Assembly (NCBI GenBank): GCA_002269645.1
Contig: NIVC01000482.1
Location: 255,909 to 319,908 of the forward strand
Source of the DNA: Macrostomum lignano
Taxonomy: Eukaryota
Direction of reading: 5' to 3'
Length of the DNA: 64,000 nt
A program made the position numbers and the translations under genes. The notes under the pieces were generated by a model. It was not told where the DNA came from. It made no database searches and saw nothing but the letters and a program-made list of their open reading frames with translations. Shown in pieces: positions 1-64,000 of this stretch. How positions within the stretch are numbered: position 1 is the first letter of the stretch; every line of letters begins with the position of its first letter.

Positions 1-1412
1 TCGATGCTAAAGGCATTAAATATTCGAAAAACATGCTTTTTTGCAAAGGTCAAGCAAACTTTTCGACTTGAAATGCATTGTAAGAATGCTAGAGAAAAAA
101 CTGACTGGTTGAATTCTGATTCTGAAATAGATTGCATCATCACTGAATTGTAACTCCAACTTGAATTGAAAATGCAGTGTGGAAGCGTAGCACCAGACTT
201 GATTTAAATTGCGTAACCATATTGTTAACTGATACTGACTGACTGAGAAACTGATTATGTCATAACTGCTTTGTGTGATTTACTCTATGCTTGGATTTTA
301 AAGTGTTGAATTATATAAGTGCAAAATTTGATGTTATCAAAACGATGAGAGCTAGCCTAGAGGTGAACAAACTGAACTGCCAAATGCAGCGACGATGGTT
401 CGAATTTTCATGGAGTATAATTTTTTTAATTAAAGCTTTTTAACGTCAGGAAAACTAAAAGACTTTTTAAAAAGAAGCGTCATGTAAAAAATCATAGAAG
501 TGTCATGTAAACAATCATAGAAGCGCCATGTAAAAAATCGTAAAAGCGTTATATAAAAATCATAGAAGCGTAATGTAAAAAATCATAGAAGCATCATGTA
601 AACAATCATAGAAGCGTCATGTAAACAATCATAGAAGCGTCATGTAAACAATCATAGAAGAGTCATGTAAACAATCATAGAAGCGTCATGTAAACAATCA
701 TAGAAGCATCATGTAAAAATCATAGAAGCGTCATGTAAACAAGCATAGAAGCGTCATGTAAACAAGCATAGAAGCGTCATGTAAAAAATCATAGTTGCGT
801 CATGTAAAAAATCATAAAAGCGTCATTTAAAAAATCATAGTTGCGTCATGTAAAAATCATAGAAGCATCATGCAAACAATAATAGAAGCGTCATGGTAAA
901 ATCATAGAAGCCTCATATAAAAACTAATGAAAGTGTCATTTAAAAAATTAAGAAGAATAATGGAAGAATAAAAGAAGCGTCATGTAAAAATCAAAAGAAG
1001 CGCCATGTCAGACATGAAAGGTGTCATATAAAAATTAAATGAAGCTATAGTACAGTGCTGTGCTGGGGAGAATTACTGAGACGTCAAGGCTCTCAGAGAA
1101 TAACTGAGATTATGGGGGGGGGGGATTTCTGAGATGTCAAAGTAAAAGTCAGAAGCTACTTCAAAGTTCATGTACTTTACTCAATTTTTATTACATTCAT
1201 TGTTGGCTCGCCACAGGGGGGGCGCTGATAGAAGCAGAGTCATGTAAAAAATAAAAGTAGCCAAAGTAGCCAAACCCTAACCAAAATTAGGGTTTTGGTT
1301 AGGGTTAGAATTTTGACAGGAGATTTTTTAAGATTTCAAGGCTACATGTAGCTTATTAAAAATACGTGTATTGCATTTCTTTGGCTCCCCAACGGGGGGC
1401 ATAGATTGCTAG
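1..1412 (+). mobile_element. Non-autonomous Helitron-like composite element, copy 1 (5' end outside window; shorter satellite and internal deletion relative to copy 2)
   Basis: Base 1 aligns to 55782 and 61815 and stays near-identical through the unique part. It ends in a short hairpin CTCCCC-AAC-GGGGGG, then about 9 nt, then CTAG (1409-1412) followed by T, which is the Helitron 3' signature. Confidence 0.65.
474..960 (+). repeat. 23-bp tandem satellite (GAAGCGTCATGTAAACAATCATA), about 20 copies
   Basis: Tandem units seen directly; same unit as 56255-60020 and 62290-64000. Confidence 0.95.
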
Positions 1413-2137
1413 TCCCATATACAAAAAATGAAATGTCTGTAGCTATGCGATAGATTTATTCTAAAAATATAACATTAAGAATTATATTTCTAGACCTTAG
1501 TTTTGATGACTTAAATTATAAGATAAAATTTGGCATTATTTTCATTTAATAAAAAAGTAACAAATTAAAATAAAAAAACTAGCTGCTTTTTATTTTATAT
1601 ATTGCTTGCTTTGATTAAAATATGCCCAGCCCTAGACCTAGGTCAATTACTATGCCTTGGTTTGCTCTAAGGCATGCCAATGAGTAGACTAGCTTTAGTA
1701 TCCCTACTAAATTTGTGCTTTTATATATGCAAAGTTGGCATGGGAGTTGTATATTGTGTTGGTTTTTGCCATCTTGAATGTAATGGCCCTCCTCTTTTTG
1801 CCTACTGAAGGTTTTTATACCCAGTTTCATAAGAGCTCATTCATAGGACTGCATTCCCATTCTTGCTAACCTTAGTCAATTTTAAGGCTAACAAGTTGCT
1901 AGGTAATCAATATTCTATAGCCTGAATAGAAACACACTAGGGTTAATTACGAGTATAATGCTATTTGCAAAAGAACAAAAGTATAACAATGGAGCATCTG
2001 AGACTAGCTAATTTGAATACTATATGATATAAGAAGTGACAAGACTTATATTGTCATTATTTAGAATGAATATATCATATGCAAGTATAAACATTTCTAA
2101 ACATATCATTGTTAATGAGAGTTATATGTGATAGGAG

Positions 2138-2585
2138 CTGGGCTTTTTGTCAAAATTGTTATGCCATTTGGTATAATGGGCTAATGGCATCAAAATTGTT
2201 ATGCCATTTGGTATAATGGCATCAAAATTGTTATGCTATTTTTAATTTAAATATGCCATTAGCATAAAATATAAAATGATAAAATGCAACTTGCTATTGA
2301 TTGTAAAGTGCAAGTTGTAAGTCATGCAATTGTCATAACAAACAAGGTAATATTTGGACAAATTTAAAAGCAAAAATTAAGTTTGGAATTGGAGATTCAG
2401 CATTGACAATTTGGCAATGGCATAATGGCAAAAAAATGTTACATCATTTTTGGCATAATAGCATCAAATCATTATGATCATTTCATAATCATGATCATAA
2501 TCAGCAAAAATCTCCATTATTATTAAAGATTGAATCATTTTTAATTTTGACATCTCATGGCATGCCTATGACACAAAAAACCTAG
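2138..2585. mobile_element. MITE, hAT-like
   Basis: Imperfect TIRs CTGGGCTTTTTGTCA / TGACACAAAAAACCTAG, flanked by the 8-bp direct repeat GATAGGAG (2130-2137, 2586-2593). Interior is rich in TGGCAT/ATGCCA motifs. Confidence 0.6.
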
Positions 2586-3020
2586 GATAGGAGCACTTAA
2601 AGCCTACAAGCATATAATAATTATTCTTTGTTTTCCGGCCAAATAGCAATTAGGAATATCTGGTTATTAGATACCTTGGATTTAGAGCTAAAGAGGTAGG
2701 GGCCTAATTGCTATATAAAATCAAAGAAATAGGCCTAGGATTATATGTAGGCAAATTCAGGCCCCAATCTAATTAACACACATAACAAACAATTTCAATT
2801 TGTTGAAATAAGTCTAGGCCCTAATTCTTCTAATTGATAAGTAAGCCTATGCTTAAAGAAAAAGTAGGCCCAAGAATTCAAACTTTGACTATGTCTTAGC
2901 TATCAGGAAATAATATATAGGCTTAAACTGACTAATTAATATACAAAATATGATAGCACCAGCAGTGCGTAGTGCCAGTAATAGTACTAGTAGTAGTAGT
3001 AGTAGCACAAAGGTAATGGC

Positions 3021-3310
3021 TAGAGTTCTGGCACCAGAACCATGAGAACCTGTTTTCTAATGGCTATGGATCCGGCAGTCTTCTGCAGGCAGTTATCTAA
3101 TCTATAATGAAGTCTTTGATTTGAACATTAGAAGTATCTTGTTTTGAATCTCATCGTTTCGTTTCGATCTTATCTTGAACAAAATATTAATATCAACAAC
3201 CCGTTAAAAAGTAAAATGTTTCTGCTATATTATACCCATAAATTGCACCACTGGAATACCACTGCTGAATCCATAGCCGTTAGAAAATGGGTTCCGGTGC
3301 CGGAACTCTA
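3021..3310. mobile_element. MITE / foldback element
   Basis: Roughly 45-bp imperfect TIRs TAGAGTTCTGGCACCAGAACC...TTTTCTAATGGCTATGGAT and ATCCATAGCCGTTAGAAAA...GGTTCCGGTGCCGGAACTCTA. No clear long TSD. Confidence 0.65.
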
Positions 3311-3540
3311 GACCCTAGCCATTGCCTGCATAAGAACACTAGCTCGTAAGCTAGGCTACATTTTGATTTTTAGGTCTATATTTTGGCTGTGTGGGAAGAT
3401 TACAAGTGATACAGTAGGTAGCAGTAATATTAAATGTCTTATTTCTAGAGATTTGTTGAAGCGCTATAATGCTGTACTGTAACTGTAACGATAACATTGA
3501 ACTAAGCTTGTTAGAATTAGTGGACTTAAAAACGTCCACG

Positions 3541-3880
3541 TAGTAGTAGTAGTAGTAAGTTGGCTCAGGCAAGAAGCCTGTTTGGCCAGTATATTTCTGT
3601 GTATTTAAGTTATTTTAGCATTAGTTGTTTAATTACGATTAAGTTCAAAAGGTTAAATTTGTTCAAAAGGTTAAATTTTTACACCAGTTACGATGCGAGT
3701 TACGATATTTGTAAAATTATTAAGGTATTTGAAAGAGCGTTTTTTGTAAAAAGATATAGTATTTTGCAAGCGCGCAATATTTCAAAGCGTGAAAAACGAA
3801 CGAAAAATGAACAAAAACGAACTTCGAAAGAAATTTACGTTAAACGAATAGCGACAATTTAAATAGGTATTAGATAGGAA
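3541..3880 (-). mobile_element. 3'-end relic of a LINE/SINE related to the element at 10.6-13.5 kb, with (TAC)n tail
   Basis: The reverse complement of 3541-3605 matches 13478-13542 (ATATACTGGCCAAACAGGCTTCTTGCCTGAGCCAA(A)CTTACTACTAC). Weaker similarity (GCGCGCTT...AAATACT.TATCTTTTT) extends further into the LINE 3' UTR. Confidence 0.65.
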
Positions 3881-4159
3881 ACTAATTAAATATTAATTAA
3901 ATGCTAATTAAATAGGAAATTAAAAAGGCAGTAAATGAATAAACAAAAGAAAAGCGGATTTATTACACTGCTGATATGTCTGTTTCAGTTTGCATAACTG
4001 TTTTAGCTATTCATGACTTCATATATTTTAGCTCCACGATTTCATGGAAATTTATTTCAAATATTTTCATGATATAAACTAAATTTCTAGCGATGAATAT
4101 ATATTGCTCGAGCACCAATAAAAACATATCCTTTGATTTTTAAAAAATTATATTTTCGA

Positions 4160-4940
4160 AGTAGGCTATGCGGCATAATTATACTCAAGTAGGACAGGAA
4201 ATAAAAATTCTTGGGATTTTTTGGAGGCAGGTTTTACCGAAAAAATACATCACGGAGATAGTAGAGCTAGGTCATCATTTTTTCTGTTCAAAAATGTGTT
4301 TTTGCTTTTGAGCCCAGAGGCAGAGCCAATATTCATCTTTGATAATATGTCCTTACCAGAGCGTCCCTCTCCCTCTCCCTCTCTCTAATTCTCTACTCTT
4401 ACAAGTACATGTAATCTCTTCCTCGCCCCCGGGGGGGGGGCAGCTTAGGGGCCACGTCCCCCATTAAAAGCTATATGGGGGGGGGAATATGCCGATGCTT
4501 TGCCCCACCTACCCATTGTGGAAATCAATGATTTATTTTAGAGCTGTAAAATATAGCACCTGCGCGCATGAGCCACCCAAAATGAATGGCCGCGGCGCTA
4601 ATAAAATTTGAGTGCCTGCGGCGCCAAAAAAATTAGTGACTGCGTCGCCAAAATGAGTGACTCCGAAGCCAAATGAGTGCTGGGCAGCACCGATTCGCAA
4701 AATAGTGTAAATGTGTAGGAAATCTCTTCTGTAAGACAATACACAGGCACAGCCACACCAATTCTACTTCTCCACCTTTTTGAGTGGCTAACAAACACTC
4801 GCAAACACTTGCCGGATAGTTGCTCGCTACACTCACCAAAAATTCATGACGACGCCCCTGGTCCTTGCCTTTTTATATAAAATTATAAGCTCTATTGATA
4901 TTCATATAGAGCTTTTATTTTTGATCGTTTAAAAAATTTG
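4160..4940. mobile_element. Degenerate CAAGG-family MITE interrupted by a nested CAGGG-family MITE
   Basis: TACTCAAGTAG...GGCAGGTTTT..CCGAAAAAATACA..ACGGAGATA and ATTCATCTTT...CTCTATTGATATTCAT match the copies at 6889, 24697 and 40009. Boundaries approximate. Confidence 0.55.
4357..4860. mobile_element. CAGGG-family MITE (hAT-like)
   Basis: Right TIR GACGACGCCCCTG, eroded left TIR CAGAGCGTCC, 8-bp TSD GTCCTTAC (4349-4356) / GTCCTTGC (4861-4868). Interior is similar to 23519-24255. Confidence 0.6.
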
Positions 4941-5328
4941 TATTGACGTATACTATCTGTGTTGATTTGATATCCTACTGTACACTGGTACATGTACATG
5001 TGTCTTAATTAGAATAAAAAAATTGTAACAGAAAATAAAGGCACATAGTGTGTGCAACGTCTGACTATGAGAAAAGTTAGCGCCGCACTGTATACACCCT
5101 GTTTCTGTAGACTATATATAGTGTATTTTCTACTGTCTGGCTAAAGATCGACTTCACGTCGTCTTTGATTTTTGAGCGCCAAAAAAGTCCCAACGGCAAG
5201 CTCATAAAATACGAATATAGAGAAATGCAGCGCTACCGAACTAATAATTTCCATCTATATTTTTATTAAACTGGTGAAGAAACTATATGTAAAATTGTAG
5301 TTAGCCTTAGTAGACGTCAAACTAATAG

Positions 5329-8300
5329 CTAGATTTTCATCTTGTAAACGGACATAAAACCGTCGCCTCCGCACGGCTCCGCCGTCTGGTCCTCCTCGCC
5401 CGGGCACCGGTTGTCGCAGTCATATTCAGTGCCTTGCCCAATCAGTCCGAAGTTGTTGCTGCAAAAGCATTGCAGTATCTTTTTGTCGGCGGGATCGGTT
5501 CGAATAGCAAAATATTTCGTGGCGAATATTGTACACTTGGAGCTGCACTTGTCTTTGTTCATCCTGCGGCCATCTCCGCCTGAAATTGGCGTAATAGAAT
5601 ATTTAGGCCTCAGTTTATAAAACCAATGTTGAAATGGATTCAGTGTAGTTCACAATCAAACGCTTAACAAGTCTTTATTCAGGAACTTTCCAAGATCTTG
5701 CCTTACAACAATCAAACATGCCAGAATACTGTCAATTCAATGTTAATAAAATGCATACACCAAATTTCCATTCTTAGTAAGTCCGGAGACGGAAAACACT
5801 TTTTACCTCAAGGGCCACGCGGAGAACCTAGCGCATGACTGCGGCCCAGAGGAGGGGAGAAAGGAGAAAGAATAGGGAAGAGAGAAGAGAGATAGGAGAA
5901 AGGAGAGACGAGGGAATGAAGGGGAAGAAAGGAGACGAGAGGAGAGAAGAGGAGAAAAGAGAGAAGAGAGGAGAGAGAAGAGGGGGAGGAGAGAGAAGAG
6001 GGAGAGAGAAGAGGGAGAGGAGAGAGGAGAGGAGAGAGGAGAGGAGAAGAGAGGAGAAGAGAGGAGAAGAGAGAGGAGAGAATAGAGGAGAGGAGAGAAG
6101 AGACGAGAGGAGAGAGGAGAGAAGAGACGAGAAGAGAGGAGAGGAGAGAGAAGAGAAGAGGGAGAGAAGAGAGGAGAAGAGAGGAGACAGAAGAGGGAGA
6201 GACAGAAGAGGGAGAGAGAGAAGAGGGAGAGGAGAAGAGAGAAGAGAAGAGACGAGAAGAGAGGAGAGGAGAGAGAAGAGAAGAGAGAGAGGAGAGAGGA
6301 GAGGAGCATAGAGAGAAAAGGGCAGAGAGGGATTAGAGAGAGGGGAGCTGAGAAGAGAGAAACCCTGAGCGGGCCGGATTGCTATTTGTGTTGTTGCTAG
6401 TGCTATTAAAGGACAGATGGACGGATAGGGAGACTGCGGGCCGCTGGGTCTAAGAAAGTCAAGCCTCAATCGAACACTCAACATTGTTGCGCAGGTAAAT
6501 GCAAGCTCAATGCAGTTTACATATCTGGTATCCCGATATTAAATGCCCAGACACTACAGTAGAATTCTTTCACCTATAAAATACAGGCCCCTGTCAATCT
6601 TGTCCTGATTGTCATGGTAGCAGCCCTGAGGCGCGTAGCCGCTCTTTGGCGGCTCAGAGGCCGTTGGACTCGCCCCGGGAGGTGTTTTCGTAGGATTCGC
6701 CAACCTGTAGGCGCCGCGCGTGAGCTTGGCGGTGCCGACCACGGCGGTTTTCACACCGGATGCTGCTGTTTTTATGCCAGACCAGGCCCAGCCGACAGGA
6801 GCGAGTGGATCTGTCAGTAGGTTTGAGCACAGGTATGCGTTTAGCGACTTAAAGTATCGATCAAGGTAAACATTAACAGGGTATAAAACAAGGTACTCAA
6901 GTGGAAGGACGGGACACAATACGTTTCTTGGAAAATGCATTACGGAGATAAGAAGTTTGCATTTTTTCAGCACAAAAATTGTTATTGCTTTCGATAGACG
7001 ATAGTAGGAGACAGACTCAATATTCATCTTTTGATATGTTGTGCCTTTCGTTTATCTCTATTGATATTCATAAAGCTTTTCGTTAAGAAAAATAGGACTC
7101 TATGCTATTTTGTATTCTACGTACAATTGTGCATGTCCTGTCCCTACGAGTAAAAGCCATTAAAATGGCATATGGCTCGGCTCATTGGTTTTATGAATCT
7201 ATTTTATTATTCTTAGCTGACTGTGTAACAATATGTGTAACAGAGATGGTAAAATAGATTCACAAAAGTAAAACCAATGACTCGAGCTGTGCCATGCATT
7301 TTCATTTCTTCTACTAGAGTAGTCCCTTGGTATAAACTTAGTTCACTGAAACAACCCATCCCCGCGCAGCAATCCGACGTTCCCGAAAGTCTATCGACGT
7401 CGCTGTCAAATATGCACTTCTACATTACATCGACTTTCTTCCGTATTTCGTAAAGTACATATACTTGCCTATGCGATCACTATGTCAAACAACCGGTGTC
7501 AATAATAGTGTGGCGACCCTCGCCTTCCCGTTGGGTCTGCGGACCACCCTGCAGCTAGGTCAAGTGATCGTCAAGTGCTAAATAAACATATCCTTATCAA
7601 AACCCTTGGGTCGTGGTCTTTAACTGGATATAAATTAATCGCGGAAATCTGATACCGAATTCTAGAAGTTTTGAAACTTAAAACTAGTATTTTTCACTTC
7701 TGTTGTGTTGAAACCGGTAATTTACCAAGAAAGAATTCATAATGATTTCTATTGTCACGCACATGTAGAGCTGTGACGTTGTCAGTTTAAGGTGGTCCCG
7801 CAAAAGGGCCGTTGGACTACAATTTCACTACAATTTCTCATTTAATATTCTCCAATCGTGTATTCTCACGTTTACTTGTAGTAGCGCCCAACGAATCTGT
7901 ATCAATTGCTAATCATTGCGTACATTGTAATCTTTGCGTACGTCTGTAGGGTCTCGCGCGATCAATAATTTCAGTTCTCGCTTTTCCCCCCGCCAGCCAA
8001 TGATAACTCTCCGCATATATTATGCTAACCCTCCTGCGCTCCTTTATTAACCCCGCCTGTCTCACGCCTTTCTCTCACGCCTCCTTTCGCTCTCCTTCGT
8101 TCACTCCTCCTCCTCTCTCTCCTTATCTCTCGCCACGGCCCCACCCTGTCTGGGCCAGACTTGTTTATGCAATCGTGCTCCACCTTGTACTGCCACGGGC
8201 TAGCGCCCAATCACGCCACTACTTGTCTACTTGCTACTCACTGCCACCACCGTACTCAGCGCCATCACTTGCTACTTTGCTTCACCATCATCCTTCATCA

Positions 8301-8778
8301 TCTGCTTGACTTCATAACTTCAATTACATCGACCCGTTGTTGCAGCCGCCAGTGCCCCAGAACGCTATAACTCTTGTATTGACATTAATCATATTGACAA
8401 CGACAATAAACGGTTTACGGCAGTCCTCTGCCATCATACGCCAAGTGCTTCCGCTACACAACCCACTCCGCAAGAGTTTGACTTCACCATTAATTTGGGA
8501 CTACAACGACTACAAAAACGTGACAGAGCAATACATTACACTTGAGAATAAGGCCTCTGTAAAAATGTAGTTATTTTTTCAATTTTTTTGGGTCAGAACA
8601 GTGTGTCTAGCTCACGAATCAGAACTCGATTAAGTACAATTCTTCTCAGCGACTTACCAACCAAAACGCACGCATCGCCTTGTCCGACGCAACCGCCCAG
8701 CAGCGTCATCAACGCGCATGCCAACCAAAATTTGAAGCTCCACACTGGCAATTGTAGAGCCCTATTGTGTGATGACAT
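5329..8778 (-). CDS. Small secreted WSC-domain protein; complement(join(5329..5579,6574..6810,8658..8778)), about 202 aa
   Basis: Three exons with GT-AG boundaries, both introns phase 1, 609 nt in one open frame. Hydrophobic N-terminus (FWLACALMTLLGGC), then YAPQGCYHD...R.L...C...C....YF...C.C...C...C.G...CGG..MSVY, the WSC cysteine pattern. Exon 1 assignment is less certain than exons 2-3. Confidence 0.72.
5850..6360 (+). repeat. GA-rich low-complexity tract inside WSC-gene intron 2
   Basis: Nearly pure A/G (GAGAG/GAGAA); source of the spurious ORFs at 5803-6484. Confidence 0.9.
6889..7329. mobile_element. CAAGG-family MITE (hAT-like) in WSC-gene intron 1
   Basis: TIRs CAAGGTACTCAAGTGGAAG / CTTCTACTAGAGTAGTCCCTTG; 8-bp TSD GTATAAAA / GTATAAAC. 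Confidence 0.7.
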
Positions 8779-10714
8779 TACTCAGTCTAACTTCGTGGTC
8801 ATGGGGAAGCTTGCACACAGAGCATCGTTACTTGCATTTATTAATACTTTTATTACCGTATTATCAACTTCTCAAGGCTTGAATTTAATGTTACCTATAG
8901 CAACTGTCTGTGGTAGCTCTTGATTTCTTCACTTAATTTTGCAATTTTTACATCCTGAAGTGCACATGGTCGAATTTATTCGTAGTAACTATATATCGTT
9001 CGTACTTTTGCGACCTTAATTGACACAAATTAATTTAAAAAATATCAAGTTCCTCTTCTATCAATTCTGTTTTTTTCTGTTTTAATTGTTTCCGAGCTCA
9101 TGGTCTCTGGCATATATACTTTGGCATGTATTGTAACAGAGAAATGTCGTGACTTCATGGGTTCTTGCATGTGGATTTCAGCTGCTTTTAGCTCTAATGC
9201 TGATCGAACTGTCTACATGTTCTGGCAAGGTCATTGGGCTTGCTGCCTGGCAGGTTTTGCCGCGTTGCATGAGAGCTGTGTCTGCCCGATCGCCGCATCA
9301 ATAGCAGCTGGTGGGCCCGCTGTTGTTAGGCTGTCAGGGCCCCTCTAGCTGACTAGTCGACGAAGATGATTGACACGGAGCGCTGGTGGGTCTTGCAGCA
9401 GGCCTCGATCGATACCACTAAGACTATACACAAAATATATAAAGAAGGCGTGTCATATTACAGCTGCAGCCTCAGTATTGCCGGATGATTAGCATTCCAT
9501 CTCATCAATTAGCTTAAGCTTTCTCAAACTTCTCAAACCGTATTCCTGATCCGGAACATGGTTCAAGAACCAATTCTGAAAACGGAACAGACAATATATA
9601 AAAAGCCTATAGGCTTGCTGCTATGCCCCACGAGGATTGCAGTGAAAAGCATGAAAATTTTTATATACTGCCCAGATAAACAAAAACTGATTTAGAGCTA
9701 AACATTCGTTAATAAGATATTTTTAAAAGGTGTTTTTGTTAAAAATCTTACTTTTTTTGTAGAAATTTCGAATGAATTGCAAATTTGGCAGTCGGGTGCC
9801 ACTGGTTTGGTTTTGAATTTTAACTAACCGTTTATTTTAATAACCCTTTTAAACTGCTACAAACATTAATTTTCTTGTCCGCTCGCTGATTATTTTTTGT
9901 CATTTTTCCGTCGATTGGAGGTCCAGCAAATGTTTTTTGTTATCCCATTCTGTGGAAAGGCAGTTTCCCCCCGCTGGAATTTTGTTTTATTTTTCATTTT
10001 TGCATGTTAGTAAGCCGTTCCATCCGTAGTATCCACGCCCGGGACTTTTGGTCCATTGGTGCGACCAGCGGCTGCCTCACTCGTTGACTGCGACCTCCCT
10101 CATCAATACGGCCCATGATGTGCCGCCTAATGTTAGTTTGTTCTGCGGTTTCCATGTTTTCCCGTTTTTTGTCGTTTTGTTCCCTCGCGCGTTTTGTTCT
10201 GCGTTTTGCCAGTTTAGTTCAACTTTACTTTTAACTAGCCTTTGCGCACCGGCGCCCGCGAATATCATCTTCGTTTTAAACATAATCCGTAGCAATAAGT
10301 TTAATTAGTAATAGCATTATTATTAAATTTTCTTTAATAAGCCTGCTGATTTAATAATAAACAATACCTAAATAAACTTTAACACCCTATTTATTTGTTG
10401 AAGTTAAGCCATAGTATTGCTTGAGTCATTTGCCCGTGGGGCGTAAAATAACCAAAGATCTCATCTCAAAGAAAGCTCTGAGACAATTATTCGTTCCGTA
10501 ATACGTAAATTACGGTGGTGGCAGCAACTTACCCTACTGAAAGTAACAAGCTCAGCAAATTCGACACAGTAATTCACGGTGTCAGGATCTCCGGTGCTCA
10601 TCATCTACTGAACGACCGTGCCGCTCTTACGACCGCTCCACTACGATTACGACTACCCTCCCCCCGGACTTGAGAACGCGGCTGTCGGAGTAAAACAGGA
10701 GAAAGTAATTCGTT

Positions 10715-12930
10715 GTGATTCCTCTGCGCGATTTTCCGGATTCATTCGTTCGAACGCAACGCCGACCGGCTTTCCAAGAAAACCCGAAGAACCCAATTTC
10801 AAATCAAACACCAATTCCTAATTTTGATACAAGACAGCTTTGGCGCTTACTGAAACCACATAACCGCTCCAATAACAATGCAGCAATTGACGAAAACTTT
10901 GAGAAACATTTCCAAAACCTTGTTACTGAGCAGAATAGCAATATTAGACTTTCATACAACCTACACCTAGACAGCCCTACTCTAGCTGGTCTAGAGCACT
11001 TCAATGCCCCCTTCACTAAAGATGAAGTTATAAGACATATCAAAAAGCTCAAAGTCGACAAAGCACCAGGTCAAGATAAAGTCTACGTAGAAACCCTACA
11101 ATACCTTGAGAATAAACTCTCTGACTTCCTATGTTCACTCTTCAATGAAATTCTTAAACAGCAAACCTTCCCAACCAGTTGGATAACCAATACACTTTGC
11201 CCAATTTACGAAAACAAAGGCAACAAAAATGACCCCAATAATTATAGAGGTATATGCATCCAACCCATTCTTGGCAAGCTGCTCTGCCAAATAATCAAAT
11301 CAAGACTTGAAAAACTAGCACACTCAAACGACCTCATCTCAAAATACCAATATGGTTTCAAGCCCAATCACAGCACAATCGACCAGTGTTTCAACCTTTA
11401 TAACATTATTAATCAATCTATGTCTAGCAAAGAGGAACTTTTTATTGGGTTTGTTGACTACGAAAAAGCTTTCGATAGCCTAAACCAACCAACCCTCTGG
11501 CACAAAGTTGATAACCAGGGGATAAAGGGTCAAATGATGGAACTTATTGAAAACATGCATGAAAATGCATGCTTCATCCTGAAAAAAGATAACAATGATG
11601 AAACCCAACCAATCAGAATTTCTAAAGGAGTCCTCCAAGGGAACCCCCTTTCTACTGTGCTTTTCGAGCTATATATCAATGATATTGTTGAATACCTTGA
11701 GCTTGCTAGTCCCAGATACTCTTTCACTAGGCATACCTTCCCACGCATCCTTCTTTTCGCAGATGACCAAGCTATACTAGCAAAAAGCAAAGATGAACTC
11801 CAAGACACTTTTAATAATATGGAAAATTACTGCAAACAAAACTACTTGAAAGTAAATGCGAGCAAAACAAAATTCATGCAAGGCTGCACTAGCCAGAAGA
11901 CCAACATCGATAACACTGATAACAAAATATACTATGACCTTCAAGAAATTGAGAAAGTTAACGAATTTAAATACCTGGGAGTTATATTTGAGCCAAGAAA
12001 CAGCTTCAAAAAATGTATTGAGCACCAGACTAGTCAGGGTTACACAGCTATGTTCTCCCTGCTCCACAAAGTAAAGAATACATCCCTCATGGATATCACT
12101 CTCATTCGCAAACTATTTGACACCCTCGTTTCTCCTGTTATCACCTATGGTTGTGAACTTTGGGGACCCCTGGCCACCCTTTCCGACGCAAATGCTATCG
12201 ATAATATCCAATTAAAGTTCTACAAATACCTTCTTAACCTACCAAAATATGCGAGCAACAGTGTAATATCATCCGAACTCGAGCTCATACCAATCTCTCA
12301 ACAGATCGCAAAAACCTATCTTACTTACTGGCTAAAAATCAGACACAAAAAACTCTGTCCAACAACACTTGATATTTTTCACTCAAATACCAGCCAAAAT
12401 AACCCTTGGGTAACAAATGTTCAAAAGAAACTGAAAAGTATAGACCTCGAGACACTATACAAAGATAAAACCCCCAATTAAGTTTTAACAATGAGAAACT
12501 TCCAGTGAAAAAGCAACTGCACATGTATAGAGAAAGAGAACTAAGCCGAAAGCTAGACAACCAGCACCATATTAAATATTACAAAAGCGCTTACTTAGTC
12601 AAAAAAACCTGCAGACCTGTCCTCTCAAATTACTTTCCAAGTCTATTTAGAAACAAAAAATACCTAACGACCCTTCTGAAACTGAAATGTGAACTCACGC
12701 CCAAGGCATTCTCTCAGGAAGCTTGTGGACTCTGTGGAGCAAGAAATGGAGCCGATATTCTCCACTACCTAAGTGAGTGCCCACAAACACTAGAAATTAG
12801 GAAAAAATACTTTTCTCAATACCTTCTAGATGCCACACACATGCATAAAATAGGGTATGCCACAAATGAAAAAAGAGTCAGAAAAGAGCTCTCCGGAGTA
12901 GCCAAAATTTACGATGTCATGTACAGCTAA
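10715..12930 (+). mobile_element. Non-LTR retrotransposon (LINE) ORF2: reverse transcriptase plus C-terminal cysteine motif, one frameshift, 5'-truncated
   Basis: ORF 10715-12481 has KAPGQD, NYRGI, QYGFKPNHST, FVDYEKAFDSL, KGVLQGNPLS, LLFADD and FKYLG. It continues in another frame (12505-12930) with CGLCG...DILHYLSECP. No AP-endonuclease motifs seen upstream. The 3' UTR runs to a (TAC)n tail at 13524-13542. Confidence 0.93.
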
Positions 12931-13477
12931 ATTTATTTGCATGAAATATATAACATGTTTATATACATACATAGCAGTTAAGTACTGAGTCCGCTTCTTA
13001 CCCCCCCCCCACCTTCACGTTTTCAAAAAATCTAGATCTTTTTTAAAATGCTATTGTAATTACGGTTATATGCTTTGATATTGGCATAAAGTAGTTATTT
13101 TTTTTCTTTTCTTTTGGATTTTTCGTTCGAACTTCATTCGCAACTTATCGTAATCAAAGTAATCTCGCAATTAAAGCTATACCTCGTAATTCGTACTCAT
13201 TTTTTAGTATTAATACTCGTTGTTAGTTGATAGTCGTCACTTTTCGTCCAAAAATACCGTAGAAATTCTGGCGCGCTTTCAAATACTTTATCTTTTTCAA
13301 TAACTCAAGTGACACCATACTTGTCTTTTAATTCCTTACTTAAATACTTTTTGCTTTGTTTGCCGTTAAAGATTTTTGAAGTTTCGTAGAAAAAAAAATT
13401 GGCGCCCTTTCAAATACTATATTATTGTAAAACTCGCCGCACAGATCCCATTCTATCGAAATAATATTAATATTAAA

Positions 13478-13680
13478 TACACTGACATATACTGGCCAAA
13501 CAGGCTTCTTGCCTGAGCCAAACTTACTACTACTACTACTACAACTCGTCAAATCGTCGTCAAATCGTCTTTATAAACTTCTATTTAGAAAATTTTTCCA
13601 AATACATAGCTCTATAATATATTGGCCAAACGGGCTAATTGCCTGAGCCAAATTCTTACTACTACTACTACTACTACTAT
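13478..13680 (+). repeat. Duplicated LINE 3' terminus with two (TAC)n tails
   Basis: TGGCCAAAC(A/G)GGCT..TTGCCTGAGCCAAA...TTACTACTAC occurs twice (ending 13542 and 13680). Confidence 0.75.
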
Positions 13681-14042
13681 TTTTATTTCTCCACCCCACC
13701 TCACAAAAAAAGAAGATTTTTGATCAAGCCGAGCCTAGACCTATCAAAAAATAATAAGCATGATATTAGACTAGACCAGCTATAATTTTTTATTGTGACT
13801 GACAATTTTTTAAATCTTGCCTTGCCTGTTGGTCTAAACTTCAATGCAAACTTAAAAGCTTCCGTTATGGCTTATGCTGATTATCCTAATCAGTATTAGT
13901 ATTAGTAGGCCTGGTTATTGTTGTTAAAAATAGCACTTTAAACACTAAAGATATAAAAGATAGGCCCTACTTTTAACACTTTAATTTAAATATATTTTAT
14001 GCATTTGCCAACATATCTTTCCATTTGGATTAGGATAATTGG

Positions 14043-14594
14043 TAGAGGTCGGATAAGATTGAAATCTTCGGGTGGGATTGGGATTGGGAATAATTTTTTT
14101 TTATAATAATACCTATAGATATATTATATAGGTATTATATAGGTATATAGATATTATATAGATATATATAATATATAGATATATAGATATTATATAGATA
14201 TTATATAGGTATTATCATTATAATAATTTTTTTCTCAGGATCGGGATTGGGATCGGGATTTGAGAATCAAGATTGGGTCTTTTAGTGTATTGTCCATGTA
14301 AAGTTAAACTAAATTGAGAGAAGATTGTCAAGATCAAGAAGTAAACACAACAAAACATAACAAAAACACAATAAAATTGATATGAAGTTTTGTAACCAAC
14401 AAAGTAAATAATGTAATGAGTATAAGTTAAAGCAAAATACCTTCAAGTAATCATTAATTCTATAAATTTTTAATCAAAAGACCTGTTCCTGAATCTCAAG
14501 TTTTTTAGGGTCGGGATTCTGGTCCCATGGGAATTCAATTTTCTTTGGGATCCCGAGATTTTAGGATCGGGATTAAGATCCCATCCAACCTCTA
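14043..14594. mobile_element. MITE (hAT-like)
   Basis: TIRs TAGAGGTCGGAT / ATCCAACCTCTA; perfect 8-bp TSD ATAATTGG (14035-14042, 14595-14602); repeated GGGATT subterminal motifs. Confidence 0.75.
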
Positions 14595-16084
14595 ATAATT
14601 GGATCTGTTATATTATATCTATGGTCTTGGCTTGTTGAAACACTAGGCTATTCTAACAAGTCTAAGATTGAGGTCTAGGCCTAAGGTCTACTATGTATGC
14701 ACCAAAAGATCATCTATAGTTGTTTTTACACTAGCCATTTATGCCAATCCATTTTCTATTAATTCTTACACCAAACATTTATGCCAAGGCAAATTAATTT
14801 TTGTTTAGAATTATGCTAGAGATTTCTAGCATAACTGTAACAAAACAGACTATGGCCTCTAAATTTGTAGTATATGCTTATAAGCCAATTGGAATTGTGG
14901 CCACTTTATTTAGTTTTAGACTTTACTTTAGTATGTGGCTACTTTAAAGAAAGATAGGCCCTCGCCCTTAGCTTTCAACCTCTTAATTATGAATACTATT
15001 GCCTTGGCTGTTTCTAGCTCCTGGGGTTTAAAAAGATAATTGTATATAAATGCTATCTAAAACTAGATAGTTTGCAAATAAAATAAAATAATTAATGAAA
15101 GAATTTCTATTTTTTTATTTTAGCCTTTCTTCTCCTTTAAACTAATAAGAAATAGGTTTGTCTTGTAGCCATATTGGTCTATAGCCATCTTGGTCCATTA
15201 CAAAATTCATAAACATCTGAGTTATCAATGTGACAATCTAGGTTTTTGCAAGAGTCAATGTGTAAAATTGCACCTTGTACCTATTTCAGGGTATAATTTT
15301 AAGGCTCAGAGTGCAATTTCTCTCATAAAAAAACTAGGATTATAGATAGGCCTATCTATAAATATTTTCTTATATTAAAAATATGCATTGACCTATTGTC
15401 TTATTTTTAAAAATCTTATTCTAAGGCAATGCAAATAAGGCTTAAAAGGAAAATAAGTTGTAAGACTGCATTTAAACCATTCTAACTTTTTTAAATTTCA
15501 AGGTACAATTTCAAAATTCAGGGTATATATATATATACTATATATCTATAGGTATATCTATAAAAGTTGTACCTTTTTGATATTTAATAATCTTATAAGT
15601 TTTTACTTTATTATTTATAAAGTAAATATTTAAATATATATTTGAATATATAAATATATAAGGTTATATATAACATTAGGCCTATGATTGTGTACTATAA
15701 TATCCAGGAACATTTGTAGCAATGGATGACTATAATAAAACAATTGATAGATTAATAAACTATGAAATAAAATAAACTATATTTTTAGGCTTTTGTTATT
15801 ATTGAATTTTATGAAAAACTTGGTCATACTAGCCATATAATATAACAAGGCTGTGCATGTATGATTTAACTTATTTGTTGTCTTGAGCAATTGTTAAAAT
15901 TATATAATATACTAGTGTAGTCTTACTATACTGGTTCTTACCATAGTCAAAGCTTGCCTAAAACAAGCAAGACATGTATTTACAATAGACAATAAACATT
16001 TACAATGGTAAATAATGAACAATAAGAATTTAGATTTTGATTTCTTACAATTTTTTATATTGATTTGTTTGCCACTCATTCAAG

Positions 16085-17401
16085 CATCCAGCATCTGCCA
16101 GTGTCACTTGGTGCCCAGCCATCAATCAATTCTTGGTGTGGGACGCCAGTTCAGCGCAATGGCTGAGACAAGCCAGAGTCCTTGCTGTCCTTGTTGGCAC
16201 ATTGCCACGCTGTCCGCGTCAGAATCGGTGCCTTTACCTGCCCTGTGCGCTAACAGCCGAACAGGCAGCTGTTGCTGCTGAAGAATTGCAATCTGACATT
16301 CGATTCAGCTGTCAGACTGCCTGTCCTGACCATCCGGCTGACTCCGCCACCATCGCTGAGTATGCCAGGCAGCGTGAACAGAATTACAGTGAAGCTACAG
16401 AAGTTCTGTTAGCCAGGCGTAGGCTGAGGATGACGCCTCACGCGGCTAAGATTGCGGCCGGTCGAGCTGTTAAAAGGCGTAGACAGGAGCAGAAAATGGA
16501 GCACCAAACTGGAAGTAACAAATTAAAAGAACAAAAAACTGAAGTTGAAGCAAAACAACAAACTGTTTCGAAAATGGAAGTTAAAGAAAGCCATAAACTC
16601 TTGGAAACAAAACCGGAAGTTGAAGGAAACCAAATGCTTGGCGTGGAAGCGAAACCAGAAGTTGAAGGAAACCAAATGCTTGGCGTGGAAGCGAAACCAG
16701 AAGTTGAAGGAAACCAACTGCTAGGCGTGGAAGCAAAACCGGAAGTTGAAGAAAACCAAATGCTTGGCGTGGAAGCAAAACCGGAAGTTGAAGAAAACCA
16801 AACTGCTATTGAAGAACTGGAAGTTGATCTAGAAGCGGAAGCTTTAGCCGAAGGTCTTCCAACCTTAGACAGGGTTCCAATTCACCTGCCGACTCGAACC
16901 CCGGACTCTTGGCTTCGAAGAGGCGAACTTCTGCCCCATGACTGCGGCGCTGCGCCATCATCGCCGCCAGAAACGGCGCGCAACCGGCTTCGCTTAAACG
17001 TTTGGCGCCAATTATGGCGCCTAGGCTACTATCTGACTAGCGGCGCCGCTAATTTCGGTGCCGATTTCCTGCTCTACCAGGGCGAGCCGTTGCGCTATCA
17101 CGCCACGCATCTTGTCCTGTGCTGCCCGTCTGGCTCACTGCCTCCACCTCGGTCGCTCACCTGTCACCTGCGAGTGGCTAACGATGCAAAGAAATTGCTA
17201 TTGATTGCCCTGCCAGTTGATAATGGCGCAGGCGTGGCATTTCGCGTGTTCGCCTGGCGCAGAGGCGAAGCCGTGGAGTTGGAGTTGGGCAGCGAGCAGG
17301 AGCGAGACGCTTTGGATGCCATGGAGGCGGCGGCTGCAGCTGCTGCAACTGACGGACGGCTGAATGAGATGGACTGCGATGATGAGGAAGAGGATCTTTG
17401 A
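16085..17401 (+). CDS. TSEN34: tRNA-splicing endonuclease subunit Sen34
   Basis: N-terminal FLVW...LVGTLPRCPRQN..L.LP.AL..EQA and catalytic region VWRQLWRLGYYLTSGAANFGADFLLYQGEPLRYHA match TSEN34. The frame is open from the stop at 16061-16063 to TGA 17401. No in-frame ATG precedes the conserved N-terminus, so the start given is the inferred splice acceptor. Confidence 0.88.
   Translation, partial: HPASASVTWCPAINQFLVWDASSAQWLRQARVLAVLVGTLPRCPRQNRCLYLPCALTAEQAAVAAEELQSDIRFSCQTACPDHPADSATIAEYARQREQNYSEATEVLLARRRLRMTPHAAKIAAGRAVKRRRQEQKMEHQTGSNKLKEQKTEVEAKQQTVSKMEVKESHKLLETKPEVEGNQMLGVEAKPEVEGNQMLGVEAKPEVEGNQLLGVEAKPEVEENQMLGVEAKPEVEENQTAIEELEVDLEAEALAEGLPTLDRVPIHLPTRTPDSWLRRGELLPHDCGAAPSSPPETARNRLRLNVWRQLWRLGYYLTSGAANFGADFLLYQGEPLRYHATHLVLCCPSGSLPPPRSLTCHLRVANDAKKLLLIALPVDNGAGVAFRVFAWRRGEAVELELGSEQERDALDAMEAAAAAAATDGRLNEMDCDDEEEDL
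16612..16800 (+). repeat. 42-bp coding tandem repeat (KPEVEGNQMLGVEA, about 4.5 copies) within TSEN34
   Basis: In-frame repeat visible in both DNA and translation. Confidence 0.9.
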
Positions 17402-17454
17402 GTTGGAGTTGCCTAAGATTTTTTGCCACTGTTCACTAATTATTTGATTTCTTC

Positions 17455-18176
17455 CTATCCGCTCTCTACCCAATGTTCTACTCATCTGATCCGCTCTCTA
17501 CCCAATGTTCTACTCATCTGATCCCCTCTCTACCCAATGTTCTACTCATCTGATCCGCTCTCTACCCAGTGTTCTACTCATCTGATCCGCTCTCTACCCA
17601 ATGTTCTACTCATCTGATCCGCTCTCTACCCAATGTTCTACTCATCTGATCCGCTCTCTACCCAATGTTCTACACATCTGATCCGCTCTCTACCCAGTGT
17701 TCTACTCATCTGATCCGCTCTCTACCCAGTGTTCTACTCATCTGATCCGCTCTCTACCCAGTGTTCTACTCATCTGATTCGCTCTCTACCCTGTGTTCTA
17801 CTCATCTGATCCACTCTCTACCCAATGTTCTACTCATCTGATCCGCTCTCTACCCAGTGTTCTACTCATCTGATCTGCTCTCTACCCAATGTTCTACTCA
17901 TCCGATCCGGTCTCTACCCAGTGTTCTACTCATCTGATCCACTCTCTACCCTGTGTTCTACTCATCTGATCCGCTCTCTACCCTGTGTTCTACTCATCTG
18001 ATCCGCTCTCTACCCAATGTTCTACTCATCTGATCCGCTCTCTACCCAATGTTCTACTCATCCGATCCGGTCTCTACCAAGTGTTCTACTCATCCGATCC
18101 GGTCTCTACCCAGTGTTCTACTCATCTGATCCACTGTCTACCCAGTTTTCTACTGATCTGATCCGCTCTCTACCCA
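17455..18176 (+). repeat. 32-bp minisatellite (TCTACCCAATGTTCTACTCATCTGATCCGCTC), about 22 copies
   Basis: Period 32 (e.g. 17465, 17497); lies between TSEN34 and MBD2/3. Confidence 0.95.
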
Positions 18177-18513
18177 TTGTGAACTTCGTAAAGTGCATTT
18201 ATGATTAATGTTTTCTTGCTTGAGGACAGTGTCTGTCAAATCTTCATTGTTGGTCAAGTGTTGTAACACTCACTGCGAATGCAATACACTTGTCGCATTT
18301 TATAATTGGCCAAAAAATTTCCAGTATCTGTAATGAGCGATTGTTTTTACTTTATTTTGTTCTCTAACGGAAAGAATAAATAATGTTTTTCATTACCTAT
18401 TGTCAGCATTTTTGCTAACTTTAAAAAATTCTATCCCAATTTCTGTTTGGATAGAAAAAGTCTTTTTCCTTTGTCTCGAACAAAAGATCCAAAGATCAAC
18501 TAAACCAGTTTCC

Positions 18514-20443
18514 ATGGCTACCAACCTCACTTCCGTTGTCGGCCTGCCGCCCGGCTGGAAGCGCGAGGAGTCGCTGAAGCAGTCCGGTTTGTCCTCGGGC
18601 AAGACCGAAGTCTATTATGTCAGCCCCGGCGGCAGGAAGCTGCGAAACCGGGTGGAACTGCAGCGAGCTCTGGGCGATCGATACGATCTCAGTAATTTCG
18701 ACTGGCGCACAGGCAGGTTTCACCCCTATGCTAGGCCTCAGCAACACCAGCACCAGCATCATCACCAGCATCATCAACAGGCTTCGTTACAGTCGGCTGG
18801 TCGGATAAAGACTCCAGCCGACATGCTCTCGTCTGCTGCCGCCGCTGCTGCTGCTGCCGCGGCCGCCGCCGCTGCCACCACTTCGCAGGCAACCAGTTCG
18901 CGATCTGGCGCAGGCGCCGGCTCTTCGGCCTCCAGCCGGGCAGTCACGGATCCGTCGTTGCGATTGCCGGTCAGACAGACCGCTTCTATGCTGAGGCAGT
19001 CGGTGAGTGGCTTTTGCAGCTGATTGCTTTATGGCTATGAGATATGTTGCTTGTAGAAATTGCAAATGCTGACTCAAATTCTGACCAACTGCTGACCTAC
19101 ATGCTGACCTACATGCTGACCTACATGCTGACTTAAATGCTGACCCAAATGCTGACCTACATGCTGACACAAATGCTGACTCAAGTGCTGACCTACTGCT
19201 GACCCAAATGCTGACCCAAATTCTGACTCAAGTGCTGACCTACAAGCTGACTCAAATGCTGACCCACTGCTGACCTACATGCTGACCCAAATGCTGACTC
19301 AAATGCTGACCCAAATGCTGACTCAAATGCTGACCCAAATGCTGACTCAAATGCTGATCCAAATGCTGACTCAAATGCTGACCCAAATGCTGACTCAAAT
19401 GCTGACCCAAATGCTGAATCAAATGCTGACCTACATGCTGTCCTACACGCTGACCCAAATGTTGACTCAAATGCTGACCCACTGCTGACCTACATGCTGA
19501 CACAAATGCTGACTCAAGTGCTGATCTACATGCTGACCCAAATGCTGACCTACACGCTGACCCAAATGCTGACTCAAATGCTGACCCACTGCTGACCTAC
19601 ATGCTGACCAAATGCTGACTCAAATGCTGACTCAAATGCTGACCTACATGCTGACCCACATGCTGACCCATGAACTGATCCCTTATGCCTGACCCATGAA
19701 CTGATCCCTTATGCCTGACCCATGAACTGATCCCATATGCCTGACCCATGAACTGATCCCATATGCCTGACCCATGAACTGATCCCATATGCCTGACCCA
19801 TGAACTGATCCATATGCCTGACCCATGAACTGATCCCATATGCCTGACCCATGAACTGATCCCATATGCCTGACCCATGAACTGATCCCATATGCCTGAC
19901 CCATGAACTGATCCCATATGCCTGACCCATGAACTGATCCCATATGCCTGACCCACATGCTGACTCACGCACCCGCAGGTGGAGCTGGTCCGCGGCCACC
20001 CAGACAGCCGGCGCAACGATCTGCAGCACGGGCCCAAAGACCGGCCCCGCCAGCTATTCTATCACAAGCGATTCGACAATCTGCGCGCCTGCGACCCGGA
20101 CACTGGCGAGCCCAGTCCGGAGATTGGCCTGCCGAAGCACCTGCAACCGGCCGGTGGCGGCCCGGTCACCGGCACCGACCAGCTGGTGCTCAGCGTTGCC
20201 GACTGTCTCAGCAGTGTCGGCGGTGGCCACTCCGGCGCTGTAGCCGTTGTCGGCCAGCAGAACTGCAAAGCATTCGAAAAGAATCCGCACGTGTCCGTGA
20301 ACCCGGACCAGCCGCTGGTTCGCTATCATCTGGTGTCTGACGACGAGGTCCGCCAGCAGGAGGCCGTGGTGCGCGAGGCTCGTCGAAGGCTGGCCTTGGC
20401 CCTGCGGCTGTTCAAAGCTGGCAGGGAGGCTTCGGCAGCTTAA
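18514..20443 (+). CDS. MBD2/3: Methyl-CpG-binding domain protein 2/3; join(18514..19002,19979..20443), about 317 aa
   Basis: MBD: LPPGWKREE...SGLSSGKTEVYYVSPGGRKLR...FDWRTG. Phase-0 intron TCG|GTGAGT...CGCAG|GTG. Exon 2 has PRQLFYHKRF, NPHVSVNPDQPL and the C-terminal coiled coil VSDDEVRQQEAVVREARRRLALAL. Confidence 0.92.
19065..19665 (+). repeat. 12-bp-based minisatellite (ATGCTGACCCAA/CTCAA) in MBD2/3 intron
   Basis: Tandem GCTGAC-containing units. Confidence 0.9.
19663..19950 (+). repeat. 26-bp minisatellite (CTGACCCATGAACTGATCCCATATGC) in MBD2/3 intron
   Basis: Period 26 (19741, 19767); about 11 copies. Confidence 0.92.
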
Positions 20444-20472
20444 TGGACTCGCTTTGTTCTCGTATTGGTTGC

Positions 20473-20720
20473 TAAGCAACGGGTTAGTTTGCTTAGCAAC
20501 GGGTTAGTTTGCTTAGCAACGGGTTAGTTTGCTTAGCAACGGGTTAGTTTGCTTAGCAACGGGTTAGTTTGCTTAGCAACGGGTTAGTTTGCTTAGCAAC
20601 GGGTTAGTTTGCTTAGCAACGGGTTAGTTTGCTTAGCACCGTGTTGGTTTGCTTAGCAACGGGTTAGTTTGCTTAGCAACGGGTTAGTTTGCTTAGCAAC
20701 GGGTTGGTTTGCTTAGCAAC
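20473..20720 (+). repeat. 20-bp minisatellite (GCTTAGCAACGGGTTAGTTT), about 12 copies, downstream of the MBD2/3 stop
   Basis: Near-perfect tandem units. Confidence 0.95.
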
Positions 20721-21499
20721 GATTATGCTTAGTTTGCATGGCAAATAGAGATGTTATTTAGGAACTGTAGAAGTGCAAAATCCATTCTTGTACCAGCTTT
20801 ATCTGTCTGGCTCTCTAGCCTACCAGCATCCTTCATCCCGTCTTATGCCCTCAGTTATGTTTTTTTGCGTCTGTCTGTCCTGTGTCCCATTAGCAAGTTT
20901 TTGTGTAAATAATTTTGTCATTTGGGGTTTCACTTATAAATGCTGCTTGTACATGTACCGTAATGTGCGAAGCTAATACCGACATCAAGTTAATGTTAAT
21001 TGTCTATTATTGTTGTATGTCTATTAAAAGTACAAAATTAATCTGCCCTTATCCGCTATGGAGCTGATTATTCCCTAAGCTGTTGCTTATAAACAAAAAT
21101 TTCGTTAGCAAATTAATCTGTAATATATTACTTATATAAGTAGCTATGTTTGCTTCCCAGTGAATTTAATACGCCGTTTGCTTATGGTTCATTCAGAATT
21201 GGCAATTATAAGGTCATAATTTTATGCTGACTTTTTTGTTTAAACTAACAATGTTAATAAAACTGTGTAAGTTATCGCGCTAGCTGTTCCCGCGAAAATG
21301 AAATTATAATTCTGAATTCTGAATGAATGGCGTTTCGTGTTGTTCTTTATTTATGCTTGGTATATATGATCTAGTCAGTTAGAACTGTATGCTCAGGTTG
21401 ATTGCTTGTGGTGGATTTTTAAAAAAAATATGGGGAGTATTCTTAAACATACTCTTAGCTCAAGAGTCTACACTGTCTAATCTTCATCTGAGCCCTTCC

Positions 21500-22870
21500 C
21501 TCACCTTCTCTCTTATCTTGCTCTCCCTCCCTTCCCCTCTCCGTCTCCCTCTCTCCCCGCTCCGTCTCCTCCCCCGCTGTCTCCCTCCCCCCGCTGTCTC
21601 CCTCTCCCCGCTGTCTCCCTCTCCCCGCTGTCTCCCTCCCCCCGCTGTCTCCCTCTCCCCGCTGTCTCCCTCTCCCCGCTGTCTCCCTCTCCCCCTCTCC
21701 GTCTCCTTCTCCCGCTCCGTCTCCCTCCCCCCGCTGTCTCCCTCCCCCCGCTGTCTCCCTCTCCCCGCTGTCTCCCTCTCCCCGCTGTCTCCCTCCCCCC
21801 GCTGTCTCCCTCTCCCCGCTGTCTCCCTCTCCCCGCTGTCTCCCTCTCTCCCGCTGTCTCCCTCTCCCGCTGTCTCCCTCTCCCCGCTGTCTCCTCCCCC
21901 CGCTGTCTCCCTCCCCCCGCTGTCTCCCTCCCCCCGCTGTCTCCCTCCCCCCTCTCCGTCTCCTTCTCCCCGCTCCGTCTCCCTCCCCCCGCTGTCTCCC
22001 TCTCCCCGCTGTCTCCCTCCCCCGCTGTCTCCCTCTCCCCGCTGTCTCCCTCCCCCCGCTGTCTCCCTCCCCCCGCTGTCTCCCTCCCCCCGCTGTCTCC
22101 CTCCCCCCTCTCCGTCTCCTTCTCCCCGCTCCGTCTCCCTCCCCCCGCTGTCTCCCTCTCCCCGCTGTCTCCCTCCCCCGCTGTCTCCCTCTCCCCGCTG
22201 TCTCCCTCTCCCCACTGTCTCCCTCCCCCCGCTGTCTCCCTCCCCCGCTGTCTCCCTCCCCCCTCTCCGTCTCCTTCTCCCCGCTCCGTCTCCCTCCCCC
22301 CGCTGTCTCCCTCCCCCGCTGTCTCCCTCCCCCGCTGTCTCCCTTCCCCCTCTCCGTCTCCCTCCCCCCGCTGTCTCCCTCCCCCCGCTGTCTCCCTCCC
22401 CCCGCTGTCTCCCTCCCCCCGCTGTCTCCCTCCCCCCTCTCCGTCTCCTTCTCCCCGCTCCGTCTCCCTCCCCCCCTGTCTCCCTCTCCCCGCTGTCTCC
22501 CTCCCCCCGCTGTCTCCCTCTCCCCGCTGTCTCCCTCTCCCCGCTGTCTCCCTCCCCCTCTCCGTCTCCCTCCCCCGCTGTCTCCCTCCCCCCGCTGTCT
22601 CCCTCCCCCCTCTCCGTCTCCTTCTCCCCGCTCCGTCTCCCTCCCCCGCTGTCTCCCTCCCCCCGCTGTCTCCCTCCCCCTCTCCGTCTCCCTCCCCCCG
22701 CTGTCTCCCTCCCCCCGCTGTCTCCCCTCCCTCCATCTCCCTCCCCCTCCCACCCTCCGTCTACCTCACCCTCCTCCCTCTCCCACTCCCCGCGCCGTCT
22801 CCTCTCTTCCCTTTTCTCCCTTTTCTCCCTCTCCTTCCCTCCTTCTCTCCCTTTCTCCCCGTCTAACCCT
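21500..22870 (+). repeat. Pyrimidine-rich minisatellite (CCCCGCTGTCTCCCT(C/CT), about 17-18 bp)
   Basis: Tandem C/T-rich units; source of the spurious 400-500 aa ORFs. Confidence 0.93.
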
Positions 22871-23089
22871 TTCTCTCTTTCCCTCTGCCAAGATCAATCG
22901 AGCAAGCAAAAAACTTTCTTTTCTTAAAAACTTCTTGACGTCTCCAGTATGTGCGCATAAAAAAGTTGCCATGCACCTGCATGATAGGAAGTTGATTTAC
23001 AAGCTGACAATTTATGGTGCTATAGAGGGGAACTGAGAGGTACAATACAATACAAGCTAAACCTGTTATTTTCCCGCACCTGGTGACCC

Positions 23090-25590
23090 ATGCCTGACTA
23101 CCGGTTCTCCATGGACCAGGTGATCCCAGGCCTGTGGCTTGGCGGTCGCAACGCGGCCAAGAATGCTCAAGTGCTCCGATCCAGACGGGTCAGCCGCGTT
23201 CTAACAGTGGACGATTTGAACCTGCCAGACCGTCTGTTGGAGCAGTTTGACGATGGAGCGCATCGGTTTGTTCGGCTTGAGGATCACGCCAGGGAGAACC
23301 TGCTGGACCGGCTGCAGGAGTGCCTGCAGTTTATTGGCGAAGCCTTGGAAGGCGGGCACAATGTACTGGTGCACTGGTGCGCGCACTCTGCTGGCTCTGG
23401 ACGGGAAAAGCTGGGGGGGGGGTTGCTGGGAAAATCGCACAAAATATCCAGCTGCTGAGTTCGCTAGCTGGATGATGCTGATATGCTGATGGGTTGTCTA
23501 GGAGGGTGTGATTAAACCCAGGGGCGTCGCCACCGGAGGGGGACAGAGGGGCATGTCCCACCCAGTAAAAGCTATGGGGGGGACATGCCAATGCTTTGTC
23601 CCCCCCACCCCCACCTTGTTGACCCGTTACGTTATGGAAATCAATAATTTTGCTTCAGGGCGACAAAACATAACGCCTGCAGCACCAAAATGAGTGCCTG
23701 CAGCACCAAAATGAGTGCCTGCAGCGCCAAAATGAGTGCCTGCAGCACCAAAATGAGTGCCTGCAGCGCCAAAATGAGTGCCTGCAGCACTAAAATGTGT
23801 GTCTGCGGCGCTAAAATGGGGCCTGCGGCGCTAAAATGAGTGCCTGCAGCACTAAAATGAGTGCCTGCAGCACCAAAATGAGTGCCTGCAGCACCAAAAT
23901 GAGTGCCTGCAGCGCTAAAATGAGTGCCTGCAGCACTAAAATGAGTGCCTGCAGCACCAAAATGAGTGCCTGCAGCACCAAAATGAGTGCCTGCAGCGCC
24001 AAAATGAGTGCCTGCGGCGCCAAAATGAGTGCCTGCAGCAACAAAATGAGTGCCTGGGGCGCCAAAATGAGTGCCTGCAGCGCCAAAATGAGTGCCTGCA
24101 GCAACAAAATGAGTGCCTGCGGCGCCAAAATGAGTGCCTGCGGCGCCAAAATGATTGATGACAACACCGATTCGAAAATAATGTACATGTAGGAATTTAG
24201 TCATGTACATGTAGAATACTGTCCCCCCACCATAAAATCCATGGCGACGCCCCTGATGAAACCTTTAATTCCTAATAGTACGATTTCTTGCAAATAGTTG
24301 CGTTGGAGTAAAGATATTCTATTAGTAACATCCTTTTAGGACTAAAAGTACACTAAACATACATAGATAGGGACAACTGCAAGTTTTTCAAAACCTTGTC
24401 ACTAAACCATCTATTGATCAAGCAAAAGCTTGGAAGATACTCGTAAGGGGGAGTTCTAAAGTGATGAAACCTTAGCGTAGAGGAGATAATGCTAATGTAG
24501 AGAGGAATGTACAGATTTATTCGGCTAGCATGACAGCAGCTCTGGCTCTCGTGCCACAACCTCCTGAGTGGCCTGCAATTATTTTTATTAGCTAGTGTAC
24601 ATCGTCTAATAACGATGTCGACATTGTCTCCCAACCTCGCGTACACACGCTCACACAGGGTCCATCATGTGTGAGAATCGCACGACAAATCTTCCCCAAG
24701 GGCTACTCAAGTAGAAGCTTGACGGGAAACCTCGTTTCCAGGGAAAATTGTAGAAGGCAGGTTTCCGAAAAAATACACTACCGAGATGGCTTAGCTCATT
24801 GGTTTTATAAATCAATTTTGTCATTCTTAGCTGACTGTGTAACAATATGTGTATCAGAGATGATGAAATAGATTCATAAAACCAAAGTCGAGCTGTGCCA
24901 TGCATTGTTATGATTATCAATAGAGCTGTAAGAAAGGCACAACATATCAAAAGACGAACATATTGGGTCTGCATGCCTCCTATCGAAAGCAATAACAGTT
25001 TTTGTGCTGAAAAAATGAAAACCTCCTATCTCGGTAGTGTATTTTTTTGGAAAAGTCTGCCTTTTACAATTTTCCAGGAAACGAGGTTTCCCTTAAGCTT
25101 CTACTTAAGTAGTCCTTGTGGTGTCCTTGCAAATCCGCTAGCCTATTTTCGTATTTCGAGACCAAGGGCCTCGGAGCGAGAGTCGGAAGTGCTTGCCGCT
25201 GAGCTGACCAATCAATCAATCTCAACCATTCCAGTCGGGTGGGCGTCTCTCGCAGCGCATCCGTTGTCATCGCTTACCTGATGCAGAGTCAGCAGCTGGC
25301 CTTTCAATCGGCTTATGATTTGGTCAAAGCAGGCCGGCCTGTCATTGGGTGAGTCTGGCCGTGTTAGCTTTGCTCAGATTTCATCAGACCAACCTGTTTC
25401 AAAATTCCTTCTCTGCAGACCAAACGACGGTTTTGTAGAACAGCTGCGTCTGTTTGAGCAGATGGGCTGTCAAGTTGACAAAGACCACGCCGGCTACAAA
25501 GAGTTAGTAGAGCGGCTGAAAGAGGAGACTGCAATTTTGGAGAATTCCAAACTACCTGCTCCATCGCCTCGCCAGGGTGACTTAAGTTAG
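23090..25590 (+). CDS. DUSP12: Dual-specificity phosphatase, DUSP12/YVH1-like; join(23090..23376,25235..25348,25419..25590)
   Basis: MDQVIPGLWLG...VLVH|CRVGVSRSASVVIAYLM (HCxxGxSRS active site rebuilt across a phase-2 intron) ...G|PNDGFVEQLRLFEQMGCQVD. The C-terminal zinc-binding domain typical of DUSP12 was not found. Confidence 0.8.
23519..24255. mobile_element. CAGGG-family MITE (hAT-like) in DUSP intron 1, with expanded internal 21-bp repeat
   Basis: 14-bp TIRs CAGGGGCGTCGCCA / TGGCGACGCCCCTG; 8-bp TSD ATTAAACC / ATGAAACC; about 22 copies of AAAATGAGTGCCTGCAGCACC at roughly 23680-24150. Confidence 0.85.
24697..25118. mobile_element. CAAGG-family MITE in DUSP intron 1
   Basis: About 90-bp TIRs CAAGGGCTACTCAAGTAGAAGCTT...GAAACCTCGTTTCC...TACACTACCGAGAT and the reverse complement at about 25028-25118. 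TSD not evident. Confidence 0.8.
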
Positions 25591-25817
25591 TGACTCAAGT
25601 GACTCAAAAAAGATTTTCATTTTTTTTATAAAACTGCAATATGATTTCTGTGCTATTTTTTGTTTTTCACGAGTATAAATACATGTACATATATTGTCTG
25701 TTGATATCTAAGGGAGCGGTACACCTCCACAGGTAAGGAGGCAATTAAAGTTTAATTGTCACTTATTTTCAGAGTCACTTGATTTTCCGACCGTGCATTG
25801 CTTTTTATCTGCAGGTA

Positions 25818-26182
25818 CTTATTTTTTATTAGAGGCAGGGGGGTTGTGTGCACCCTGGCGCACTTTAAGCGACATAGGCACACATCCGGCGAGAGGCATT
25901 ACTGCCCATTCCGCCGACTCCCCTGAGCAGGCATACAAGCTCGCGGATACGTACGCAGGCACACACTCACACAGGAGTGTACAGCGGCCCTAACTTTATT
26001 TTATCGTTAGGCATGTACACTTCACTGCGCCTTGGGGGGTTGGCTCTCAAGGCCGTTAATTGCACGAGCAGAGCCAAGCCGAGATTCCAATTCAGCCCCA
26101 AATTAATGTGACTGCACTTGGAATTGAGCCTGGGTCGCTGGCACACCAGAGCAGCTGCGCTACCGCTGGGCTACGGCCCCCC
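25818..26182 (-). mobile_element. tRNA-derived SINE
   Basis: Minus-strand head GGCCGTAGCCCAGCGGTAGCGC (A-box-like) ... GGCTCAATTCC (B-box-like), A-rich tail AATAAAAAATAAG, flanked by TCTGCAGGTA at 25808-25817 and 26183-26192. Confidence 0.7.
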
Positions 26183-26352
26183 TCTGCAGGTATTTACTTG
26201 ATGGATGAAGTTTCTATCATTCAAAAATAAATTTCCAAGAAAATACAGTTACATTCATTTTGCTAGCAGAACAGTATCTCAAAGGGTGAAATGAGTTAAT
26301 TTAAATCAGGATTATTTTCTTTCAATTTATTATTTTCTTAAATTTATTTTAG

Positions 26353-27148
26353 AGGTCGTGAAAAGCATGGATTATGATCAAATGCTACACGCCCTTAGGC
26401 GTTTTGTTGCTCGAAGAGGGATACCATCTGTAGTCAGTGACAACGCACGCACCTTTCGAGCCGGAGCTAAATTAATTGGTGCGCAAATTTCCGAAGCCTT
26501 GCAGGCGTTTTGTTCATCAAGGAAAATCAGCTGGCATTTCATTCCTGAGCGAGCCCCGTGGTGGGGAGGTTTCTGGGAGAGGCTCATTGGATTAGTGAAG
26601 ATGTCACTTAAGAAAGCAGCAAAACGTCAACTCCTAGACTTTGATCAGTTAGTGACTCTGGTGCTTGAGACCGAAGCAGTGGTGAACTGTCGGCCGCTGC
26701 TGTATGTGTCATCTGATGACAGCACCGAGGTGATCACACCGTCGCACTTTATTGCAGCGGGACGACTCACTCAAGAATCTGGCGGGGTTGAGAATGATGG
26801 TGAGTCGTTGCTGCCACTTCCAAGAAGATTATAAAGATGCTCATAGCTGCGCTAGACTGGTTTTGGCACCAGTGGAAAACAGCCTATCTTCAGGCGCTTC
26901 GTGAAAAGGCTTTGAAGGACCATCCTGAAAGTCGTGTACCACGTGTTGGTGAAATGGTTCTGCTCGTCGGGGAAGTCCACCAGCCGAGGCTGAGGTGGAG
27001 GCTTGGGTTGGTTGAAGAGATTCGCGTTGGCCGTGACGGTGCAGTCCGTTCGGCGGTCGTCCGAGTGTCGGGTGCTGGGAATTCCCGGCGCTGGGAGCGG
27101 GTGGGGAGACCAGTTCAAGCTTTGGTGCCGCTAGAGATTCAGTCTTAA
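26353..27148 (+). mobile_element. BEL/Pao LTR-retrotransposon integrase fragment with C-terminal DUF5641-like region (frameshifted)
   Basis: ALRRFVARRGIP..VSDNA.TF...W.FIPERAPWWGGFWERLIGLVK and FWHQWKTAYLQALRE...PRLRWRLG.VEEI..GRDGAVRSA.VR...RPVQALVPLE. Stop/frameshift at 26834-26837. Confidence 0.92.
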
Positions 27149-28107
27149 GTCTCGTTTTTTTGCGCTTGGCTTCGGCTACTGAATTTTCAAATTTCGTCGT
27201 TATATCGATAGTCTGTTTGGTTGATTTGGCTGGTTATGTTAAATTGCGTTGTTTTTTTCTGCGTTTGCGTTTAGCGTTTTTTTGAGATTTGCAATTCTCA
27301 TCATTTTCCGGTAATTGGGTTTATTTTCCTTGAGAATCGTTCGTTTGGGTTATTGTTAAATTTGATTAATTTCACTCAATGTATCTTATTACAATTGATT
27401 TCTACCATTATAACATCGAATATATTGTTAAAATTTGTGTTAATATTCGAAGGTTAATTTTCTGATAAAAATGCTTCCCATTTTTGGAGAAGTGTCGCGT
27501 TCTTTGGTGCATGCATGCTAGTGATGAGGACGCACTTTTTTCCAAATCCCGCGCTAGCACATGGGCTCTAAACTTACTAGCCTACTGACAGCAGGCTAAG
27601 GGCATTTTTATTCTTTTTCTGCGAATTGTCATAGAATCTATACTAGATATAATGTCTGGTCATAATAGTAGTCATAATAACATAGGCGCAGCTTTTTGGG
27701 TCATAAATCATCGCTTTCGAAGCTGGTCTGACAGCCACCTGCGCCTCACTCAGTGTTGAGGCGGGCGCCAGATGGTTTGAGAGGATGCGGGCGGTAGCTT
27801 TTTTCTCATCATTTTTGACAGGCCATCAAGATTTATGAGGTCAGAGCCTATTGTTCGTGTTCACTCAAGCGTGTGACAGCTTTGACAGCTATGCGTTTTA
27901 CCCCTAAAAGTACCTTGGGATTAGCGATTAGTGATTTCTCTTCATTATCTTCACTTTCTATTTAATAAGAGCTTTCTAATGTATGTTTTTTCATTAATTT
28001 CTGTCAATCCTACGCGAAAAGTCATAAATCATTTTGTTGCGATTTTGATTGATTTATGGCCGCACCTGTCATCTTTTTACGACCCTGTGGGAACTGATAG
28101 GATCTCC

Positions 28108-28250
28108 CGGTCACGTGATTCTGGGTAGCAACAAACTTAGCCAATCAGAAAATTCGGCGCTCATTTTAACAAAACGGCTCAGCCAATCAGAATCGACGTG
28201 TTCCATTATAACAAACTGTGGTCCAGTTGGCGGCTATTTAAGCCGGTTTT
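28108..28250 (+). promoter_or_regulatory. Pol II promoter-like motif cluster (E-box, two CCAAT boxes, TATA-like)
   Basis: GTCACGTG (about 28110), AGCCAATCAG twice (about 28140, 28181), CTATTTAAG (about 28234). May be an LTR promoter. Confidence 0.4.
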
Positions 28251-29834
28251 TTTGGCCCGCTCGGACCACAACCGGCTCTCCCGCGGAGGAACCTTCCCGA
28301 CATTTCTGGTTCCCGGAGCCCGACCGTCGTTTCTTGATCCCCGGATTGCGACTTCCCCCTCATCATCAAGGACGAGTCCCCCGGTCATCAGCAGCGAACA
28401 TCAAAGTTAAGATCATCACCTGCTAGCTATCTGCGAAGACTGTGACAGCATCATCCCGAGTCTACAGCTGCGAAGCATCAAGCCGATTCGGGCACTGTGG
28501 ATTGCCTGGTCCTCCGGCTGTTAAGTTTCTGATTGGTTGGGTGAGAGGCTGCCTAGACTTGCTTGATTGGGTGATTCCTTATCTGTCCCCTGTTTCAGTA
28601 GCTGGATTAGGCGCACACTTTTGCTCATTTTGTTCAGTAGTGCTGTTGCTGAGGCAGAGGTCATTCAATAATACTGCTAGTAGTCTAAAACTCCAATTCA
28701 ATCTGAAGTGTGAAGTGATCTGAGGAGAAGGTTAAATCTGACAGTTATTTTTATCAGTTTTATTTCTTTGTTCGCCGATGGCTCAGATGAGTAGCAAAGC
28801 TAGTAGGCGCCGGTCACAGTGGACCAATGGCAAGGCAGTTCTCAGTCGATCAATCTATCAAATCAGTTAGCGAAACTGCCAGAAGTGCAGAATTGGCGCC
28901 AGAGATGTACTTTGTGCACTCTAGGTTAGCCAAGCAGCTCGGGTAATGAATCATGCGGTCTCTGAAGTTTGAGTTAGTCTATCATCAGCGCTATGAGAGG
29001 CTAGTTGGCGCGTTGAAGGCCAAAAGTACATATCTTCGTATTTAGCAATGTAATAGTACATGTAGCTACCCCATAATCTCGCCACTGCAAGAATCCCCTG
29101 CACAAGTCCCCTCTGTACCTGCATGGCCAGTGCGATCTAGTCCCAGCAGTGTCCCTTAACATCGGCTATGACTTCGAGATTGACAGCAAAAAGACACTAG
29201 TTGGCAGGTAAGTGCGAAGCCCCCTCTAGTCGGAAGCCCGATTTCGAGAGTCCCGGTGTGGTGAGCCAGGACGTACGGGCTGGTTGCAGCGAGTTAGTTG
29301 ATCTGCGGATTAGCTAATTTCTACTTTCAAAATTCTCCCTGCTCGTCTCTCGCTGTCCCTCTCTTAGCTATAGGACCTAGACTGCTCGCCACACGATCAA
29401 GCTACCATGGGGCTGACCATCTGACAGGAGTGGGGGGCCAGGACTCTAATGGATTCATTTCTGAGACCTGAGGCCCGAAGGCTTCCCCACAAGGGGGCCG
29501 GAAGGTCGAAACCCATCACTAGTGGAGTGGTTAAATCTATTATCGATTTTATTACAAGCCTATCACTACCAAGCCTATCAAGCCTATTACAAGCCTATCA
29601 CAGAATCGGCAGAATCGCCTCAGAAGCGCTGCTTGTTGGACGATATCGCCCAAATCTGCTTGCCCAAATATCGTAGATTCGCAGCACGCAACAGACCAGG
29701 ACGCGACTCTTCGAGAATTATAAATTATTGTTTACACAACTGCCTTGAGAATTCCTGAATTTCACCATTAAGCCAACCGCCATGTCCCCAAATAGGAAAT
29801 TCTACAATTTAATAGGTGAACTCTTTCCTGCATC

Positions 29835-30800
29835 CAAACAAGAAATCTCCCCACAAATCCCGATACAGGTAGAAATCTCCCCCCCCACAAATCCCGACAC
29901 AAGTAGAAATCTCCCCCACAAATCCCGACACAAGTAGAAATCTCCCCCACAAATCCCGACACAGATAGAAATCTCCCCAAAAATCCCGACACAGGTAGAA
30001 TCTCCCCCCACAAATCCCGACACAGGTAGAAATCTCTCCCACAAATCCCGACACAGGTAGAAATCTCTCCCACAAATCCCGACACAGGTAGAAATCTCTC
30101 CCAGAAATCCCGATACAGGTAGAAATCTCTCCCACAAATCCCGATACAGGTAGAATCTTCCCCATCCCACAAATCCCGATGCAGGTAGAAATCTCTCCCA
30201 CAAATCCCGACACAGGTAGAAATCTCTCCCACAAATCCCGACACAGGTAGAAATCTCCCCCCCCACAAATCCCGATACAGGTAGAAATCTCTCCCACAAA
30301 TCCCGATACAGGTAGAATCTTCCCCCCACAAATCCCGATACAGGTAGAAATCTCTCCCACAAATCCCGACACAGGTAGAAATCTCTCCCACAAATCCCGA
30401 CACAGGTAGAAATCTCCCCCCCCTCACAAATCCCGATACAGGTAGAAATCTCTCCCACAAATCCCGATACAGGTAGAATCTTCCCCATCCCACAAATCCC
30501 GATACAGGTAGAAATCTCTCCCACAAATCCCGACACAGGTAGAAATCTCTCCCAGAAATCCCGACACAGGTAGAAATCTCTCCCACAAGTCCCGACACAA
30601 GTAAAAATCTCCCCCCCCCCACAAATCCCGACACAGGTAGAATCTCCCCCCCACAAATCCCGACACAGGTAGAAATCTCCCCCACAAGTCCCGACACAGG
30701 TAGAAATCTCCCTCCCACAAATCCCGATACAGGTAGAAATCTCTCCCACAAATCCCGACACAGGTAGAAATCTCTGCCACAAATCCCGACACAGGTAGAA
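29835..30800 (+). repeat. About 30-31-bp minisatellite (CCCACAAATCCCGACACAGGTAGAAATCTCT), about 30 copies
   Basis: Tandem units with a variable C-run. Confidence 0.95.
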
Positions 30801-31244
30801 ATGCCAGCAGTTCAAGTTTATCTTTCCTTTAATCATGAAATGCAAATGTTTTTTTCAGACGCCAACTTTACTATCAATTTATATTCTGAGCTCGATGGGT
30901 CAGTGTTGTGGTCATTCACAAATGACATTCAAAAAATTCAGCAAAGCAGACCTAGAATTAGTGAGCTTTTTATGCACGAGAGGAGTTCAGCCATAACCCA
31001 AGACATCAATGGCAATAACAATCCGAAAAATTTCTATGTATTGTGTTGCTTTGTTGTAAAAATAAAATTTGTAAAAATTTCGATTTTGGTAGCTCGTAGA
31101 ACAAACTTGCCTATAGTTCTGGCCATAGACGGCAGGACGGGGCTCGAGTGCCTGCTCGAGTCGAATTGCATCCGCGATGTTTTTCCTTAAACCAGCTCAA
31201 AAATATTCATAGCCGCATCAGCCATACGATCAAGTTGTCCAACA

Positions 31245-33477
31245 ATGTCCATCGATCAGTTTCAATGCCCTACTAATGAGAATGTGAGCAATACGACTCT
31301 GCGAACCCTTGGTGACAGCGTCCTGTTCGACGAGATCATGCTGAGGGAACTGGAGGCTAAGCAGCAGCTCGAAAGCCAGTCTGTTGAGTCTGAGCAGCTG
31401 CGCAACGTCGAAATCGAGGCGGCGGCTTCGAGGGTTCTGGCTCTGATCATGGACAGCTCGTTCAAGCGAAAATATGGACAGGACTTTGCCTACCCAAAGT
31501 CCATCCACTGCTACCTGTTCACGCAGCAGCCGCGCAATCATACCTACGCTTTTGAGGCCTTTGCTGCGGTTGCCACGGTCACACCGAATGCGTTGAAGCG
31601 TAAAAAAGAGGAGATGATCTTTCATCCCATGTTTGAGAATGTTATCGAACGGTATACCAATTCACGAGCTAAGCCAAATCCCGTGCTCATGGAGACTCGA
31701 AACAGCGAATTCTGCTACCGGCTGTCCATCCTGGTTGAGGCTGTGCCCATCAGTGTTCAGGTGACTTCGGGCTCTCCATTCGTTTTAGAATTTCTACCTT
31801 TAAAAAAGCTTTTTGCGACAGCTACTGCACTCCATTTTCGAGATAGTTCTAGAACCGACTATACTCAAGTCAAGACGTTTTTAGAACAGACCAGTCCATC
31901 AAGACCTTTTTAGAACAGACCAGTCCACCACGATGTTTTTACAACAGACCCGTCCATCAAGACGTTTTTAGAACAAACCAGTCCATCAAGACGTTTTTAC
32001 GAGTAGAACAGACCACTCCATCAAGAGGTTTTTAAACCTGCGAGGTACCATTCCATTATCAAGACGGTTTTATAGTCGTCAACTCCTATTGAAAAGCTTT
32101 CACACTATAATCACATTTAAATCAGTTGAAACTAAATTACGGCTCGTACATAAAGTATTTACTTAACCACACTAATTACGTTAGTCTGATAAATGCACTC
32201 TGATATTCCAACACCCGCATTCCCAGGCGTCTTTGGGATTCGGCATGTCTAGCCTGCGACTAATTCGCCAATACGAGATCCTTTACTACATCTGGGAGAC
32301 GTTCCGCCACGATCTCGAGGTCAAGAAGTGCTATTCAGACCAGCTAATCGGCATCCCCATGCCGTTCGAGTTTGTCAACGTGTGCGGCAACGAGTACGAC
32401 TTCGAATTCTCCGAGCACTCCATCAACTACTACGACATCCGGGGCGCCTACGTGCCAGTCAACAGCTCCAGGATACCCGGCGCCGGCAAGGGCAAACCGC
32501 TGGGCTCGTTTCTCAGCTACATGTCCATGGAGAAGCTGGGGCCCAGTCTGGCCTACATGGCCGACTTGTTAAAATCGCAAAGGAAATGGTTTAAAATGTC
32601 TACTGCGCTGAAACTGTTGGACCAAATCCTGTGCAGGCTGATGGTGCTGCACAGGTATGGCATCATCCTGGGCAACCTGGACTTTCGATACCTGAACTTT
32701 GGTGTACGCGAGGCCATCAATGTGCTCTACGTCAGCAGTTTTGATTGCGCCGTTCAGGCGCCGACAACGCAACGACCGTTGAACTATTTCAACGAGCGCT
32801 TCGCCTCGATTGGCGCATTGAAAGGAGTGGCGCATTTTGTCAATGACATTGAGACGGCTTTCTATCTGTTTCTGGCCATGCTGTCGCACCGGCTGCCCTG
32901 GGACCAGAAACTCCCAGTCAGCGAGACGCCGCTGACTGACCAGCAGACGCAGCAGCTTCAGCAGCCGCAATTCGACGGCTCCTGGGAAGTCGGCGGCAAC
33001 ACCAGGTATCAATCGACTCTTAGGACGCACCTAGACGAGAGGACCAAGCTGTGGGACACCACCAGCTGGATAGACCGCATGCTGAACTCGTACACGCTCA
33101 GGAACCAGATGAAATCGCCAGCTCTTGAAGGCTTCGCTTTCGACATCATCCAAATGGTGTACCAGAAAACCAAGGAGGCCATCAGTTGCGCGTCGATTCC
33201 GCAGCAAGACTTCATGACCAATGTCATGACGCCGTCCACGACGGCAAACAACGCTTACATGGGCATTAGAAAGGTCATCGTGTCCTTCTTCCGTTTCGAA
33301 AGTCTCAGCAACAACCTTCGAGATGCCACCTGCCAGAACAAGGTGGACCAGCTGTTGGCCACTGAGGAGTCCGACGGCAGAGCACTGTGGGACCTGAACA
33401 ACTGGTGCTGGAATGTGTTCGAGACTTCATTCATGAGCAATGCTCGATCTTCAAGACGCAGCATCGTCAAGTTTTGA
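31245..33477 (+). CDS. Casein kinase 1/TTBK-like pseudokinase; join(31245..31760,32227..33477), about 588 aa
   Basis: Phase-0 intron CAG|GTGACT...TTCCCAG|GCG. CK1-type motifs GIP, YMSMEKLGPSL, FKMSTALKLLDQIL.RL..LH, RFASI.A..G, NDIE..FY, LPW. HRDxKPxN is replaced by LGNLDFRYLN and DFG by SFD. Confidence 0.75.
31870..32030 (+). repeat. About 29-bp minisatellite (CCATCAAGACGTTTTTAGAACAGACCAGT) in the pseudokinase intron
   Basis: About 5 degenerate tandem copies. Confidence 0.8.
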
Positions 33478-33939
33478 TAATGGAATCGCTTGGAAGTCTT
33501 TTACTGCCTCTGAGATGGACGAGTAATGTATATTCATACTTTCTGGTAGACTGTACCGTTGTTAAAGATAATAACGTACCAACGTACTGTAAATACGTCA
33601 GCACAACTTCTGCAGATTGTCTTGAGAGTACAATTCAATGTGTCAATTTTTCATTGTCAGCAATTCGCTGATTGAGGAAGCAACGAACAACAACGGTTCA
33701 TGTTCGCTTTCCTTTTTAAACTTGTTTTCATACTCTGTATCCGCGTCTGTGTCTAGTGGTACCCGCACATATAAGCTCGGTTTTGTGCTCGCATTGATTT
33801 TTTTAAATAAAGAAAATCAGCGTTATAACGTAAAATATAAATACGAAAATAACTACGTCGACTAAAACACCTGCATACTGGACTCGCGGATAGCGAAAAA
33901 AAAGAAGTTAATCCATTTTCTCTTTTTTTATTTAATGCC

Positions 33940-33958
33940 TACCCTGTCTGCCTGTCTC

Positions 33959-34021
<63 letters not shown>

Positions 34022-34024
34022 GAC

Positions 34025-34055
<31 letters not shown>

Positions 34056-34056
34056 G

Positions 34057-34135
<79 letters not shown>

Positions 34136-34178
34136 ATGTCTGTCTGTCTTTCTCTCTCTCTGTCTGTCTGTCTGTCTT
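33940..34178 (+). repeat. (TGTC)n microsatellite
   Basis: About 55-60 tetranucleotide units. Confidence 0.97.
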
Positions 34179-34388
34179 GTGTCCAACACTGGGCTTGGAC
34201 AGAGTGATGTCTATGGCCAAAATGCTCCACTTTCGCTGCAGCAATGAGGAACAAATTAAGCATGACGTGAGTCGAGAGCATCTTGTGCAGTTGCCTGTGA
34301 TGGACTACAGGAAATCAAAGTCAAATCTATTTATTTTTATACTATAGCTGAGCACACAAGCTCCGACAGCCACCACATAAATCTTAAA

Positions 34389-36502
34389 ATGGACGACATC
34401 ACGTGCACGACGAAGGAGGTCGCACCGAATCACAAGTTGATATTTTTTCACAATGATACAAGGATATTCGGGGACTGGATTTCTCCGCCGAAGCCCAACT
34501 CCAAGAATGACAATCTGGCAAGTAAGTTGCGGGGAATTCTTTATCGGCCTGTATTTAAGGAGTGTCCGTTTATTGTGTGTTTATCATATGACTTGTGTTT
34601 AAGGAGGGTGTGTTTATTGGTGAGACTTTCATTGAGGGATCGCAATTATGGGCTGTGGCCTGTGCTTGAGACGTTGCGCTTTTTTCGTGTCCACTTCCTG
34701 AGGCGGTGTGTTTATTGAAGCAGTTTGTTTCCGGTCTGCGTGCCCTTCGATAGAGGATATCAAACATCTTGTGTTCTACACGCACTAGAGAAGCTCAGCC
34801 ACCCGATGCACACCTTCTTCCGAGACGTCATCTTCGTCGACGACTCGGTATCCGTCAGCCGCCTTCGCCTGGCCCAGGCGCCCGAGGCCCGCGTCGAGCT
34901 GGACTTTCAGCTAGCGGGATCCTGGTACCAGCGGCTGCAGCTGGAGCTGGACGGCACCTGCACCTGGCCTGGAGACGATGGAAACTATGTTGTGGTGAGC
35001 CTAACGATGCTGAAATGTTACAGCCACCGATGCCCACCACACTCCCTGCCCCACCTCACTCCCAGCATCCCACCCCACTCCCTGCCCCACCTCACTCCCA
35101 GCATCCCACCCCACTCCCTGCCCCACCTCACTCCCAGCATCCCACCCCACTCCCTGCCCCACCTCACTCCATGCCCCACCTCACTCCCTGCCGCACCTCA
35201 CTCCCTGCCCCACCCCACTCCCTGCCCCACCTCACTCCCTGACCCACCTCACTCCCTGCACCACCCCACTCCCAGCCCCACCCCACTCCCTGCCCCACCT
35301 CACTCCCTGCCCCACCCCACTCCCTGCCCCACCCCACTCCCTGCCCCACCTCACTCCCTTACCCACTCCACTCCTTGCCCACCTCACTCCCTGTCCCACT
35401 TCACTCCCTGTCCCACTTCACTCCCTGTCCCACTTCACTCCCTGTCCTACCTCACTCCTACCCCAGCTCACTCCCTGTTCCACCTCACTCCCTGCCCCAC
35501 CTCACTCCATGCACTACCCCACCACCACCTCACTCCCTGCACCATCCCACTCCCTGCCCTACCTCACTCCATGCCCCACCTCCCTCCCTGCCCCACCTCA
35601 CTCCCTGCCCCACATCACTCCCTGCCCCACATCACTCCCTGCCCCACATCACTCCCTGCCCCACATCACTCCCTGCCCCCTCACTCCCTGCCCCACCCGA
35701 TCACTCCCTGCCCCACCCCCACTCCTTGCCCCACTTCACTCCCTGTCCCACTTCACTCCCTGTCCCACTTCACTCCCTGTCCCACTTCACTCCCTGTCCT
35801 ACCTCACTCCTACCCCAGCTCACTCCCTGTTCCACCTCACTCCCTGCCCCACCTCACTCCCTGCACTACCCCACCACCACCTCACTCCCTGCACCACCCC
35901 ACTCCCTGCCCTACCTCACTCCATGCCCCACCTCCCTCCCTGCCCCACCTCACTCCCTGCCCCACATCACTCCCTGCCCCACATCACTCCCTGCCCCACA
36001 TCACTCCCTGCCCCACATCACTCCCTGCCCCCTCACTCCCTGCCCCACCCGATCACTCCCTGCCCCACCCCCACTCCTTGCCCCACTTCACTCCCTGTCC
36101 CACTTCACTCCCTGTCCCACTTCACTCCCTGTCCCACCTCACTCCTACTCCAGCTCACTTCCTGTTCCACCTCACTCCCTGCCCCACCCCACTCCCTATC
36201 CAACCAATCACGCTTAACCATCCCGGTTTGTAAAGTCATATTTGCTTTTAAGTACGCTCGTAATATTATCTATTTCCAAACACTTTTGATATGTTGACAC
36301 GCAGTGCAGAACCTATTGGAAGACGCGAAAACTGGTAGTGGTCATTGAAGACGATAAAAATTTTGAGACCAACGAGGATCGGGGCAGCGAAAACCGGATG
36401 TTGGTCATCTCCGTGTCCGAGTCTGATGCGAGTCGGCTGGAGCTGGTGGGAATCTATTTGTCTGTCTGTCTATCTTTGTATCTATGTATGTATGTATGTA
36501 TG

Positions 36503-36560
<58 letters not shown>

Positions 36561-36723
36561 ATTCTGCTAAAAATTTATTCATTAAAATCTACCCCTGAAT
36601 GCACGGCAGTGGCTGAAGTGGAAGTACCGGGGCGAGTGCGAATATTATATAAAAGAATTCAAGCGGGTGACGGCCAAGGAGATACTGATGGTCGACCAGC
36701 AAACGAAGAAGTCCTACATCTGA
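34389..36723 (+). CDS. Uncharacterised protein of about 197 aa, possibly FABP/lipocalin (calycin)-like; join(34389..34521,34789..34994,36305..36445,36610..36723)
   Basis: Four exons with GT-AG junctions in matching phases (1,0,0), 594 nt open. N-terminal IFGDW (GxW motif), beta-strand-like alternation, and C-terminal YYIKEFKRV resembling FABP termini. Family call is inference. Confidence 0.6.
35030..36200 (+). repeat. C-rich minisatellite (CACTCCCTGCCCCACCT-like) in intron 2 of the FABP-like gene
   Basis: Tandem units of about 18 bp with a higher-order duplication; source of spurious Pro/His/Thr ORFs. Confidence 0.92.
36465..36560 (+). repeat. (TATG)n/(TATC)n microsatellite in intron 3
   Basis: Seen directly. 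Confidence 0.92.
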
Positions 36724-36949
36724 GGCCCATTGTAGAAAACCTGTCACGTTGATTTTTACTTAAAACTTTAAGTAAATAAAATGTTTTTGGAAAGTCAAAA
36801 GGAAGCAGCATGGCCTACTACTTTCAGTGGGATCTCATCTCGTCTATGTAAATATTTTTACTTAAGAAATATATTATATAATTATATTTCCTATGACGAG
36901 GAATGCTCATCTTGGAGTAGTACGTATAGCAAGTTAGCTTGATTATCTG

Positions 36950-37330
36950 ACCTGCCATCAATGCTTTGCCACACCTGACATCAATGCTTTGCCACACCTG
37001 ACATCAGTGCTTTGTCACACCTGCCATCAATGCTTTGCCACACCTGAGGTCAATTCTTTGCCACACCTGAGGTCAATGCTTTGCCACACCTGACGTCAAT
37101 TCTTTGCCACACCTGACATCAATGCTTTGCCACACCTGACGTCAATTCTTTGCCACACCTGACATCAATGCTTTGCCACACCTGAGGTCAATTCTTTGCC
37201 ACACCTGACATCAATGCTTTGCCACACCTGAGGTCAATTCTTTGCCACACCTGACATCAATGCTTTGCCACACCTGACATCAATGCTTTGCCACACCTGA
37301 CATCAATGCTTTGCCACACCTGAGGTCAAT
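36950..37330 (+). repeat. 23-bp minisatellite (CAATGCTTTGCCACACCTGACAT), about 16 copies
   Basis: Seen directly. Confidence 0.93.
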
Positions 37331-37691
37331 TCCACACGCATTTTAGGCACTAAGCATAGAAAGTTAATAAACTATGAAATGCTATGCAAATATATAGCGA
37401 AATAATTCACCGAGTTTTGCTATTTCGCCACCCTTTGGAGGCTTCAAGCATAAAGGGTTAGGGTAGATTTCGAACATTTTCTTTGCACACAAGCAGAGCT
37501 CCAGTTGTTAAGCACGAAAGAAGAAATGAGGTGGCGAGTAAGGCAGAGCAAGAAGTCTAGAGCAGTTGAGCAATGTACATTGAGTGCAATGCCACGCATA
37601 TAAAGCATTCCTCTATACTACTATACTAAAAAAGGCCTTTTGACAATCATCTTGCATCTTTAGAAGCAAAAAGGCGCCAAACAGGAAACAC

Positions 37692-40600
37692 ATGGACTCG
37701 CACTTTCTGCACGAGTTCACTCACGCGGCCGAGTCGCACGGCGTTTACGCCGAGGACTTCGCCGATCGGCTGTGCTCGAAGTACACCTGCATCGGCCTCT
37801 TGTTCCTCGCTAGTGTCGGCGTTATGCGCCAGTACGTCTTCAAGCCGATCCAGTGCTGGGTGCCCGCCGAATGGCCTCGGCCTTGGGAAGAGTTCGCCGA
37901 GAACTACTGCTGGGTGCAGAACACCTACAGGGTGGCGTTGCGGGAGCCGAGCTATCCTGAGGCCAGGGAGAGGGGTGGGCTGGAGATTGGTGAGATGTGC
38001 TCTGTAGTCTCACTGCTCATGTCTGATGAATGTGTCTTAGCAATGACTGCTCATGTCTGATGAATGTGTCTTAGCAATGACTGCTCATGCCTGATGAATG
38101 TGTCTTAGCAATGACTGCTCATGTCTGGTGAGTGTGTATTAGTAATGACTGCTCTTGTCTGATGAGAGTCTTAGTAATGACTGCTCATGTCTGATGAATG
38201 TGCCTTAGCAATGACTGCTCATGTCTGGTGAGTGTGTATTAGTAATGGCTGCTCATGTCTGATGAATGTGTCTTAGCAATGACTGCTCATGCCTGATGAA
38301 TGTGTCTTAGCAATGACTGCTCATGCCTGATGAATGTGTCTTAGCAATGACTGCTCATGTCTGATGAATGTGTCTTAGCAATGACTGCTCATGCCTGATG
38401 AATGTGTCTTAGCAATGACTGCTCATGTCTGGTGAGTGTGTATTAGTAATGGCTGCTCATGTCTGATGAATGTTTATTAGCAATGACTGCTCATGTCTGA
38501 TGAATGTTTATTAGCAATGACTGCTCATGCCTGATGAATGTGTCTTAGCAATGACTGCTCATGCCTGATGAATGTGTCTTAGCAATGACTGCTCATGCCT
38601 GATGAATGTGTCTTAGCAATGACTGCTCATGTCTGATGAATGTGTCTTAGCAATGACTGCTCATGCCTGATGAATGTGTCTTAGCAATGACTGCTCATGT
38701 CTGATGAATGTGTCTTAGCAATGACTGCTCATGTCTGATGAATGTTTATTAGCAATGACTGCTCATGCCTGATGAATGTGTCTTAGCAATGACTGCTCAT
38801 GCCTGATGAATGTGTCTTAGCAATGACTGCTCATGTCTGATGAATGTGTCTTAGCAATGACTGCTCATGCCTGATGAATGTGTCTTAGCAATGACTGCTC
38901 ATGTCTGATGAATGTGTCTTAGCAATGACTGCTCATGTCTGATGAATGTTTATTAGCAATGACTGCTCATGTCTGATGAATGTTTATTAGCAATGACTGC
39001 TCATGCCTGATGAATGTGTCTTAGCAATGACTGCTCATGTCTGATGAATGTGTCTTAGCAATGACTGCTCATGTCTGATGAATGTTTATTAGCAATGACT
39101 GCTCATGTCTGATGAATGTTTATTAGCAATGACTGCTCATGTCTGATGAATGTTTATTAGCAATGACTGTTCATGCCTGATCAATGAGTCTTAGTAATGA
39201 CTGCTCATGTCTGATGAATGTGTCTTAGCGATGACTGCCGATCATATCTGAGGAGTGTTTTTCACATCGCAGCTTCTCCATCTCAGTCAACCAGAACCCC
39301 ATCCGCTCGCACTCAGGCTATTACCAGTGGGTGCCCATCGTGTTGCTGGCGCAGGCCCTGCTGTCCATGGCCCCGCACCAGCTCTGGCTGTTGGCCTCCC
39401 GCCGTCTGGCCGGCTTCGACCCGCACTCGGTGCTCCGCTTTGCCCGAGAAGTTGAGCACGCGGGCAACAAGGACACAAGCAAACGGTTGCTCACCTATGC
39501 TGCCTGGCACTTGGCCTGGGGCGCGAGGCTTTCCGGCCGAACCTACGACCCGGATGGCGCACTGCTGACTGACGACAAGCCGAACAAGCTGCAAGCGGAG
39601 CGGCAGCAACAGCAGAAACCACAAGGCCGAAGAAGCTGCTCCGAGGCAGTGAGACAGAGCGGCTGCCTGCTGTTCATTCTGTACCTGCTCAACAAACTGT
39701 TGTGCGCTGGAACTGCCGCTGGGCAGGTATAAATTAGCTTTCTGTCAACACTTGTATTAGCTGCCCTTTGATGGGCCGCTGGGAGCTTCTCACAAGCTAG
39801 ATTCCGTAGACTCCTGACTGAGCACATAGAGGAAAGCTAGCACGCATTCAGTGCGGTGCTCACACAGGGTGTACAGCGACTGCCCTGACTTTCTAATCTC
39901 GTCAGGTATCTATCTGTCACCAGACAACTGTCACCCTCTGTTATAATTTGATTTGATTGATTTGATTGATTGATTAGCAAAATAGTTGAAGCTGATACAT
40001 GTACAGCACAAGGACTACTTAAGCAGAAGCTGGACGGGAGGCCTCGTTTCTTGGAAGTTTTTGGAAGCAGGTTTTTCCGAAAAAAACATTACAGAGACAG
40101 GTTTTCAGCACAAAAATTGCTGTTGCTTTTGATAAGAGGCAGATCCGGTGTTCATCTTTTGATATGTTGTTCCTTTTTATTTCTCAATCGATATTTATAA
40201 AGCTTTGCGTTTAGAAAATTAGGATTTTATGTTATATTTTCTATGTTCAATTGCACATGTCCTGTGTCTAAAAACCATTAAAAAGGCGCGACTCAGCTCA
40301 TTGGTTTTATAAATCCATTTTATCATTCTCAGCTGACTGTGTAACAATATGTGCAACAGGGATGGTATAATAGATTCATAAAACCAAAGTCGAGCTGTGC
40401 CATGCATTGTTATGATTCTTAGGTACAGGAAATGTACGGAGAATTAAAAATTAACATTATATTCTAGAATCCTAATTTTCTAAACTATAAAAAGCTCTAA
40501 AAAACTAAAAACAGTTGTCTAAACATTGGGTCTGCCTCCTATCGAAAGTAATTAACAATTTTTGTGCTGAAAAATGAAAGCTTCCATCTCCGTAGTGCGT

Positions 40601-41402
40601 TTTTTCGGAAACCTGCCTTCTACAATTTTTCCAGGAAACGAGGTTCCCCTCTTTCTACTTGAGTAGCCCTTGGAACAGCATCGCTCACTACTAATAATAA
40701 GCATGGTCTTATTGTCGAATTCGTCCCGGGCAGGTGTTCCTCCTGCAGAGCTACCTGGGTTTCGCCAGTCCGCTGTTCGGCTGGCAGTGCGCCAGCAACC
40801 TGCTCAGGGGCGGCACCTGGGAGCTGACTGGGGTGTTTCCCAGGCTGACATTCTGCGACCTGCCACTGCGGCATGTTGGTCAGTTCAACCTGCGCTCGGT
40901 CCAGTGCGTCCTGGCGTCCAACATGATGAACGAGAAAATCTTTGTCTTCCTGTGGTTCTGGTTCGCAGTCTGCTGCTTGACCAGCCTGATGTACACCATC
41001 AGCTGGATGGCGCAGCTGCTGCCACCGACGGAGCGGACCAGACTGGTTCGCCGCTACCTCAGCCTGCAAGCGAGGCGCGGTCACGGACAACAAAGACCAG
41101 CGGCCAATGGACGGGAAGATGTCTACAAAGCGTCCAGACAGCTGACTGACTTGCTGCGTCTGGACGGCGTCCTGCTGCTGCAGATGGTGGCCGACAATGT
41201 CGACTGTCTGTGCGCTGCCCAGCTGGCCGGCCGGCTGCGAGACCAGAGAGATCGCACCTTCGACACGAACGACTACTGCTCCGAAGACGACGACCTCCAG
41301 CTGCGGCCGTTGATCAACGATGGAATCAGCAGCGAAGGATCTTCGGGCGACGGCTTGCGACAAAAAGTGCTGACGACAGAGCTGAAGATATCATCGGTCT
41401 GA
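37692..41402 (+). CDS. Innexin (gap-junction protein); join(37692..37989,39317..39726,40734..41402), about 458 aa
   Basis: EDFADRL, PIQCWVP, ENYCWVQNTY, G|YYQWVPIVLLAQALL..APHQLW, FPRLTFCDL, QCVLASNMMNEKIFVFLWFW. Introns are phase 1 and 0 with canonical GT-AG. Confidence 0.95.
38010..39235 (+). repeat. 34-bp minisatellite (GACTGCTCATGTCTGATGAATGTGTCTTAGCAAT), about 36 copies, innexin intron 1
   Basis: Seen directly. Confidence 0.96.
39755..39900. mobile_element. SINE-related fragment in innexin intron 2
   Basis: CTCACACAGGGTGTACAGCGACTGCCCTGACTT resembles CTCACACAGGAGTGTACAGCGGCCCTAACTT in the SINE at about 25965-25995. Confidence 0.35.
40009..40672. mobile_element. CAAGG-family MITE in innexin intron 2
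   Basis: TIRs CAAGGACTACTTAAG / CTACTTGAGTAGCCCTTG; 8-bp TSD GTACAGCA / GAACAGCA. Confidence 0.8.
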
Positions 41403-41499
41403 CAGCTCGAATGCAGCTTGGCTTACCTTGGGTTTTACTCAGTATTCCTCTCTGCTGTCTACACTGACATCCTTTTGAAGGCCGATTTCTGGATTCAAT

Positions 41500-42350
41500 A
41501 GAATCGCCCCTATAACCATCTATACAATCGCCCCTATAACCATCTATTAAAATCCCCCTTTACCCATCTATAGAATCTCCCCTATACCCATCTATAGAAT
41601 CGCCCCTATAACCATCTATAGAATCGCCCCTATAACCATCTATAGAATCCCCCCTATAACCATCTATAGAATCGCCCCTATAACCATCTATAGAATCGCC
41701 CCTATAACTATCAATAGAATCGCCCCTATAACCATCTATACAATCGCCCCTATAACAATCTATTAAAATCCCCCTTTACCCATCTATAGAATCCCCCCTA
41801 TAACCATCTATAGAATCGCCCCTATAACCATCTATAGAATCCCCCCTATAACCATCTATAGAATCGCCCCTATAACCATCTATAGAATCGCCCCTATAAC
41901 TATCAATAGAATCGCCCCTATAACCATCTATACAATCGCCCCTATAACAATCTATTAAAATCCCCCTTTACCCATCTATAGAATCGCCCCTATAACCATC
42001 TATAGAATCCCCCCTATAACCATCTATAGAATCCCCCCTATAACCATCTATAGAATCCCCCCTATAACCATCTATAGAATCCCCCCTATAACCATCTATA
42101 GAATCCCCCCTATAACCATCTATACAATCGCCCCTATAACAATCTATTAAAATCCCCCTTTACCCATCTATAGAATCGCCCCTATAACCATCTACAGAAT
42201 CCCCCCTATAACCATCTATAGAATCCCCCCTATAACCATCTATAGAATCGCCCCTATAACCATCTACAGAATCGCCCCTATAGCCATCTATAGAATCGCC
42301 CCTATAACTATCTACAGAATCGCCCCTATAACTATCTATAGAATCGCCCC
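41500..42350 (+). repeat. 24-bp minisatellite (TAGAATCGCCCCTATAACCATCTA), about 35 copies
   Basis: Seen directly, between the convergent innexin and PRP4 kinase 3' ends. Confidence 0.95.
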
Positions 42351-42829
42351 TTATCAACCCAGAATAAGCCTTATTATTTTTAAGGAACGAACGACTGCTA
42401 AATATTATTTTCTATAAGCAGAGATTTGTTAATTATTTTCGTAACTTTGCATAACTGCACCAGGATTTCGATCTTGAAAAATCCTTTAAAAAGTGGAAAC
42501 TTCTACAAAAAATGAAGTGGATAAAGCTCAAGACAACCAGGTATTGCATGTACAGTCGGCTCAATAAGCCAATTGAAATGTAGGAAAGTGTTGGCTTTTT
42601 CTGCTTTTAAAGTACATGTTTAAAATACACGCTATGCCTTGTTTATTATTATTATTATTATTAATATAATCAACTGGTGTACTTTATCAAATTTTATTTA
42701 CAATCAAATAGCGCGCGTCAAACGGGATTAATAACAATATTTTGTTTATGCGCAAAGAAATTCATTTTTTTAAAATTGAACTGTTATTTCTACTCATCAG
42801 TAAGTAGTCAGAGCAGCGCACGTCAATCA

Positions 42830-48274
<5,445 letters not shown>

Positions 48275-50349
48275 TTATGTAAATAAAATATAGAGCTTGG
48301 TTTGTTTGACAACAAAATCCACCTGCTGATATGAAATAATAATGGAATAAGCTAAGTTAGTATATTTGCCTATTATGGTGCACACAACTCACGAATGCAT
48401 AGCTGCCACACAGGCTGTGTAGAGGCTGCCGACCAACTGCAACTGCGTTTGGAGAGAGAGAGAAAACAAATAATAGCAGAGATGGGACTTAATAATATGG
48501 TTTCCATCTTATTCAATATTAATATATCATAAAGGCTATAGTCAAATTTTCAACTACTTGAGCACAATATTCTTGCCTCTGACATAAAACAAAGACTCAA
48601 TATTTAGATATATATTTGGGCTTTGTGATACTCATACAAGTATAAAGTTATATTATGTCAAAATAAGTTGCTATGCTTCATTAATAAATAATAAGCATAA
48701 ACATACATGCGCAAACTCCAAAATTCAGTCGGCCATGCAACTTAGTGTTAACAAAAATGCGACATAGTTTTTGGCCAAAAATGCAACTTACATGTAAAAG
48801 AAACCCTAAAGCAAAATTAACACAACTTTGGGTAAACAGCAGGAGTAACTATGACTGTCTTATTAAGCCAAAATACCTCATTATCTACTTAGTACTTAGT
48901 CACTTGGGTATTTATTCGGGTGGGCATTTTTGTGACTTACTTTGGTTGGCCAATTTGGCTGACTATTGCCCATGTATGAGCATAAATTTATTAGTCTAGT
49001 TTGATAATCACTTAGTTCAATTGCTTACTATATTAAAACTCTAGCAAACTACTTTAAAGTGAAGCAGCTTCCTAAACTAAATAAATATGGAAAACCAAAT
49101 GTCTTGGGGGTTCAATTCTTGATCTCACTTGTAACAATTTATGTCTTTAAGCAAGATAACTCTGCATTGTTTCAGTTCACTTAGCTATAAAATGGGTGCT
49201 AGCATTAGCTAGGGTAACTAAAGGTATATGGCAACCCATCAATCTTTGGACTAAATAGCTATATAGAGCCTTCAGATATGCTGTACAATAGCTGCAGCTA
49301 AGCTATCAGTTGCATATCTAGCCTAATTTGAGCAGGTGAAAATCAAAATCAAATATCTTAATTAAAAGACAGTTTTTTCAAGACTCATATTAATAAATAT
49401 ATAGCTTTGGCTATATGACACAATAATATATAATTATTGTTCTTTTATATAAACTTAGTTGATATATATATACTTATATAAATATAAATATTTATATATA
49501 TATATATATATATGTATAGTAAATTAAATAATAATAATATTTAATATTAATAATAACAAGAATAATAATAATATTATTGTATATATAACATATAAATGAA
49601 TATGCTAAGACAATAAATAAGATTTGTATAAGAAAAAAGAAACCTTTTGTGTCCCAGAATTATTTTAAATAAAACAAGAGACATTTCAAATAAAAAACAT
49701 GTCAGCTTAAGAAATGAATAGTTTAGGCTTAGTTATTTAAGTTAAAGTAAATATTAGTTATTACTAGGGCAAATGAGCATTTTTCTTAGATTAGGGATTA
49801 CTTTAACTTAATTTTGGCATCTAATTCTAGTAGCACTACCGTAATTTTTGAGAAGGTAGATTTTGAAGGGTAAAGGCCCAAAGGGAAGTAGAGAGAGAGC
49901 AACTATTTTTGGCAAAAGTTCATTTAGCCCCCTTTGATTTTTTGGTCTCTGCCTAAGAGGGAGGATAATTGCCTTCCCTTGGTTTCTAGTTCATTCATCT
50001 ATTCATAGTTTGTGTACTGTACTGAGTAGACAAAAAGTCTTTTTCTTTTAAAAACTCTTTGTCTGCTAGGAAATAGGGCTAGGGTCATAGGGATAAAAAG
50101 TTTTAACATTGTTAAAGTGCTGAAAGGGTCTTCTATCATTTTAACAAACTATTTTAAAATATATACCTATAATAAGAAAGCTAAAATAGTAATAATAAAA
50201 CAAAAACAATTCAAAATTTGCTAAAAATAAAAAGTATCAATAAGTATAAATAAAAATAAGTATCATATAAATATTTATCCTTTACTTGTACACTTTGTAG
50301 ATAACTATCAAAATATCAAATAACTTTTTGTGATTTTTTAGGCCTAAGT

Positions 50350-50945
50350 CCATAGTTAGGATGATGTACATTACACCGGAAATTTCTGGCGTACAATTGA
50401 AAATTTTACTTTTTTGGCATAGAATTGGTATAAAAAATGAGGCAAAATATATTTGGCATACCTTTTAGCATAACGCTGTGGTGTAAATATGCCAAGCAGT
50501 GTATGCCAACTCCAACCTTCATGCCAAAGTTAATATTAACAATTGTTGGCATAACGCCGTAACCTTAGAATCTTATTATAAAATCATAAAAACTATAAAA
50601 CTCGAAAATGAAAGTTCATAATTATTTATGATTTAATAAAAATTTAAAATGCAATGCAAACTAATCATGTAATTTTATAAAAAAAAACTTAAACAAAAAA
50701 TTGATTTTTATTGGCATTATTTGTAAGCCAGTTTACTTTAAATGAAAACCACACATTTGTTAAATAATTATAATTACAAAGTAGGCAAAAATGTGTAACA
50801 TACAAAAAAGGTCATTTATTGTCGCAAAGCCTAGAAAACCTGGCATAAGTTCCTAGCACCTTGGCGTATATTTCAGTATGAAGTGGCGTAGATTTTTAGG
50901 GGACTTTTTATTCCGACATATACTATGACATGATCCTGACTATGG
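50350..50945. mobile_element. MITE (hAT-like)
   Basis: TIRs CCATAGTTAGGATGATGT / ACATGATCCTGACTATGG; perfect 8-bp TSD GCCTAAGT (50342-50349, 50946-50953). Confidence 0.78.
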
Positions 50946-52914
50946 GCCTAAGTCTAAGAAGCTTTCAAATCTAGAATTGTTGCTATATATTGTGTCCTCT
51001 CTTTTTAAAACCATTTTACTTAGACGGCTAGGCCTAGTAACTTGCATGTCACTAACTATATTTGGGGTATACAATTAAAAAATTGACCAAGTCCCTTCTA
51101 ATAAGCCTATAATTTATGGATAGGCCTAGCATTTATCATTTTTGAGGAGCCCAATATCCCAATAGCTTTTTAACAAATGAAAAGACTAGGGCCTATTAGA
51201 TAGCTCATTATCTCACTCTATATTTTTATTCCAATTTCTTAGCAAATAAATGATTTTAAAAGAGAAAACTTTTTGTCTACTTAGCAGATGAACTGTAAAC
51301 AGAAGAAATGACTATAACCCCCCTTTCCTTGGTTGTGCTACTATTTGAATTCTAATTTGTAATTTAGATCAAAATCCCAAATATAGGTAATAGGGGCCTA
51401 GACATCAACTCAACATAGTAGGACTACCAAAAGTCCAAAATGCTAGGTAACAAAGAGCATATATACCAAAAAAGTGTGGATATCTTTAGTATTTGAAGGC
51501 TGAATACAATTGTCTAAATACAAGTCCTAAAAATCATCAAGCTAAGAACAAACAAAAAAGGCATGAAATATTAATAATTTAGATATTGATTGGTGTTGGT
51601 GGCATTGGCCTAGTTTGCAGCCAATCCACTAGCACTAGACTCCAGATCTAATAATATCTGTAACTTATCAGAAAGAGCAGCTTATTTCAACCACTAATGC
51701 ATCAAATATTGATAAAATCACATACATAAGTCTAAGAATTTATTTAGGCGGTTAGGCCTAAATGTAATCTAGTATTATACCTATCAGCATTACGATTATG
51801 TTGCTGTCGTAGTGTCGTGTAGAGTCTGTAGACCTAGGACAGTACACCGCCCCTTGACGATTGGGTCTACACCAGAAGAAAAGTGGCAAGCAGATTGGAT
51901 AAGCCTAGACATAGCATACAGCCTAGCCTCATTTCATGACAAAATATAGGCAACTGTTCAAAATTTCTCTTCGTACCGTTTTGGAATTTTTATTACTTTG
52001 CTTTTACGGGGTTATTGACGGCGTTAGGCTTCGGTAACCTCTAACCTATAATTCTAAAATATCTTAATTCAATAATTATTTAGTTAAATATTTTTGCACT
52101 TTGAACTTTGCATAAGGAATTATATTCAGCTGTAACGTCTTTTGCAGTTGTTTTTGTTAAAACTTTTCTCGCCTTACGCATTTTTAACCAAAATTTTCAC
52201 AGGAATAACATGATCTAAAACTAAAACACTGACTAGTGACTACGGAATAAGGAATACGAAGGATGAAGTCATGATCGTGCTCGGTCGGCTAGGCCTAAGT
52301 CACGTTAAACTACGGAAATATTGTATTCAAAATTTTAAGCAGTGAACTTGTTCAAAAGTAGACTATTTCTGGAAAATAAATAATTTATGGTAATAATAGG
52401 TCTTGCTTGCTATGCTAAGTGTGCTGTTGACTATTTATTAATTAGTGTCAACTGTCGTGTCAGTCAATCATTATCATTGCTATTCATTGTGTCATGGATT
52501 GATGACTATATTACTTGAAATTTAAATACCTGTTACAAATTCACAATTGCTAACCTCATCATTTTTTCATATTCTTATATGTGGTTGGCTTAAAGTCAAG
52601 GCCAAATATTAATGTTTTGTATTATTTATTTGGGACTGGCCTGGGCCTACTTATTATTTTATTTTGAATAAAATATACAGATTCTAAGCCTATTAAGTTA
52701 TTTAAAAGTAAATTAAATGTGTCTACTCTAAAGATTATTTTGCAATGTTATTTTTAGGCCTAGTATTAGCTTAGAATAAATTTATTTATTATATTTTTAT
52801 TTTATATATTATATATAATTTTAGTCTGGTTTTAATTTTTATATACTACAATAATTTTAAATCAATAGATTCACTAGGCTTATTAGGATTATTAAGTAAA
52901 GCTTTAAGTTTTGT

Positions 52915-53086
52915 CATGCTTGGGCGCAACCTTGGGATTCACCCGGCCGTTTCTATTGGCAACACACGCATGTAAGTCGCTATTGGCTGAGAGCAGTCAC
53001 GTGACTACTGTTCTGTCCAATAGCGACTTACATGCGTGTGTTGCCAATAGAAACGGCCGAGTGAATCCCAAAGTTGCGCATGTATG
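52915..53086. mobile_element. Palindromic mini-MITE
   Basis: Near-perfect palindrome 52924-53079 centred on GTCACGTGAC; perfect 8-bp TSD AGTTTTGT (52907-52914, 53087-53094). Confidence 0.85.
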
Positions 53087-53133
53087 AGTTTTGTCATAAA
53101 AAGCAAGAATTCAATCTATTGCAAAAATATAAA

Positions 53134-53754
53134 GGTCTGCGGTCATTTCGTCTTCCGCCTTTTCGTCTGCCAAAGAATTTTAGCAGACGAAACGACTTTT
53201 TTATTTATGTTTATTTTGGTTCACTTATTTAGTATTTTTTATGTAGGGAATTAAAATAAATTAGTATAAGCAAGTTTTAAGTATGTTTTCTTATTTATAT
53301 TGATACATTTTGTTTTTCTTCATTTTCTACGAAACCTAACTAACCTATATAATACTTTCGACGCATCGATGCGTGTGTGCCTACAATTTCGATTGCTCCT
53401 TACATTTTAAACTTTGTGCATTTAAGCTAGTTGTATTCGTGAATAAATTGCATATGAGTTTACATACACGAAAAAAAGAAAGTTGGAAGGAAACTAAACG
53501 GTTGGAGATATTTGCTTCTGGCTTTGTGTATTTATATGCAACAAATTAGCTCCGGAACTTTCAGAAAAATCCTAGCATTATAATAAATTACAATTAATAA
53601 GACATTTACATTACACTTCCATACGAAGCTTGATGACATAATTAGTTATTCCGATTTATATATTATATATATTGGCAGACGAAACGACTTTATCGTATAT
53701 TGGCAGACGAAAAGGCGGCAGACGAAAAGGCGGCAGACGAAATGACCGTCAACC
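53134..53754. mobile_element. MITE with GG...CC termini (Merlin/MULE-like)
   Basis: TIRs GGTCTGCGGTCATTTCGTCT.CCGCCTTTTCGTCTGCCA / TGGCAGACGAAAAGGCGGCAGACGAAATGACCGTCAACC; perfect 8-bp TSD AATATAAA. Superfamily call is inference. Confidence 0.8.
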
Positions 53755-54861
53755 AATATAAATTATACTATGGGGCCTTTTTTATTAAAATTCTTTGTAT
53801 ATTCTATTTATTTGAAATCTCATTCAGATATATTATTCCTTAGTATTTATAGGCTAAATATAAACTATTTATACTTGTTTTGTTTTAGACTATGTATATT
53901 TATATTGTGTTATATATGCAAGTGTTGCAAGTGTATAGGCTTATAGCTATGTTATTTTCAACCTAGTCTTAGTATAATATTGTATTACAACTCTATTGGC
54001 TTTTATAATTGTTGTATAGGCCTACTATTGCACTTTGCAATACTAGGCATACTTATATAATTTTTGAATCATACTCGAAGTATGCAAGTGAAAAAACCTA
54101 GTTTCAAAAGTATGGCATAGGCCTATAGCATAGTCAAATAAATTGCTATTTAGCTTAGCTAAATCTTATTTAAAAGTATAAACAAAATGATTTCTATAAA
54201 TGAAAATAAGTTTAATTGAATAAGTCCACATTTAATCTGCTTATTAGCCGTGTATAGCTTGTATTAATATGATTTGAATAGTTCTAATATAGGTATAAAC
54301 TTGTTTGTATTGTATGCAAATGGCTATTATACTTTTAAATACTCGTATTTTAACATTCTAAATATATATTTATATAATTGAGGAAGTGTGGCTTGGCTAA
54401 CAAATAATAGGAAAATAAGCGTCAACAAAAACATAAAATAAAATTTTTCTTTTTAGCCAATGCGTTTTGTCAAACACAAGACATTGTCAAGGCAAATTCA
54501 ACTAACCTTAATTTTCAGCACTAATATATTTAAGCAAAACAAACTGTACAGTCCAAAGGCGGGTCAAAACAGTCTAGTAGAATTTAGTCTAGAATCTAGT
54601 AGAAGTACATAACAAAGGAACAGAGAGAGAAAAATAGGCATGGCTCTGCTCATAGTACTCTTAGCTCATGCTCTACCCCATTGCTAGCAAGCTGTACATT
54701 TAAGTTGGGTTTCTGCATTCTGATATAAGAAGCTTCAATAATCTTAAGCTTATGGTCAAATTTGCACCCATCCATTATATAATTGAATTTATGATAAACT
54801 TTGCCCATAAGGCTTCTATACTTGGAGTCTTATAAAGCAGAATTGAAGCCAGACTGCAGCA

Positions 54862-55081
54862 ATGCAGCTGTTGGAGTTGCCATTGTCATTGGCATTTCTG
54901 CTACTTATAATTAACCATCAATGTTCTGGTGATACTTCTATTCGTTTAATACAGATTTGTCAGGGCAAGTCTGACAGGACAAACAGATTCAATATAACTG
55001 CTAACAGCTCTGAAAAGATTACTTTTACATTAAGTGGTTATGAATCATTGACTCAATGCATTCTGCGAGTCAGGGCTAGTG
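54862..55081 (+). CDS. Probable first exon of a secreted protein (signal peptide); downstream exons not resolved
   Basis: ATG in GCAATGC, hydrophobic LPLSLAFLLLII..QCSG, strong donor G|GTGAGT at 55081/55082 (phase 1). Confidence 0.5.
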
Positions 55082-55184
55082 GTGAGTGTTAGTTTTTGTT
55101 TCATTTGAACTTGTTACTAGCTTGCAGATCACATATTTGAGACAACGGCCAGGACACTTCAGACAAAGACTAGGACTAATGTCT

Positions 55185-55474
55185 GCCTTAGCGTGTCTTA
55201 CTGTTTTTCTCAGTGTGTCCTGATGTCTGTCCCAGTGTGTCCTAATCTTTGTCTTAGTGTGTCCTAATGTCTGTCAGTGTTTCCTAATGTCTGTGTCAGT
55301 GTGTCTTAATGTCTGTCTCAGTGTGTCCTAATGTCTGTGTCAGTGTGTCTTAATGTCTGTCTCAGTGTGTCCTAATATCTGTGTCAGTGTGTCTTAATGT
55401 CTGTGTCAGTGTGTCTTAATGTCTGTCTCATTGTGTCCTAATGTCTGTCCCAGTATGTCTTAATGTTTGTCTCA
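55185..55474 (+). repeat. 22-bp minisatellite (GTGTGTCTTAATGTCTGTCTCA), Helitron target array
   Basis: Tandem units; a second block lies at 61196-61503. Confidence 0.9.
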
Positions 55475-56254
55475 TCACAATATACTAAATCTCTAAGATC
55501 TGACCGGTATTTCAGTCTACAGCCTGAATGCCTGAACCGATTTTCTTCAAACTTGCTTTATTCAACTCAAAATTCTTGTGAGATTGTGTGGTTGTAATTG
55601 CATTGAAAAATTCGAATGGGAAGATGATTAAAAATTCAAAAAATCCAATATACTAAAAATGAAAATCTTGCTTGCTTGTAATCGATTAGAGAAAAAATGG
55701 CTGGACCGATTTTGTTCGAACTTGCACTGTTCGATCAGAAATTTTCCCGTGACTGTACATGCATCGTGGCTAAGAAATTGCTCGATGCTAAAGGCATTAA
55801 ATATTCGAAAAACATGCTTTTTTGCAAAGGTCAAGCAAACTTTTCGACTTGAAATGCATTGTAAGAATGCTAGAGAAAAAACTGACTGGTTGAATTCTGA
55901 TTCTGAAATAGATTGCATCATAACTGAATTGTACCTCCGACTTGAATTGAAAATACAGTGTGGAAGCGTAGCACCAGACTTGATTTAAATTGCGTAACCA
56001 TATTGTTAACTGATACTGACTGACTGAGAAACTGATTATGTCATAACTGCTTCGTGTGATTTACTCTATGCTTGGATTTTAAAGTGTTGAATTATATAAG
56101 TGCAAAATTTGATGTTATCAAAACGATGAGAGCTAGCCTAGAGGTGAACAAACTGAACTGCCAAATGCAGCGACGATGGTTCGAATTTTCATAGAGTACA
56201 ATTTTTTTAATTAAAGCTTTTCAACGTCAGGAAAACTAAAAGACTTTTTAAAAA

Positions 56255-59200
56255 GAAGCATCATGTAAAAAATCATAGAAGCGTCATATAAAAATCATAG
56301 AAGCGTCATGTAAAAAATCATAGAAGTGTCATGTAAACAATCATAGAAGCGTCATGTAAAAAATCATAGAAGCGTCATGTAAAAAATCATAGAAGCGTCA
56401 TGTAAACAATCATAGAAGCGTCATGTAAACAATCATAGAAGCGTCATTTAAAAAATCATAGAAGCGCCATGTAAAAAATCGTAGAAGCGTTATATAAAAA
56501 TCATAAAAGCGTCATTTTTAAAAAATCATAGAAGCGTTGTGTAAACAGTCATAGAAGCGTCATGTAAACAATCATAGAAGCGTCATTTTTAAAAAATCAT
56601 AGAAGCGTCATGTAAACAATCATAGAAGCGTCATGTAAACAATCATAGAAGCGTCATGTAAACAATCATAGAAGCGTCATGTAAACAATCATAGAAGCGT
56701 CATGTAAACAATCATAGAAGCGTCATGTAAACAATCCTAGAAGCGTCATGTAAACAATCATAGAAACGTAATGTAAACAATCATAGAAGCGTCACGAAAC
56801 AATCATAGAAGCGTCATGTAAACAACCATAGAAGCGTCATGTAAAAATCATAGAAGCGTCATGTAAAAATCATAGAAGCGTCATGAAGCAATCATAGAAG
56901 CGTCATGTAAAAATCATAAAAGCGTCATGTAAACAATCATAGAAGCGTCATGTAAACAATCATAGAAGCGTCATGTAAACAATCATAGAAGCGTCATGTA
57001 AACAATCCTAGAAGCGTCATGTAAACAATCATAGAAGCGTCATGTAAACAATCATAGAAGCGTCATGTAAACAATCATAGAAACGTAATGTAAACAATCA
57101 TAGAAGCGTCACGAAACAATCATAGAAGCGTCATGTAAACAATCATAGAAGCGTCATGTAAACAATCATAAAAGCGTCATGTAAACAATCATAGAAGCGT
57201 CATGAAGCAATCATAGAAGCGTCATGTAAAAATCATAAAAGCGTCATGTAAACAATCATAGAAGCGTCATGTAAACAATCATAGAAGCGTCATGTAAAAA
57301 TCATAGAAGCGTCATGTAAACAATCATAGAAGCGTCATGTAAACAATCATAGAAGCGTCATGTAAAAAATCGTAGAAGCGTCATTTTTAAAAAATCATAA
57401 AAGCGTCATGTAAACAATCATAAAAGCGTCATGTAAACAATCATAGAAGCGTCATGTAAACAATCATAGAAGCGTCATGTAAACAATCATAGAAGCGTCA
57501 TGTAAACAATCATAGAAGCGTCATGTAAACAATCATAGAAGCGTCATGTAAACAATCATAGAAGCGTCATGAAAAAATCATAGAAGCGTCATATAAAAAT
57601 CATAGAAGCGTCATGTAAAAAATCATAGAAGCGTCATGTAAACAATCATAGAAGCGTCATGTAAACAATCATAGAAGCGTCATGTAAACAATCATAGAAG
57701 CGTCATGTAAACAATCATACAAGCGCCATGTAAAAAATCATAAAAGCGTCATGTAAACAATCATAGAAGCGTCATGTAAAAAATCGTAGAAGCGTCATGT
57801 AAAAAATCTTAGAAGCGTCATGTAAACAATCATAGAAGCGTCATGTAAACAATCATAGAAGCGTCATGTAAAAAATCTTAGAAGCGTCATGTAAACAATC
57901 ATAGAAGCGTCATGTAAACAATCATAGAAGCGTCATGTAAAAAATCATAGAAGCGTACTGTAAACAATCATAGAAGCGTCATGTAAACAATCATAGAAGC
58001 GTCATGTAAACAATCATAGAAGCGTCATGTAAACAATCATAGTAGCGTCATTTAAAAAATCATAGAAGCGCCATGTAAAAAATCGTAGAAGCGTTATATA
58101 AAAATCATAAAAGCGTCATTTTTAAAAAATCATAGAAGCGTTGTGTAAACAGTCATAGAAGCGTCATGTAAAAAATCATAGAAGCGTCATGTAAAAAATC
58201 ATAGAAGCGTCATGTAAAAAATCATAGAAGCGTCATGTAAAAATCATAGAAGCGTCATGTAAAAAATCGTAGAAGCGTCATGTAAAAAATCTTAGAAGCG
58301 TTATGTAAACAATCATAGAAGCGTCATGTAAACAATCATAGAAGCGTCATGTAAAAAATCGTAGAAGCGTCATGTAAAAAATCTTAGAAGCGTCATGTAA
58401 ACAATCATAGAAGCGTCATGTAAACAATCATAGAAGCGTCATGTAAAAAATCGTAGAAGCGTCATGTAAAAAATCTTAGAAGCGTCATGTAAACAATCAT
58501 AGAAGCGTCATGTAAACAATCATAGAAGCGTCATGTAAACAATCATAGAAGCGTCATGTAAACAATCATAGAAGCGTCATGTAAACAATCATAGAAGCGT
58601 CATGTAAACAATCATAGAAGCGTCATGAAAAAATCATAGAAGCGTCATATAAAAATCATAGAAGCGTCATGTAAAAAATCATAGAAGCGTCATGTAAACA
58701 ATCATAGAAGCGTCATGTAAACAATCATAGAAGCGTCATGTAAACAATCATAGAAGCGTCATGTAAACAATCATACAAGCGCCATGTAAAAAATCATAAA
58801 GCGTCATGTAAACAATCATAAAAGCGTCATGTAAAAAATCGTAGAAGCGTCATGTAAAAAATCTTAGAAGCGTCATGTAAAAAATCATAGAAGCGTCATG
58901 TAAAATTCATAGAAGCGTCATGTAAAAAATCTTAGAAGCGTCATGTAAAAAATCTTAGAAGCGTCATGTAAACAATCATAGAAGCGTCATGTAAACAATC
59001 ATAGAAGCGTCATGTAAAAAATCGTAGAAGCGTCATGTAAAAATCTTAGAAGCGTCATGTAAACAATCATAGAAGCGTCATGTAAACAATCATAGAAGCG
59101 TCATGTAAAAAATCGTAGAAGCGTCATGTAAAAAATCTTAGAAGCGTCATGTAAACAATCATAGAAGCGTCATGTAAACAATCATAGAAGCGTCATGTAA

Positions 59201-60020
59201 ACAATCATAGAAGCGTCATGTAAAAAATCTTAGAAGCGTCATGTAAAAATCTTAGAAGCGTCATGTAAAAAATCATAAAAGCGTCATGTAAACAATCATA
59301 GAAGCGTCATGTAAAAAATCTTAGAAGCGTCATGTAAACAATCATAGAAGCGTCATGTAAACAATCATAGAAGCGTCATGTAAACAATCATAGAAGCGTC
59401 ATGTAAAAAATCGTAGAGGCGTCATGTAAACAATCATAGAAGCGTCATGTAAACAATCATAGAAGCGTCATGCAAACAATCATAGAAGCGTCATGTAAAA
59501 AATCATAGAAGCGTCATGTAAAAAATCATAGAAGCGTCATGTAAACAATCATAGAAGCGTCATGTAAACAATCATAGAAGCGTCATGTAAACAATCATAG
59601 AAGTGTCATGTAAAAAATCATAGAAACGTCATATAAAAATCATAGAAGCGTCATGTAAACAATCATAGAAGCGTCATGTAAACAATCATAGAAGCGTCAT
59701 GTAAACAATCATAGAAGCGTCATGTAAACAATCATAGAAGCGTCATGTAAAAATCATAGAAGCGTCAAGAAAAAATCATAGAAGCGTACTGTAAACAATC
59801 ATAGAAGCGTCATGTAAACAATCATAGAAGCGTCATGTAAGCAATCATAGAAACGTCATATAAAAATCATAGAAGCGTCGTGTAAACAATCATAGAAGCG
59901 TCATGTAAAAAATCATAGAAGCGTCATGTAAAAATCATAGAAGCGTCAAGAAAAAATCATAGAAGCCTCATTTAAAAATCATAGAAGCGTCATGTAAACA
60001 ATCATAGAAGCGTCATGTAA
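56255..60020 (+). repeat. 23-bp satellite (GAAGCGTCATGTAAACAATCATA), roughly 160 copies
   Basis: Seen directly. Confidence 0.97.
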
Positions 60021-60915
60021 AAAACTAATGAAAGTGTCATTTAAAAAATTAGGAAGCGTCACAGTAGAATAAAAGAAACGTCATGTCAGACATGAAGGGT
60101 TCATGTAAAAATTAAATGCAACTACAATGCTGTGCTGGGGAGAAAAACTGAGACGTCAAGGCTCTCAGAGAATAACTGAGATTACGGGGGGGGGTTTCTG
60201 AGATGTCAAAGCAAAAGTCAGAAGCTACTTCAAAGTTCATGTACTTTACTCCATTTTTTTATTGCATTCTTTGTTGGCTTGTCACGGGGGGGGGCGCTGA
60301 TAGAAGAAAAGTCATGTAAAAAATAAAAGTAGCACTATGTATACATAAAAGAAAAGTCATGTCGAAGTTAAAAGATTCATTTGGGAATTGCTACGATGTC
60401 AAAGCTTGGTGGAAATCGTTATAGTGCTGTGATTCTTAAAGAAAGAATCACTAAAATGTTAAGGCTTAGGGGAGAAGAATTGCTGAGATTTCAAGGCTTT
60501 AGGTTGGGTTAAAGTTAGGTTTAGGTCAGGTATGGGTTGAGGGTTATATTTTATCGGGTTTCAAGGTTAACAGGGGATTTTTTAGATTTCAAGGTTTATG
60601 GGGGCCATTGCTGACATGTCAAGGCTTACGGGGGAATAGCTGAGATGTCAAGGCTCACGGGGTATAAATGAGATTTCAAGGCTAAAGTCAGAAGCTACAT
60701 GTAGTTTATTGAAAACTTTTTATTACATTATTTGATGCCTCCTCAGGGGAGGGATCGCTGATAAAAAAGCGTAATGTAAAAAATAAAAGAAGCTTCATGT
60801 CGAAGTTAAGAGATTCATTTGGAATCCCTACGATGTTGAGGCTTGCAAGGAATCGCTATAATGCTGTAGTAGTGCTATAATGACTCTTAGGGAGAATTAC
60901 TGAAATTTCAATGCT

Positions 60916-60971
60916 TTAGGGTTAGGTTAGGGTTAGGGTTAGGGTTAGGGTTAGGCTAGGGTTAGGGTTAG
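60916..60971 (+). repeat. Interstitial telomeric (TTAGGG)n tract
   Basis: TTAGGG TTAGG TTAGGG x4 TTAGG CTAGGG TTAGGG TTAG. Confidence 0.9.
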
Positions 60972-61195
60972 AAGGTTGACAGATATTTTTAGATTTCCAA
61001 GGCTTATTGGGGGCATTGCTGAGATGTCAAGGGGGGAAGTTGATATGTTAAAGCTTGTGGGGGGATAACTGACATGTCAAGGCTTACAAGGTTTGACAGG
61101 AGATTTTTTTAAGATTTCAAGGATACATGTAGCTTATTAAAAAAAACGTGTATTGCATTTCTTTGGCTCCCCAACGGGGGGGCGTAGATTGCTAG

Positions 61196-61503
61196 TCGTG
61201 TCCTAAATGTCTGCGTCAGTGTGTCCTAATGTCTGTGTCAGTGTGTCTTAATGTCTGTCTCAGTGTGTCCTAATATCTGTGTCAGTGTGTCTTAATGTCT
61301 GTCTCAGTGTGTCCTAATGTCTGTCCAGTGTGTTCTAATGTCTGTCTCAGTGTGTCCTAATGTCTGTGTCAGTGTGTCTTAATGTCTGTCTCAGTGTGTC
61401 CTAATATCTGTGTCAGTGTGTCTTAATGTCTGTGTCAGTGTGTCTTAATGTCTGTCTCATTGTGTCCTAATGTCTGTCCCAGTATGTCTTAATGTTTGTC
61501 TCA
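61196..61503 (+). repeat. Second block of the 22-bp minisatellite
   Basis: Ends in the same variant units as the block before 55475. Confidence 0.9.
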
Positions 61504-64000
61504 TCACAATATACTAAATCTCTAAGATCTGACCGGTATTTCAGTCTACAGCCTGAATGCCTGAACCGATTTTCTTCAAACTTGCTTTATTCAACTCAAA
61601 ATTCTTGTGAGATTGTGTGGTTGTAATTGCATTGAAAAATTCGAATGGGAAGATGATTAAAAATTCAAAAAATCCATCCAATATACTAAAAATGAAAATC
61701 TTGCTTGCTTGTAATCGATTAGAGAAAAAATGGCTGGACCGATTTTGTTCGAACTTGCACTGTTCGATCAGAAATTTTCCCGTGACTGTACATGCATCGT
61801 GGCTAAGAAATTGCTCGATGCTAAAGGCATTAAATATTCGAAAAACATGCTTTTTTGCAAAGGTCAAGCAAACTTTTCGACTTGAAATGCATTGTAAGAA
61901 TGCTAGAGAAAAAACTGACTGGTTGAATTCTGATTCTGAAATAGATTGCATCATAACTGAATTGTACCTCCGACTTGAATTGAAAATACAGTGTGGAAGC
62001 GTAGCACCAGACTTGATTTAAATTGCGTAACCATATTGTTAACTGATACTGACTGACTGAGAAACTGATTATGTCATAACTGCTTCGTGTGATTTACTCT
62101 ATGCTTGGATTTTAAAGTGTTGAATTATATAAGTGCAAAATTTGATGTTATCAAAACGATGAGAGCTAGCCTAGAGGTGAACAAACTGAACTGCCAAATG
62201 CAGCGACGATGGTTCGAATTTTCATAGAGTACAATTTTTTTAATTAAAGCTTTTCAACGTCAGGAAAACTAAAAGACTTTTTAAAAAGAAGCATCATGTA
62301 AAAAATCATAGAAGCGTCATATAAAAATCATAGAAGCGTCATGTAAAAAATCATAGAAGTGTCATGTAAAACAATCATAGAAGCGTCATGTAAAAAATCA
62401 TAGAAGCGTCATGTAAAAAATCATAGAAGCGTCATGTAAACAATCATAGAAGCGTCATGTAAACAATCATAGAAGCGTCATTTAAAAAAATCATAGAAGC
62501 GCCATGTAAAAAATCGTAGAAGCGTTCATAAAAATCATAGAAGCGTCATTTTTAAAAAATCATAGAAGCGTTGTGTAAACAGTCATAGAAGCGTCATGTA
62601 AACAATCATAGAAGCGTCATTTTAAAAATCATAGAAGCGTCATGTAAACAATCATAGAAGCGTCATGTAAACAATCATAGAAGCGTCATGTAAACAATCA
62701 TAGAAGCGTCATGTAAACAATCATAGAAGCGTCATGTAAACAATCATAGAAGCGTCATGTAAACAATCTAGAAGCGTCATGTAAACAATCATAGAAACGT
62801 AATGTAAACAATCATAGAAGCGTCACGAAACAATCATAGAAGCGTCATGTAAACAACCATAGAAGCGTCATGTAAAAATCATAGAAGCGTCATGTAAAAA
62901 TCATAGAAGCGTCATGAAGCAATCATAGAAGCGTCATGTAAAAATCATAAAAGCGTCATGTAAACAATCATAGAAGCGTCATGTAAACAATCATAGAAGC
63001 GTCATGTAAACAATCATAGAAGCGTCATGTAAACAATCCTATGAAGCGTCATGTAAACAATCATAGAAGCGTCATGTAAACAATCATAGAAGCGTCATGT
63101 AAACAATCATAGAAACGTAATGTAAACAATCATAGAAGCGTCACGAAACAATCATAGAAGCGTCATGTAAACAATCATAGAAGCGTCATGTAAACAATCA
63201 TAAAAGCGTCATGTAAACAATCATAGAAGCGTCATGAAGCAATCATAGAAGCGTCATGTAAAAATCATAAAGTCGTAACAATCATAGAAGCGTCATGTAA
63301 ACATCATAGCGTCATGTTAAAAATAAAAGCGTCATGTAAACAATCATAGAAGCGTCATGTAAACAATCATAGAAGCGTCATGTAAAAATCGTAGAAGCGT
63401 CATTTTTAAAAAATCATAAAAGCGTCATGTAAACAATCATAAAAGCGTCATGTAAACAATCATAGAAGCGTCATGTAAAAAATGGTAGAAGCGTCATGTA
63501 AACAATCATAGAAGCGTCATGTAAACAATCATAGAAGCGTCATGTAAACAATCATAGAAGCGTCATGTAAACAATCATAGAAGCGTCATGAAAAATCATA
63601 GAAGCGTCATATAAAAATCATAGAAGCGTCATGTAAAAAATCATAGAAGCGTCATGTAAACAATCATAGAAGCGTCATGTAAACAATCATAGAAGCGTCA
63701 TGTAAAACAATCATAGAAGCGTCATGTAAACAATCATACAAGCGCCATGTAAAAAATCATAAAGCGTCATGTAAACAATCATAAAAGCGTCATGTAAAAA
63801 AATCGTAAGAAGCGTCATGTAAAAAATCTTAGAAGCGTCATGTAAACAATCATAGAAGCGTCATGTAAACAATCATAGAAGCGTCATGTAAAAAATCGTA
63901 GAAGCGTCATGTAAAAAATCTTAGAAGCGTCATGTAAACAATCATAGAAGCGTCATGTAAACAATCATAGAAGCGTCATGTAAAAAATCTTAGAAGCGTC
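61504..64000 (+). mobile_element. Helitron-like composite element, copy 3 (runs off window); 23-bp satellite from about 62290
   Basis: Near-identical to 55475 onward at an offset of about 6029-6033 bp, including the order of satellite variants, with scattered indels. Confidence 0.7.

Follow-up and report, generated by a model that had tools for sequence, protein, structure and literature searches.

The TSEN34 gene of the flatworm Macrostomum lignano (assembly Mlig_3_7, contig NIVC01000482.1) opens with CAT CCA GCA (H-P-A) and without an ATG, which raises the question of where its initiator codon comes from. The whole stretch of 64,000 nucleotides (64 kb) that was analysed is called the window here, and its features around this gene are listed in Table 1. 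The analysis indicates that the initiator AUG of this TSEN34 copy is not encoded next to the open reading frame and has to be brought to it by splicing. The most likely donor is the spliced leader (SL), a reading whose prospects appear evenly balanced.

Table 1. Features of the TSEN34 locus (positions are those of the window; L002 and L003 are the two paralogous genomic copies; a slash marks a splice junction).
Feature	Position	Strand	Details
Candidate cis start codon closing a putative 5' mini-exon	16005-16007	+	within ACAATG, -3 being A
Candidate 5' splice site GTAAAT	16008-16013	+	GTAAGT in paralogue L003; 77-nt intron 16008-16084
AG-free T-rich tract	16034-16082	+	49 nt, upstream of the acceptor
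In-frame TGA closing the TSEN34 frame upstream	16061-16063	+	the same in both paralogues
AG of the proposed 3' splice site	16083-16084	+	context TTCAAG/CAT; TTGAAG/ in both paralogues
TSEN34 main (apparently only) coding exon	16085-17401	+	438 codons and TGA stop (17399-17401)
Three downstream CAG acceptor-like sites	16089-91, 16099-101, 16116-18	+	each would put an incoming AUG out of frame
Exon starts at these out-of-frame sites	16092, 16102, 16119	+	CATCTGCCAG, TGTCACTTGG, CCATCAATCA; candidate alternative junctions
First in-frame ATG within the exon	16430-16432	+	115 codons after 16085, beyond the conserved N-terminal part
Coding tandem repeat	16602-16807	+	42-nt unit (14 aa, EAKPEVEGNQMLGV), 4.9 copies, within TSEN34
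Probable poly(A) signal AATAAA	18375-18380	+	sole AATAAA from the TSEN34 stop to the next gene

Identity of the coding exon and position of its N-terminus

Judged by its sequence, the open reading frame is a genuine TSEN34 (Sen34) subunit of the tRNA-splicing endonuclease. A phmmer comparison with the human TSEN34 chains in the PDB gave an E-value of 4e-25, with 1.5e-10 for the N-terminal stretch 14-162, where the Sen34-type LVW and PRxPRQN motifs are present, and 1.5e-12 for the catalytic stretch. Residues 302-380 matched the catalytic domain of tRNA intron endonucleases (Pfam PF01974, E=4.9e-13), and the Tyr, His and Lys positions of the human chains were kept (Y in LLYQGEP, H in RYHATH and K in DAKKLLL). 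PF26577 is recorded as a precomputed match on the annotated TSEN34 protein; local hmmscan gave no PF26577. The likeness to human TSEN34 (PDB 8HMZ, 8ISS, 7UXA and 7ZRZ) lies in the N-terminal part from LVW to PRxPRQN and in the C-terminal Tyr/His/Lys endonuclease domain, whereas the M. lignano gene has a single exon, a five-fold acidic repeat insert of 14 aa, an acidic tail and no start codon of its own. The tandem repeat separates the N-terminal part from the catalytic domain, and in paralogue P0003 it is one unit shorter than in the window copy. Among 1.84 billion representatives, searched exhaustively with phmmer, no relative exceeded 37% identity (the best-scoring one had 29%), and thus no congener locus was comparable.

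The first-pass annotation had stated that no ATG lies between the upstream TGA and the conserved FLVW, and this was confirmed: the TGA is in the TSEN34 frame, FLVW occupies 16130-16141, and the interval between them contained no in-frame ATG. In an alignment with 12 homologues, the first beta-strand (VTWCP) aligned with human LVVEV and began at about 16103, so that the N-terminus of TSEN34 must fall between 16064 and about 16100. The ATG is missing from each of the three near-identical genomic copies, and since L002 and L003 (99% identical) have the same stop and the same AAG ahead of the exon, its absence is not an assembly error.

The acceptor at 16084/16085 and the spliced leader

Taken together, the features of the 16084/16085 boundary make it a credible 3' splice site, on the strength of the AG-free zone, a step in GC content, a branch-like motif and the out-of-frame position of the next AGs. 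The earlier description of a U-rich tract (about 16035-16080) running up to a first AG at 16083-84 held well: 16035-16080 is 59% T and 72% pyrimidine, the preceding AG is at 16032-33, and AG-to-AG gaps of at least 48 nt make up only 3.7% of those in the local 2 kb. The GC content rises exactly at 16085, from 22% (16008-84) to 55% (16085-16184), and the branch-like TTGAT at 16060-64 places A16063 at 21 nt from the acceptor. Moreover, 16083-84 is the sole AG that puts an incoming AUG in the TSEN34 frame, the SL ATG joined to 16085 onward reading MHPASASVTWCPAINQFLVW, as had been proposed; the AGs at 16090-91, 16100-01 and 16117-18 yield dead reading frames of 25, 48 and 16 codons, respectively. 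The frame match of 16085 by itself has a chance of 1 in 3.

The M. lignano SL is published as a 35-nt sequence, CGGTCTCTTACTGCGAAGACTCAATTTATTGCATG, whose last bases are ATG and whose end, ...TTATTGCATG, is followed by GTAAG (PMC8629364), in accordance with the earlier statement that flatworm SLs end in AUG; those reported so far all finish in ATG (PMC12582326). Between 30 and 39% of M. lignano genes are trans-spliced, with an enrichment of conserved genes, and the numbers of PMC8629364 give about 45% for human-conserved genes. The final ATG of the SL was considered a likely start codon by authors who work on Macrostomum. That the SL AUG can serve as initiator is established for flatworms (Cheng et al. 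2006, cited by both PMC9851317 and PMC12582326); as reported through PMC9851317, 28% of trans-spliced mRNAs were in frame and more than 40 cDNAs were dependent.

In the case of TSEN34, the SL, with AUG as its last three bases, would be trans-spliced onto the acceptor 16083-84, and the AT-rich outron that carries the in-frame TGA would thereby be discarded. The product, SL-AUG/CAU CCA GCA..., would be read as M-HPASASVTWCPAINQFLVW..., a protein of 439 aa, with the ribosome initiating at the SL AUG. We infer from the sequence both the joining at 16085 and the use of the SL AUG by the ribosome; the expected junction string is ATTTATTGCATG+CATCCAGCATCTGCC, where CATCCAGCATCTGCC is the exon side. 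The Met would stand 17 residues ahead of LVW, within the normal range among homologues, and the expectation of about the usual distance was thus correct. Two observations argue against this route: the acceptor AAG differs from the [T/C]TNCAG motif enriched at M. lignano trans-splice sites (PMC8629364), and a good cis donor preceded by an ATG lies 77 nt upstream. According to the rule of Conrad et al., in the form quoted in PMC8629364, such a donor competes with trans-splicing if transcription starts upstream of it. Supply of the TSEN34 start AUG by SL trans-splicing at 16085 may be regarded as a proposition with about equal weight for and against it.

The predicted arrangement resembles the SL-AUG mRNAs described for Schistosoma mansoni by Cheng, Cohen, Ndegwa and Davis (2006), as these are presented in later papers ('slORFs' in PMC9851317). 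Both have an AUG-ended SL and an acceptor that frames this AUG with a conserved, AUG-less reading frame, with an in-frame stop upstream. It differs from them in that M. lignano is free-living, the gene is another one, trans-splicing is predicted, and a putative AUG-ended cis exon would compete for the acceptor.

The gene models were examined with regard to their 5' ends. In the annotation pipeline, SL sequence had been removed from both transcripts and reads, and SL sites served as cutting points for gene models. The paralogue protein PAA71616.1 begins at H, the codon equivalent to 16085, directly after the acceptor, while the starts of the two remaining TSEN34 models lie 12 and 36 nt downstream of it; the annotated CDS of the window starts at 16121, as would fit a transcript that begins at 16119. 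Both paralogue proteins are titled 'partial' in GenBank, and none of the three RNA-seq-based TSEN34 models has an upstream coding exon. The start of PAA71616.1 exactly at the acceptor is only suggestive of SL use, because ragged 5' ends are common in this annotation; the CDSs of neighbouring genes also open at non-ATG codons not preceded by AG. The three copies are 99% identical upstream, and their comparison thus has no power to detect constraint. Protein word-index searches gave no match to the N-terminus, plain or with an SL-encoded peptide prefix, exact look-up did not find the M-prefixed proteins of the three alleles, the ATG joined to the exon was not found as DNA in the metagenome contigs scanned, and the supplements of M. 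lignano transcriptome papers held no matching transcript.

Regarding the genomic context, the models of the next gene share their start position in all three copies, with no AG preceding it (18446/7); the pipeline probably placed a cut here, behind the poly(A) site of TSEN34. An operon argument for trans-splicing was rejected, since a start without AG is no clear evidence. Exon-chain enumeration gave the MBD gene one 976-nt GTGAGT...CAG intron, with a derived protein that exact look-up did not find, and gave no resolved structure for the DSP gene. No SL RNA gene or other Rfam RNA was found in the 64-kb window.

Cis-splicing and other possible sources of the start codon

The ATG at 16005-07, which directly abuts GTAAAT, had been overlooked in the first-pass annotation. 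Joining 16007 to 16085 results in a 439-codon reading frame, MHPASAS..., identical to the SL product. Of the claim that the SL supplies the start codon, the in-frame acceptor and the ATG end of the SL were upheld, but an equal protein would be obtained by cis-splicing; the kind of evidence that had been named against the claim, a cis-spliced upstream exon carrying ATG, has a candidate here whose use in transcripts is putative. Cis-splicing only, with transcription starting upstream of 16005 and the mini-exon ATG spliced over the 77-nt intron to 16085 (expected junction string CATTTACAATG+CATCCAGCATCTGCC), is a possible but rather unlikely explanation. The ATG/GTAAAT pair is kept in the window and in L002, while L003 has the consensus GTAAGT; the ATG stands in a good Kozak context and is preceded 9 nt upstream by an in-frame TAA. 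It is also the sole such candidate within 1.1 kb. ATGGTAAR occurs three times on the + strand in 64 kb, and in shuffles an ATG placed directly against a donor of this kind within 100 nt appeared with P=0.008-0.013 (a chance of 0.8-1.3%) and any viable cis exon within 100 nt with P=0.04 (4%), although the broader class of any viable exon within 300 nt lifts this chance to 20%. In two of the three copies the donor has A at +5 and so departs from the GT[G/A]AG motif present at 65% of M. lignano donors (PMC8629364), and a 4-codon upstream reading frame (ATG 15974) would fall inside the putative exon. Elsewhere in the window a stringent composition-based scan returned hardly any short AT-rich introns, with two candidates, too few to calibrate a 77-nt intron. 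The acceptor features suit an intron no less than an outron. Given the ragged 5' ends of the gene models, a first exon of about 70 nt in a weakly expressed, triplicated gene could be missed; however, the RNA-seq-guided models contain the mini-exon in none of the three copies, though spliced reads should reveal it. The proteins of the SL and cis routes are identical, and therefore neither N-terminal proteomics nor ribosome profiling can separate the two. An upstream SL relic or pseudogene as supplier of the ATG/GT (by a retrogene or an inserted SL gene) was tried and rejected, as 46% of background segments reached or exceeded its local alignment score of 14.

Routes other than the SL or cis-splicing from the mini-exon are, taken together, improbable. 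A more distant upstream exon, cis-spliced to 16085 or to another phase-matched acceptor and giving an N-terminus longer than M-HPASAS, would be highly unlikely. Introns of M. lignano average 1.1 kb, homologues have 0-16 residues before strand 1 and some have more, and one more formally viable exon exists (ATG 14874, 19 codons, GTATGT donor, 1154-nt intron), but 56% of shuffles contain a candidate of this kind within 1 kb, which makes it unremarkable. Furthermore, the 7 kb upstream consist of AT-rich repeat and a retrotransposon (RVT_1 ORF 10715-12481) without annotated exon, and an exon of this kind is absent from every gene model. The least probable explanation, with hardly any weight, dispenses with splicing, and would have a non-AUG start in 16064-16100, a start at ATG 16430, or a decaying pseudogene or assembly error. 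AAG 16082 is one step from AUG, and ATC 16121, TTG 16133 and GTG 16136 are further in-frame near-cognates; however, only poor near-cognate codons, namely this AAG, lie ahead of the first beta-strand, and as a near-cognate start AAG ranks with the weakest. Initiation at the other near-cognates, or at ATG 16430, would cost the protein strand 1 or its entire N-terminal match to human TSEN34, and non-AUG or internal initiation was rejected on the N-terminal alignment with homologues. Sequencing error or decay is unlikely because the three independent copies keep the 438-codon reading frame, the catalytic residues and an identical 5' sequence.

The SL and the mini-exon may also be considered jointly. 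Flatworm acceptors are often common to cis- and trans-splicing, and likewise an SL and an upstream cis donor are available for the acceptor 16084/85, where alternative transcription starts could decide which 5' partner is used. In contrast to the shared acceptors described, both 5' partners would here be AUG-ended at the junction and open the same reading frame, a feature predicted for TSEN34 and absent from the paper on those acceptors. The cis half is comparable to genes with a phase-0 intron right after the start codon (ATG/GT genes), both in the ATG abutting GTAAAT or GTAAGT and in the 77-nt AT-rich interval finishing in a pyrimidine tract and AG, whereas here the intron is putative and its donor departs from the consensus at +5 in most copies. 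That a single acceptor serves two redundant AUG-ended 5' exons, one from the SL in trans and one from ATG/GTAAAT in cis, with the acceptor AAG perhaps a former ATG, is a speculative reading of low probability. The codon AAG at 16082-84 is one substitution away from ATG, and one T-to-A change would destroy the start ATG and create the AG, a loss that an AUG-ending 5' exon would exactly compensate.

Implications for flatworm genes

Initiation at the SL AUG is a known flatworm mechanism, of which TSEN34 would be a further case. If SL-dependent, this essential housekeeping enzyme would add a free-living, early-branching flatworm to a mechanism known mainly from schistosomes. Genes like TSEN34 get recorded as 5'-partial, and a splicing-derived Met gives the complete 439-aa protein. 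M. lignano is a transgenesis model, and the design of constructs and knock-ins has to preserve the acceptor and must not count on an ATG in the genome. The cis look-alike donor bears on the use of common acceptors by cis- and trans-splicing among flatworms. Redundancy of the two 5' exons, if true, would mean that the same TSEN34 is made under either transcription start or splicing mode, and would illustrate concretely why the 3' AUG is conserved in flatworm SLs and how genes come to shift from one mode of 5'-end formation, cis or trans, to the other.

The TSEN34 reading frame and its N-terminus

In the open reading frame ending at 17401, domain searches found the catalytic domain of tRNA intron endonucleases (PF01974, E=4.9e-13), and human TSEN34 chains matched the frame (E=4e-25) in two stretches, the N-terminal part (query 14-162) and the catalytic part. 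Alignment to human TSEN34 showed that the catalytic Tyr (LLYQGEP), His (RYHATH) and Lys (DAKKLLL) are kept and, as judged from sequence, this is a real and apparently functional TSEN34. The coding region is one exon, and the annotated protein (contig NIVC01000482.1, assembly GCA_002269645.1) clusters with Macrostomum lignano BOX15_Mlig033256g1 and BOX15_Mlig008060g1, both labelled 'partial'. A 14-aa tandem repeat (4.9 copies) separates the N-terminal part from the catalytic domain; a paralogue protein, P0003, is one 42-nt unit short, indicating that copy number differs among genomic copies.

The first-pass annotation had proposed that TSEN34 has no in-frame ATG and may take its start codon from a spliced leader (SL) joined at 16085, and its coordinates were all correct on recheck. 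The TGA is in the TSEN34 frame and is followed by F V C H S F K H P A S A S V T W C P A I N Q F L V W, no ATG occurs between it and FLVW, and the earliest in-frame ATG is at 16430. The U-rich tract noted upstream (16035-16080) has a T content of 59% (72% pyrimidine), and the AG after it indeed leaves the next base in frame 0. The only other AGs between 16034 and 16130 are 16090-91 (frame 1), 16100-01 (frame 2) and 16117-18 (frame 1), and an AUG joined at these opens only dead ORFs (25, 48 and 16 codons, respectively). The AG-free zone 5' of the proposed acceptor spans 49 nt (a length reached by only 3.7% of AG-to-AG gaps locally), a branch-like A (TTGAT) lies 21 nt 5' of it, and GC steps from 22% (16008-84) to 55% (16085-16184) exactly at the proposed junction. 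Two other genomic copies, L002 and L003, are 99% identical to the window over 300 nt upstream and have the same stop, the same AAG and no ATG, and thus the absence of ATG is not an assembly artefact.

When the N-terminus was aligned with human TSEN34 and with eleven homologues that an exhaustive phmmer search had supplied, VTWCP-AINQ-FLVW fell against LVVEV-ANGRS-LVW (human) and ITLFA-SGGQ-IFVW (others), indicating that the first beta-strand is coded from about 16103. Since the homologues' Met lies 0-16 residues ahead of this strand, initiation must take place after the stop (16063) and no further on than about 16100, a stretch with no ATG and with AAG as its sole near-cognate codon. A Met added by splicing at 16085 would precede the strand by six residues and LVW by 17, in good agreement with the usual distance, as had been anticipated. 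Internal starts at ATC 16121, TTG 16133, GTG 16136 and ATG 16430 were rejected, as conserved structure would be lost.

Neighbouring features

Features of the TSEN34 region and its surroundings (window positions)
Feature	Position	Strand	Details
Non-LTR retrotransposon-like insertion	10715-12930	+	588-aa ORF with reverse-transcriptase domain (RVT_1, E=2e-33), then 141-aa ORF
Imperfect 20-nt direct repeat	15978-16015		ATTTACAATAGACAATAAAC / ATTTACAATGGTAAATAATG; TRF score only 55
Candidate cis ATG	16005-16007	+	followed by GTAAAT
In-frame stop	16061-16063	+	TGA
Proposed acceptor AG	16083-16084	+	junction 16084/85
TSEN34 ORF	16085-17401	+	
FLVW	16130-16141	+	
TSEN34 coding repeat	16602-16807		42-nt unit (EAKPEVEGNQMLGV), 4.9 copies
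Minisatellite	17457-18180		32-nt unit (ATCCGCTCTCTACCCAGTGTTCTACTCATCTG), 22.6 copies, 93% matches
MBD2/3-like gene	18446-20443	+	Pfam MBD, 1.7e-13
Intron of MBD2/3-like gene	19003-19978	+	single, 976 nt, GTGAGT...CAG
Dual-specificity phosphatase gene	23090-25590	+	DSPc (precomputed Pfam)
Long ORFs	21389-22927, 34725-36233, 46490-48241		~500-580 aa; very GC-rich (58-61% GC)

The retrotransposon-like insertion is located in the 7-kb gap between a WSC-domain gene and TSEN34. The minisatellite follows the TSEN34 stop and precedes the sole AATAAA (18375), and is therefore probably within the 3' UTR. The MBD2/3-like gene is directly downstream of TSEN34 (~8446 in L002, ~8060 in L003), and its models begin at the same position in all three copies; this position has no preceding AG, follows the AATAAA by ~70 nt and comes before an in-frame ATG (18514). 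The pipeline seems to have split one shared transcriptional unit at this start, which would then not be a true 5' end, and the two genes may be co-transcribed. The phosphatase CDS is annotated from GAC 23096, two codons past a genomic ATG at 23090, another 5'-partial model that shows ragged 5' ends in this annotation. The three long ORFs, which overlap ORFs on both strands and had no Pfam match, may not be genes but repeats or low-complexity sequence.

Source of the initiator AUG

The M. lignano SL is CGGTCTCTTACTGCGAAGACTCAATTTATTGCATG, followed by GTAAG (PMC8629364), and the premise that flatworm SLs end in AUG holds for all those reported (PMC12582326). That this AUG can act as initiator agrees with Cheng et al. 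2006 as summarised in PMC9851317, where >40 schistosome cDNAs depend on it, and the paper describing the M. cliftonense and M. hystrix genomes regards the final ATG of the Macrostomum SL as probably a start codon. Trans-splicing involves 30% of M. lignano genes, and conservation with human is seen for 69.9% of the trans-spliced set vs 36.9% of other genes (PMC8629364), from which we derive that ~45% of conserved genes are trans-spliced. In the Mlig_3_7 annotation (TBONE pipeline), SL was trimmed from de novo transcripts and reads, and gene models were cut at SL peaks. Given this pipeline, it is suggestive of the SL that the L003 protein (PAA71616.1) begins with H, the codon right after the acceptor, and that an upstream coding exon is present in 0/3 TSEN34 models. 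The weight of this start is limited, because the models of the other two copies start 12 and 36 nt downstream (one with A, at the position matching 16097; the other with I at 16121, compatible with a transcript beginning after CAG 16116-18) and neighbouring CDSs also start at non-ATG codons without a preceding AG (18448 TGG, 23096 GAC).

Alternatively, the AUG might come only from a cis exon ending in the ATG at 16005-07, a reading we hold possible but rather doubtful. This ATG has a good context (ACAATG) with GTAAAT directly after it, the L003 donor is the full consensus GTAAGT, and joining the donor at 16008 to 16085 would remove a 77-nt AT-rich interval including the TGA, giving the same coding sequence (MHPASAS...) as the SL product. 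The 64-kb window has just three ATGGTAAR sites on this strand, and the candidate is the only one within 1.1 kb of real sequence. However, the putative exon is missing from all three RNA-seq-guided models, it holds a 4-codon uORF, donor +5 is A in two copies (65% of donors in M. lignano carry GT[G/A]AG; PMC8629364), and short AT-rich introns are rare in the rest of the window. When the local 1 kb was shuffled 3000 times with dinucleotides preserved (donor, >=3/4 consensus matches), an ATG abutting a donor arose in 1.3% within 100 nt and 4.5% within 300 nt, and any viable ATG-exon in 4% and 20%, respectively; as the pattern was spotted post hoc, its fair significance is ~1% to ~20%. The direct repeat at this site may be chance in AT-rich DNA; the first copy reads ATAGAC in place of ATG|GTA, and thus three clustered differences make the start codon and donor.

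In parasitic flatworms, SL acceptors of monocistronic genes are used in cis too (on average 66%), alternative transcription starts being one proposed explanation (PMC12582326), and such frequent sharing makes use of 16084/85 both in cis and in trans plausible. Starting from roughly even odds, the look-alike donor shifted the weight to cis several-fold, the L003 start together with the lack of exon 1 in every model shifted it about three-fold toward the SL, and the enrichment of trans-splicing among conserved genes added a small gain for the SL. Delivery of the Met by splicing at 16084/85, by either route, is thus rated highly probable, with about an even chance that the AUG comes from the SL, either exclusively or alongside cis-splicing. 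A start supplied by a more distant upstream exon is unlikely, and the lack of any splicing, or a pseudogene, very improbable. An SL or cis 5' exon ending in AUG and joined at 16085 would yield the same TSEN34 coding sequence.

A possible origin of the AAG acceptor

The acceptor triplet (16082-84) is AAG, an uncommon splice acceptor and the only NAG triplet one substitution from ATG, and it sits exactly at the codon where Met is needed. Acceptors in M. lignano are enriched for CAG (PMC8629364). We speculate that an ancestral ATG to AAG change may have lost the start and created the acceptor at once. The SL-AUG mechanism, the M. lignano SL and the annotated genome are already known; new is only that a housekeeping gene, TSEN34, appears dependent on a spliced-on AUG, together with the cis AUG-terminated donor shadowing the SL at its acceptor. 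If the ATG to AAG change is true, any AUG-ending 5' exon would restore the same message.
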